Part shown: one piece after another, positions 1 through 42,406 of the stretch | Numbering within the stretch: the stretch's first letter is position 1 | Layout of the letters: the number at the start of each line of letters is the position of its first letter | Virus record (IMG/VR): IMGVR_UViG_3300040801_005514 | Span: 1 to 42,406 of that record | Direction: 5' to 3' (one strand) | DNA from: a virus | DNA length: 42,406 bases | Notes under the pieces: generated by a model | Told to the model about the DNA's origin: nothing | What the model saw: only the letters and a program-made list of their open reading frames with translations | Database searches by the model: none | Program-made: the position numbers and the translations under genes

Positions 1-117
1 CCCATGGTCGAATCCATGGGATCTGTGAGGTCTTTTGATATAGTTTACTTAGCAATAGCTTGATATAAATATATCATATCTTGTGCTATTCGCACAACTC
101 TTCTTAAAACTTCTAAA
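1..117. repeat. Terminal direct repeat, left copy (identical to 42290-42406)
   Basis: Read directly: cccatggtcgaatccatggg...cttcttaaaacttctaaa is present at both window ends. This implies circular closure or terminal redundancy. Confidence 0.95.
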
Positions 118-371
118 GTAGCCTCATTTTCAAAGTGTTTTGACACTTCTTGTACAAGTTCTTGAATCTCAGCAGTATCTAGATCTTTTAGTTCTTCTGG
201 AATGCCTGATATGCCTATAGCGGCAGAAGGAAGATCCTTAATAACAGAAGTAAAATGCTGAAGATCATCTAGAGCAAGCTTTCCATCTTCAAATGACTTG
301 ATAAGTGCCTTAATTAAACCAGCGGTAAAATTAATCACATCTTTAGTTTCTTTAATTCCTACAGTACTCAT
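45..371 (-). CDS. Hypothetical protein, 108 aa
   Basis: ORF with SD TAAGGAGG about 6 nt before the ATG, followed by the hairpin/T-tract at 42283-42309 across the junction. No motif recognised. Confidence 0.6.
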   Translation of the reverse strand: MSTVGIKETKDVINFTAGLIKALIKSFEDGKLALDDLQHFTSVIKDLPSAAIGISGIPEELKDLDTAEIQELVQEVSKHFENEATLEVLRRVVRIAQDMIYLYQAIAK

Positions 372-423
372 GTAAACCTCCTTATAAAAACAAAAAACAC
401 TATCTATATTATAGCAGAAAACT

Positions 424-750
424 TCAAATCCAACCCATAGCTTTAGATATAGCGAGAAACAAACCTCCAGAAAAAACTAAATCTCTACCTACTGCCATAT
501 AACTTGCCATTTTAACCCGTCCGGGGTCTTGCTCTAATTTTTGAATTTTTATTTCTATTTTTTCAACTTTATTCTCTAAAGATTCTATACGGTGATGATT
601 GCGAGTATCGTTTTTTTCATGTTCGTTAAAAACATTTACAAAAGAGTCAATTTTTTGTTGTAGTAATCGTAACTCTTGCCGCATGTCATCCCTTAGATTG
701 TTAAGTATATCTAAGATTATATCATGATTCTTAGTATCGTTTTGACTCAT
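424..750 (-). CDS. Coiled-coil protein with a single C-terminal transmembrane segment (possible holin or lysis accessory)
   Basis: Heptad-rich N-terminus (LRLLQQKIDSF...KVEKIEIKIQKLEQ) and a hydrophobic tail LVFSGGLFLAISKAMGWI. ATGA overlap with the upstream gene. The function is inferred only. Confidence 0.45.
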   Translation of the reverse strand: MSQNDTKNHDIILDILNNLRDDMRQELRLLQQKIDSFVNVFNEHEKNDTRNHHRIESLENKVEKIEIKIQKLEQDPGRVKMASYMAVGRDLVFSGGLFLAISKAMGWI

Positions 751-1091
751 GTTGTAAACCCCTTTTTATTTTTTATCTCTTTACGCCAATTTTCTATAAT
801 GCTTTCAGCCCATTTTCTACCCGGATCTCCGCCCCAAAGTAGCCAAGATATCTGACCACGATCATATTTCTCGTCTGGATCTTTATTCTGATTTCCTTGA
901 TGCCGGGCAAAAAAAGACGCCATTCTTAGAATAGTCGTTATAGGTATTTTTTTCCCATTAGCCAAATCTCTGGCGCGCATGATACCTACCAGCGTGCCTC
1001 CTTTTTTGTGAGGTGGTGCTTCTCTCCGCATCTCAAGACCTCTTCTTGCAGCGACTTGTACTGCAATAGGTGGACTAAAACTAGTCTCCAT
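747..1091 (-). CDS. Conserved phage protein of unknown function, 114 aa
   Basis: SD AGGAA upstream. Motif GGTLVGIMRARDL...RMASFFARH...WLLWGG looks like a recurrent phage domain that I cannot name. Confidence 0.5.
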   Translation of the reverse strand: METSFSPPIAVQVAARRGLEMRREAPPHKKGGTLVGIMRARDLANGKKIPITTILRMASFFARHQGNQNKDPDEKYDRGQISWLLWGGDPGRKWAESIIENWRKEIKNKKGFTT

Positions 1092-1103
1092 TACTATATT
1101 CCT

Positions 1104-3329
1104 CTATTCATTACACTTGATTATGTTTGGATGGCTGCTACAAAGTACATTTATCTTTTCTAACAGACTATCAATAGTTTTTTTCTGCTCTTGAATAGTC
1201 GATACAACCCCTGCAAGAATGGCTCGTGTGTCATAGTTAGTGACTTTTCCGCTACCGTCATAAGTAGCAAAAGACTTAGAAACGCTCTCTGTGTGGCGTG
1301 CACCGAAACCAAAAAAAACATGATTAGGGTCATCGTTTTCAAGTTTTGATGTGAATATTATTGGTTTTAACTCATATGTGAGTATAGGATCTATCTTCTC
1401 GCTACTAATGTTTTTCACTTCCTCAAGAGAAGTTGAACGAAATAAAACACTATTAGCATCGACGTGGAGATTAGTACTATTAGCTGTTGTTTGGTTGAAC
1501 GTATCACCAACTTCCACACGGCCATTTGCAGCTAATTGCAAAACATCGCTGCTATCATTAATGACAGTAAAAGCAGGTGCATTAATAAGCATGCTATTGT
1601 TACTAATCATTTCGATCCTTCCTAAGGAAGAGGTCATGATTAAATCATCAACAAGCGCAGCTACACGTAAGGCATTATTAGTATTAATAGTTCCAACGTA
1701 ACCAAAATTTACTGTGTTTGAATTGTTGTAAAAACTGACGTTTGAGCTGCTATCGCCTGCGTCGGTGTCACCAATAACCCTTACAGGAGTAGGGTTATTA
1801 CCTTCTAGCGTGACAGGTCCCGAAGCGTTTTCAACGCTTGTTGGCGCTGGGATCGCACTATCAAGAACAATAGTCCCGCTAGCATCAGGAAAGGTGTAAG
1901 TTCTTGTTGTTCCCGTAGTGATATTTGAGGAATCAAAAGTAGCTTCTTTTGTATTGTCGGCGTTATCAACTACCCTGAATAGATCATCTTGGAAGATGTT
2001 TGACGCTGGAATAAGTCCAGCACCTGCACCAATACTTGCGAGCTGTCCTCTCAAGTCGATAACTTGTTGGTTAAGTTGTGATTGGGCCAAGTTCTCGTAT
2101 TGTCCTCCTCCTACAGTGCGATGCCTTATAGGTAAGCGAGCTATTAGAACGCCAACGCCTCGAAACTCTTTTGGGATTGATGCAACTGCTGTGTTGTTTG
2201 GATCAGCTATTGCGTCGTTGTCATTGCCATAACTACCACTTGGTAAATTTAAAAAAAGTTTTACATCACCTGTTGTTTTATTCGCGGCTAGCCAAATTAC
2301 CCAATTAAACCTGCTTCCAGATAAAGAAACACCGCTGGAAGTTTGAAGTGCTTCTACAGAGTTTAAATCTGTTATCTTAAAATATGGTGTAGTTGGGTGA
2401 TTTACAATATATATTCCATTTGTATTCACACTTAAAGCAGGAATACTTTGTAAATGTTTTTGCCAAGCAGATCCTACAGTAGTTTCAAAGTTCACCTCGT
2501 CTGGTGCTGACACTGTATCTATAGTAACTGTTTGATCCATTCCACTTTCATAACTTGCAGGGAGTATACGTATTCGTTCATTTGTCCGCTGAACTGAACT
2601 TCTCCCATCGAAGGATTCGGAATCTGTATAGCGCTGGATAGCATACACACCTTCTGTAAGAAAAGTCGTAGAATCCGGAACTAAAACCTTACCAACATAG
2701 GCAAATTCTCCGGTTGGTCGTGAAGTTGCTGCCACTAGTTCAAGATTGCCTGCATTCAATACGACGTAAACAAAGTTTTGTTGCGGACTAGACGCGCTAG
2801 CTCCTTCTATAAGTTGAACTCTCGCTGTCCCTCCAACACCGCCTCCCGTCGTACAATCAAGCACATATTCTGTCTCGCCAAAAATGTACGTGATATCTCC
2901 ACCTCCTATCGCCCCTACGTCCAAGAAAAGATCTCCACCACTTTCAACTATAGTGAATTCTTGGCGCTCTAAAGATAGTCCGTTTTGTAGTGGAGAAATG
3001 ACTTGGATAGTATCTACTACATCATCAACATACTTTTTAGGGGCAATGTGATTGTCCGCTGTTGGTGCTATATAGGAACCTGATAAAACACCAAAACCGT
3101 TAGCCGAACCTATCCATTCTGAACCGTTCCAGTTTAAAAGTTGATCTATAATAGTGCCATCTGGAAGAGAGCTCCCACCGCCGCCCGGTGTTATACATCC
3201 CCATGATCCATCAGCCTCTTTTACAGGGACCTCGCCTGTATTACATTCGCCAGGCAAGCCTATGGCTGTCGACTGTGCATAGGTACTACATCCATGGAGA
3301 ATTAGCCATAGAACTATTAATTTTATCAT
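1104..3329 (-). CDS. Tail fibre/spike with a C-terminal intramolecular chaperone (peptidase S74-like) domain and a signal-peptide-like N-terminus
   Basis: C-terminus STSLEEVKNI...FGFGARHTESV...YDTRAILAGVVSTIQEQKKTIDSLLEKI matches the S74 pattern (Ser-x5-Lys, G-x-x-A, coiled end). The motif HIAPKKYVDD is typical of fibre shafts. The N-terminus is MIKLIVLWLILHGC. Confidence 0.75.
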   Translation of the reverse strand: MIKLIVLWLILHGCSTYAQSTAIGLPGECNTGEVPVKEADGSWGCITPGGGGSSLPDGTIIDQLLNWNGSEWIGSANGFGVLSGSYIAPTADNHIAPKKYVDDVVDTIQVISPLQNGLSLERQEFTIVESGGDLFLDVGAIGGGDITYIFGETEYVLDCTTGGGVGGTARVQLIEGASASSPQQNFVYVVLNAGNLELVAATSRPTGEFAYVGKVLVPDSTTFLTEGVYAIQRYTDSESFDGRSSVQRTNERIRILPASYESGMDQTVTIDTVSAPDEVNFETTVGSAWQKHLQSIPALSVNTNGIYIVNHPTTPYFKITDLNSVEALQTSSGVSLSGSRFNWVIWLAANKTTGDVKLFLNLPSGSYGNDNDAIADPNNTAVASIPKEFRGVGVLIARLPIRHRTVGGGQYENLAQSQLNQQVIDLRGQLASIGAGAGLIPASNIFQDDLFRVVDNADNTKEATFDSSNITTGTTRTYTFPDASGTIVLDSAIPAPTSVENASGPVTLEGNNPTPVRVIGDTDAGDSSSNVSFYNNSNTVNFGYVGTINTNNALRVAALVDDLIMTSSLGRIEMISNNSMLINAPAFTVINDSSDVLQLAANGRVEVGDTFNQTTANSTNLHVDANSVLFRSTSLEEVKNISSEKIDPILTYELKPIIFTSKLENDDPNHVFFGFGARHTESVSKSFATYDGSGKVTNYDTRAILAGVVSTIQEQKKTIDSLLEKINVLCSSHPNIIKCNE

Positions 3330-3346
3330 ATTAATTTTCCTTATTT

Positions 3347-3634
3347 TTAGTAAATATTTACAAAAACATCTACAGTACTAGATTGGCACCTACCCCACAA
3401 TTGCCCTTTCCTTGTTATGTACGGCTTCTTAAAGGTACTAGATACTAGTCCTTGGTTAACAATAATCTCTGGAATATCCGTGGAGCTGGGGTTTGTTTCG
3501 CCGAAATACCAAACAAACTCAAGTTTTTGAGAGCCATTTGATTGGATTTCTAGATTATCTTTTTGATAAATCTCATTAGTAAAATCAGCAATAAGTGTAT
3601 ATGTTGTTCCTATAGTAGCAGAAAAAGCTTTCAT
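3347..3634 (-). CDS. Hypothetical small beta-rich protein (possible fibre accessory)
   Basis: Strong SD TTAAGGAGG 5 nt before the ATG. It has its own extended -10 promoter upstream. No motif recognised. Confidence 0.5.
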   Translation of the reverse strand: MKAFSATIGTTYTLIADFTNEIYQKDNLEIQSNGSQKLEFVWYFGETNPSSTDIPEIIVNQGLVSSTFKKPYITRKGQLWGRCQSSTVDVFVNIY

Positions 3635-3664
3635 GATACCTCCTTAATTTAAGACGTTATATTT

Positions 3665-3673
3665 ATTATACCA
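3665..3673 (-). promoter_or_regulatory. Extended -10 promoter element TGgTATAAT for the 3347..3634 and 1104..3329 genes
   Basis: The minus strand reads ttttTGgTATAATaaatataacg about 30 nt upstream of the ATG at 3634, directly after two terminator hairpins. Confidence 0.45.
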
Positions 3674-3784
3674 AAAAAAATAAAAATTAGATTTTTGTTC
3701 ATAATTATTAATAATAAATGATATTTATTTGCTTATTTTTAGGCTAATTTGACACAAATAAAAAACTTTGATATTGTAGTGAAC

Positions 3785-3810
3785 AACCAAAAGAGAGTAT
3801 CCCTACTCTC
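3785..3810 (-). terminator. Rho-independent terminator (GAGAGTA-GGGA-TACTCTC followed by TTTTGGTT)
   Basis: 7-bp perfect stem at 3793-3799/3804-3810 with a 4-nt loop and a T-run on the minus strand. Confidence 0.55.
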
Positions 3811-3836
3811 AGTGAGACTTTGCTAAATTTTTAAGT

Positions 3837-3860
3837 ACCTCTAAAAAGAGGTGCTTTTTT
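3837..3860. terminator. Hairpin ACCTCT-AAAA-AGAGGT abutting the stop codon of 3859..5145, with the clean T6 tract on the plus strand
   Basis: 6-bp stem at 3837-3842/3847-3852. Plus-strand gcTTTTTT follows it, while the minus-strand trailer is only ACTTAAAAATTT. This may be a bidirectional terminator or an antisense stop. Confidence 0.4.
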
Positions 3861-5145
3861 ATAACAAGGATGGGTCAATTTCTTCTCCCATAATAGTAAC
3901 TTTACCAGTCGTATTCTTACCTACAATAGCATCTCCGGGGTTTAGGATAACAACGCCTGAGCTTCTACACCAAGTTACATTAGAAAAAGTATTAGCTCCT
4001 AAATCTTGCAGGGCACGTAGGGGAGATAAATTTTGCTCCACTCCGCCTTTCCTTACTACAACATTACCGCCGCTCAAGCTATTTGTAAAAGCTATAACTT
4101 TAGCAATTCGATTAGCAGGAACTGTGTATAAAGCGCTGTTGCTATTATTGTCTTCATAAAAAAGACCTATGTCAGAATACACACTATTCACTGTAGAGTA
4201 CTCGTAAGCGGTTGCAGAGGCATTAAAAATACCAGAACCTACAAACCTTTGTGATACAATAGACTCACCGGCTTTAAGCACAATTGTGTCTATAAAAGAA
4301 GGATCACTATTAATAGCGTTACCATCAATGTTTGCTACTGATGCATAAAAATTACTGTTTGTGATTACAGCAGCATCACCGCTTCCTCCTACTCTTCGTA
4401 AAAGAAGTCTATCTACATTTGATAATCTTCTTGCATTCAGATTAATTATTGCGTATCTTCCTGAAGGCACAGTATAAAGTGTATTAAATCCAATAACTGT
4501 ATTAGGAGTGTGAAAAGCGTTAACTACACTAAGAAGCTGCTCTTTTATGAGGTAGTCAAAAACAGGAGCATTGAGATTCTGTCTTTTTCTTCCTATAATA
4601 GTTGCTGCAGGAGTAGTAGTATATATGCCGCCCCCATTTCTTTGAAGTAGGTCTCCTTGTACGCCGCCAGCGGTACTACAATCTGTGAGACCGTTTAAAG
4701 TTGTTGCGCCACTAGACAATCCAGTTAGTTGAGAACCATCAACGGCAGGAAGAGAAGCATTCCCTCCAACATCCTCTAGCTCTATAAGATCACCAATATC
4801 AGTACCTACAGGTCGCCAGCTACGCACTCCTACATCGGTAGATGATAGTATAGATCCGCTTTCAGCAGGGTTACCTAAATCATCTTCTTTAGTTGCTACA
4901 ACCCCTGTAAGCGCTGTAACATCACTATCAAGTTGATCAGCTGCACTTTCAAGCCACGCTACCCACTCCCCTGTAACAAAATTGTTCCAATTAGTATAGT
5001 TCAGAATTGGCTTTTCGCCCTTGGTTGTGGAAGGTACAAGTTCCCAGCCTGTTTCTTTTTTAACTGTGGGAGGTTCTAATTTGATTGCACCTGCATCGGT
5101 GGCCCACTCTGGTTTACTTACAGTAGGTTTACTTGGTAAAGTCAT
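3859..5145 (-). CDS. Tail fibre / receptor-binding protein, 428 aa
   Basis: N-terminus PEWATDAGAIKLEPP...LNYTNWNNFVTGEWVAWLES is typical of a fibre N-terminal attachment region. It sits immediately downstream of the baseplate genes. SD AGGAG. Confidence 0.65.
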   Translation of the reverse strand: MTLPSKPTVSKPEWATDAGAIKLEPPTVKKETGWELVPSTTKGEKPILNYTNWNNFVTGEWVAWLESAADQLDSDVTALTGVVATKEDDLGNPAESGSILSSTDVGVRSWRPVGTDIGDLIELEDVGGNASLPAVDGSQLTGLSSGATTLNGLTDCSTAGGVQGDLLQRNGGGIYTTTPAATIIGRKRQNLNAPVFDYLIKEQLLSVVNAFHTPNTVIGFNTLYTVPSGRYAIINLNARRLSNVDRLLLRRVGGSGDAAVITNSNFYASVANIDGNAINSDPSFIDTIVLKAGESIVSQRFVGSGIFNASATAYEYSTVNSVYSDIGLFYEDNNSNSALYTVPANRIAKVIAFTNSLSGGNVVVRKGGVEQNLSPLRALQDLGANTFSNVTWCRSSGVVILNPGDAIVGKNTTGKVTIMGEEIDPSLL

Positions 5146-5161
5146 GTTTATTTACTCCTAT

Positions 5162-5743
5162 CTAAATTAATATGCTGTAAAAACCACCACTACTATCAGT
5201 TAACGTAGCAAATCCTTCAGCATCAGGATCATTAGCAAATCCAAAATATTCTACTGGACTTATAATAAGTAAATCGGAAAGTTTTATTGTACTTTCTAAC
5301 GCTCTTACAATAGCATTCCTAAGTTCTGTTCCTGATATTGTGGTAAAATCTGTCTGTATATCAACACCAATAGCCCTTGGTGGTTGCTCTATTAATCTGA
5401 TACTTATAGCTTGGGTAAGTAGACTGATTATCTGTAGTATCTGATCAGGTTTGCCCGAACTTGTATACGAGAGTATCTGTGCAAGAATCTTATCGCGGAA
5501 GGTAGTATCGCCCAACCCTCCTCGCTCCACATCAAAATTAAAGCCCCATCGATCTAAAGTTTGTCCAGTAGCATTTTGGAGAGGAAGCAATAAATAAAAA
5601 TCTTGTGTAGCTTCTTCTATTTTTTGAATCTCAATCATTGCGCCTTGGATAAGATCTTTTACATCTGATTCTTTGTATTGCGTAATGAAGTCAGCATTAG
5701 CTTGTTGTTCATAATCTGTAATTTTTATTGGTCTTATGGGCAT
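5162..5743 (-). CDS. Baseplate wedge / fibre-adaptor protein (P2 gpI or DUF2612-like position)
   Basis: 193 aa directly after the Baseplate-J-like gene, as in Mu/P2-type baseplates. SD AGAGGTG. The call rests on synteny. Confidence 0.45.
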   Translation of the reverse strand: MPIRPIKITDYEQQANADFITQYKESDVKDLIQGAMIEIQKIEEATQDFYLLLPLQNATGQTLDRWGFNFDVERGGLGDTTFRDKILAQILSYTSSGKPDQILQIISLLTQAISIRLIEQPPRAIGVDIQTDFTTISGTELRNAIVRALESTIKLSDLLIISPVEYFGFANDPDAEGFATLTDSSGGFYSILI

Positions 5744-5755
5744 AAATTCACCTCT

Positions 5756-6937
5756 TTAGCTACTTACAATAATATTTGCAGAATCAAAATTTGCTTTTTC
5801 ATTGAAATCGATATTAATATTTGCAGTATCAGTAGGCCCAGGAGGGGCGCCCTCTGCAAGAGTTAGGATAATACCTATAACCCCTGAAACTTCTGAAATA
5901 ACCTGATCAACTCTGTTTTTTATCACATCTCGACCTATGGAAAGCGTATCGCCATAAGATAATATCTGTGCTACTACTTGATCATCTCCATCGGCTGGAT
6001 AAAGAGGACCTTCACCTGGATCAGTGTTCCCAACAATCGTTACAGAGAAGTATATCTCTATTAATGCAGGGCGAGAAAATTCAATAGTTTGAGAAAAACC
6101 TTGTGAGTCTTTGATAACTTGAGATATATCTCCATGAGTTTGAGCTCCTGCTCCTTTTGCTTCCCAGATAGTCTGCGCAATAAGCTCATTGTTTGCAGTA
6201 TCGCCGCCATCATCTATATACGCTCCAAAAGAATGAGGAGGTCTTCCATCAACGACAATGTCCTCTCTGTTCTCTATCACAAAAGAGTCGATCACTGGAT
6301 CAAGCGCAAGTAATGCGCTTCTTATACCTTCCACAGAGCTTGTACCAGGTACTTGCAGTTGAAGAAATCGTCTAGCCCTCAATTCTACATCGGTCTCAAT
6401 GTCACGACCTTCTTCAGCATCAGATGCGTTCGTAACAGTGTCTACACCAGTCTGCGGATTGTCAATTACGGTGATAGTTCCTGAAAGTGCTGTAATTGCT
6501 CCTGATTGAACAGAAGCCGATTCTAGGTCTAAAGAACCTCCGCTTATCGTTCCAGACTCTGTAGTGGCGAACTGCCGATCCGGAAAATTTTCTACAGAGC
6601 ATAAAAATCCCGTATTAATCACTGTTCCATCATCGCCACTAAAAGTAAGTGTCACTGTAGACGCTGTGGCAGGTAATCTAGTAATGGCATTATTAGCAGC
6701 AACATTATCCAAACTAGCGTCAAAAGCAGTGTCGGCATAATTTGCATTATAGACCCCTTCCAGACCATCCCAGAGAGAAGCGAGCTTATCTGCGTATATA
6801 CCTATAATTTGGCCAAAAGGACCACGCGCATCTAAATTGATATTGTCTCCGAAAGCTGATTTAAAATTATTTTCAAGCTCTATAATTAGCTCAGCTCGCG
6901 TGGGTTTTACGAAACCTGCACTTTCAATTCCTGCCAT
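5756..6937 (-). CDS. Baseplate J-like wedge protein
   Basis: 393 aa with NAITRLPATASTVTLTFSG and RDIETDVELRARR motifs typical of Baseplate_J (Mu gp47 / P2 gpJ). Synteny fits. Confidence 0.7.
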   Translation of the reverse strand: MAGIESAGFVKPTRAELIIELENNFKSAFGDNINLDARGPFGQIIGIYADKLASLWDGLEGVYNANYADTAFDASLDNVAANNAITRLPATASTVTLTFSGDDGTVINTGFLCSVENFPDRQFATTESGTISGGSLDLESASVQSGAITALSGTITVIDNPQTGVDTVTNASDAEEGRDIETDVELRARRFLQLQVPGTSSVEGIRSALLALDPVIDSFVIENREDIVVDGRPPHSFGAYIDDGGDTANNELIAQTIWEAKGAGAQTHGDISQVIKDSQGFSQTIEFSRPALIEIYFSVTIVGNTDPGEGPLYPADGDDQVVAQILSYGDTLSIGRDVIKNRVDQVISEVSGVIGIILTLAEGAPPGPTDTANINIDFNEKANFDSANIIVSS

Positions 6938-6953
6938 TTTTATCCCTCATTTT

Positions 6954-7313
6954 TTAAAAAGATAAGTCTATAGTTTGCTCACCCGAGCCATAAATACTCA
7001 CTAAAGTAAAAGAAACTGTTAATTCTCTTGTACTAGTGTCTGCTAAAAATTCAATATTATCAACGCTTAGATTACCTGGTACAGTTTTTATTTGGTTAAC
7101 AAATATACTACGCAATGCGCTTCTCTCTAATAATTTATCAAATATTTTGTCAAAATAAGGCACTCCAATATTCGCATTTAAAAACCACTCGCCACGAAAA
7201 GTAGCTAGCGCGTTGCGTACCGCTTGTAGATATTCGTCTAAATTATTTACTAGTCCAAGTTGGCCATTTTGTATTATTAAGTTGTTACTATTATCTAAAG
7301 CTATATTCCTCAT
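6954..7313 (-). CDS. Small baseplate wedge protein (gp25/W or XkdS-like position)
   Basis: 119 aa immediately upstream of the J-like gene. ATGA overlap with the preceding ORF. Confidence 0.45.
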   Translation of the reverse strand: MRNIALDNSNNLIIQNGQLGLVNNLDEYLQAVRNALATFRGEWFLNANIGVPYFDKIFDKLLERSALRSIFVNQIKTVPGNLSVDNIEFLADTSTRELTVSFTLVSIYGSGEQTIDLSF

Positions 7314-7543
7314 GATACCGTTCCTGTTCCTGTTGCAGCCCCAGTAACACCACCGCTAGGAGCAACTAACCCAGCACCAGGAACGTTAGTAGTTACTACT
7401 GCGGATGATGTTATATGTTCAACAATAGCCTCTGATATAGCAATTAATACATCGTCTTTTAACCCACTGTCGACCACAGGAAAACCAGCGTCAACAAGCT
7501 TTTGAGAAATGAGATTTGCTAATGTTAATGAGTTTAAAGCCAC
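7310..7543 (-). CDS. Hypothetical baseplate-region protein, 77 aa, with a Gly/Thr-rich C-terminus
   Basis: Tightly packed ORF between the spike and wedge genes. Confidence 0.4.
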   Translation of the reverse strand: MALNSLTLANLISQKLVDAGFPVVDSGLKDDVLIAISEAIVEHITSSAVVTTNVPGAGLVAPSGGVTGAATGTGTVS

Positions 7544-7546
7544 AAT

Positions 7547-8269
7547 CTATTCTCCTTTTATTGTTGTACTAAGAGTATCATTTAAAGCATTTTTTATAAT
7601 ATTAAATTCAGTGGCGCGAGTAGGGTTAGGAGCTGTAGGTGAACCAGGAGAGGTAGTTAGCGTATGATCTCCTGCAATAAGAATATCTAGAATTTCTTCT
7701 AATTTTAATTTAAGTTGATTACCAAGGACAAACGGCTCCGTGACCGTACTTCCTTCTGATCCTAGGAATATATCGCCATCATCAGCTATTCTTAACTCTT
7801 TTCCTTTAAAATGTAATACAAGAGCATCGCCATGGATAGTGCTTGGTAGACGAGCATTATCTGGACTCGCTCCTGGTATACAGTACACATCAGAGAGGTC
7901 GAATTTTCTTGGTATGGCTGGATTCGCTTGAATGTTGCCTTGAGGGCGCCAACCATCTAAACTGCGCTCAGCTACTACTACCCAAACATAATCATCTTTT
8001 TGTAAGGGAAAATATAAAGCAGCCTCGGATGATGATGGATATATCACAGGCACACTAGGTAGTAGTGGTATGTTGGCAAATTCAGGCGTTTGTGTATTTC
8101 TCTTTTTTCTTTTTATTACTGGAATAATATCAGCTTCTTGCAGCTCTGAATCAAAACTTTGAACTTTTGCGGGAAACCCTGTATGAACGTCAATAAGCTT
8201 GGACTCAATAATATTGTTTATAGAATCTGCTAAACTCTGTGTTGGTGTATTTGCACGCTCTATTGTCAT
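7547..8269 (-). CDS. Central baseplate spike (Gp138 N-terminal / gpV-like)
   Basis: HTGFPAKVQSFD...ADIIPVIKR...IPLLPSVPVIYP...KDDYVWVVVAERSLDGW resembles the OB-fold N-domain of phage spike proteins. SD AAGGAGAA. Confidence 0.55.
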   Translation of the reverse strand: MTIERANTPTQSLADSINNIIESKLIDVHTGFPAKVQSFDSELQEADIIPVIKRKKRNTQTPEFANIPLLPSVPVIYPSSSEAALYFPLQKDDYVWVVVAERSLDGWRPQGNIQANPAIPRKFDLSDVYCIPGASPDNARLPSTIHGDALVLHFKGKELRIADDGDIFLGSEGSTVTEPFVLGNQLKLKLEEILDILIAGDHTLTTSPGSPTAPNPTRATEFNIIKNALNDTLSTTIKGE

Positions 8270-8299
8270 CGGTGTTTTCTCCTTGCATATATAGTAACA

Positions 8300-9145
8300 C
8301 TATCTCTCTAATGTTTCTATTACGCTGTAAAAAGTACCTTGTTGAGAATCGCCTTGATGAGACACTTTTGATATCACATAATCTCCTGAAGCTATTTCTT
8401 GTGTGTTTTGTATGCGAATTTCTTGTTTTGGGCTTAATTTTGGATTAAGAAGTGTTGTGAAATTAACTCCTTTTCTTATTTTACCATCTTTTGTTTTCTC
8501 TTCAGTTATGGAGGGTGAGTTAATGAGTCCACTTGTAGGGGTGATAATGAATATCTCATTAGTAATTGGCTGAAAAGCTTTTGTGAGTGTTATCTCATTG
8601 TTTTGCACCGAAAAATCCACCCCATCACCTAAAACTTTTTTTAATATCTCTGAAGATGAGCCACTAAAACTTCCACCAGTTACCATCTCTTTTGCATCAT
8701 CGACAATGTCTTGTGGAAGACTTTTATTATCAAGATTTTTAAAAGAACTAAGCAGATCTTGAATAACAGTAGTTACTTTTGTTCCTTTTTTATAGCTTTT
8801 ATTAAATTCGGTATTCTGTAGATCCAACACACCATCACCGGACTCAATAGTTGTTATCCATTCTGTAGGACTTTTCTTATTTTCTATTTTATCAACATCA
8901 CCAGAAAAAATGATTTGAGTCTCGTCTCCATATCCTGCTTCGATAGTCAAAAAAAGATCTGTTTTTTCTTCTAAGTTTGACCTAGAATTAGGAGATAAAT
9001 TATAAATTACTAAAGTAGCTCTGTTCGGATTTTTTTCAGTAGTTTTTTCTACTTGAAATTGTATTCGTAAATTAGTAATCTGTATACGTGTACCAGTCCT
9101 CTCACCCACGGTTACTATTACTTTTCTATCAAATTGAAAAGCCAC
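8300..9145 (-). CDS. Baseplate hub protein (gpD/XkdQ-like), GTG start
   Basis: N-terminal pattern LRIQFQVEKTTEKNPNRATLVIYNLS is typical of hub/late-control-D-like proteins. The start codon is GTG (plus-strand cac at 9143-9145) and overlaps the upstream TAG by 1 nt. Confidence 0.5.
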   Translation of the reverse strand: MAFQFDRKVIVTVGERTGTRIQITNLRIQFQVEKTTEKNPNRATLVIYNLSPNSRSNLEEKTDLFLTIEAGYGDETQIIFSGDVDKIENKKSPTEWITTIESGDGVLDLQNTEFNKSYKKGTKVTTVIQDLLSSFKNLDNKSLPQDIVDDAKEMVTGGSFSGSSSEILKKVLGDGVDFSVQNNEITLTKAFQPITNEIFIITPTSGLINSPSITEEKTKDGKIRKGVNFTTLLNPKLSPKQEIRIQNTQEIASGDYVISKVSHQGDSQQGTFYSVIETLER

Positions 9146-9471
9146 TATATTATCTCCGTAGTAAAATACATTTTCAAGTTGTTTCCATAATCTTCTCTTA
9201 AAGGCTCCGTTAATTCTCCTGATTCTCTTGCAGTATATATACTCCCTTGTGGAAGTGTAGGTACTCTTGATCTGAAACGTCCTATAAGATCATTGTTCAA
9301 GACAATAGGAGTCTCACAAAGCAGCACATCATCCTCGGAATAGATATAAAAATGATAACGTTCTTCTCTTCCATTCCATATGAATTGGAGTCTAAACGTC
9401 TCATTTGCAAGATCGATACGATAATCATAGTTATTCAAATCATTTCTTAGAAGCAATTCAAAACTTGCCAT
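9145..9471 (-). CDS. Hypothetical tail/baseplate protein, 108 aa (possible plug protein)
   Basis: Position between the tape-measure-proximal protein and the hub. SD GGGGGA. Confidence 0.4.
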   Translation of the reverse strand: MASFELLLRNDLNNYDYRIDLANETFRLQFIWNGREERYHFYIYSEDDVLLCETPIVLNNDLIGRFRSRVPTLPQGSIYTARESGELTEPLREDYGNNLKMYFTTEII

Positions 9472-9472
9472 T

Positions 9473-10081
9473 TTATCCCCCTAATCCAGTTAAGCGTGAG
9501 AGAAAACTTCCTTGTGGCGCTCCTTCTTGAGCTGCAACGGAGGGTTCACTTGGAGAGGTTGTCTGCTTGCCTGTTTTTGTTAGACTAGTAGAATTGCTTG
9601 CATCTGTAGGCTCTATACGGTCCACAGTTATACTCTCCGTGGATACTGTTCTGAACTCCTTAAAATTAGCGGTAATCTGCTGACTGTCTCCACTAGTTGA
9701 ATTGCGGCCAATATTAACACCTGTACATATCAGACTTTCATAATCTTTATGCTTAGTAGAGATATTTACAATTGTAGCCCTATCCACAAGATTTTCAAAA
9801 AATTCCACAGCTGTAGTGACTCGATCAGCTTTACCAGCTACTTCAGTAATAGAAATGGGTTGGTTACTATATTCTACAGTGACACTATACTCTTTAGGTA
9901 CAACGTATTTATGGTCTGTTACAGGACTTCCAACTTCTACTGGATTTTCAGTCACTTGAACGGGCCAATTATGGCTTTCATTTATTAATAAATCAGGTGT
10001 AGAATTTGATACTTCTACACCATCTTCAATCTTTGCGATAGTGAGAAAAGGAGAATTAGAAAAAAGTATACTTATCGGCAT
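9473..10081 (-). CDS. Tail/baseplate protein following the tape measure (DNA-circulation or Dit-like position)
   Basis: Motif VQVTENPVEVGSPVTDH resembles the N-terminus of proteins encoded directly after tape measure genes. SD GGAG. Confidence 0.4.
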   Translation of the reverse strand: MPISILFSNSPFLTIAKIEDGVEVSNSTPDLLINESHNWPVQVTENPVEVGSPVTDHKYVVPKEYSVTVEYSNQPISITEVAGKADRVTTAVEFFENLVDRATIVNISTKHKDYESLICTGVNIGRNSTSGDSQQITANFKEFRTVSTESITVDRIEPTDASNSTSLTKTGKQTTSPSEPSVAAQEGAPQGSFLSRLTGLGG

Positions 10082-10093
10082 TTAAGAAACTCC

Positions 10094-11908
10094 TTAGTCA
10101 GAAAAAATAGGCTCATTATTTCTAGCAACTGTTTGTCCTATTTTTGTTATTTCTTTATTTATCAAATCAGCGATATTCTCTGCTTGATTGGCTCCTCCTA
10201 CAGATGCCCCACTCATAGTTATATTTATAGTTGGAGAAATCATTGTTTGGTTAGCACTGCTTTGATTATTAAATGTACTTGCATTGTTACTTATTGCCGG
10301 AGACTGAGAAATTGTTTGGCCCACATCCGCAAACGTCTGAGGTATGTTCTGCACAGGTGTGTCTTCTTTGGAAATGACTCCAGTAAATTTCAAAACATCA
10401 CCTACAAAAGAGTCACTGATAGTATCTTTTAGAGAATTAAAAGTATTTACAGCCAGATCTTTTAAACTTATAAGTCCTCTAGAAATAATACCAAAAGCAA
10501 CTTTCCAAGAGTCGGTGAAAGGACTGAATATATTACCAAGCAAGGTCATCCACTCGTCAAAAGCAGCAAAAAGCTCTCCGCGTAAAATAGCAGCTATTGT
10601 AGAAAATATAGAAGATACTAAGTTACTGAAAGTATTAAATGCATTGGATATAGCTTCTATCACAAAAATAAACATATCCCTGTACCAAGTGATAAAAGAT
10701 TGAGTAGTATCTCTACTGATACCAAAAAACTCAAGTACAAAAAACAATACCCCTTTCAAAAAGTCTTGGATACCTTGCATGATTTGTTCTTTGTTCTCTA
10801 AAAGATACCCAAGGAAAGAAGGCTTCCCGTCCATGAAAGCAAATAAGTCATCTATAATTAATACTAATGCAGCAACAGCAATTCCTATTAAAATAGGTAT
10901 CGCCATAGCTGCTATGTTCGTGAGTATGATTGCATTTCTCATTAGCATGAAGCCTTTTACAATCTGCATAATCCCCATAGCTAAAGAACCGGCTTGGTAC
11001 AAAAGAAACAAAGCGCCTAAAGTCTTCAGCACTGGAACCAGGCCGCCAACATTGCTAGTGAGAAAAGAAATAATTCTTGCTAAATGAGAAAAAGCAGTAC
11101 CCGCGATGTCCACAGTAGTAATCAGTCCTGAGACAAAATTACTAAGTCCTGTCTTAATAAGGTCTTGATTAGCTATAATAAGCTGTTTAAAGCTAGCTAA
11201 TAATTCAGTCATGACAGGGAATAACTTAGCACCAATTGTATTTTTTATTCCTGTAAAAGTTCCTAAAAGAGAATCTAAAGCGTCGTTGAAATTCGAGCCT
11301 GCGGCTATACTAGCATCATCCATTATCATGCCAAGATTTTCAGCCTCTGCTCCCATCGCTTCAATACCTGCCCGGCCTGCATTAAGCATAGGAATAAGTC
11401 TAGGTCCTGCCTCAGGACCGATAGCACGCATAGCGAGTTCTGTCTTTTTTATTCCGTCTGGCATCTTAGAAAAAACATCAGCAAGATCTAATAGGATTTC
11501 ATTAGAGTTTTTAAGACTTCCATCAGTGTTCTTAACCTCGATACCCATTGACGCGTAAACTTCTTGAGCCTCTTTATTGCCTTGGTTTAAAAGCTTTACT
11601 CTATCTGTAATTCTCGTTAATCCGATCGTCAAAAGTTGAAAATCACCACCCGACAGTTGGGATGCATAGGCAAGTTTTTGCAACTCGTCTCTAGCAACAC
11701 CTAGTCGCATTGAAGTGTCATCTATTTTATCAGCGTAATCAGCTGCGCTTTTTGTCGCTCCAAACATGGCTGCAGAGATACCAACAATAGCAGCGCCAAG
11801 GACAAGTGCGCTTTTCTTTGTTTTTTCTAGCCCTTGATCAAGGCTATCGAGCGCTTTATCATCTACTTGTACGCCTACTTTAACTAAAAGCTCTCTCAGG
11901 GTGGCCAT
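10094..11908 (-). CDS. Tail tape measure protein
   Basis: 604 aa between the chaperone and baseplate genes. N-terminal helical region (AADYADKIDDTSMRLGVARDELQKLAYASQLSG) and long hydrophobic central segments. Confidence 0.8.
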   Translation of the reverse strand: MATLRELLVKVGVQVDDKALDSLDQGLEKTKKSALVLGAAIVGISAAMFGATKSAADYADKIDDTSMRLGVARDELQKLAYASQLSGGDFQLLTIGLTRITDRVKLLNQGNKEAQEVYASMGIEVKNTDGSLKNSNEILLDLADVFSKMPDGIKKTELAMRAIGPEAGPRLIPMLNAGRAGIEAMGAEAENLGMIMDDASIAAGSNFNDALDSLLGTFTGIKNTIGAKLFPVMTELLASFKQLIIANQDLIKTGLSNFVSGLITTVDIAGTAFSHLARIISFLTSNVGGLVPVLKTLGALFLLYQAGSLAMGIMQIVKGFMLMRNAIILTNIAAMAIPILIGIAVAALVLIIDDLFAFMDGKPSFLGYLLENKEQIMQGIQDFLKGVLFFVLEFFGISRDTTQSFITWYRDMFIFVIEAISNAFNTFSNLVSSIFSTIAAILRGELFAAFDEWMTLLGNIFSPFTDSWKVAFGIISRGLISLKDLAVNTFNSLKDTISDSFVGDVLKFTGVISKEDTPVQNIPQTFADVGQTISQSPAISNNASTFNNQSSANQTMISPTINITMSGASVGGANQAENIADLINKEITKIGQTVARNNEPIFSD

Positions 11909-11913
11909 GGAAG

Positions 11914-12189
11914 TTATCTCCTTACGCTGCGTTCAAGTTCCAGACGTTGTTGTTGCCTTTCTTGCTCGGCTTCTTGTTCAGATATTATCGTGTTCATCTC
12001 CAGTATATCACTAAGACTAAAGTGCTGCTCGACTTCTGCTAAAGATGCCCTCTTAGAAAAAACTAACTTCCAAACGAGCATCTTATATACAGGAATATTT
12101 TTAATGCTACTTGGAGTTAGCTTACTCTCTTTTTCCGAACTGATTTTGTGCGGGTAGTCTTTTCGAAATTGTAAGAGCTGGACAAAAAA
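11914..12189 (-). CDS. -1 frame extension of the tail assembly chaperone (GT-like fusion product, about 228 aa when joined to 12599..12183)
   Basis: The -1 frame is open from 12225 to the TAA at 11914-11916 and fills the otherwise empty 208-nt gap before the tape measure ATG. It encodes ...KMLVWKLVFSKRASLAEVEQHFSLSDILEMNTIISEQEAEQERQQQRLELERSVRR. Confidence 0.5.
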   Translation of the reverse strand, partial: FFVQLLQFRKDYPHKISSEKESKLTPSSIKNIPVYKMLVWKLVFSKRASLAEVEQHFSLSDILEMNTIISEQEAEQERQQQRLELERSVRR

Positions 12190-12599
12190 GGGGTGATATA
12201 TGCCTTTATATACGAGCCCATGAGTTTAATTTGTCCAAAAGCATCGCCTTGAAATTCCAACTCCCAGTTAACTGTCTTAGCATCCCCCTCTTTAATAAAT
12301 TCCCTTGTTTTCAACCACAGTTCGATGAATTTATCTTGAGGGCAGTTCCTGAAGAAGCTTGAAATACCTTCTTCGAAATCAATATCAGCAAGACCTTCAA
12401 GCATCTTAGGATTATCCATCAAATTTGAAAAAGAAATAGAATCATCTTTAGAAAATGATTTTATAACTTTTGGCACCAATAAAGAAAAAGATGGAAGAAT
12501 GTATGCACCTACATCATAGGCATAACGCAGCGCCTCTGTGCCTGTCATTGGATAAAGAGAGTAGCTTTTTTCATTTACTATTGTTGTTTTTATAGCCAT
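12117..12599 (-). CDS. Tail assembly chaperone (G-like, frame 0 product)
   Basis: 160 aa between the tube and tape measure genes. It contains the slippery T_TTT_TTG at 12183-12189. Confidence 0.6.
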   Translation of the reverse strand: MAIKTTIVNEKSYSLYPMTGTEALRYAYDVGAYILPSFSLLVPKVIKSFSKDDSISFSNLMDNPKMLEGLADIDFEEGISSFFRNCPQDKFIELWLKTREFIKEGDAKTVNWELEFQGDAFGQIKLMGSYIKAYITPFLSSSYNFEKTTRTKSVRKKRVS

Positions 12600-12631
12600 A
12601 ATAATTTCCTTTTATAGCAATAAATTAAAAA

Positions 12632-13069
12632 TTATCCTACTTCTTGGCTTCCAGATTGAGCCATTGTAGGTCTCTTGCATGATAATACCCACGTAATCGC
12701 TGTATCCTCACGAGCTCGTACAAAGTCAGGATCTTTTTTCACCCAAACATACTCGCTCGCTGCTAAAGCAGCATCGCTTGAGGCATCCTTAATGAGTAAA
12801 GGTACGCCTCCTTCTCCTGTGAGCTCATCAGCCGTGAGCAGACCTTGGACAAATGTGTTTGATGAGGATGTTTGCATTAGAGTGAGAGTGAGTTCTCCTC
12901 TAAAGTCATTTGTCTTAGCCCTCATTTCTTCACCATCAGAGCCGCTTTTGTGCACCCACTGATCGCCGGTTCTCACCATCGAAATGAAAGTACCGTCTGC
13001 AAAGCCAGTAACAATATGTGCTCCTAAAATCACTGTTACTTTTTTAGGGTCGTATTGCTTAATTCCCAT
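12632..13069 (-). CDS. Tail tube protein (DUF3277-like)
   Basis: 145 aa. YDPKKVTVILGAHIVTGFADGTFISMVR...GELTLTLMQTSSSN matches the tube family pattern. It lies directly after the sheath gene. Confidence 0.65.
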   Translation of the reverse strand: MGIKQYDPKKVTVILGAHIVTGFADGTFISMVRTGDQWVHKSGSDGEEMRAKTNDFRGELTLTLMQTSSSNTFVQGLLTADELTGEGGVPLLIKDASSDAALAASEYVWVKKDPDFVRAREDTAITWVLSCKRPTMAQSGSQEVG

Positions 13070-13084
13070 AGTAAAGTCTCCTTT

Positions 13085-14401
13085 TTATCCGTTATTTATT
13101 CCAGTGATGTTCACACTGTGAATAGCACCTTGCTCATTGTACTCGAATGTCACATTGTTTAACTCTCTGTTAAGCCGTTCTTGCTCAGGCACCTCTGCTA
13201 GAGTTGGAAAATTGACGCTATAACCGGGTGCTATATAACCAACAATCACTCCATTATCAAGCACGCCTCGCACAACATTCTCCAGGGAAGATATTCCAGG
13301 ATCTGTGAAAGGTACTTTTTCTTCAGATACCAAAACACCATACACAGCTTCTAAAATTCTCGCTGCAAGCCAATCTTCACCTCGCACAGAATCAACAAAA
13401 AGACCTGATGCTACTTTTCCTTGTTCAATAATGTTAACACCGCCGACAGTCGTATATGTGTTTCCGTTCTTACCATGGACGCTGTTTTTCTCTGTAGCAG
13501 TTAACGCATCAACTTCAATACCTGCTAACGTTTTGAACTTCATTGTGTATGTGCCCGGGTCTTTTGGAAGTTCTACTCCAAACCAAGCTGCTTCTGCATA
13601 GTTGTTTGCGTCTGCGTTGTATATATTAATGACTCTTTTAAAACTCGATGCTTGAGATTCGCTCATCCAATCAGTAGTAGCAACTGGATCAAGATAATCT
13701 GCCGTACTAGCTGCAGTAGCTAAAAGGCCTCCATTAGTAGTTACCCAAGTAGCCGCTTGACGCCAGTCTTTAACAAGTCTAGAACCGAGAACAATGCCAT
13801 AAAAGTCACTGTCTTCTAAAGCAATTTCATTAAGCGCATCTTGATATGTTTCACCTTCAACAGTTAGATCGAACTCGGCTTGAGTGACCGTACCAGGAAC
13901 AACAATATTTGTAATTGTTAAAGAATAGCCTTCATTAGCTGTAATAGTTATTTTTAAATCAGCGCCAGCTGTACCAGAAGCAATAGCAGTAGCAACATCG
14001 GGCAAGTCTGCAATTGTTGACGCTAAATTACCAACCGTTGTATCTAGATCAGTGTCAAATATCTCGGAAATAGCCTGTCCATTCACGTCACAGTCAAGCG
14101 TCCCAGAACCCATAGCACCGTCAAAAAGGAACTCTCCAACATTTTGAACAGGTGTGTATATACCTATCTTGACTCTCTCCGGATTAGGTTCTTGTGCAAA
14201 GTAGTCATATGCTAGCAAGTACTCAATATCACTTGTTGAAAAGTCCGCTGCAACTTCAGTCAAGTTATTATATGTGCGTACTCTGTTGCCACCAAAAAAA
14301 CCATTTTCTCCCACAATGAGCATCGTCCCAAAGCCGGCCCGTGAGATTTGTTGCGCTGTACGTACTATGTTCACATTAACAATACCTGGTATACTAGCCA
14401 T
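13085..14401 (-). CDS. Contractile tail sheath protein (DUF3383-like)
   Basis: 438 aa upstream of the tube gene. The N-terminus IPGIVNVNIVRTAQQISRAGFGTMLIVG is typical of sheath proteins. Confidence 0.65.
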   Translation of the reverse strand: MASIPGIVNVNIVRTAQQISRAGFGTMLIVGENGFFGGNRVRTYNNLTEVAADFSTSDIEYLLAYDYFAQEPNPERVKIGIYTPVQNVGEFLFDGAMGSGTLDCDVNGQAISEIFDTDLDTTVGNLASTIADLPDVATAIASGTAGADLKITITANEGYSLTITNIVVPGTVTQAEFDLTVEGETYQDALNEIALEDSDFYGIVLGSRLVKDWRQAATWVTTNGGLLATAASTADYLDPVATTDWMSESQASSFKRVINIYNADANNYAEAAWFGVELPKDPGTYTMKFKTLAGIEVDALTATEKNSVHGKNGNTYTTVGGVNIIEQGKVASGLFVDSVRGEDWLAARILEAVYGVLVSEEKVPFTDPGISSLENVVRGVLDNGVIVGYIAPGYSVNFPTLAEVPEQERLNRELNNVTFEYNEQGAIHSVNITGINNG

Positions 14402-14422
14402 TTATTACCTCCAAAATTCTAA

Positions 14423-14941
14423 TCAAATCTTAATTGATCTTCCGTTAATTTCCACTGTATCAATATAGTTTACCAGCTCGTTGTTGCTGTAAACAAGATG
14501 AAGACTCACTTCAAAACGCGCCCTTTCTTCAAAACGAGAATCTTTAAGCGCTGTAAAATCTATTATATCACCTTGTGCGAAAATAGATGCTCCTGCCAAG
14601 TCGAACAAACTCGTTACAAATTCAAACTCAACTGTAGTGCGTATATTCTCTACTGCCTGTAGAGCACCAAAACCGTAAAAATCCAAAGAAAGTATAGCGC
14701 TGCCATGAAATCTGTGCTCAACATCAAGTTCGTTTTGTGTTGTATTATAGGATCTTTTTTTATCTGCAAAACCTTGAGGAGAAAGGTTTGTGATATCAAC
14801 AACAGCATAAAGCCCTAATGGACGCGGTCCATTTTCTTGAGCTCTAATAACTGGAATACCTTCGGTAGGGTCTTCATCTTGTTTTATATATTGTTTTACC
14901 CAAGTAACAGCAGCTGAATATACTTCATTAATATCAACCAT
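14423..14941 (-). CDS. Neck / tail terminator protein
   Basis: The track start at 14947 is TTG. An ATG at 14941 overlaps the upstream stop. The motif IRAQENGPRPLGLYAVVDI resembles tail-terminator families. Confidence 0.4.
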   Translation of the reverse strand: MVDINEVYSAAVTWVKQYIKQDEDPTEGIPVIRAQENGPRPLGLYAVVDITNLSPQGFADKKRSYNTTQNELDVEHRFHGSAILSLDFYGFGALQAVENIRTTVEFEFVTSLFDLAGASIFAQGDIIDFTALKDSRFEERARFEVSLHLVYSNNELVNYIDTVEINGRSIKI

Positions 14942-15296
14942 CGCCAAGCCTCCTCAATATAGCGCGATAAAAAGAAGTAGTCTTTACCCAATCACGAACT
15001 GCTACCACTTCAAAGTCCTGCTCTCTATAATTGATGATATCTGCGTTGGTCTCATTGTTGGGTGATGCTGTGAGAAGGGGCGTCGTTGTATACAGCTTCA
15101 TACCTTCATCCACTCGCCTGCCTTCTGGTAACATTCTAAGATCTTCTTGTGTAGCTGGTTGAATTGATCCTCGAATAGTTGTTTGTGTTTCCATACCTTC
15201 AATATATCTACCAGAAGAATCGTACTCTCCAGGAGTGTTTCTTTTAAGCGTCATATTTTCTGCAAATGTTTCTATTACTGCATCAGCCCAACTCAT
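14934..15296 (-). CDS. Head-closure / head-tail joining protein
   Basis: RGSIQPATQEDLRMLPEGRRVDEGMKLYT matches the head-tail joining (SPP1 gp16-like) pattern. Confidence 0.5.
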   Translation of the reverse strand: MSWADAVIETFAENMTLKRNTPGEYDSSGRYIEGMETQTTIRGSIQPATQEDLRMLPEGRRVDEGMKLYTTTPLLTASPNNETNADIINYREQDFEVVAVRDWVKTTSFYRAILRRLGDG

Positions 15297-15787
15297 GTAG
15301 AAGAACCTCTTTTTCTTACAGCTGTTTGTAAACTTTGTCTAAGCTGTCCGGTATCCATCAGAGGCTTGCTACTTTGGTCTTTTCGCTGCTCTACAGTACT
15401 TTCTTTAAGGTCGGGCCATTTAGGATCTCCTCCTCTATCAAATTGCTGATAAACATACGAAAGGGCTATTTCACCAAGTTTTCCTAGAGATTTTTTAGCG
15501 TCTTTTCCATTCAAAATGGATATATAAGCATTTTCTAAATATTTTGCTATTGATGTTTTATTACTATCCATAGCACTTCTCAAAAAAGATCTCTCAGGAA
15601 CTGTAGTACTACCAAACTCATGCACTGATGCTACAAGAACTACTTGGATAGGATTCTCATCACCTTTGTGTATCTCCGATGCTTTATTTCCCATAATCCC
15701 TATTACTGCTTCATGGTTTTTTAAAAAAAGATGATCTTCTAAAAGGTCGTCAAGTTTTTGTCTTTTTTCTTCAAATTTAACGCTCAT
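15293..15787 (-). CDS. HK97 gp10-family neck protein
   Basis: HEFGSTTVPERSFLRSAMD is the characteristic HK97-gp10-like motif. Confidence 0.55.
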   Translation of the reverse strand: MSVKFEEKRQKLDDLLEDHLFLKNHEAVIGIMGNKASEIHKGDENPIQVVLVASVHEFGSTTVPERSFLRSAMDSNKTSIAKYLENAYISILNGKDAKKSLGKLGEIALSYVYQQFDRGGDPKWPDLKESTVEQRKDQSSKPLMDTGQLRQSLQTAVRKRGSST

Positions 15788-16179
15788 AAGTAAACTCCAG
15801 AATTACCTAGTGTTACACTTACTACTTTTTCTTTTCTTAACTGCAGATAAGCACGACCATAAATAGTACTAGCTATCTCTGCGGATGCACCCACGGAGGG
15901 GTTATTTGGATTAGAACCGTAAGAAATAGATAAATCGCCTACTTTCTCAGCACTTATTGAGCCTTTTGTGCCTTGTCCAAAACCACCACCAGCTTCTGAA
16001 TTTTTGGCAACTGAAAGCATATGCGCTGCAAGATAAAAAATGACTAAAGCATAACTCGACTTAAAGACTTTCTCTGATACTCTTAACTCAGCAGCATTCA
16101 AGAATACTTCAATTCTTGCATCGCTTTCAGTTGCAAACTCAGGAAAGAATATTTTAAAATCTGCTACAGAAATAGCCAT
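15784..16179 (-). CDS. Head-tail connector protein (DUF4054-like)
   Basis: DFKIFFPEFATESDARIEVFLNAAE...YLAAHML pattern. Confidence 0.5.
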   Translation of the reverse strand: MAISVADFKIFFPEFATESDARIEVFLNAAELRVSEKVFKSSYALVIFYLAAHMLSVAKNSEAGGGFGQGTKGSISAEKVGDLSISYGSNPNNPSVGASAEIASTIYGRAYLQLRKEKVVSVTLGNSGVYL

Positions 16180-16189
16180 TCATTACCTC

Positions 16190-16645
16190 TTAATTATGTA
16201 AATGCTTAGCATTAATCTTCTCAAGCTGTTTACGAATAGCAGCAAGAACATTATTCTTCTCTGTTCGCTCTAGCTTTTTCAAAAACCTAATGTCAAAAAT
16301 CCGTTTTGCTTTACGAATTTTTTCTTTTTCATCAAGTCGACTAAAACTGTTTTGGCCATGGACGATTAATGATCCTTCATCTATTTTAGTTTGTACCATT
16401 GGGTTTTGTTCAAACTCTTGCCAATTAGCATAACGAACTTCATTAATTCCTGGATAGAGAACTATATTTTTGGCATGTTTACGTTTTTCTATATCATTGT
16501 AAACATAAACAATGTGGCCAAAAATATAATCTTCTTTATTATCCACAAGAACAACTTCTTTATTAGAAGTGCTGTCTTCCACGAATAAATCATTATCATC
16601 TAAAATAGAATCTTCGTTCTTAGATTTTGTTTTTTTATTACTCAT
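16190..16645 (-). CDS. Hypothetical protein, 151 aa
   Basis: ORF between the capsid and connector genes. No motif recognised. Confidence 0.5.
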   Translation of the reverse strand: MSNKKTKSKNEDSILDDNDLFVEDSTSNKEVVLVDNKEDYIFGHIVYVYNDIEKRKHAKNIVLYPGINEVRYANWQEFEQNPMVQTKIDEGSLIVHGQNSFSRLDEKEKIRKAKRIFDIRFLKKLERTEKNNVLAAIRKQLEKINAKHLHN

Positions 16646-16683
16646 TTTATTATCATCCTTCTTTGATAACGTTTAATAATATA

Positions 16684-17625
16684 TTATGGACGCCAGATGC
16701 CTTCTAAAAAAGCTATCGCTAATGGATAGTATACAACAACACCACCAGTAGATTGCTCTACTGGAACACTATATCCAAGTCCACGTTCTTGAGGAGCATG
16801 AATTACAAACTCCATAGGGATAACTAACTGTAAGTAATCAGGTGACTTTTTATAAGCCATCATCATGCCTGTATTATCATACCCAGCATTATCAAGTTCA
16901 GAAGCAACATGGACGTGTTTAATATGCGGATTGGCATTTAAAAACGCTTGAAGAATAGTGACTTTCTTATCATCATCAGCATACCTACTACGAACATGCA
17001 CATGTGCTTTATTAGAAAGTACAATAGCATCAACATCTTCAGTGCCAGACGTCAGCTCACTTGGAGTATTCACTACAACATTCATATCGGCGAGTACTTC
17101 ATCAACCGTCTTCTCATCCCAGAATGTAGAGCCACCAGCTCCCACACCGGCGGCTAGCCTAGGAATGTTTGCATTTTGTAAAATTCCTGGAATGTTATTA
17201 TCAGTGTCCCCAAAGAAAGCGACTCTATTTTCTTTTTCTGATACAGCGCGCCTAGCTGCAGTTGCTAATCTTGTCTCTAAAGGTCTGTTTGCTAACTTAG
17301 CACGCCTAATGTCTTTAAAGGAATACCTAAAAGACGCACCAATCTCCTTAACATTTGAAGTGAATTCTTTACCTGCAATATCAACAACAGGAAGATCATC
17401 AGCATAATTACTAATAATTTTCGCAATACCAAATGTATCAAATTGATGATAAGTAACCGTATTGGCGCCGTCATGAACTTCAAAATCCAAAGGGAAAATT
17501 TCTCTTGCTCTAAGTGGTACTTTTTTTATGTCGTAAGTTTTTGTCCTTACATGCTCTAGCTCCCTCAAGAAAAAAGCAGTGCTTTCTGCATCCATATTTA
17601 TTACTTTTTCTTTTTTTTCAAACAT
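16684..17625 (-). CDS. Major capsid protein (DUF2184-type)
   Basis: LRELEHVRTKTYDIKKVPLRAREIFPLDFEVHDGANTVTYHQFDTFGIAKIISNYADDLPVVD matches the DUF2184 capsid pattern. SD AAGGAG. The head module order is canonical. Confidence 0.7.
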   Translation of the reverse strand: MFEKKEKVINMDAESTAFFLRELEHVRTKTYDIKKVPLRAREIFPLDFEVHDGANTVTYHQFDTFGIAKIISNYADDLPVVDIAGKEFTSNVKEIGASFRYSFKDIRRAKLANRPLETRLATAARRAVSEKENRVAFFGDTDNNIPGILQNANIPRLAAGVGAGGSTFWDEKTVDEVLADMNVVVNTPSELTSGTEDVDAIVLSNKAHVHVRSRYADDDKKVTILQAFLNANPHIKHVHVASELDNAGYDNTGMMMAYKKSPDYLQLVIPMEFVIHAPQERGLGYSVPVEQSTGGVVVYYPLAIAFLEGIWRP

Positions 17626-17641
17626 CTATAGCTCCTTTTTA

Positions 17642-18706
17642 TTACTTAAGTCTTACTTGTACAAGATCACCATCAGCAGCGCTTGATGCAAAGTATGATT
17701 TACCTTGGAAAAGAATGGAATCCGATAACTCTGCGGTAGCTAGTCCTTCGAATCCAGTAGCAGTAGAAACTCTCGCTTCTGCTCCTTGGGCGACAGCTCC
17801 TTTAGCAACCATCCAGATATTTCCTTCATCAAGAACAGCAATATGAACCGCTCCTGTCGCAGGATACTCATCACTCTCATTTAAGAAGAAAGCAGCTCTG
17901 TTCTCTACGCCATGATCACGTGTAGCGACGCCTAAAGCTACTTCTGCAAGTACACCTGTAGCGTTGGTTGTATCTATAGTGATATTAGCATCGGACTCAG
18001 TTAACTCAATCACACCACCAAGAGAAACTGTCTGAATAGTGAGTTCATCAATATCCGTAACAAAAGCCTGAACAACACCCGAAAGGTTGATGTTTGTATT
18101 GATCACGCTAATAAGTCCGTCACGGATAGAGCTTGTTGTTGCTCCAGTCCCAGAAGTATACGTGATAGTTTCGCCATTTAAAGTTACTGTATAAGCAGTA
18201 TCATCAACTGCGGTGTCAATTGTTACAGTAGCAGAGCCTTTAGAACCAGAAGTGCTGGGAAGCGATACCCCATTACCGTTAGGAACAACTGCGCGGCCGA
18301 AAGGAATAGCCTCTCCTTGAGTAGGTTCTATAGCCTCTACTGGAGTACCAATATTGGTTCCAGCAATAGCTAGTTGAGCACCACGGATAGTGCCTGTGTA
18401 TGTAATATCTGCACCAACATTAGCAGCAGATATCCAAAGTTTTGCTACGGAATCAGCGTTTATATTAGTAATATGCTCAGCAGCTGTAAGAGCCGCGGAT
18501 CCTTGTGCAGCAGTAGTGATAGTCACTGTTTGTCCATTAGGTAAAGACAATACAGTACTTGTTTCTGCATCAGATGAAACAGTCGCTGTCCAAACATTAA
18601 ATGCAAATGTTTGGTTAGGACGTGATATAATATTTCTACTACCAAAAGGAAGAAATAATCCAGGTTTTGCAACTTCGCTATCTCTACTATAAGAAAGTTG
18701 ACTCAT
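17642..18706 (-). CDS. Capsid accessory / decoration-like protein with two internal repeat domains
   Basis: 354 aa between the scaffold and capsid genes. The C-terminus GDLVQVRLK and the position resemble DUF2190-type head proteins. Repeats lie at about aa 55-118 and 172-236. Confidence 0.4.
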   Translation of the reverse strand: MSQLSYSRDSEVAKPGLFLPFGSRNIISRPNQTFAFNVWTATVSSDAETSTVLSLPNGQTVTITTAAQGSAALTAAEHITNINADSVAKLWISAANVGADITYTGTIRGAQLAIAGTNIGTPVEAIEPTQGEAIPFGRAVVPNGNGVSLPSTSGSKGSATVTIDTAVDDTAYTVTLNGETITYTSGTGATTSSIRDGLISVINTNINLSGVVQAFVTDIDELTIQTVSLGGVIELTESDANITIDTTNATGVLAEVALGVATRDHGVENRAAFFLNESDEYPATGAVHIAVLDEGNIWMVAKGAVAQGAEARVSTATGFEGLATAELSDSILFQGKSYFASSAADGDLVQVRLK

Positions 18707-18726
18707 AATTTTACCTCCAAAAAAAA

Positions 18727-19995
18727 TTAAGCAAGAGCATTAGACGCTTCTTGTTGTTCTCTGATATACTTAGCTCTGATTACATCTGCACTAGAGCTAT
18801 CTACTGTGTTAATCGCATCTGCAACTTTCTTAGCAGTATCAGCAATTATTGAATCTGCAAGCGAATCTTTAAGTACTGTAAAAGCGCCATCGATGTATCC
18901 TTCACTTGCATTGGCAAATACCGAAGTTTCACCCTCTTTACAAGGTCTTTTAGCAGATAAAATCTCTCTTTTAATTTCAATATTTGATTTACCTTTTGAA
19001 TCAAAATTTTCAATATGTCTTTTGCCTAACTCAAGTATTGACAAACGTTCTTCAATAGCGCTATCAGACATAGCGTCCTTTTTCACAGACACCATATCTT
19101 TTTTGTGTTTCTCTTCCATATCAGACATTTTCTTCTTCATATCTTCCATATCAGACTTATACTGATCAGCTGTGCCTTTGAACACATCATATTTTTTAGA
19201 CATATCTTCGTACTTTTCCTGCATTTCCTTCATATCTTCAGCAGCTTTTCTCATAGCTTCGTCTTTTTTGTCAAAAAGTTGCTGTACAAGCTGCGCACTT
19301 GTCTTTTCCATCTCGACAGATACCCCGTCAAGATTAATCGATAATTTATCCATAGATAAAACTCCTTTTTGTTTTAAAATTGTTAAATCAACACTGTCCA
19401 TATATCCGATTGTACCACATTCTTCTTCTTCTCCGTCAATATTAACGCGAACTCTGGGACCTCCGCGTGCGTTTTGAACAATTGCAAGATGATTGTACCG
19501 CCTTTGTTTCTGAATGTAGTCATAAGGCTGTCCGTTCCACATGGAGCCTGAAGGAGCCTCCTCTAATACGCATATGTAGCCTGGAGACGCTTCGAACTTT
19601 TCTTTATTTAACACTCTATTAATAAGGTTCTCATCATTAATCTGCACCGGACAAACGAGCTCATCACCTATCTGTCTAATACCTTGTTTAACATGCCCTT
19701 TCTGATGTTTAGTAGTGTCCTTGGAAGTGAGGAGACTACCATTAGCTTTTTTGGGGTGCTCCTCTGTGAGCGGCTTATCCTCTAAAGTCTGATAAGATTT
19801 TTGATCAAAAAGTGTTTCCGGCGGTAAAAGTTGTTTTATAATCCGACCCTCTTTTGTTTTATATTCCATTACTCCAGGGACAGCTGCAGTGATATCAACT
19901 TTTAGAAAACCAAAATCCTTGTCGCGCTCAGGAGATAACTTGATGTTTGGGGCCATGAGCATATCATACTGAAGCACTTCTATAGTTTTAGCCAT
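18727..19995 (-). CDS. Scaffold / prohead protease-like protein (DUF2213-type)
   Basis: N-terminus GFLKVDITAAVPGVMEYKTKEGRIIKQLLPPETLFD...LEDKPLTEEHP matches DUF2213. The C-terminal half is a charged coiled coil. Confidence 0.55.
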   Translation of the reverse strand: MAKTIEVLQYDMLMAPNIKLSPERDKDFGFLKVDITAAVPGVMEYKTKEGRIIKQLLPPETLFDQKSYQTLEDKPLTEEHPKKANGSLLTSKDTTKHQKGHVKQGIRQIGDELVCPVQINDENLINRVLNKEKFEASPGYICVLEEAPSGSMWNGQPYDYIQKQRRYNHLAIVQNARGGPRVRVNIDGEEEECGTIGYMDSVDLTILKQKGVLSMDKLSINLDGVSVEMEKTSAQLVQQLFDKKDEAMRKAAEDMKEMQEKYEDMSKKYDVFKGTADQYKSDMEDMKKKMSDMEEKHKKDMVSVKKDAMSDSAIEERLSILELGKRHIENFDSKGKSNIEIKREILSAKRPCKEGETSVFANASEGYIDGAFTVLKDSLADSIIADTAKKVADAINTVDSSSADVIRAKYIREQQEASNALA

Positions 19996-20025
19996 TTTTA
20001 AAACTCCTTTTTATTGCTTTCATTA

Positions 20026-20937
20026 TTACACTTCTATAACAGCTTCTGCAACACACCTACAGTTAATGTCTTCTCCAGGCGTTAAACCATCTGGAGTTTC
20101 GGAAAAGGTTTTACCTTTGACAGTAACATTTCCGCTCCATGAGAATATTTTTCCATCACGATCAGCATGAGAAGGACGAGTCCTATTATCATTTACAGCT
20201 CTCCAACGGTACAGTTTCACGCCTAAATTTTCTTGCCTTGCTCGTGTTAATTGACCATTCATCTTGTTTGTTTGATCTCTAGCAATAAGTTTAGCACGAT
20301 TCCTAACCGATTTGAAAACACCTGCCTTTCCGTCTAAACCTTTTTCCACAGCGTTAACTATAGACTCCCATCTTGCACCTTGGATGGTCTTATCAAGAAC
20401 AATTCTACTCACATTTGCTGTAATCTCCTCGGATACTTTTGCGATAAGTGCTGTGTTTTGAATAACAAAAGCCTCAGAAATAACTTGACTTTGAGGAATT
20501 ACACTTTGTAAGTCGATAGGTGTTAGTCGATCATACGCCTTAGCTATCTGTACCGCATTGATAACATCAAGTCTTCTTGCCATCGTCGCTGCAAGATTCT
20601 CTATTCGCTCTTTGGGAAATACTTTTTGCGATAATCGCTCAGCAAATTTTACTATGGATCTTTTTACCAGAGGTGTAAGCTCTGTTTTTGGGTCATCTAA
20701 ATTTACATATTCGCCTTTTATAGCGGGAACAACTAAGTTCCTAAATTCTTTTTGAGCTTCTGCTATCATCTGTCGTAAAGCCTGCTCATAGGCTCTCTCT
20801 ACAGACTTAGGAGGTTGAACACGTTTTTGTTTAGGTAATTTTTTTGCTTTTGAAAATTTTTCTCTTTGCAGTATCGCATTTTGAAGAGGTGATCCCTCCT
20901 CAACAACTATTTCCTGATCATCCTTTTTCTTTGACAT
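20026..20937 (-). CDS. Head morphogenesis protein (Mu F / SPP1 gp7 family)
   Basis: YRWRAVNDNRTRPSHADRDGKIFSW...PGEDINCRCV is the MuF signature. Confidence 0.75.
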   Translation of the reverse strand: MSKKKDDQEIVVEEGSPLQNAILQREKFSKAKKLPKQKRVQPPKSVERAYEQALRQMIAEAQKEFRNLVVPAIKGEYVNLDDPKTELTPLVKRSIVKFAERLSQKVFPKERIENLAATMARRLDVINAVQIAKAYDRLTPIDLQSVIPQSQVISEAFVIQNTALIAKVSEEITANVSRIVLDKTIQGARWESIVNAVEKGLDGKAGVFKSVRNRAKLIARDQTNKMNGQLTRARQENLGVKLYRWRAVNDNRTRPSHADRDGKIFSWSGNVTVKGKTFSETPDGLTPGEDINCRCVAEAVIEV

Positions 20938-22267
20938 TTCTTAACACCTTTTCATATTCTGATATATCATTTTCAGAAAAATTGTGCTCTTCTTCATGTT
21001 CTACAATAATATCTTTTACCATCCCATCTTCAGTAAGTCTTATTCTCCTTACTTCTTCTGGAGTGACTACTCCGTTTTGAATCATTATTTGATCTGCTTC
21101 AGCGTTAAGTTTTCGAACCTCTGCTTTAGTTTTTGTGTCTTCTGAACCTATAGGAAGAGGCTTAAGTATATAATCAAGTCCGTATATCCCTTTCTGAGCT
21201 AGTATAAGATCTGTCAGCTGCCGCAATCTTGGTTCATAGTAACTTTCTTGCAAAGAATGAATTTGATTATAATAATCTTGCTTTTCACTTTCTCCAGTCG
21301 CGCCTAAGCCAGATGGAGACTCTCCGAAAATCAATGTGTGAGGGATTCCTGTCTCCGTAGTGAGCCTTGTTGTTAATAACCTTACAAGATCTGATAAACC
21401 TGATACAGGGTTCTGATGCATAGTAAACTCCTCACCTTCACCAAGAACCACGGCATTAAGTATAGAACGAAGAAGATCGATAGTCTCTGCTCTTTTTTGT
21501 ACGTAATTTTCCTCTCCAGAACCTATTAATTCTTCTAAATTATTTATCTTATATACAGTCTGCCTAAAGTCAGTAATAAGATTGGCTACTCCTGTGTATC
21601 CTGAAACATATTCAGCGATAATATTATAAAGAGGCTCTAGAATTGACTGGCCCCAATAATCAGACTCTATATAGAGCTGCCTTGGAAGGTTGTTTCCTAT
21701 AAATTTTACCAGACGACTAGAATCAATTTTCAAAAAGTTACCAGTATCAGTAGATAAGTAGTATCTTAAAGGCTCTCCATAATTATAATCTGTGAAGTCA
21801 CTATTAATAGTACCTGTATTGCTTAGCCAACGCCTATCAAAAACATGAAGTTTAAGTATGCTTGGTCTTGTTTTTATGTCTAGGTATTCATCAGGATACT
21901 TTCCGTCTTTTGCAAGAATGAAAATTCCTGATCCTCCGTAAAGCCTGGCCCAAACTTGAGCCTCATGAATACGGTCGTAAACCTGAAGTCTCTTCCATTC
22001 CTGCTCTACGTATTTCACTATTTCAACATCATCAAATATAAAAGAAAAGCCATTTTTTAAAGCAAATCCCGGTTCTAATTCGATGATACGCCTTGCAAGT
22101 GCGGAGGACGCGAACATCTGCTCGTAAGCATCATAGGATCTCCTCTCGCGAAATAAGAAGTTATATCTAGTCTTATCGTTGGCTCCTCCGAATCCTGTTC
22201 TTGAATTGTGTAGTCTGTCTGTTTGAGCGAGTATTTGGAAAGCAGTACTTATCTTTTTATCATCCAT
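20918..22267 (-). CDS. Portal protein (DUF1073-type)
   Basis: About 450 aa between terL and the MuF-like gene. I prefer the ATG at 22267 (SD GAGGT 7 nt upstream) over the TTG at 22291 used by the track. Confidence 0.65.
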   Translation of the reverse strand: MDDKKISTAFQILAQTDRLHNSRTGFGGANDKTRYNFLFRERRSYDAYEQMFASSALARRIIELEPGFALKNGFSFIFDDVEIVKYVEQEWKRLQVYDRIHEAQVWARLYGGSGIFILAKDGKYPDEYLDIKTRPSILKLHVFDRRWLSNTGTINSDFTDYNYGEPLRYYLSTDTGNFLKIDSSRLVKFIGNNLPRQLYIESDYWGQSILEPLYNIIAEYVSGYTGVANLITDFRQTVYKINNLEELIGSGEENYVQKRAETIDLLRSILNAVVLGEGEEFTMHQNPVSGLSDLVRLLTTRLTTETGIPHTLIFGESPSGLGATGESEKQDYYNQIHSLQESYYEPRLRQLTDLILAQKGIYGLDYILKPLPIGSEDTKTKAEVRKLNAEADQIMIQNGVVTPEEVRRIRLTEDGMVKDIIVEHEEEHNFSENDISEYEKVLRNVKEKG

Positions 22268-22321
22268 TTTTTTGACCTCGAGAAAGTTCAATTTTTTATA
22301 TATACAAGTGTATCAAAAAAA

Positions 22322-23839
22322 CTACCAGCGGCCTACCAGCTGTTCGGGCCTGAGCGAAGCTAGCTTTTTTCCTTGGACGAGTTTCTTGACTCTGTCTTTT
22401 GCTATTGCTAGAGCCATGGAAGTGCAGTCAACTTGGTCGTCATTTGGCGACTGAGGAAAAGAAAAAAGCTCTTCCTCGTACTCTCTTTTCCAAGACGCTT
22501 TTTCTGGCGTGTGAAAACAGCCCGATTCGAATATATCCTCAACATAATGAACACGGGCTACTTTGTCTCCTATTGGGTTATAGAATTTAATTCCTCGAAC
22601 AATGTCTTTTAGATCGTCTTCCATAGCAGGCGCATTCGCTTTATTTTCCAAGTATTTTAGCTTGGCAAGTGGGTGTCTTTTACAAAAAGAAACAAACTGA
22701 TTCTTGGATTGAACATAACCCCACCGGCCGCGGACTTGATCTATTAAATATATATCATCACCGCTCACAGCATAGTACTGAAAACAAACATAAGAGCCTG
22801 TATCAGAGCTTTTCTTAAACCTAAGGTCACCCACTATAAAATAGTAATCTATATTTTCAGGTAGATAAGTGTAGTAATTTATATAGTCTTTTCTAATAAT
22901 GTTTCCTTCAGAAATAATAGGTCTCTGTTGATATATCGCTGAGAATTCACGAGCAGAAGTGGTTTTTCTTACAGCTTCCGCTGCTTTTTTATCTTCTTTG
23001 TGCTCTGGCCAGATAGGCTCACCTAGCTCTCTTGGATCTTTTGGATGAAGTTTTCCTTCTGCGATGAAGGGAAAATGAATCACTTCCCATTGGTCTACCC
23101 CTTTGTCAAGCTCTTGTTGCTTGAGCAAAACCCCTGCGAGGTCATCTATATGCCACCGCGTGTATACAATAATAATATGACCATTTTTTGAAAGTCTTGT
23201 CTTTGCTACAGTAGGATACCATGAATTAACTTGTTTTCTATAAGCAAGTGAATCAGCTTGCATCATGTCTTTATACAAGTCATCGATGATAAGAAAATCT
23301 AGTGACTTAGATGTTAGTGAGCCAGATACGCCCACTCCATAATAAGATCCTCTACGACCGCTTATTTCAAAGAAATTAGATAGTTGTTTTTCTCTCAGAA
23401 CAACTTCTCGATTTTCCTTATTTCTTATATCTGAAGAAAGCCGAGTTTCTGGAAAAAGCTTTCGGTAAAGATCAGTGGCTAGTATCTTCTGTGTGTCGCG
23501 AACAAATCCAGATGCTATTTCTCCTCCATAAGAGGCAACGCCTATCTTGAGGTCTGGCCACTGTGAAAGCGCCCAAGCAGGGAGCATACGTGATGAAAGC
23601 TCTGTTTTTCCGTACTGCGGTGGAACAAAAATCATTATTCGCCGAGGAGTTGTAGAGTACATCGCGCTTGTTAGTGTTTCGCATATAATTCTGTGATGAA
23701 AATTCCATTTATATTCAATACCATACGTCTCATAAAACATTATATCTACAAAACCTTCAAGGGTCTCACTAGCATACTGCCATTTTTTGAGCGTTTCATA
23801 TTGCTCAAGCTCTTCTATAGATAAGTTGCTGTAGTTCAA
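22322..23839 (-). CDS. terL: Terminase large subunit
   Basis: Walker A VPPQYGKTE, Walker B FLIIDDLY and nuclease-domain acidic motifs (IVGDLRF, NDDQVDCTSMA). TTG start with GAAGGA upstream. Confidence 0.85.
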   Translation of the reverse strand: MNYSNLSIEELEQYETLKKWQYASETLEGFVDIMFYETYGIEYKWNFHHRIICETLTSAMYSTTPRRIMIFVPPQYGKTELSSRMLPAWALSQWPDLKIGVASYGGEIASGFVRDTQKILATDLYRKLFPETRLSSDIRNKENREVVLREKQLSNFFEISGRRGSYYGVGVSGSLTSKSLDFLIIDDLYKDMMQADSLAYRKQVNSWYPTVAKTRLSKNGHIIIVYTRWHIDDLAGVLLKQQELDKGVDQWEVIHFPFIAEGKLHPKDPRELGEPIWPEHKEDKKAAEAVRKTTSAREFSAIYQQRPIISEGNIIRKDYINYYTYLPENIDYYFIVGDLRFKKSSDTGSYVCFQYYAVSGDDIYLIDQVRGRWGYVQSKNQFVSFCKRHPLAKLKYLENKANAPAMEDDLKDIVRGIKFYNPIGDKVARVHYVEDIFESGCFHTPEKASWKREYEEELFSFPQSPNDDQVDCTSMALAIAKDRVKKLVQGKKLASLRPEQLVGRW

Positions 23840-23891
23840 TTTTTTATCCTTCTTTAAAAAATCAACATGTATATTTATTGTTATTTATTTT

Positions 23892-24431
23892 TCATAAAAT
23901 AAAATCCTCTATTTCTTTATTTTTTTTGATTTTTAATTTATTTTCCAGCTCTTTAATACGTAAAATACGCTCTTCTTTATCCATCTCATCAAAAGTTTTT
24001 CTGTCGTCCTCGATAATCTGCTTAGATGTTTCTGTCCATCCTTCCATAGACTTAAAGTAAGCAAGTATGAGTTGCGGATTACCTTTGCCCGTCGGTTTAA
24101 GTAGGCCATCCTCATCTCGCCTCATAGGAAAAGCTTGCTCCATGAAGCAAGTGTGTGCTCTAGTTCTAAGTTTTGTGATCCCTCTATTCCATGCCTCCCT
24201 AAGACGTGTATATCGATCTAGCCAGGTAAGGAAGGTTGGTGGATTAACCCCTATCGCCTCAGCTGTTTGCCTTTCGGTAAACCCCATTGACGCGTAAACC
24301 TCTGCTTTGTTTACACAATCTTCATCACAAGATGATTTGCCGAAAGGCTTTTCCTTTGACGTGTACAAATTCCTATCAGAATTATACTCTCGATACTTAC
24401 CTGTACGAAAGCTTTGCTTTTTCTTAACCAT
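23892..24431 (-). CDS. terS: Terminase small subunit (HTH)
   Basis: Position upstream of terL. HTH-like MGFTERQTAEAIGVNPPTFLTWL. I prefer the ATG at 24431 (9 nt after GGAGA) over 24440. Confidence 0.5.
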   Translation of the reverse strand: MVKKKQSFRTGKYREYNSDRNLYTSKEKPFGKSSCDEDCVNKAEVYASMGFTERQTAEAIGVNPPTFLTWLDRYTRLREAWNRGITKLRTRAHTCFMEQAFPMRRDEDGLLKPTGKGNPQLILAYFKSMEGWTETSKQIIEDDRKTFDEMDKEERILRIKELENKLKIKKNKEIEDFIL

Positions 24432-24493
24432 GACAAACATTCTCCTTCATGATATAAAAACTTAATTACCTTTATAATACTTGATATGTTTTT

Positions 24494-25048
24494 TTATGGC
24501 AAAAATATTATTTCTGCAATAGCAGGCTTTTTTGAAATAGCATAAAAAATACAAAGAGCATCAGCTATTCCATCGTGAGGTTTTTTATGGCGTGTTGGAA
24601 TAAGTGTACTTTCTCCATAAATTTGCGAAGCAAAGTATATATAGGTTTCTTTATTATGGAGAAAAACAACCATAGCATCTCTTCTGATTATTGCTTGCCA
24701 AGAAGTTGGTTTTACAAAATAGAAAAGATCTTTATCAAACATTAGCTTTAAACCTTGCACAAGTGACGTGAAAAAAGAACTTATTGAAAAAGAAGTAGCT
24801 GGCGTGTCTCCTGGGAGGGGGGACTGTTCTTCTATATATACAGCTATTGTAGTTTCTCGTCGAATGTAATCAGGTATATTTACAGCTATCTCTTTAAAAA
24901 ACAAAGCATTAAGTAAGTAAATACTTTTTATTTTGCTATAGTGTTTTTTCTTAATAGGAAAAACATACAGGAGTTTATCATGTTTAAAAATAGCGACTGC
25001 TCCTTTCAGCCCTGGGTCTATAACAACGGTAAAATCAGTATTAGCCAT
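24494..25048 (-). CDS. RuvC-like Holliday junction resolvase
   Basis: Acidic residues sit in RuvC-like positions: VVIDPGLKGAVAIF (Asp), VYIEEQ (Glu) and HDGIADALCI (Asp). Confidence 0.5.
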   Translation of the reverse strand: MANTDFTVVIDPGLKGAVAIFKHDKLLYVFPIKKKHYSKIKSIYLLNALFFKEIAVNIPDYIRRETTIAVYIEEQSPLPGDTPATSFSISSFFTSLVQGLKLMFDKDLFYFVKPTSWQAIIRRDAMVVFLHNKETYIYFASQIYGESTLIPTRHKKPHDGIADALCIFYAISKKPAIAEIIFLP

Positions 25049-25053
25049 ATCAA

Positions 25054-25242
25054 TTATATTCTCTCAGGAATTAGTTGTGCTAGAAGCTCCTCAACATAAT
25101 AATTAAAAGATTCTATCTCTAGTTCGCTGTGTAGTACTTTCTGTTTCCCTTCCTCACAAAATAGTTGATGCCAATACGCATACGTGTACCTTTTTGTTGA
25201 ATCCTGGCCAAACATGAAGTATAGGTTTTCTCTTTTCTTCAT
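25054..25242 (-). CDS. Small protein A1 (62 aa), paralog of 25730..25921
   Basis: Shares LYFM-G-D...NYYV..LL..LIPE with A2. ATGA overlap with B1. Confidence 0.5.
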   Translation of the reverse strand: MKKRENLYFMFGQDSTKRYTYAYWHQLFCEEGKQKVLHSELEIESFNYYVEELLAQLIPERI

Positions 25243-25472
25243 ACTACCCTCCTCATATAGTCAAGTTCTTCTTCTAAATCGGCTTCTCTTTTAGTCAGGT
25301 ATTCAGTATACACCCGTATAAGTCTACCGCCAGTGGTTCTAGTGGGACTTGCTTTATCCCTTAGCCAATAATAAATAGTTCCTTTACTTACCCCCAGCTT
25401 ATTGGCTAATTCTGCTATACCAATGTGCTTTATAAGATAAGTGATTTTTGCTTTATAATTCTCAGCTTCCAT
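25239..25472 (-). CDS. Small HTH protein B1 (77 aa), paralog of 25462..25719
   Basis: HTH IAELANKLGVSKGTIYYWLRD. The N-terminus aligns with B2. Confidence 0.55.
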   Translation of the reverse strand: MEAENYKAKITYLIKHIGIAELANKLGVSKGTIYYWLRDKASPTRTTGGRLIRVYTEYLTKREADLEEELDYMRRVV

Positions 25473-25719
25473 ACTTCACCTCTTCGTAAATAGAAGCGTC
25501 TTCTTTTTCCATTTTTGCAAGAAGAGAAAGTACTTTTAAGCGCGCAAAAAAAGCATAAATATTCTTGATTCTACTTAGGTCCTGCTCGGAAGGAGTAGTA
25601 AGCCCTGCCGCGCAAGAATAAATATTTTCTATAGGTTTTTCTAAAAGCCTTGATAACCTGTGTGGTCCTAGGTGGCTAAGTAAAAAACTTAATTTAGAAT
25701 TCCATTGCTCAACTTGCAT
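25462..25719 (-). CDS. Small HTH-like protein B2 (85 aa)
   Basis: SD GAGGAGG. MQVEQWNSKLSFLLSHLG aligns with MEAENYKAKITYLIKHIG of B1. Confidence 0.5.
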   Translation of the reverse strand: MQVEQWNSKLSFLLSHLGPHRLSRLLEKPIENIYSCAAGLTTPSEQDLSRIKNIYAFFARLKVLSLLAKMEKEDASIYEEVKYGS

Positions 25720-25729
25720 AATAACCTCC

Positions 25730-25921
25730 TCAAAAACATTTATCTTCAGGAATAAGGTTATGGAGTAATCTTGTCACATAATTGTTACTATCGACTTTTG
25801 AGATAAAACCTTGACGCACTTTCAATTTTGCATCGATATCAAGGATTGCTACCCATTCTTCTTTAGTCATTGGTAGTGTTCTATCATCTCCAGCCATAAA
25901 GTAGAGTTGTTGCTTTCCCAT
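25730..25921 (-). CDS. Small protein A2 (63 aa from the internal ATG)
   Basis: SD CAGGAGGGG 3-4 nt before the ATG at 25921. The 27-codon N-terminal extension in the track (to 26002) has no SD. Confidence 0.5.
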   Translation of the reverse strand: MGKQQLYFMAGDDRTLPMTKEEWVAILDIDAKLKVRQGFISKVDSNNYVTRLLHNLIPEDKCF

Positions 25922-26042
25922 AATCCCCTCCTGAAGTAATGTTATTAGAAAAAAGATAACCTTTTCTCCTACTACAGCTTCATCAATAACAGCTATGTTC
26001 ATACAGTATCTTATTTAATCGTTCGACTACTTCTGCCACGTC

Positions 26043-26117
26043 TTACGGTTTTATCCCACTGTTTAGGTATACGAGTGTATCGCTTGCGTCGTCGTAAGTA
26101 TAAGTATAAGTATCCAT
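26043..26117 (-). CDS. Possible 24-codon micro-ORF MDTYTYTYDDASDTLVYLNSGIKP
   Basis: SD AAGGGAGA 6-7 nt before the ATG. It contains (ACTTAT)x3 and is too short to be in the ORF track. Confidence 0.25.
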   Translation of the reverse strand: MDTYTYTYDDASDTLVYLNSGIKP

Positions 26118-26280
26118 AACGTGTCTCCCTTTTACAAAGAGAAGTTCTTTACCCTCTATTATTAACGGCATTTTTTCCAAAAAACTTTAACACTTTTTTC
26201 AATATTTTTTATAAATTAATGATATTAAAGAAATAAAAGTTTAAAATAATATTTCTTAATATATTTTTTATAAATTTCTG

Positions 26281-26460
26281 CTATAAATCTAAGGAAAATT
26301 CCTCTTTACTTTCGTTAATTGAATTATAAAAGTCAGCGGTGATGATAGCTTTTAAGGGCTGTCCGCGCTGCTTAACGAAAACAACATCATCGTCTCCTTG
26401 GACAAGTTCTAGCGCTTCTTTTATTCTTGCTCTGAATGTACTTACTGTATATGTAATCAT
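26281..26460 (-). CDS. Phd/YefM-family antitoxin-like DNA-binding protein, 59 aa (not in the ORF track)
   Basis: MITYTVSTFRARIKEALELVQGDDDVVFVKQRGQPLKAIITADFYNSINESKEEFSLDL aligns by eye with the YefM N-terminal half (...[24 protein letters not shown]). The ATG lies 4 nt after the upstream stop. Confidence 0.6.
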   Translation of the reverse strand: MITYTVSTFRARIKEALELVQGDDDVVFVKQRGQPLKAIITADFYNSINESKEEFSLDL

Positions 26461-26464
26461 CTTT

Positions 26465-27109
26465 TCATTCTCCTTTTAATACTAATTCTGAGAAATAGGG
26501 TAGTCGTAAAACCCACTCGCAAAGTAGCTTCCATTCTAGACGTTTATGATTTTTTCTTTGATGATATATAGTCTTTAGCGTCATATAATTAATCTTCACA
26601 GCGAGTGTCAATGTGCACTCTGGAAGAGCGGATATAGCTCTCTGAAAAGCAAATTCATCTTCAAGATGGTCTCTATAGTGTTTTATTGCTTTATACGCTC
26701 TCGTAAGCTCTTGTGTGGAAGCTCCTAAACACCAGTTCTTCAATTGATCAGACAGCTCGTCCTCAGGTGTCTCTTGTACAAGTGCCATGGTGCTTTGTGA
26801 CGATACCACTTCTATATGGTGATACCTTAGAAGTTGCTGTATCCACGACTGAGCCGCGGTGATATAGCAGTGTATTGTGGGGCCTTTAAGCCAACAATCG
26901 TATCCTGATCCAGCTGGTGCTTGTCCTAATCTAAGCGCTCTTAATATATCAGTATGTGCTATTTCCTGCTCAGTATCTATTTTTCCTATATATTTAGGTA
27001 ACTTAGAAGCAAAAATACTATGCTGCATTCCTGCTAAGGATAATCCTAAGATGCTGAAATTGAAATAATCATTTCCATATTGTATTTCTGGTAAGTCAAT
27101 TATTTTCAT
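26465..27109 (-). CDS. ThyX-fold-like protein with a degenerate active-site motif
   Basis: ITAAQSWIQQLLRYHHIEVVSSQS compared with the ThyX RHRxxSxxxxSxRY block, and the C-terminal LPECTLT...HQRKNHKRLEWKLL compared with the ThyX LP...R...aq.Ei block. The catalytic Arg and Tyr positions are replaced. Confidence 0.35.
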   Translation of the reverse strand: MKIIDLPEIQYGNDYFNFSILGLSLAGMQHSIFASKLPKYIGKIDTEQEIAHTDILRALRLGQAPAGSGYDCWLKGPTIHCYITAAQSWIQQLLRYHHIEVVSSQSTMALVQETPEDELSDQLKNWCLGASTQELTRAYKAIKHYRDHLEDEFAFQRAISALPECTLTLAVKINYMTLKTIYHQRKNHKRLEWKLLCEWVLRLPYFSELVLKGE

Positions 27110-27136
27110 ACACTTTTTCCTTTAATATGTTGTATA

Positions 27137-27161
27137 CATGTACAACCCGCTACTTGTACAG
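27137..27161. promoter_or_regulatory. Two further TGTACA cores (O2 27155-27160 in cttgtacag; O3 27139-27144 in catgtacaac) between the -10 and the SD
   Basis: Read directly. Centre-to-centre spacings from O1 are 24 and 40 bp. Confidence 0.45.
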
Positions 27162-27166
27162 CTTTT

Positions 27167-27195
27167 AATATACACACTTGTACAAGTGGAGTAAA
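27167..27195 (-). promoter_or_regulatory. Sigma70-like promoter TTTACT-17 nt-TATATT for the ThyX-like/YefM-like operon
   Basis: The minus strand reads atgTTTACTccacttgtacaagtgtgTATATTaaaagc, about 50 nt upstream of SD AAGGA and the ATG at 27109. Confidence 0.5.
27175..27188. promoter_or_regulatory. Perfect 14-bp palindrome CACTTGTACAAGTG (operator O1) filling the promoter spacer
   Basis: Self-complementary on inspection, with a TGTACA core at 27179-27184. Confidence 0.6.
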
Positions 27196-27346
27196 CATAA
27201 AAAATATTGAAGAAAAAAATAAACTCTTTATTAATATTTTAAAAAAATGTTAAAGTTTCTCTTTAGTGTTCCTATTGATACAATAGAGGGAGAGAAGAAA
27301 GCTTAATAGGGTTAACCCACAAAGAGGCCTCCAGGGATATATCGCT

Positions 27347-27388
27347 CCTAACCTAACCTAACCTAACCTAACCTAACCTAACCTAACC
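27347..27388. repeat. Pentanucleotide microsatellite (CCTAA)8CC, which is (TTAGG)n on the other strand
   Basis: Eight perfect tandem units counted, flanked by the palindromes GGGTTAACCC (27309-27318), GAGGCCTC (27324-27331) and CTCGAG (27392-27397). Confidence 0.95.
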
Positions 27389-27769
27389 AGCCTCGAGAGG
27401 TATTTTTAATGCCTTCTTTTTACCCCCTTCAAGTAAAATCAATAACTTAACTAAAAATAGTCGTTTAAATCGATTCTAAGACCAACTTCTTATACAATAC
27501 GAGTCTTAGTATAGGTTTTAGGCTAAACATACCTTAGAATAGATTCTACGGACTCTCAGAGGGTGTTTATCCGCTGTAGCTCCTCCCAATATTATTAGCC
27601 AAGGATTGAGAGATTATTCTTGTCGACCGAGATTTTGATCCTGTCTGCTCACTCGTCAGCCTGGTCAAGGAATGTTGTTTTTGGCTCAAATATAATTTTT
27701 TCTCATACCAATTTGATATTATTTATAAAATTAAGATTAGAAGGTCAAAACAATAGGATTTGAGGTCAG

Positions 27770-28080
27770 AGTTTAGAAAATAATTTCTAAACTTTTCTAA
27801 ACTTTCTAAACCCAAAAATACCTGTAACCTTATGATATAATTGGAGAGTTTAGAAAGTTTAGAAAGTTTAGGGTGCACATAGGGGTAGCGGTTACCCCCT
27901 ATCGAAATAAATAAATTAATAAACATATATGTATTGTAATACGTATTATTAGGGAGGGGGAGGGGGCCATATACCCATACCCGGGGGTCTGATCTAAACT
28001 TTCTAAACTTTCTAAACTCCTGAATGATATCAAGGGTTTAAAGAGTTTAAACGGTTTAAAAAAGTTTAGAAAGTTTAGAA
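27770..28080. repeat. Iteron arrays (core GTTTAGAA/GTTTAAA, 9-10 bp period); putative replication origin
   Basis: One forward copy at 27771-27778. Three reverse copies at 27784-27811. Three forward at 27848-27873. Three reverse at 27992-28018. Five forward at 28036-28080. The core at 27874-27990 holds a GC hairpin, an AT-rich stretch with the palindromes ACATATATGT and TAATACGTATTA, and G-tracts. A T10 run follows at 28085-28094. Confidence 0.6.
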
Positions 28081-28156
28081 ATGGTTTTTTTTTTAAAATT
28101 TTGTGAATTTCACAAATTTTAGTACAATTTTTTGTTAAGAATAGATTTTTTTATAT

Positions 28157-30742
28157 TTATTGTTTTTTTCTCAAAATCTCGTGCCCTGAGCTGGAATATT
28201 CGATCACGAACTCCTCGGAAAATTCTGATCGGATATAATTTAAGAAATTATCCTTGAGGCGGATCTCCTTGAAAGCATGAACAGGTCCTTTCATGTGGGC
28301 CCAAGACACATCATGGTGCTTGGCTAGCTGCCTTGTAATTTTCTTCCGCACTTTTTCTCTCATCGAAGATTCGCTTTTCTCCTGGTAGGTGATATCGTCC
28401 CTGCCACCAACATGTTTTTCACTCTGGATGATCCAAGAATTAAAGACCTCGCTCACCAATTCCTTGGCCGTTTTGACACTCTGGAAGGAAACGGTCTCGG
28501 GCGTTTGAGTCTGGTATCGATCTTCGCACAGCTCAATGAGGGCTGAGAGTTTGATCACATGAAGCCTCTTTCGTTTAGTAAAATCATCTTCTGACTGCTC
28601 CTTGTATGCCTCCTCTAGCGCCCTAAAAGAGTCCTCGGCCCCCTTGCTATCTAGGACCAGTTTCTGAGGCTGGTACGGGTCTGTTTCGTTAATGAGCCTT
28701 TTAAGAGTTTCCTGCTCCTTTTTAACCTCCTCGGCTTTTTTCTTCTTAGGTGAAGTGCCCTCTCCCAGAGTGATGAGCTCATATGATGGATTGCCGTCCT
28801 CGGCAATGCCGCATGGGTATTGTCTCTCATAGTACACTTTCCTTGGCTCATCTCTTCCTCTGTTCATGAGCTTCTTGAGTTGAGGAAGATCCCTTTGACA
28901 AAATGTATCAAGGATAGTTTCATAAATTTGTGACTCATCGTCTCCCTGACAGAAGTACTCTTCACTTAGCTCCTTTTCTTTTTGTTTTGCTCTCTGCTCA
29001 GCGATATAGAAAAGGGGTCTGTTCCCTATACCCTGGACAGCGTCGATGTTCCTGATGAACTCGTCTGAAAACTCATCGAAAGCCGAAGCGAAGAAAAGGG
29101 ACTCATACGTGTTGTAGAGTGTGCCCTCGTTTTCTGTTTTTGACACCCAGCCGGTTAACTCTCCATCATATAGCTTCGTGTGTGCTTTCTTAAGGGAGGC
29201 ATCCATGGAACCTGTACCTTTTTTAAGGAGGAAACCTCCCTCCGATTTTATCTCGTCGATAAGAAGTACAAAATCTCTTGATATCTTCTTACCTGACACT
29301 TGCCTGAACAAACCTATTGTCGACTTTGCTTCGTCAAGTTTCATGATGCCTAGCTCTTTAATCATCCGATTATAAACGTCGAAAAATATCTGTTTACCTG
29401 ATCCAGAACAGGCAAATATGCCTGTAAAAGTGTTTAACGATGCGGCCCCCTTATGCTTTAACACTTTAAAGGAGTACTCGTACTGTAGGGCTGCGGAGAC
29501 TATAGAGGTGGCTACAAGAAAGCCTGCAATAGGATGAGTGTTATCTTCGTAGAGCGTGTTTACTACTTTTGCAAGCCTAAAAAGAAGGTTTGTTTTTTCT
29601 TTTTCCTTGAGGATTTTTTGAACTTTCTTATCTATAGTATCAACTTTTTCTTTTAAAGAAATGTCCTTTTCATTTTCTTGTTCTTCCATGAAGGGTAGGT
29701 TTGAAAGTTGCTCCTCTGTCTCTATTCGCCACTCCTCTTGTACAAGTACCGTCTTCCTTATTTTTGTAGCTAGCGTCCCCCCTGATCGAGGTGAGTGGAG
29801 ACTATACCAGGTACTTCTACATTCCTCTTCATCCTCATAGTCGGGCATGAGTTTAGATAAGGTATGGAAGATGGTGAACTGTTTTTCCTCATCCACATCT
29901 AGTTTATGTGTCAGATATCCTAGCTGCAACCAAGCATTCCTACAGCAACCACTTTGCCATTTATTACCTACAGAAAGTGTATCCATGAACTCATCTAGTT
30001 TCTTTTGCGCCGTAGCATCTATCGCTTCCCCATCTCTAGTAGTGGCCCGTTCTATAGCTTGTGGGATGATTTTTTGAAAAGTGTGATAATCGTCTATAGT
30101 CTCCGTCTTAACTTGTACATGTTTTCTGTCTGGAGCTTGTTTCAAAGAAGACCAAAGTTCCTCAAAATCTTTAGGTAAGGAAGCTAGTATAATTTCGCCA
30201 GGTCCTCTTCCATCATCCCACTCGTGTCTTGCTTTAAGATCTTTTCCAAGGGCAGGAGGGCAGAAAAGGAGTCTCCTGTTTCCTTCTTGATTGGCTAGCA
30301 GATCAATTCCATGGAAAGCATTTATGTGCGTTCTCAGTTTTTTTTTAGTTTTAAAATATAAATGTTTTCCGCCTGAGGCCGTAGTTTCTGCAATGGTTTG
30401 TACATGAAGAAGCTCTGGGAACTTTTCTTGAATCGTTTTGAGTCCATTTTTATTCTTTTTCACATCTACATCAATAACGACTATATAATCTGCTCTATAC
30501 TTACTTTTCCCAATGAGTAGTGTAGGAATGAGCTCGTCTATAGAATCAAGTTTTTTAAAACTCTCTCTGCTAAACTCTTCATCCCACTCTTCTGCTCTAC
30601 CTAAAGGACGTCTGATGACTTCATTTTTTGCGCAGTATACTAGCTTGGATCTGATGATGGGTAACCCCCATTCTTGAGCAAACATATACGTCTTCTCTAG
30701 ATCTTTTTTGAACCTAGTTTCTTCAAATTCAAAATCTTCCAT
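28157..30742 (-). CDS. Replicase: N-terminal Prim-Pol (bifunctional primase/polymerase) fused to a P-loop NTPase (DUF3987/D5-like helicase)
   Basis: Prim-Pol motifs YIVVIDVDV, SGGKHLYF and HGIDLLANQ...FCPPA. Walker A ACSGSGKQ and Walker B VLLIDEIK in the C-terminal half. Confidence 0.65.
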   Translation of the reverse strand: MEDFEFEETRFKKDLEKTYMFAQEWGLPIIRSKLVYCAKNEVIRRPLGRAEEWDEEFSRESFKKLDSIDELIPTLLIGKSKYRADYIVVIDVDVKKNKNGLKTIQEKFPELLHVQTIAETTASGGKHLYFKTKKKLRTHINAFHGIDLLANQEGNRRLLFCPPALGKDLKARHEWDDGRGPGEIILASLPKDFEELWSSLKQAPDRKHVQVKTETIDDYHTFQKIIPQAIERATTRDGEAIDATAQKKLDEFMDTLSVGNKWQSGCCRNAWLQLGYLTHKLDVDEEKQFTIFHTLSKLMPDYEDEEECRSTWYSLHSPRSGGTLATKIRKTVLVQEEWRIETEEQLSNLPFMEEQENEKDISLKEKVDTIDKKVQKILKEKEKTNLLFRLAKVVNTLYEDNTHPIAGFLVATSIVSAALQYEYSFKVLKHKGAASLNTFTGIFACSGSGKQIFFDVYNRMIKELGIMKLDEAKSTIGLFRQVSGKKISRDFVLLIDEIKSEGGFLLKKGTGSMDASLKKAHTKLYDGELTGWVSKTENEGTLYNTYESLFFASAFDEFSDEFIRNIDAVQGIGNRPLFYIAEQRAKQKEKELSEEYFCQGDDESQIYETILDTFCQRDLPQLKKLMNRGRDEPRKVYYERQYPCGIAEDGNPSYELITLGEGTSPKKKKAEEVKKEQETLKRLINETDPYQPQKLVLDSKGAEDSFRALEEAYKEQSEDDFTKRKRLHVIKLSALIELCEDRYQTQTPETVSFQSVKTAKELVSEVFNSWIIQSEKHVGGRDDITYQEKSESSMREKVRKKITRQLAKHHDVSWAHMKGPVHAFKEIRLKDNFLNYIRSEFSEEFVIEYSSSGHEILRKKQ

Positions 30743-30762
30743 GTTTTTTGCCTTTTAATCTT

Positions 30763-31203
30763 TTAATCTTTTAAGTTTAGTAGCTCATCTATGTATATTC
30801 CTTGGTCTTTATATACTCTTGAAAGCCGCTCCCTTTCACTTCTCAGTAGATCATTGTCGCCGCGAATATAAGAGAGAAGAATTGAGCTGTCTATAAGATC
30901 TTGAGCGGTGATATAACCATCAGTTAACCTATGCAGGTTTTGTGCTACAGTAGCACTAACAGAGTAATTTCTTGCTTTCATTACGGAAAAGCTTCTCCAT
31001 TCAAGCCCTATTTTGTTAGCGATGTCACTGTTTGTTATGTAAGAATACCATTTCCCATTGTGCCATGTCGCCCTTGGGAACATAATATCGTGTATTTTTT
31101 TAGCTATAATACAAGGTTGGTGTAGGGAAGCTATCCTTTTCCCCTTCTCCTTCTGTGGCAATCCCTTGGTTAATTTCCTGTATAGTTGTTCTTGTGTTAG
31201 CAT
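30763..31203 (-). CDS. Putative HTH transcriptional regulator (XRE-like)
   Basis: NSDIANKIGLEWRSFSVMKARNYSVSATVAQNLHRL resembles an XRE HTH. ATG at 31203 with AGGAGA 9 nt upstream (the track start at 31212 is TTG). It is the first gene left of the divergent control region. Confidence 0.4.
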   Translation of the reverse strand: MLTQEQLYRKLTKGLPQKEKGKRIASLHQPCIIAKKIHDIMFPRATWHNGKWYSYITNSDIANKIGLEWRSFSVMKARNYSVSATVAQNLHRLTDGYITAQDLIDSSILLSYIRGDNDLLRSERERLSRVYKDQGIYIDELLNLKD

Positions 31204-31235
31204 CTTATTCAATCTCCTATTTTTTTTTTAAAAAT

Positions 31236-31306
31236 TTGTTTACTTTAAATATGTGCTGTGGTAATCAACATAAAGTAATATGGCTGCAAAGTAAACACAC
31301 TAGTGT
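31236..31306. promoter_or_regulatory. Divergent, overlapping promoter candidates plus the palindrome ACACTAGTGT
   Basis: Rightward: TTGTTT (31236-31241), 18 nt, then TGtGGTAAT (hexamer 31260-31265). Leftward: TTTACT (31295-31290), 17 nt, then TATGTT (31272-31267). Palindrome at 31297-31306. Confidence 0.3.
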
Positions 31307-31341
31307 ATGTTTTTTAAAATAGATACAGGTATAGATATTAT

Positions 31342-33213
31342 ATGGAAAGTATATTAATTAATAATGAAAAAGATGTTTATTTTTTAAGAAAATGCTATAA
31401 AGAAAGTGGACGGGTAGTTGTTTTTGATACTGAAACAACAGGTCTTTATAGGAGCCTCGGACACGTTCCTTTTGCGATCCAGCTCCTGATACCAAACAAA
31501 AACGGGATATACAACACGTTTTACATCAATCTTTACGACTATGATAACAGCGTCAAAAAAACGCCTAAGAAAATACTACAGCAAGCTCTAGAGATTGTCT
31601 TCATTAGTAAAGAAGAACGATTACTTATAGCACATAATATTAAGTTCGATCTCCATATGCTTTCTGCTATTGGCATTAAAGCCCATGGTACTTTCTACGA
31701 TACACAAGTAATTGCTCGACTTTTAAAAAATAATTTACCTTCCTACTCGCTGAAGAATTTATCAAAAAAATACTTGCCTAGCGAATTTCAAAAAGATGAT
31801 GAAATTAATATATGGATGAATGATAAAGATAATATAAAAACAGTAAAAATGCCTATAGATAATGGAAAAAAGAACTTAAAATATAATCCTCTTTTTATAA
31901 ATATAGATTTTAAAGTGATGTTTAAATACGGTATACAAGACGTTATAACTACTTATTGGCTTTTTAAAAAACAACAGAGTATGCTCAAGTCTTATGAAGA
32001 TAGCGAGCCTGAATATTATGAGTGCCTATCACTGAATATAGAACTGGAATGTGATGTAACCAAAGCCTTATTTTCCATGGAGAATAGAGGGCTTTTAGTT
32101 GATAAAGAGTATCTTGATGCAGCTATTAATCATGAAGAGAATACAATAAAAGAGTATGAATATAAGTTTTTTGAGCTCACGGGCCAACATTTTTTAGATA
32201 GCGATAAAATTTTGTTTGACGAATACAAAAGACTGTACAGTGTTGAGCTACCGATGGGTGAGCCGACTCCTAAATTAAAACTGGTAAAACCCAAAACAGA
32301 TGCAGAAACACTAAGAAACATCGACGTGCCACTATCAGACATCGTATTAGCTATTAGGAGAAGTACTAAACGACTTAACACTTATCTTTTAAATATTAAA
32401 AAAACACTGGGTTCAGGAGATATCTTGTATCCTAATTTCAATCAGACAGGTGCTGCCTCGCTACGTATGAGTAGTTCTGATCCTCTTAATTTACAAAACC
32501 TTCCTGCCGAGGATGGAGCGGAAGAATATCCTATCCGTGGATGCTTCATTCCAAGGCCAGGATACAAGTTTTGTTTTATTGATTTTGCAGCTCAAGAAGT
32601 ACGACTTATTCTTGATCTTGCGGGGGAGGTAGGTGCGATTAAAAAAATCCTCGATGGAGAAGATCCTCATCAGGCCAATGCTGATATCGCGGGTTGCAGC
32701 AGGAAGCAGGCTAAGACAGTTATCTTCTCTATCCTATATGGATCTGGGACAAGTACGCTAGCAGAACAGCTGAAAGTATCCGTGGAAGAGGCTGCAAAAA
32801 TAAAGAAGAAAATCCTTGACGGACTTCCAAAACTACGTGATTGGGCAATGAGAAAAATAAACTTTGCAGAAGATCATGGTATCTCTCATAACTGTTTTGG
32901 TGTCCGCTATCACTGGGATTTTAACGAAAAATATTATAAAGCGGTTAATTATGATATCCAAGGAGGGTGCGCTTATATAACTAAGAAAGCATGTGTAGCT
33001 ATAGAGAAACTTAAAAATAGCAATAAGAAGTATGCTGCTATACACCCCGTTGTTACTGTGCATGATGAGTTTGGAATTGAAGTTCCTGAAACATTTAGTT
33101 TAATAGATTGTAAAGAAATAGTAAAAGTAATGTGCGATGTATATATGCCTAGAAATGGCCTAAAAATGAGTGCTGATCCAGAGATATTAGAATATAGATG
33201 GGAAAAAAGTTAA
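31342..33213 (+). CDS. polA: Family A DNA polymerase with 3'-5' exonuclease domain (no 5' nuclease domain)
   Basis: Exo motifs VVFDTETTGL, HNIKFDLHML and YGIQDV. Pol motifs DFAAQEVRLILDL (A), RKQAKTVIFSILYGSG (B) and VHDEF (C). Confidence 0.85.
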   Translation: MESILINNEKDVYFLRKCYKESGRVVVFDTETTGLYRSLGHVPFAIQLLIPNKNGIYNTFYINLYDYDNSVKKTPKKILQQALEIVFISKEERLLIAHNIKFDLHMLSAIGIKAHGTFYDTQVIARLLKNNLPSYSLKNLSKKYLPSEFQKDDEINIWMNDKDNIKTVKMPIDNGKKNLKYNPLFINIDFKVMFKYGIQDVITTYWLFKKQQSMLKSYEDSEPEYYECLSLNIELECDVTKALFSMENRGLLVDKEYLDAAINHEENTIKEYEYKFFELTGQHFLDSDKILFDEYKRLYSVELPMGEPTPKLKLVKPKTDAETLRNIDVPLSDIVLAIRRSTKRLNTYLLNIKKTLGSGDILYPNFNQTGAASLRMSSSDPLNLQNLPAEDGAEEYPIRGCFIPRPGYKFCFIDFAAQEVRLILDLAGEVGAIKKILDGEDPHQANADIAGCSRKQAKTVIFSILYGSGTSTLAEQLKVSVEEAAKIKKKILDGLPKLRDWAMRKINFAEDHGISHNCFGVRYHWDFNEKYYKAVNYDIQGGCAYITKKACVAIEKLKNSNKKYAAIHPVVTVHDEFGIEVPETFSLIDCKEIVKVMCDVYMPRNGLKMSADPEILEYRWEKS

Positions 33214-33255
33214 TTTTTTTGTTTACAAAATGTAAATAATTTGTTACGTTAAAAG

Positions 33256-33276
33256 ATACACAAATTTGTGTATACT
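33256..33276 (+). promoter_or_regulatory. 18-bp perfect palindrome ATACACAAATTTGTGTAT overlapping a -10-like TATACT
   Basis: Palindrome at 33256-33273 and TATACT at 33271-33276, about 75 nt upstream of the SSB ATG. The -35 is weak (GTTAAA). Confidence 0.35.
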
Positions 33277-33351
33277 AATCGAACTCGAAGGCGAATACGA
33301 AAGTAATTATAATCCACGTTTCAGTCTTCATCTTTTACAGGAGGCATACAC

Positions 33352-33846
33352 ATGTCTAATAATTTTAATGATTTTTTCGAGGATGCAGATAATACAAATG
33401 ATAAAGTGAAAACAGGCGATATATCTGCCATCACTAGATGGCCAGAAACTGAAGGAACCTGTTTGCTTAAGGCAATTAAATTAGAAAGTCCAGCGGGCAA
33501 TAATCTACTTCGTTTTATATTATTACATCCTAATTTTGGAATGGGTTCATTTTGCGTATTTTTACCTAAAAAATCACATAAAGATTATGCGAAAATAAAA
33601 AGAATGGAGCAGATTTATGCTACGCTATTCTCTGCGTACAATTTAGATGCTGAGAAATATAATGTTTCTGATGCTTATAAGCATTCCTTAAAACAACCAG
33701 CTATTGAAGTTGAATACAGGCTTGAAAATATAGAACGTGAAAACTCTCGAAATGGAGAGGTATATACGCAACAAGATCTTATTATTCTCAGGCCAATTAA
33801 ACAAACTCAAAGTAGCTCTTCTTTTGAAGACGATGTTCCTTTCTAG
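33352..33846 (+). CDS. ssb: Single-stranded DNA-binding protein
   Basis: The C-terminal acidic tip SSSSFEDDVPF matches the canonical SSB D-D-D-I-P-F tail. SD AGGAGG. It sits in the replication module. Confidence 0.55.
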   Translation: MSNNFNDFFEDADNTNDKVKTGDISAITRWPETEGTCLLKAIKLESPAGNNLLRFILLHPNFGMGSFCVFLPKKSHKDYAKIKRMEQIYATLFSAYNLDAEKYNVSDAYKHSLKQPAIEVEYRLENIERENSRNGEVYTQQDLIILRPIKQTQSSSSFEDDVPF

Positions 33847-33859
33847 AAAGTTTTACAAA

Positions 33860-34138
33860 ATGGATAAGTACCAAACAATGGCTGATAAACTTGAGCATCT
33901 GCTCATACACTCAGGAATAAGCGTTCCCTGTGAGCACTGCTCAACATGCTCTTTTCCTAACTTTATTTTCGATGATAATGATGGCTTATATATAGAAGAA
34001 GACTGTTATTGTAAAGGAAAAAATAAAAGAAAAATAGAAGTTTACGAAATAGCAGAAAAGCTAAGATATAGTAAAGTTTTTTATGATTATGTAAATAATC
34101 TTTTAGGAAATAAGTTTTTATATTTTAAGGTGTCATAA
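33860..34138 (+). CDS. Small Cys-rich (zinc-binding-like) protein, 92 aa
   Basis: CEHCSTC...CYCKG. I prefer the ATG at 33860. The GTG at 33737 used by the track overlaps ssb by 110 nt. Confidence 0.4.
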   Translation: MDKYQTMADKLEHLLIHSGISVPCEHCSTCSFPNFIFDDNDGLYIEEDCYCKGKNKRKIEVYEIAEKLRYSKVFYDYVNNLLGNKFLYFKVS

Positions 34139-35211
34139 TGATTATAAGTGCAAGTGGGGTATCCCTACTTAAATCCTGTGAAAGAAAATTTTTTCATAGG
34201 TATTTTAATAAAAAACTCCTTGGTCATTCAGGAGAAGATATTGATTCACCTATGAAAAAAGCAATGATCAGAGGAATAATTATCCATGATTGTCTTGATA
34301 AACAAAGCCAAGGAAATGATGTTTCTTTAGAGCAAATACAGATTATGTGCTTTAATAACGTACATATATCTATTAATAAAGCTACAAGAGAAAAAACGGT
34401 AGAGTTTATTCTCAATCCAGAAGAAACACCAGCTTTGATAAAAGGTGCTACAGAGATATATAAAAGTTACATTAAAAAGTTCACTAAAGATACTGGTTTT
34501 AAACCTATATGTAGAGAGCTAGGTTTCGAAACAGGTTCGATACGTGGTTTTTGTGACGAGATTATTTATAATAAAAAGACTGGAGAATGGGCAATAAAAG
34601 ATGATAAATGTGTCTCTATGTTTGGAAAAGAAGATTTAGTAAAACTCAATACAGATCCTCAGATACTCACATATACACTTCATCTTAAAGAAATAGCATA
34701 CTTAGTAGAGCAAAAAACAGGTATTAAACTTGATACAAATAAATACGTTGGCTTCTATTATACTCAGATACTTATCCCCACAAAAGTAAGAAAAAAGAAA
34801 CGAGGCCTAGAAAAAGAGCTTATTACAGAGAGAGAAGTTAAAGAAGAGTTTTTCAATAAAGTGATTGAGAAAAACAACAATTCAGAATGCTTTACAGAGT
34901 CCTTGGAAGAATTTTATGAACGTCTTATAAAAGAAGATGTTTATGATATACGTACTACTTTTGTGCCCTTTTCCAGGGAAAAAGCACTTAACTATTGGTA
35001 TGAACAGCTTAAGCCAGCTATCCAAAAAGCTAATGAACTAGAACATCTATTTTCCGAAAAAAATGAAGCGCAAGGAGTTAAAAACACAGGAAATTGTATT
35101 GATAAGTTTGGTAGCCCATGCCCATATTGGAGTCAATGCCATGGACAGACAAAGAGCGAGGAGCTTTTTGATATAGAGAAAAACATAACATTTTTTAAAG
35201 AAAAGGAATAA
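34138..35211 (+). CDS. PD-(D/E)XK exonuclease of the Cas4/RecB family with Fe-S cluster cysteines
   Basis: N-terminal Cys (LKSCERKFF), GFCDEIIY...WAIKDDK nuclease core, QILTY motif and C-terminal C-x7-C-x5-C (GNCIDKFGSPCPYWSQCHG). Confidence 0.6.
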   Translation: MIISASGVSLLKSCERKFFHRYFNKKLLGHSGEDIDSPMKKAMIRGIIIHDCLDKQSQGNDVSLEQIQIMCFNNVHISINKATREKTVEFILNPEETPALIKGATEIYKSYIKKFTKDTGFKPICRELGFETGSIRGFCDEIIYNKKTGEWAIKDDKCVSMFGKEDLVKLNTDPQILTYTLHLKEIAYLVEQKTGIKLDTNKYVGFYYTQILIPTKVRKKKRGLEKELITEREVKEEFFNKVIEKNNNSECFTESLEEFYERLIKEDVYDIRTTFVPFSREKALNYWYEQLKPAIQKANELEHLFSEKNEAQGVKNTGNCIDKFGSPCPYWSQCHGQTKSEELFDIEKNITFFKEKE

Positions 35212-35214
35212 AAA

Positions 35215-36306
35215 ATGATAAAATTAGCAGATAAAAATAACGAAATAACAGCATTGAAAAATGAAGATGTACTAGAGTATGTGCGAACAGGTGATGTGTC
35301 ATCCATGAGTCCCAAACAAAAAAACTCTATTATCGTTGCTATGTGTGAGCATCTAAACATATCACCCGCCCTCAAGCCTATTGACATCATTCCTCAAGGT
35401 GGAAAAGAGGTGCTGTACGTGAACTCAACTGGTACAAGTTTAATCGCACAGAGCAAGAATCTTACACGTTCTTTAGGAGAACTTGTTTTCCTTGGGGAAG
35501 GTACTATCGCAATGCTTAAAGCGAAAGTATCGTGCGGAGAGCGCTATGAAGAAGGTTATGGGGTTGTAACTATTAGTAAATTTCAAGGTGGTAAGTTTGT
35601 CAAACAGCAAGGAGAGGAGCTAGCTAACACGCTCATGAAGCTGCAAACAAAAGCAATGAGACGTGCTACTTTAGCTTTTGTGGGCGCTAGTGATTTGAAT
35701 TTAGATCATGATATTGAATCAAAAATAAAAGTCACTTCTGAGCAAGAGGAGGTTCCTTCTTTAGTATCTACAGTAACAGAAAAATCAAAAAAGATAAAAG
35801 AAGAAAATGTACAAGACGTAGAAATTCAAGAACCAGCTCTAGTTACAGATGTAGAGCCTAAAAATGTTATTGAGCCAAAAAGGTCCGAGGACAAAAAAGA
35901 AAAAGATGTCAAAGAAGAACCAAAAAAGACTAAAAAAAGAGCGGTGAGAAAAACAGAAAATAAAGAAGAAAAAATAGCTCGTGGAAAAGAAATGCTAAAA
36001 GAAAATGAGCAAAAATCAAAAAAGATAAAAGAAGAATATTCTTTTGATTTTGAAGAAGAAAAATCTGAAGAAGATGTTATAGAATATGATCTCTTTGATG
36101 CGAGAAATAAAGAACATATAAGTCTCTTCATTGATATTGTGAATATGATCACTGGAGGGCCTTCCTGGAAACAAGATGAAAAAACAACAACATTCGTCAA
36201 AAGCGAGTTATTACCACAATTAAATAAAAAAGAAATGTTTGTAGAAAAAGGAACCAAAGACGTAATTCAATCTTTTATTGATAGAGTAAGATCATTCTTT
36301 AATTAA
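35215..36306 (+). CDS. Single-strand annealing protein (RecT/Red-beta-like) with a Lys/Glu-rich low-complexity C-terminal half
   Basis: MSPKQKNSIIVAMCEHLNISPALKPIDIIPQGGKEVLYV and LMKLQTKAMRRATLAFVG resemble RecT/Bet blocks. It is paired with the upstream exonuclease. Confidence 0.5.
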   Translation: MIKLADKNNEITALKNEDVLEYVRTGDVSSMSPKQKNSIIVAMCEHLNISPALKPIDIIPQGGKEVLYVNSTGTSLIAQSKNLTRSLGELVFLGEGTIAMLKAKVSCGERYEEGYGVVTISKFQGGKFVKQQGEELANTLMKLQTKAMRRATLAFVGASDLNLDHDIESKIKVTSEQEEVPSLVSTVTEKSKKIKEENVQDVEIQEPALVTDVEPKNVIEPKRSEDKKEKDVKEEPKKTKKRAVRKTENKEEKIARGKEMLKENEQKSKKIKEEYSFDFEEEKSEEDVIEYDLFDARNKEHISLFIDIVNMITGGPSWKQDEKTTTFVKSELLPQLNKKEMFVEKGTKDVIQSFIDRVRSFFN

Positions 36307-36328
36307 TTCAAACCAATGGGAGGAAAAT

Positions 36329-38197
36329 GTGACCATAAATAAAGACTACATACTATGTTCTATTGATGTTTCAGTACATATTAGAGAAGACATTACTGCT
36401 TATATTTCCTCCTCTTTTCAATATAAAGGTGAAATAAAAAGCTGGGGATCTAAATGGAATCCAGAAAATAAAAAATGGTATATAGAAAAAGATAAATTTT
36501 TTGGATTATTATTTTTTATTCAAAAAAAATATGGAATAAAAGAAGAAAATCCGATTACACAAAAAACATTTGAATCCTTTCAATATATTGCTTATATAGA
36601 TCACCCTATTTTTTTTAAAAAAGTAGAAAATGAACACTGTGATCTTGTTATTGCAGCTATAGCTCCCTTCGCTTATAAAGATGACTTAAAAGAGCTAGGC
36701 TTTTTTTGGAGCCCATATCTCAAAGCCTGGACTATACCAGATACGGATGCACTTATAGATGCCGTTGGGGAAAGTAACTTATACCCCTTTTCTATAGATA
36801 AAAATGTGCTTAAAAAAGAAACAAAAGATAAACCTACTTCAACAAAAAAACCAGAAATTATCAAAAATATAAAACACTCATTACTTAAAAAAGAAGTAGT
36901 TCCTTATTCATATCAAAATGAAGGTTGTTTTTTTTTATTAAAGAAAAATCACGCAATAATAGCAGATGAAATGGGTATAGGTAAATCACTACAGGCACTC
37001 ATGGCAGCTTTACACTACATAAAAGAACGTGTTTGCATTATATGTCCTGCTTTTCTAAAATACAACTGGAAAAAAGAATGGTTAAAATTTACTAACGTTG
37101 ATGAAAAAGATATACTACTGTGCGTTACTAAAAAAGATGTTTCTAAATTTACTAGTCAAAAAATTGTTATTGCTAATTATGAAATGATAAGAAGTGGTGT
37201 TTTCGACGATATTTTTAATCAGTTTGGTACGATTATACTAGATGAAATGCACAAAGTATCACATCTTACAGCCCAAATAACAGAACATATACATCACCTT
37301 TTTGCAACACACAAACCAAAAAGAGTATACGGATTAACTGGCACACCAATTCAAAACAAAGTAGTTGAGCTATACTCGCTACTTAAACTTCTAGAATATA
37401 ATAAAAATCCAAATAAAATAATAAATAAATATCCAACTTTTCACTCTTTTTGTAACCATTTTTCTTATAAAAGAATAAAAAATTTTGGGAGAAAAAATAT
37501 AATTTCTTATGAAGGTGTAAAAAATGAAGATGAAATAAAAACTTTTCTTCAAAAGAAGATGATAAGAAGGCTAGCTAAGGATCACTTAGATCTTCCTTTA
37601 TTTAATTATATTAGTATTTCTTGCATACTTGGAAAAAATACATTGAAAATTATTGATAGTGAGCTTCAAGAAGCTTGGAAAGCAAATATGGAACAAACAT
37701 CCATGGATGGTGAAGAAAGTATCTCTAGTGTTAAAGCCCGCACTGCCATTGCGAAAGCTCCTTCTTCAATAGCTCTTGCTTTAGAACTTATAGAACAAGA
37801 GCAAGGCCCTGTAGTAATATTCTCTGATCATAGGGACTCTGTAGACTTCATATATGATGCCATACAAAAAAAGAGAAAATCGGTCGCTCGAATTTATGGA
37901 GGTACCCCGATTAAAGATCGTGATACAATTGTTACTGCTTTTCAAGATAAGAAGATAGATGCACTTGTGTGTACTATTGGCGCGGCTGGAGTAGGACTCA
38001 CACTGACTTCTTCAAACAGGCTTATCTTCAATGACCTCTCTTGGATTCCTGGTAATAATGCCCAAGCAGAAAAGCGGATTATTCGCATCGGACAAAAACA
38101 AAAATGTACTTTTTATACTATTGAAATTGAGGGAGTTGATGCTTTAATCTCAAAGAGCTTAAAAGAAAAAAAAGAAACGATAAAAAAAGTTTTATAG
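36329..38197 (+). CDS. SNF2-family helicase (GTG start) with a duplicated N-terminal small domain
   Basis: IIADEMGIGKSLQAL (I), ILDEMHKV (II), LTGTPIQNK (III), GLTLTSSNRLIFNDLSWIPGNNAQAEKRIIRIGQ (V-VI). SD GGGAGGA. Confidence 0.8.
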   Translation: MTINKDYILCSIDVSVHIREDITAYISSSFQYKGEIKSWGSKWNPENKKWYIEKDKFFGLLFFIQKKYGIKEENPITQKTFESFQYIAYIDHPIFFKKVENEHCDLVIAAIAPFAYKDDLKELGFFWSPYLKAWTIPDTDALIDAVGESNLYPFSIDKNVLKKETKDKPTSTKKPEIIKNIKHSLLKKEVVPYSYQNEGCFFLLKKNHAIIADEMGIGKSLQALMAALHYIKERVCIICPAFLKYNWKKEWLKFTNVDEKDILLCVTKKDVSKFTSQKIVIANYEMIRSGVFDDIFNQFGTIILDEMHKVSHLTAQITEHIHHLFATHKPKRVYGLTGTPIQNKVVELYSLLKLLEYNKNPNKIINKYPTFHSFCNHFSYKRIKNFGRKNIISYEGVKNEDEIKTFLQKKMIRRLAKDHLDLPLFNYISISCILGKNTLKIIDSELQEAWKANMEQTSMDGEESISSVKARTAIAKAPSSIALALELIEQEQGPVVIFSDHRDSVDFIYDAIQKKRKSVARIYGGTPIKDRDTIVTAFQDKKIDALVCTIGAAGVGLTLTSSNRLIFNDLSWIPGNNAQAEKRIIRIGQKQKCTFYTIEIEGVDALISKSLKEKKETIKKVL

Positions 38198-38206
38198 GAG
38201 ATACTT

Positions 38207-38734
38207 ATGGATGAAAATATTGTTGTTTTATTAGATCAAAATAAAGAATTTATCCTTGGATTGTTAAATGATAACCATGGAGATGAGGGTTTTTTAAGAT
38301 CAAAAGAAAGGCTACTATTGCAAGGGATAGTCGGTATTATAGACGAAATAAACGAAATGAATAGGGAAGAAGAGGAGCTTAAAACTCTCCAGGAGCTAGG
38401 AGATATACTATTCTATATAGTCGTTCTTATTGAAGGGCTAAGTAGATACAACACAGAATGTTTGAAAGTACTTTGGAAAACATATGAAAATAGAAATAAA
38501 TTATCAGATAATACTACAGATAGTATGCTTAGTTTGTCTAAAAAAATAGCATTTCAAAACCGCATTGATCTACTTGATTCTTTAGCAGAACTTGTTGGTA
38601 TCTATCTAGTACAACTCCATGAAAATATTGGATTTGAAGGAATCTCCTTGGCTATAGCCCTTATGAGATACAAGCTTAAGAAACGATACCCTAATGGGTA
38701 TAATATACAAGATAGTATAGAAAGAAAGTCATAA
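38207..38734 (+). CDS. mazG: MazG-like nucleoside triphosphate pyrophosphohydrolase
   Basis: The EINEMNREEEE...LQELGDILFYIVVLIEGL pattern (E-x2-E...E-x2-D) is typical of MazG. Confidence 0.55.
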   Translation: MDENIVVLLDQNKEFILGLLNDNHGDEGFLRSKERLLLQGIVGIIDEINEMNREEEELKTLQELGDILFYIVVLIEGLSRYNTECLKVLWKTYENRNKLSDNTTDSMLSLSKKIAFQNRIDLLDSLAELVGIYLVQLHENIGFEGISLAIALMRYKLKKRYPNGYNIQDSIERKS

Positions 38735-38736
38735 TT

Positions 38737-38976
38737 ATGAATACTAATGCTCAATATGTAGCGCGAAACAACCTAGAATATCTTATGAAAATATACACGA
38801 GAAGAGAGCTCTGTATCTTACTTGATATAAGCAGACCTACTCTGAGCTCATGGCTGAAAGGCAACGGCATGTCCATTGAGAATAGAGATAAGGTGTGGAA
38901 TGCTTTTCTTGCAGTGGTAGATAGGGAAAAAAAGAGCTATGAAACAAGAAGAGATATAAAAGCTATGATAGAATAA
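38737..38976 (+). CDS. Small HTH DNA-binding protein
   Basis: RRELCILLDISRPTLSSWLKGNG helix-turn-helix. It is the last plus-strand gene. Confidence 0.5.
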   Translation: MNTNAQYVARNNLEYLMKIYTRRELCILLDISRPTLSSWLKGNGMSIENRDKVWNAFLAVVDREKKSYETRRDIKAMIE

Positions 38977-39145
38977 GTCTTGCCCAACACATAAAACAAT
39001 TAATATTTTTGTCTTTGTTTGTTGTTTTTGCTTTCTCCGTTGGGCAATTTATGCTATACTTTATACACCGCTATACTAGTGAAAAGCTTATGTTTTTTAG
39101 ATTGAGACTATTCTATACATACTACTAACTTTATAGCGGTTATTT

Positions 39146-41020
39146 TTATGGAGAAATTAAGTCTTTAAAATCAGATACTTGGATATCTGGAACGGTAAAT
39201 GAAATGCTATCACTACCACCCCCAAACGTATTAATAAGTTTTCTTCTTTTAGAAAAAGCAGCCCTGTATTGCTGACTTGTATTAGTATACGATGATGATC
39301 TTGGAAGAGTCGCTTCCCAATAACCATTTTCATCAGTAAGTACCTCGCAATCCTCAAAAATAGAAATATTATTACTAAGTAAAAGCTCTGTGTCTTCTCG
39401 CTGTAGAGACAGTGTTACTTTCACTCCTTCAGAAGGAGTATTACACGTGTCACGTATATATCCATAAACCAGACAGAGATTAGGATTGTCCGGAAGACCT
39501 GCGAAGTCATACGTTAATGTAAGATAAGTAGCTATCAAATCATCATTGTACTCTGTAACTTCAATCCTACCAAACAGCTTTACAGTAGCGGCCTGTGTAA
39601 GGAGTGATGCGGCGTTACTGTTAATTTCTTCCAAGGTACTTAGCTGTGGAAAGCTACCATCACTCACAATCCATGAAGAACCGTCCCAGTACTGCTTAAC
39701 ATTATCAATAATAATTGCATATTTTATTTCTGCTGCACCAGTTCTAGTAAGCTCTTCTTGTAAATTGATAATTTCTTGAGCATTTACAAATTCCACTGTC
39801 TCAAAGGAACCACTTCTTATTTTTGTTTTTTGGCTATAGGGTATACTTAGATTGGTTATTGCTGTCTGATTCAAACCTTCTGGCAAGATGATACTTATAG
39901 TGACTTCCTGCTCATCCTCCACAATAAAAGTAGGAAGTCCTTCATTTATACCACCGAGAGTAGATGCTTGGCTATACGTGCCGTTGCTCATGAGCCAAGC
40001 AGATCCGTTATAATATAGTCCATCTACTAAATACTTAGGACTCTCAGAAACTACTGTTTGAAAAGCCGTCAGCTCCTTTATTGCACTTAAAACATCAGGC
40101 ACACTAAACGTTTTATCGCTTTTACTTTCTTCATATCTAATGGCTCCGAAAGCGCTGGTAGGCGTGTAATCAACATCCGTATTCCTTAGCGCTTCACTCC
40201 AAAAAGCAACGTCTGTACAAGTGAAGTCGCCTGCCGTGTTCAAACTACCGCGATTAAATAATTGAAGAACATCTAGCCTATCATCAATAGTTGGTAATGT
40301 GTGGTTAAACGCTCCTGAATATATATTCACCCCGTCAACAAAGATCAATAAAACAGATGTGTTAACGCTATCATCAAAACGATGTTCCCAGTTAATCTCA
40401 ATCTCATATTCAACTCCAAGGCTCATAAAGAAATTAATGTTAGGATTAAAGAACAACGTATTATTTATTCGTATAGCACTTTTGAATGCGCTTACGCTAC
40501 TGTCGTAGAAAAAACTAAAAAAAGTAGACGTATCGTCACTTGAGCCAATTGTGAATAGTTGTTGTATAGTGTCTGGAAGTGTGCCGTTGCGCGTCAATCG
40601 CGCTCTAAAAGTAAAAGCTTGGCTTGGACCTAAAGCAAGTTCCTGGCCTGCAGCGGGAAGTACTGTTATACCGTCATTAATAGTGTTGGCTGTCCACGCC
40701 CCACCCACAATAGCTCCACCGTCAAGCGTTACACTATCAACACTTGTATCTTGATGCCGAGGAGTGGTACTTCCGTCTACCCCAAAATCAAAGTGAATCA
40801 TTAAGTTGTCTGTTGGAATATCTTTTTGTTTTAGTTGTTCATCTTCAAAGATAATTTTATTATTATCATACAACCATCCGGTATCAGATGAAAAGTCGTC
40901 ACTAAAAGGTGCTGCGATGCTTTCATTAATAACTAATTGTATAGTATTACCTGATATTTCTGTATTACTTAATATAAAATTAGAAATATTATCAAACGTG
41001 AATACTTTTTGCTCACTCAT
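39146..41020 (-). CDS. LamG/concanavalin-like domain tail fibre or receptor-binding protein
   Basis: The N-terminal third (DGSTTPRHQD...GGAWTANTINDGITV...FTFRARLTRNG...FFSFFYD) looks like a LamG jelly-roll. I prefer the ATG at 41020 (SD GGAGGAG). The track start at 41089 runs through the terminator hairpin. Confidence 0.5.
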   Translation of the reverse strand: MSEQKVFTFDNISNFILSNTEISGNTIQLVINESIAAPFSDDFSSDTGWLYDNNKIIFEDEQLKQKDIPTDNLMIHFDFGVDGSTTPRHQDTSVDSVTLDGGAIVGGAWTANTINDGITVLPAAGQELALGPSQAFTFRARLTRNGTLPDTIQQLFTIGSSDDTSTFFSFFYDSSVSAFKSAIRINNTLFFNPNINFFMSLGVEYEIEINWEHRFDDSVNTSVLLIFVDGVNIYSGAFNHTLPTIDDRLDVLQLFNRGSLNTAGDFTCTDVAFWSEALRNTDVDYTPTSAFGAIRYEESKSDKTFSVPDVLSAIKELTAFQTVVSESPKYLVDGLYYNGSAWLMSNGTYSQASTLGGINEGLPTFIVEDEQEVTISIILPEGLNQTAITNLSIPYSQKTKIRSGSFETVEFVNAQEIINLQEELTRTGAAEIKYAIIIDNVKQYWDGSSWIVSDGSFPQLSTLEEINSNAASLLTQAATVKLFGRIEVTEYNDDLIATYLTLTYDFAGLPDNPNLCLVYGYIRDTCNTPSEGVKVTLSLQREDTELLLSNNISIFEDCEVLTDENGYWEATLPRSSSYTNTSQQYRAAFSKRRKLINTFGGGSDSISFTVPDIQVSDFKDLISP

Positions 41021-41034
41021 AAAATATCTCCTCC

Positions 41035-41077
41035 ATAAAAAATAACCACTGCTAAAACTATTATAGCAGTGGTTATT
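41035..41077 (-). terminator. Rho-independent terminator after the endolysin gene
   Basis: Perfect 13-bp stem aataaccactgct / agcagtggttatt (41041-41053 / 41065-41077) with an 11-nt loop. The minus strand continues TTTTAT directly into GGAGGAG. Confidence 0.65.
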
Positions 41078-41107
41078 ATCTTTGAACAATTATTAATTAT
41101 ATATTTG

Positions 41108-42268
41108 CTAAAAATTCTTATTTATCCAAGAATTTAAATCGTCTGCAGTTCTCCAAATATGGCCCGGGCAACTGGTTGCCTTCACTTCATAATGACCAAG
41201 GATATTCTCTCTGGGTATATTATATTTTCTCATCCAATATTTAATCAGCTGTATTGTTGTATCCTCTTGCCAAGCAGTCATACCTTTCAAGCCTCCTCCA
41301 GCAACAATCTCAATACCCAAAGACTTGTGATTATACATACTAACACCTGCGTGCCATGCTGCATACTTCTCCCAAACAGGAATGCAGATTTCTCCAGCTT
41401 TACCAGAGAAAGGAACTGAGTCTTGAGGATTCCTTGGAATGATTGCATGTGCTGATACTTTAGAATTCTTATTGATAAACCAATAAACAGGAGAAGAGAA
41501 AGTTGAGGTGTCTGTGTTATGTAATACAATATGTGTTATTTTAGCTCTACGAGTTGACTTGTGGGGTGATAATCTTTTAAACCAGGGTGGATGAATAGGC
41601 TCAGTCATAATAGGATTCTCCTTTTCTTCATACTTTAAGCCAAGAAAAGATGCTGCTTCAGCAAACAACTTTGATACCTTCTCAACATATCTCGGATCTG
41701 CTGCAAAACCTGATGAATGAAGGAAAATGATAAAATCCTTAGCTCCTTTCCTCTCTTGCCAGCCTCTATAGATAGGCCTATTTATGAATTTAATATAGGC
41801 TGCATAAAATGAAGTAGGAAGACTACAACCAAGATAATTAGTTGTTATATTATCACTAGAAGATGTATATTCTACTGGATAGAAACGAGCATCATCATCG
41901 AATATGTTACGCCACATAAGCCCCGCAAAGTTGTTGTGCTCTTTAGCTAGCTCTGAATGCCCTCTTCCAGTCTCAACCATGGATTGAGCTACCATTGCTA
42001 TCTTCTGTCCATCGCTCAATGCACTACTTTTCTTAATTAAATACCAGTACTTTTGTATATTTTTATGGTACTTTTCGTTAAAAATAATATCTTTTTCCTT
42101 GGATGGTTTTTCTTGTTCTTCTTTTTCCTCAGGAACTTCAATTTCTTCAGGTATTTTAGGTTCTTCTGGTTTAACGCCTTCTATCGCTTTAATAATAGCT
42201 TTGATAGAATCTATTATGATAGGCAAGTAGCGAATTATAGCTCCAATATCTTTAATAAATCGAAACAT
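41108..42268 (-). CDS. Bifunctional endolysin: N-acetylglucosaminidase (GH73-like) plus N-acetylmuramoyl-L-alanine amidase (Amidase_2/PGRP)
   Basis: GH73: MVETGRGHSELAKEHNNFAGLMW and FAADPRYVEKV. Amidase_2: ITHIVLHNTDT, VSAHAII, AWHAG, SLGIEIV, ILGHYEVKATSCPG. The N-terminus is amphipathic (IIRYLPIIIDSIKAIIKAI) followed by a Pro/Glu-rich linker. Confidence 0.8.
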   Translation of the reverse strand: MFRFIKDIGAIIRYLPIIIDSIKAIIKAIEGVKPEEPKIPEEIEVPEEKEEQEKPSKEKDIIFNEKYHKNIQKYWYLIKKSSALSDGQKIAMVAQSMVETGRGHSELAKEHNNFAGLMWRNIFDDDARFYPVEYTSSSDNITTNYLGCSLPTSFYAAYIKFINRPIYRGWQERKGAKDFIIFLHSSGFAADPRYVEKVSKLFAEAASFLGLKYEEKENPIMTEPIHPPWFKRLSPHKSTRRAKITHIVLHNTDTSTFSSPVYWFINKNSKVSAHAIIPRNPQDSVPFSGKAGEICIPVWEKYAAWHAGVSMYNHKSLGIEIVAGGGLKGMTAWQEDTTIQLIKYWMRKYNIPRENILGHYEVKATSCPGHIWRTADDLNSWINKNF

Positions 42269-42282
42269 TTGTATCTCCTACT

Positions 42283-42309
42283 AAAAAATCCCATGGTCGA
42301 ATCCATGGG
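42283..42309 (-). terminator. Rho-independent terminator after gene 45..371 (the hairpin is also present as 1-20)
   Basis: The minus strand reads CCCATGG-ATTCGA-CCATGGG then ATTTTTTAG, followed directly by TAGGAGATACAA-ATG of the endolysin. Confidence 0.6.
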
Positions 42310-42406
42310 ATCTGTGAGGTCTTTTGATATAGTTTACTTAGCAATAGCTTGATATAAATATATCATATCTTGTGCTATTCGCACAACTCTTCTTAAAACT
42401 TCTAAA
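42290..42406. repeat. Terminal direct repeat, right copy (identical to 1-117)
   Basis: Exact 117-bp match to the window start. It includes the 3' end of the 45..371 gene (stop codon at 42334-42336). Confidence 0.95.

Follow-up and report, generated by a model that had tools for sequence, protein, structure and literature searches.

The locus considered here raises the question of what a gene resembling the DNA-binding half of a Phd/YefM antitoxin does in a phage without a recognisable toxin, where it follows a ThyX-like gene and a promoter-like sequence built around TGTACA palindromes. We addressed it in the whole stretch of viral DNA available (42,406 nt, hereafter the window) and in the protein family to which the ThyX-like gene belongs.

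The 59-aa protein and the candidate operators

The 214-aa ThyX-like gene and the 59-aa gene lie on the minus strand with 4 nt between them, as the preliminary description of this DNA had stated (Table 1). It had also presented the shorter frame as overlooked, but JGI had already called it and named it 'prevent-host-death family protein'. The resemblance of its product to Phd/YefM antitoxins, noticed by eye, reappeared in profile searches: Pfam PF02604 (E=7.3e-6; 26.1 bits, under the gathering score of 29.8) matched residues 1-54 with model positions 1-53 of 74, and TIGR01552 scored 21.4 bits, slightly over its cutoff of 20.8. The best PDB sequence match was the antitoxin-type Rv2865 (E=0.058), a profile built from close relatives of E. 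coli YefM and P1 Phd only gave a weak signal, and identity to YefM was only about 22%. No homologues were found in a 5.8-billion protein index, IMG/VR, the INPHARED phages or the PLSDB plasmids. In the alignment, R10 is invariant with YefM and Phd and K30 stands opposite YefM R31, so that basic residues occupy both positions needed for operator binding by YefM, R10 and R31 (PMC4803016). The protein stops at residue 59, level with YefM residue ~58-60, in agreement with the earlier statement that it ends where the toxin-wrapping tail of antitoxins begins; the C-terminal toxin-binding segment is absent, and neither a continuation nor a tail or toxin remnant was found in any frame downstream. Structure prediction, suggested at the outset as a check for both proteins, was equivocal for this one: in the low-confidence AlphaFold2 model (pLDDT 62) the predicted elements (H6-19, E26-28, E38-40, H42-50) follow a helix-strand-strand-helix order that fits the Phd/YefM N-domain (beta-alpha-beta-beta-alpha), whereas a Foldseek search with this model returned no meaningful match. 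The profile matches, marginal but real, support the identification of the product as a putative truncated Phd/YefM-type N-terminal domain.

Table 1. Features of the locus, with positions counted from the first nucleotide of the window
Feature	Position	Strand	Basis or remark
59-aa gene (Phd/YefM-like N-terminal DNA-binding and dimerisation domain, without toxin-binding tail)	26281..26460	-	profiles, alignment
GGAG ribosome-binding site of the 59-aa gene	26470..26473	-	within the 3'-terminal part of the 214-aa gene; ATG 9 nt further on
214-aa ThyX-fold protein, phrog_6721 member	26465..27109	-	PHROG match, AlphaFold2, Foldseek
Shine-Dalgarno-like AAAGGA	27118..27123	-	8 nt ahead of the start codon of the 214-aa gene
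Third TGTACA core (27139-27144), directly adjoined by palindrome TGTATACA (27131-27138)	27131..27144		
Second TGTACA core	27155..27160		close to the predicted start of transcription; its centre 24 bp from that of the first core
-10-like hexamer TATATT	27167..27172	-	consensus scan
Perfect 14-bp palindrome CACTTGTACAAGTG	27175..27188		located between the -35 and -10 hexamers; proposed as primary operator, by analogy with the L repeat
-35-like hexamer TTTACT	27190..27195	-	consensus scan; putative function
Exact extra copy of the operator core CTTGTACAAG	26773..26782		inside the ThyX-like gene
Further copies of CTTGTACAAG	149-158, 17656-17665, 29737-29746		coding

The arrangement TTTACT-17-TATATT, with its palindromic spacer and two more TGTACA cores, is present as had been described. 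It is the sole minus-strand promoter-like site found by our scan upstream of the gene pair and agrees at 9 of 12 positions with a consensus that may not be the promoter type of the host. Because the region shows no excess of such sites (11 against an expectation of 9.2), it is a plausible candidate promoter and not a proven one. No intrinsic terminator was found after the 59-aa gene, nor any Rfam family match or tRNA in the window.

All of the TGTACA cores, together with TGTATACA, stand upstream of the Shine-Dalgarno-like sequence, the second and third being 16 bp apart centre to centre. Three of the 15 TGTACA sites in the 42.4 kb fall within 46 bp (p ~0.0016 under uniform placement), and this is the only intergenic cluster of them in the genome; a perfect 14-bp palindrome is by itself not rare, since the window holds six. 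The preliminary description had stated, correctly, that the yefM-yoeB operator contains TGTACA cores: it consists of an L repeat, TCATTGTACAATGA, and an S repeat, TGTACA (PMC1802561). In axe-txe, moreover, the L repeat lies within the -35/-10 spacer of the pat promoter (PMC7730913). The phage palindrome has the central TTGTACAA in common with the E. coli L repeat and shares the spacer position of that in axe-txe, and in having TGTACA-core palindromes that overlap the putative promoter, the 5' one being extended, the layout is of the YefM-YoeB/Axe-Txe type. However, the 12-bp spacing of the paired cores in yefM-yoeB operators is replaced by 24 and 16 bp. As a separate observation, CTTGTACAAG occurs in five copies against 0.05 expected in the window, and the four that lie in coding sequence each read L-V-Q in frame. 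Beyond the window, the gene pair was found on only one other contig, which comes from a second sample and is 100% identical. A search of IMG/VR by primase yielded no relatives of the phage, and searches of metagenomes and genomes for relatives of the ThyX-like subclade returned only contigs already known, or none.

The 214-aa protein and its family

The structural check proposed for the 214-aa protein gave a clear outcome. Its AlphaFold2 model (pLDDT 94.7) had only ThyX proteins among its top PDB matches in Foldseek (probability 1.0, TM 0.56-0.62), with viral ThyX also among the structural matches, and from this predicted structure we are confident that the protein has the overall fold of ThyX (PF02511; PDB 1o26, 3ah5). 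It is, in contrast, no normal ThyX with an intact motif, a possibility raised beforehand: the signature RHR-x7-S-x-R(Y) is absent, the protein reading RYHH...SSQSTM instead (R95-Y96-H97...S103-S104-Q105-S106-T-M-A), and its scores lie far under the ThyX cutoffs (Pfam Thy1, PF02511, E=0.011 and 15.9 bits against 24.8; TIGR02170, 14.8 bits against 87.9). Alignment with hhalign placed R95-Y96 on R78-H79 of Thermotoga maritima ThyX, mapping beyond these two residues being by eye; equivalents of ThyX Q75 and R78 are backed by hhalign and those of S88, N163 and R174 by eye only. RHR has become RYH, and the equivalents of R90/Y91 are M/H in the family and M/A in the 214-aa protein. The equivalent of His53 is kept in the family, but Tyr takes its place in the 214-aa protein; the near-invariant family residue His70 is Tyr in this protein alone (H70Y).

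The family in question is phrog_6721 (E=2.8e-32 over residues 19-210), which comprises 953 representative clusters, mostly from phages and prophages of anaerobes, with at least 557 loci in IMG/VR and 267 in bacterial genomes; named carriers are Clostridioides phage phiCD211, Fusobacterium phage Fnu1 and Clostridium phage XP41-N3. Its consensus at the motif, RYHFxDIVSSQSxMH, is a strongly conserved signature of its own. The earlier characterisation of the gene as a degenerate ThyX was thus right about the fold and the replaced motif, but 'degenerate' is misleading. All eight family-invariant residues and most of the near-invariant ones are kept, the exceptions being H70 in this protein and H109 and Q177 in the whole of the divergent subclade to which it belongs (6-residue insertion, H109V/A, Q177T). 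Judged by its sequence, the 214-aa protein is an ordinary phrog_6721 member and not a decayed ThyX. The family profile found nothing at E<=1 among PDB sequences, the kinship with ThyX being visible by fold comparison only. No function is given for the family in Pfam, NCBIfam or PHROGs, and none was found in the literature consulted, where our search for a characterised motif-less ThyX-like family or for a link between ThyX and antitoxins likewise found nothing relevant.

Genes of this family normally reside in phage modules for replication or nucleotide metabolism. In a distant relative of this phage (L005) the ThyX-like gene immediately precedes that of PolA within the replication module, and in Clostridium phage XP41-N3 it lies between Erf and SSB. 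In addition, HNH homing-endonuclease domains precede the family region in some members. Homing endonucleases typically invade conserved phage housekeeping genes. Phd-like neighbours were seen at 0 of ~170 sampled loci of the family, in a check made in part at Pfam-level sensitivity and otherwise by single-sequence and small-profile searches.

Readings of the gene pair

We give slightly better than even chances to the reading that an antitoxin DNA-binding domain has been reused as a stand-alone autorepressor at TGTACA operators of the YefM/Axe type. A dimer of the 59-aa protein would bind the TGTACA-core palindromes overlapping its own promoter (the first between the two hexamers, the second close to where transcription would begin, the third in the leader) and would thereby block RNA polymerase, resulting in negative autoregulation of a bicistronic operon in which the ThyX-like gene is followed by that of its repressor. 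The ThyX-like protein would be the cargo of the operon and not a toxin partner, its gene having presumably moved, in this phage lineage, beside an origin-like region and under the control of the 59-aa regulator. We infer DNA binding, repression and promoter activity because the Phd/YefM profile matches are co-linear from residue 1 to 54, with the JGI annotation concurring, because R10 and K30 stand at operator-binding positions of YefM, because TTGTACAA is shared specifically with the YefM L repeat and placed in the spacer as in axe-txe, because the three-core cluster is improbable by chance, and because the arrangement is tight, the genes being 4 nt apart and the second having a good ribosome-binding site. 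The absence of Phd-like neighbours from the sampled loci, the PolA and Erf/SSB contexts and the HNH insertions suggest that the ThyX-like protein is independent cargo. Weighing against the autorepressor are the Pfam score under the gathering threshold, the weak signal of the narrow YefM/Phd profile, the low-confidence model without a meaningful Foldseek match, the lack of homologues of the 59-aa protein, and core spacings that differ from the strict 12 bp of yefM-yoeB.

A further point of this kind is that the genes of two HTH proteins (77 and 85 aa) follow shortly downstream on the same strand (25239-25719), and these proteins may be what actually binds the palindromes. If the palindromes served one of these or a host factor, the 59-aa protein might be an anti-TA device or decoy, acting for instance through mixed dimers with host YefM-type antitoxins or through operator occupancy, and the unusual core spacing would fit as well. 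Orphan antitoxins, phage-borne ones included, have been discussed as anti-addiction devices (PMC7354431). Nevertheless, we regard this explanation as unlikely, if worth serious consideration, since the TTGTACAA core specifically matches YefM/Axe operators, autoregulatory sites usually lie, as here, at the promoter of the regulator's own gene, and canonical toxin neutralisation is impossible without the C-terminal tail. Many orphan antitoxins are, moreover, degraded cassettes (PMC7354431), and the truncated domain, the marginal profile scores and the lack of homologues would be expected if the 59-aa gene were the remnant of a decaying Phd/YefM-toxin cassette that has lost its toxin and has little or no function, with the palindromes as relics. 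An intact frame with its strong ribosome-binding site and the 4-nt coupling gap, a perfect 14-bp palindrome placed exactly within a promoter spacer, the lack of any tail or toxin remnant downstream in any frame and the recovery of the identical sequence in a second sample make such decay quite unlikely. Phage genomes are, in addition, under strong pressure to shed useless DNA. Finally, the two downstream cores, being self-complementary copies of UGUACA, can pair in a leader hairpin (predicted MFE -8.9 kcal/mol), and the TGTACA elements might then act as RNA instead of as protein operators. This explanation is extremely improbable, given that the fold is no better than that of shuffled sequence (z = -1.0; 31 of 200 shuffles at least as good), on which ground a leader-RNA structure was rejected, that the predicted transcript begins downstream of the strongest palindrome, and that Rfam gave no match.

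The preliminary description had proposed instead that the toxin of an antitoxin module was replaced by the ThyX-fold protein. Its premise that no toxin is recognisable holds: known toxin families (YoeB, RelE, ParE and Doc types) had no match among the 32 small or unassigned phage proteins scanned, while ten large ones are replication and lysis proteins and some 14 further large proteins, presumably of structural or packaging function, lay outside the scan. PADLOC defence models likewise gave no meaningful match. The replacement itself is unsupported, because the ThyX-like proteins form a large stand-alone family without Phd-like neighbours at the sampled loci and because the gene stands directly upstream of a DNA polymerase gene in a distant relative; the gene order, ThyX-like first and 59-aa gene second, is opposite to that of Phd/YefM modules, and the toxin-binding tail is missing. 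A new TA-like or effector-regulator pair, with a harmful ThyX-fold protein that the 59-aa protein controls or neutralises, would suit two tightly coupled small genes behind a palindromic candidate operator, and the unique H70Y exchange may make the 214-aa protein behave unlike the rest of its family. TA modules with reversed gene order do exist. We nevertheless hold such a pair to be highly improbable, since the family stands alone at the ~170 sampled loci, in replication modules, which argues against the need for an antidote, and since neither the tail-less 59-aa protein nor the PADLOC search favours it. It is similarly a long shot that the two genes form a functional unit of a new kind, with a tail-less antitoxin domain as the dedicated switch for a ThyX-fold effector whose family would carry out a nucleotide-related reaction not yet described; taken furthest, this reading would make the H70Y variant harmful unless tightly repressed, and the pair would be a 'toxin-antitoxin' system acting by transcription only.

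Relation to known systems

As an autorepressor, the 59-aa protein would share with YefM and Axe the N-terminal domain type, the conserved basic positions and the operator layout. In contrast to them, it lacks the C-terminal toxin-binding segment and a YoeB/Txe toxin, and its gene is second in the operon, whereas those of YefM and Axe are first. P1 Phd is likewise phage-encoded and belongs to the same superfamily, its N-domain being DNA-binding and autoregulatory, but Phd has the Doc-binding C-terminal helix and an adjacent doc gene, neither of which is found here. Orphan antitoxins provide another parallel, as antitoxin-family genes without a cognate toxin that sometimes pair with non-TA proteins (PMC7354431). 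Unlike the phage protein, which consists of the DNA-binding half only, most of them have the full length and a proposed role in neutralising toxins of foreign origin, and the 59-aa gene has a matching candidate operator at its own promoter. Within phrog_6721, a Phd-like neighbour and a palindromic putative promoter set the 214-aa gene apart from the other members sampled.

Provided that the TGTACA palindromes are indeed bound by the 59-aa protein, the latter would represent a clean natural case of an antitoxin DNA-binding module freed from toxin control and serving as a phage repressor, and it would provide a minimal, 59-residue model of the Phd/YefM fold reading TGTACA operators. Possibly of greater value as a lead is the ThyX-fold family, which is large, strongly conserved, located in replication modules and devoid of the ThyX catalytic motif; its occasional invasion by homing endonucleases adds to this value. 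An association of the family with ferredoxin-thioredoxin-reductase-like neighbours was also considered and set aside as minor (4 of 49 clusters).

A ThyX-fold protein of a conserved phage family

The window is 42.4 kb long and looks like a complete phage contig, with structural, packaging, lysis and replication genes, and no near match to it was found among deposited phages. All features listed in the preliminary description were found in the sequence at their reported positions, while its interpretation of the gene pair, an autoregulated module in which a ThyX-fold protein had replaced the toxin, was borne out only in part. The 214-aa ORF is followed after 4 nt by the 59-aa ORF, whose ATG has GGAG 9 nt ahead of it.

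Coordinates of the features discussed
Feature	Position	Strand	Remarks
214-aa ORF (ThyX-like)	26465-27109	minus	from sequence
59-aa ORF (Phd/YefM-like)	26281-26460	minus	from sequence
Two tandem HTH proteins, 77 and 85 aa	25239-25719	minus	just downstream of pair; HTH_3, HTH_17, MerR and CI-repressor-type matches
Possible 24-codon ORF MDTYTYTYDDASDTLVYLNSGIKP	26043-26117		AT-rich gap downstream of 59-aa gene; good GGGAG ribosome-binding site
Promoter-like TTTACT-17-TATATT	27195-27167	minus	upstream of pair; from scan
Perfect 14-bp palindrome CACTTGTACAAGTG	27175-27188		promoter spacer; from sequence
Second TGTACA core	27155-27160		upstream of Shine-Dalgarno sequence
Third TGTACA core	27139-27144		upstream of Shine-Dalgarno sequence
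Palindrome TGTATACA	27131-27138		upstream of Shine-Dalgarno sequence
10-bp core CTTGTACAAG	149-158, 17656-17665, 26773-26782, 27177-27186, 29737-29746
(CCTAA)x8 pentanucleotide tandem	27347-27386		ORF-poor spacer
9-bp iteron clusters TTTCTAAAC/GTTTAGAAA, direct and inverted	27784-27811, 27840-27871, 27991-28017, 28037-28087		ORF-poor spacer
Perfect 18-bp palindrome ATACACAAATTTGTGTAT	33256-33273		intergenic, after PolA gene

The 214-aa protein matched Pfam Thy1 and TIGR02170 weakly (E ~0.01) and the PHROG family phrog_6721, of unassigned function, at E=2.8e-32; an exhaustive search placed 953 representative clusters in this family, 312 of them at E<=1e-10. Its AlphaFold2 model from a 76-member alignment was confident (pLDDT 94.7, pTM 0.88), and the top PDB matches to it were all ThyX (probability 1.0, TM ~0.6, 12-16% identity), with viral ThyX models matching likewise. 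Since hhalign placed the family's GSGH...Q..RY on H51-G-H53...Q75..R78-H79 of T. maritima ThyX, the RHR motif corresponds to RYH, in agreement with the motif replacement noted previously; by eye, S-x-R-Y of ThyX maps to S-x-M-H, and counterparts of N163 and R174 are apparently retained as N174 and R185. Although the gene had been called degenerate, the family keeps a strong signature of its own (GSGHDCFLKG, RYHFxDIVSSQSxMH, NYLQLKTIYxQRKNHKLxEW) and is neofunctionalised rather than decayed ThyX. Nearly all family-conserved residues are retained in the window's protein. Residue 70 is Tyr in this protein only among the 76 aligned, and His in 71 of 72 others and in the three closest relatives; the near-invariant His70 is the counterpart of ThyX H53. 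Tyr70 is no sequencing error, since the same sequence was recovered from two samples.

The family gene is present at at least 557 IMG/VR loci and at 267 loci in bacterial genomes, chiefly of anaerobic Fusobacteriota and Bacillota, and carries only a 'hypothetical' annotation in Clostridioides phage phiCD211, Fusobacterium phage Fnu1 and Clostridium phage XP41-N3; in the last of these it is flanked by Erf and SSB. Bacterial or prophage copies (bacterial genome contigs L093-L172) came almost wholly from anaerobes, namely Fusobacterium, Cetobacterium, Ilyobacter, Clostridia, Lachnospiraceae, Erysipelotrichaceae, Negativicutes and some CPR. The closest relatives of the window's protein (48-51% identity) are housed in replication modules. 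In contig L005, a distant relative of the window phage with PolA, PD-(D/E)XK nuclease, SNF2 helicase and others 36-49% identical and in conserved order, the family gene lies directly upstream of PolA, and at locus L001 the gene after it encodes a homologue of the window's 184-aa protein. In several long family members (P0071, P0083, P0118, P0134; 406-453 aa) the family region is preceded on its N-terminal side by HNH_3 (plus AP2) homing-endonuclease domains. Such domains are typical of conserved phage housekeeping genes, and their presence suggests that mobile endonucleases target the family gene. A small ferredoxin-thioredoxin-reductase-like CPC...CPC...CxC protein (PF02943) directly abuts or overlaps the family gene in 4 of 49 clusters (L033, L049, L053, L070 and related loci), which hints at a redox partner of the ThyX-like protein in some lineages. 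The uncharacterised ThyX-fold family is a separate lead worth pursuing.

The Phd/YefM-like protein and the upstream palindromes

The 59-aa protein is very probably a real, divergent and truncated Phd/YefM-type domain. In line with its earlier description as a YefM-like N-terminal half, residues 1-54 matched positions 1-53 of the 74 in Pfam PF02604 (PhdYeFM_antitox) at E=7e-6, with a score (26.1 bits) under gathering, as expected for a partial domain; TIGR01552 (NCBIfam) scored slightly over its cutoff, and the ORF carries an earlier JGI annotation, 'prevent-host-death family protein'. The best PDB sequence match, a weak one, was the antitoxin-type Rv2865. Aligned to YefM of E. coli and Phd of phage P1 (only ~20-22% identity), the protein keeps R10 and has K30 opposite YefM R31; both YefM arginines are required for operator binding (PMC4803016). 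The AlphaFold2 model was of low confidence (pLDDT 62), with a helix/strand order that fits a Phd/YefM N-domain, and the fold search was uninformative. Homologues closer than profile level were found in none of the collections searched.

Upstream of the pair, TTTACT-17-TATATT was the sole promoter-like site in the scan of the minus strand from the primase gene to the pair; since the region shows no enrichment of sites of this kind, it can be taken only as a plausible, predicted promoter. Six perfect 14-bp palindromes occur in the genome, hence the length of that in its spacer is not by itself rare. Three of the 15 TGTACA genome-wide fall inside 46 bp here (p ~0.0016), the window's sole intergenic cluster. 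The E. coli yefM-yoeB operator indeed pairs such palindromes: its L repeat is TCATTGTACAATGA, its S repeat is built on a TGTACA core, and their centres are 12 bp apart in a layout conserved across many genomes (PMC1802561). The window's 14-bp palindrome has the L repeat's central TTGTACAA and lies in the promoter spacer, as does the L repeat of axe-txe between -35 and -10 (PMC7730913), whereas the window's core spacings are 24 and 16 bp instead of 12 bp.

The 10-bp palindromic operator core CTTGTACAAG has five genome copies against 0.05 expected, and is the sole 10-mer with at least five copies, A/T runs and the repeats of the origin-like region (iterons, pentanucleotides) excepted. All four intragenic copies encode Leu-Val-Gln in the same frame; this tripeptide is over-represented 3.5 times, and four of its nine occurrences use the exact CTTGTACAAG codons. 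These copies could be extra regulator sites or else a codon coincidence.

Readings of the gene pair

The 59-aa protein is taken to be an orphan, truncated Phd/YefM-type regulator. The best-supported reading, favoured on balance, is a scheme, with DNA binding, repression and promoter activity inferred, in which this protein, derived from an antitoxin DNA-binding domain, would act alone as an autorepressor at the TGTACA operators of a bicistronic operon whose first gene, the ThyX-like one, would be a relocated replication-module gene. Another regulator might bind the palindromes, leaving the 59-aa protein a decoy or anti-TA role, which appears unlikely; the tandem HTH proteins encoded just downstream are candidate phage regulators. 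Slightly less likely still, the 59-aa gene might be a decaying TA remnant.

The 59-aa protein ends where the toxin-binding C-terminal segment of antitoxins starts, and no continuation was found in any frame of the downstream DNA. For the proteins scanned, the phage was toxin-less, as described, at Pfam sensitivity: no YoeB, RelE, ParE or Doc-type family was found among its 32 small or unassigned proteins, and the ten large proteins scanned were replication and lysis proteins, the scan leaving out ~14 others presumed structural or packaging.

That the two genes form a genuinely new effector-regulator or TA-like pair is improbable. For 86 viral or metagenomic loci, phmmer revealed no Phd-like ORF near the family gene, and when 67 non-redundant small neighbours were scanned with Pfam, only the window's 59-aa protein, present as a control, scored; a search of another 84 loci gave no such ORF either. 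The pairing, whose conservation in related phages the preliminary description had left to be checked, is therefore specific to the window phage; contrary to the proposed toxin replacement, the behaviour of the ThyX-like gene is not that of a partner-requiring toxin. Action of the TGTACA elements at the RNA level is very improbable, as a leader-RNA hairpin was unsupported (z=-1.0).

Other elements of the genome

A ~1-kb ORF-poor spacer lies between the primase-like and ThyX-like genes, and with its iterons and (CCTAA)x8 repeats (27347-28087) it looks like a replication origin. The 18-bp palindrome, the genome's longest perfect one, may be an operator or terminator stem, and a 24-codon stretch downstream of the 59-aa gene is a possible ORF.

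Follow-up and report, generated by a model that had tools for sequence, protein, structure and literature searches.

A putative bidirectional replication origin with opposed hexanucleotide iterons behind the primase-helicase gene of an uncultured lytic phage

In SaPI replicons the origin (ori) lies directly downstream of rep, a gene whose product in SaPI5 is fused to the primase (PMC9371898). Such origins consist of 6-12 penta- or hexanucleotide iterons in two groups with an AT-rich region between them, and in each group at least two iterons are oppositely oriented; they are served by a hexameric, self-loading Rep whose C-terminal winged helix reads the iterons (PMC9371898). Further sources for this replicon are Ubeda et al. 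2007 and 2012, as cited in PMC9371898 and bioRxiv 10.64898/2026.10.17.759575. According to a 2026 cryo-EM preprint on SaPI5 (bioRxiv 10.64898/2026.10.17.759575), an AA between successive TGCAACC iterons sets the register at 9 bp; consecutive iterons are occupied by three or four C-terminal domains, while one domain swings out to an inverted iteron; and the AT-rich DNA that separates inverted iterons, 15-17 bp long, is the first to distort. The Sfi21-type origin of Streptococcus thermophilus phages is, according to the account of Foley et al. 1998 given in PMC6356513, a 302-bp non-coding element of the replication module that confers phage-encoded resistance.

The 42,406 bp of the window analyzed here make up a complete viral record, and the repeat shared by the contig ends implies a circular assembly. 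To judge from gene order and repeat arrangement, the SaPI pri-rep-ori replicon, and above all SaPI5 PriRep5 with its ori, is the known system closest to the iteron element of the window. As in SaPI5, the element follows a fused primase/P-loop gene, spans about 300 bp, is built in a 9-bp register and has a spacer of about 17 bp between the inverted iterons on its primase side; as in SaPIs in general, it contains two sets of short, opposed iterons around a central AT-rich region; and as in PriRep5, the primase is fused to a P-loop ATPase followed by a C-terminal winged helix, which in the window is predicted. Unlike a SaPI, the window is no satellite island and represents a complete lytic phage, which has structural genes and encodes a family A polymerase of its own. 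It also has 15 iterons instead of 6-12, an AT tract clamped by G/C runs, a 14-mer conserved in the core and an extra small conserved gene upstream. The replicon of the window thus appears SaPI-like in its working, yet it is no SaPI or PICI.

The alpha protein of satellite phage P4 is a primase-helicase with a Toprim-type primase and a C-terminal origin-binding domain that reads octamer or nonamer iterons, and P4 needs two separated cis sites, ori and crr, the latter several kb from ori. The window resembles P4 in having one multifunctional primase-helicase and short iterons that this protein would bind, and differs from it in having a single iteron cluster in its genome and a Prim-Pol (AEP) domain in place of the Toprim type. 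Inverted short elements flanking an AT-rich segment, as in the window, are also a feature of the origins recognized by papillomavirus E1, SV40 large T antigen and, at herpesvirus oriS, UL9, where two helicase complexes unwind the DNA bidirectionally; unlike the window, these systems belong to eukaryotic viruses, use a different DNA-binding domain and lack a fused primase. The iterons of lambda-type origins measure about 19 bp and are contained in the initiator gene, whereas the element of the window is intergenic and has 9-bp units. With the Sfi21-type origin, as far as it is described in the account named above, the window shares a short, non-coding and origin-like element that belongs to the replication module of a phage with a Gram-positive host (a suggested one, for the window), but the two show no sequence similarity (blastn, 50,697 phage records) and belong with different initiator families.

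Genome setting and the putative initiator

On the minus strand of the window, structural, packaging and lysis genes fill two stretches, 45 to about 24,440 and 39,146-42,268. Beyond the first of these come small genes, the last of which ends at 27,109, and a gene-free gap of 1,047 bp (27,110-28,156) separates them from the gene for the 861-aa putative initiator (Table 1). Past the 149-aa gene that lies directly upstream of the latter, a divergent plus-strand block encodes a family A DNA polymerase, a PD-(D/E)XK nuclease and an SNF2 helicase. The amidase/glucosaminidase endolysin and the Shine-Dalgarno-like leaders of the genes suggest a Gram-positive host. No tRNA genes were found. GC skew showed no turn at the element and turned near 31.3 kb, in the divergent promoter region; because the skew follows the direction of transcription, it is uninformative on the origin.

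The gene content bears on one possible function of the arrays, that of a centromere-like partition site in a plasmid-like prophage state. Opposed repeat arrays are typical of parS and parC sites, but the genome encodes capsid, portal, terminase, tail, lysis and polymerase functions, as expected of a lytic phage with its own polymerase, and no integrase, ParA/ParB partition pair or protelomerase was detected among the window genes scanned. We consider a partition role scarcely conceivable.

The 861-aa protein is annotated as a DNA primase in PHROGs. Prim-Pol was matched by five of the six family members and PriCT-2 by the window protein, and a Walker A motif (SGSGK around residue 447) and a Walker B motif (LLIDE around residue 494) were located, of which G449, K450 and E497 are invariant across the family. 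Membership in SF3, SF6 or another helicase superfamily is not established: no helicase structure matched the ATPase region by sequence or fold, and the match of the protein to Pfam DUF3987 lay below the cut-off of that family. The AlphaFold model is confident for the N-terminal 345 residues and for the last ~70, with pLDDT below 50 in the ATPase region. A fold search with the full-length model returned only weak matches to AEP primases (RepB', the LigD polymerase domain and S-2L PrimPol) and nothing for the ATPase region, and no sequence similarity to solved Rep structures was detectable.

The C-terminal segment, residues 792-861, is predicted with pLDDT values of 86-92 to form three helices and a beta hairpin. 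Nearly all of its Foldseek matches were winged-helix domains, including those of LOTUS, forkhead, histone H1, Z-alpha, PadR and Cdt1 proteins, with TM-scores on the target of 0.5-0.68 and E-values of 0.3-1.6, which are not significant. This segment is our candidate for the iteron reader.

An exhaustive HMMER search of 1.84 billion representative proteins yielded five full-length relatives of the initiator, with 30-43% identity, and one 291-aa fragment. Relatives were found only by exhaustive HMMER and alignment-based scans: nothing close to the region or to the protein was present among 50,697 phage records searched with blastn and tblastn, and nothing close was returned by two word-index protein searches, by a prokaryote genome scan or by pattern scans for which the window protein, P0003, P0004 and P0006 served as seeds. 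Downstream DNA was available for only two of the relatives, so that the comparison covers three loci: the window, a 49-kb viral contig (L032; 41% identity of the protein) and an 8.7-kb metagenome contig (L034; 36% identity). The small gene, the primase-helicase gene and a gene-free region follow one another in this order in all three.

Iteron arrays and core in the window and its relatives

Fifteen iteron units, each of 9 bp (GTTTAG plus an A-rich linker), were found between 27771 and 28081, the first of them 76 bp past the stop codon of the 861-aa gene. They form four period-9 arrays of alternating orientation, on which direct reading, a repeat finder, Tandem Repeats Finder and a script agree. 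Eight units lie on the primase side of the core and seven on the far side, so opposed that five plus-strand iterons face three minus-strand ones on the former, and three face three, plus one extra, on the latter. The first-pass annotation had described about 15 iterons in alternating arrays directly downstream of the replicase gene, around a core with a hairpin, an AT-rich stretch, two palindromes and G-tracts, and with a T10 run; this description was borne out in full, each of the core and flanking signals being found where it had been placed.

Table 1. Coordinates of the element, its internal signals and the adjoining genes in the window.
Feature	Position	Strand	Description
Solitary outermost iteron GTTTAGAAA	27771-27779	+	Palindrome with the first minus copy at 27784-27792
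Outer array, far side from primase gene	27784-27811	-	3 exact iterons, steps of 10 and 9 bp
Spacer between opposed arrays, far side	27812-27847	.	36 bp
Extended -10-like box TGATATAAT	27833-27841	+	In the 36-bp spacer, directed toward the core
Inner array, far side	27848-27874	+	3 iterons, 9-bp period
Core	27875-27990	.	116 bp
GC hairpin GGGGTA-GCGGT-TACCCC	27882-27898		In core
AT-rich tract	27900-27948		Presumed unwinding element, ~48 bp, 85% A+T
14-mer TTAATTTATTTATT	27906-27919	-	Once in the window genome
Palindrome ACATATATGT	27923-27932		Within AT-rich tract
Palindrome TAATACGTATTA	27937-27948		Within AT-rich tract
G tract	27952-27966		In core
C/G runs	27974-27987		In core
Inner array, primase side	27991-28017	-	3 iterons, 9-bp period
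Spacer between opposed arrays, primase side	28018-28035	.	About 17 bp
Extended -10-like box TGATATCAT	28024-28032	-	In the ~17-bp spacer, directed toward the core
Outer array, primase side	28036-28081	+	5 iterons: three GTTTAAA-type, then two GTTTAGAAA; one 10-bp step
T10 run	28085-28094		Between arrays and primase stop codon
17-nt palindrome TTTGTGAA-T-TTCACAAA	28100-28116		Between first array and primase stop codon
861-aa putative initiator gene	28157-30742	-	Prim-Pol (AEP) primase, PriCT-2, P-loop ATPase, C-terminal domain
Predicted winged-helix domain	28160-28369	-	Residues 792-861, candidate iteron reader
149-aa gene	30763-31212	-	Directly upstream of primase-helicase gene; alternative iteron reader or loader

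All ten exact copies of GTTTAGAAA in the genome (42.4 kb, both strands) fall within these 311 bp (27771-28081), and copies with one mismatch outside the region are at background level (32 in total versus 27 +/- 4.6 expected). The core-adjacent copy of the far-side inner array is reduced to its first six bases (GTTTAGGGT), and that of the primase-side inner array is degenerate (GTTTAGATC). As these core-adjacent copies keep only GTTTAG, the recognition unit would be the hexamer, followed by a 3-nt A-rich linker. The element as a whole is a long imperfect inverted repeat, with arms at 27777-27871 and 27994-28088 that are 75% complementary, and as single-stranded DNA it folds far better than shuffled sequences (z = -9) because the arrays are opposed. 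The hairpins formed by the arrays also account for the only output of an Rfam search of the region, which consisted of sub-threshold miRNA-like matches.

A coding origin of the 9-bp repeats, as three-codon units, was rejected, since the arrays run in both directions and two of the steps are 10 bp; the minus-strand open reading frames that overlap the arrays (27723-27926 and 27899-28033) are without counterpart in the relatives, which also argues against it. Matches to an exact 18-mer of two iterons occurred in 29 viral contigs, in every case by chance or through unrelated tandem repeats. Examples are an unrelated viral contig (L031, 7060-7200), which carries a different 9-bp tandem, of CTTTGTAAC and CTTTCTAAA units containing the same 9-mer, and a giant-virus contig (L003, 1407-1451) with five tandem copies of GTTTAGAAA. 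Both are look-alikes only, with no related primase nearby.

In each of the three loci the element comes right after the primase-helicase gene. Read from the stop codon in the direction of that gene, the window has five minus iterons, a 17-bp spacer, three plus, the core, three minus, a 36-bp spacer, three plus and one minus. L034 has five minus, a 26-bp spacer, three plus, the core, three minus, a 38-bp spacer and four minus, and L032 has about three degenerate plus, three plus, the core, three minus and degenerate minus copies. The 5-3-core-3 array counts are therefore identical in the window and L034; L034 has opposed iterons on the primase side only, and in all three loci three inner repeats with a 9-bp period converge on the core from each side. 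Repeat density within the element exceeds that in the rest of the locus 40-fold in L034 and 12-fold in L032. The repeat itself changes, from GTTTAG in the window to GTTTAC in L032 and GGTATA in L034, so that three homologous initiators (36-43% identity) go with three different hexamers in one layout, within a small sample.

The core also keeps its order, with a C-run, an AT-rich tract and a G-run in all three loci. TTAATTTATTTATT, by far the longest word that they share, has a single copy in each locus, which lies in the core and points the same way with respect to the gene; nowhere else in the 764 kb of DNA compared was it found. The pattern of C-run, 14-mer and G-run was found in only one of 2.9 million viral contigs other than the record of the window, and that contig was L032. 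The AT tract of the window, bounded on both sides by G/C runs, is among the eight least stable non-overlapping 40-bp windows of the genome, without being the least stable.

Conserved position, layout and core together with a changing repeat match the prediction for an origin with an initiator-specific reader, and would not be expected of chance repeats. On these grounds the element is probably the bidirectional replication origin of the phage, of the self-loading primase-helicase type. The origin interpretation of the first-pass annotation is thereby strengthened, as far as comparative sequence evidence goes, by an array/core/array structure behind a homologous gene in two distant relatives that differ in the repeats and keep the core motif. 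Two of its other remarks needed revision: the mirror-image pairs of arrays that it called unusual are not so, opposed iterons being known in SaPI origins, and the theta plasmids that it took as precedent fit less well than the SaPI/PICI pri-rep-ori replicon and phage primase-helicase origins.

The G/C runs of the core lend themselves to a different interpretation, in which the small terminase binds the arrays and cuts the GC-rich part of the core as a pac or cos site. Arrays flank a cleavage core in SPP1 pacL/pacC/pacR and in lambda cosB, and GC-rich runs stand out in an AT-rich genome. The element, however, adjoins the primase-helicase gene in all three loci, whereas 3.3 kb with about nine genes separate it from the small terminase gene (23892-24440), and its repeat sequence varies between relatives of the replication protein. 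Moreover, the large terminase matches the T4-type N-terminal domain, and terminases of this type usually package by headful, with no elaborate site. A packaging site is, in our estimate, highly improbable.

Promoter-like signals within the element were also considered. Extended -10-like boxes lie in both spacers (at 27833 on the plus and 28024 on the minus strand) and converge on the core, and three of the 17 such boxes of the genome fall in the 461 bp inspected (27700-28160). In L032, two of three boxes are inside the element (TGTTATTAT), again both pointing at the core. A scan with consensus promoters and terminators showed no enrichment over shuffled sequences. The boxes, and the place of the region between the replication genes and the next operon, could mean that the arrays are repressor or activator operators flanking two convergent spacer promoters, whose short transcripts would regulate neighbor genes or a module switch. 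In L034, however, the arrays are kept nonetheless in an element that contains no extended -10-like box. In the window, the stretch from either box to the core contains no gene, and about 600 bp away are a promoter and TGTACA operators that belong to the next operon itself (the TGTACA palindromes are at 27130-27190). Furthermore, promoters inside origins are a known feature of T7, T4 and lambda, so that the boxes are compatible with an origin. Transcription control as the function of the arrays is thus very unlikely.

Between the arrays and the primase stop codon, the T10 run and the 17-nt palindrome (Table 1) may form a terminator, perhaps a weak one, of the primase operon. The equivalent place in L032 (8598-8640) has a clearer hairpin followed by T8.

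Iteron reading and a possible course of initiation

If the element is the origin, as we favor, the protein that reads its iterons would most simply be the primase-helicase itself, which carries the predicted C-terminal winged helix. The identity of this domain to its counterparts in the two relatives is 39% and 32%, compared with 42% and 41% for residues 690-791 directly before it; the winged helix is no more variable than the rest of the protein, and the co-variation with the iterons is not localised to it.

The small gene upstream offers another reader. It is kept at the same place in all three loci (window 30763-31212, minus strand; L032 5550-5984; L034 1737-2201), and its products of 144-154 aa are only 22-27% identical, with an invariant GYI motif. 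According to this proposal the element is still an origin, but the iterons are read by the small protein, which acts like lambda O as an initiator or loader that recruits the primase-helicase. Its conserved position would agree with this, as would its divergence, which is greater than that of the primase-helicase and is expected of a specificity determinant, and the middle segment of the protein looks like a helix-turn-helix on reading by eye. DNA binding, on the other hand, receives no backing from family, profile or solved-structure searches, none of which gave a match. Between the window and L032 the iterons differ by one base, but it is these two loci whose small proteins resemble each other least (no BLAST match at E <= 1). 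In view of this, and of the winged helix in the primase-helicase, we regard a reading role of the small protein as unlikely.

For an origin read by the primase-helicase, initiation could take the following course. The 861-aa Prim-Pol/P-loop protein would be produced early and dock through its C-terminal winged-helix domains on the hexanucleotide iterons with their A-rich linkers. Each pair of opposed arrays would take one assembly, on either side of the core; the duplex would open in the spacers, in the ~48-bp AT-rich tract or in both; and the fused primase would lay down primers to be extended by the family A DNA polymerase of the phage. By calculation, a 9-bp register turns successive sites by about -51 degrees, compared with 60 degrees between the subunits of a hexamer ring, and the closeness of these two steps is a possible reason for the 9-bp register shared with SaPI5.

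A more elaborate version combines self-loading of the helicase with activation by transcription. Each array pair would dock one hexamer, which would place three of its C-terminal domains on the inner array and the others on the outer one. Opening would be aided by transcription that starts at the extended -10 boxes of the two spacers and converges, an R-loop would be held in place by the G runs past the AT tract, and the fused Prim-Pol primase would start at the conserved 14-mer. In this full form the proposal is distinctly unlikely.

Taken as the probable origin, the element would be a candidate replication start for a very divergent lineage of uncultured phages, and it would bring a complete lytic phage, whose initiator has a fused Prim-Pol, under the SaPI-type grammar of an origin after the gene, opposed hexamers in a 9-bp register and a reader at the C-terminus. 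The match of the 5-3-core-3 counts at 36% initiator identity, together with the register in common with SaPI5, would constrain models of how a hexamer with flexible DNA-binding domains engages an origin. Once the host is known, the fragment could be used as a decoy that titrates replication proteins, in the manner of phage-encoded resistance, or as a cloning origin.

Several other observations concern the DNA beyond the arrays. In L032, a little downstream of the origin (10355-11799), a gene for a ParB_N-domain protein overlaps one for a D12-class adenine methyltransferase, a pair without counterpart among the window genes scanned. In L034, a cluster of GTACA/TGTACA-type words (5590-5735) precedes the first gene after the origin, whose product had no Phd/YefM match in Pfam. 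Finally, about 300 nt past the iterons the three loci have another conserved, collinear block, in the window at 27470-27487 (minus strand, within a GC-richer stretch), in L032 at about 9071-9086 and in L034 at about 5532-5549. Its fullest form, TTGCGTGCTTAGAATCGA, is that of L034, with one 11-mer common to the window and L034 and another common to L032 and L034, and the block may represent a conserved RNA or a second cis site.
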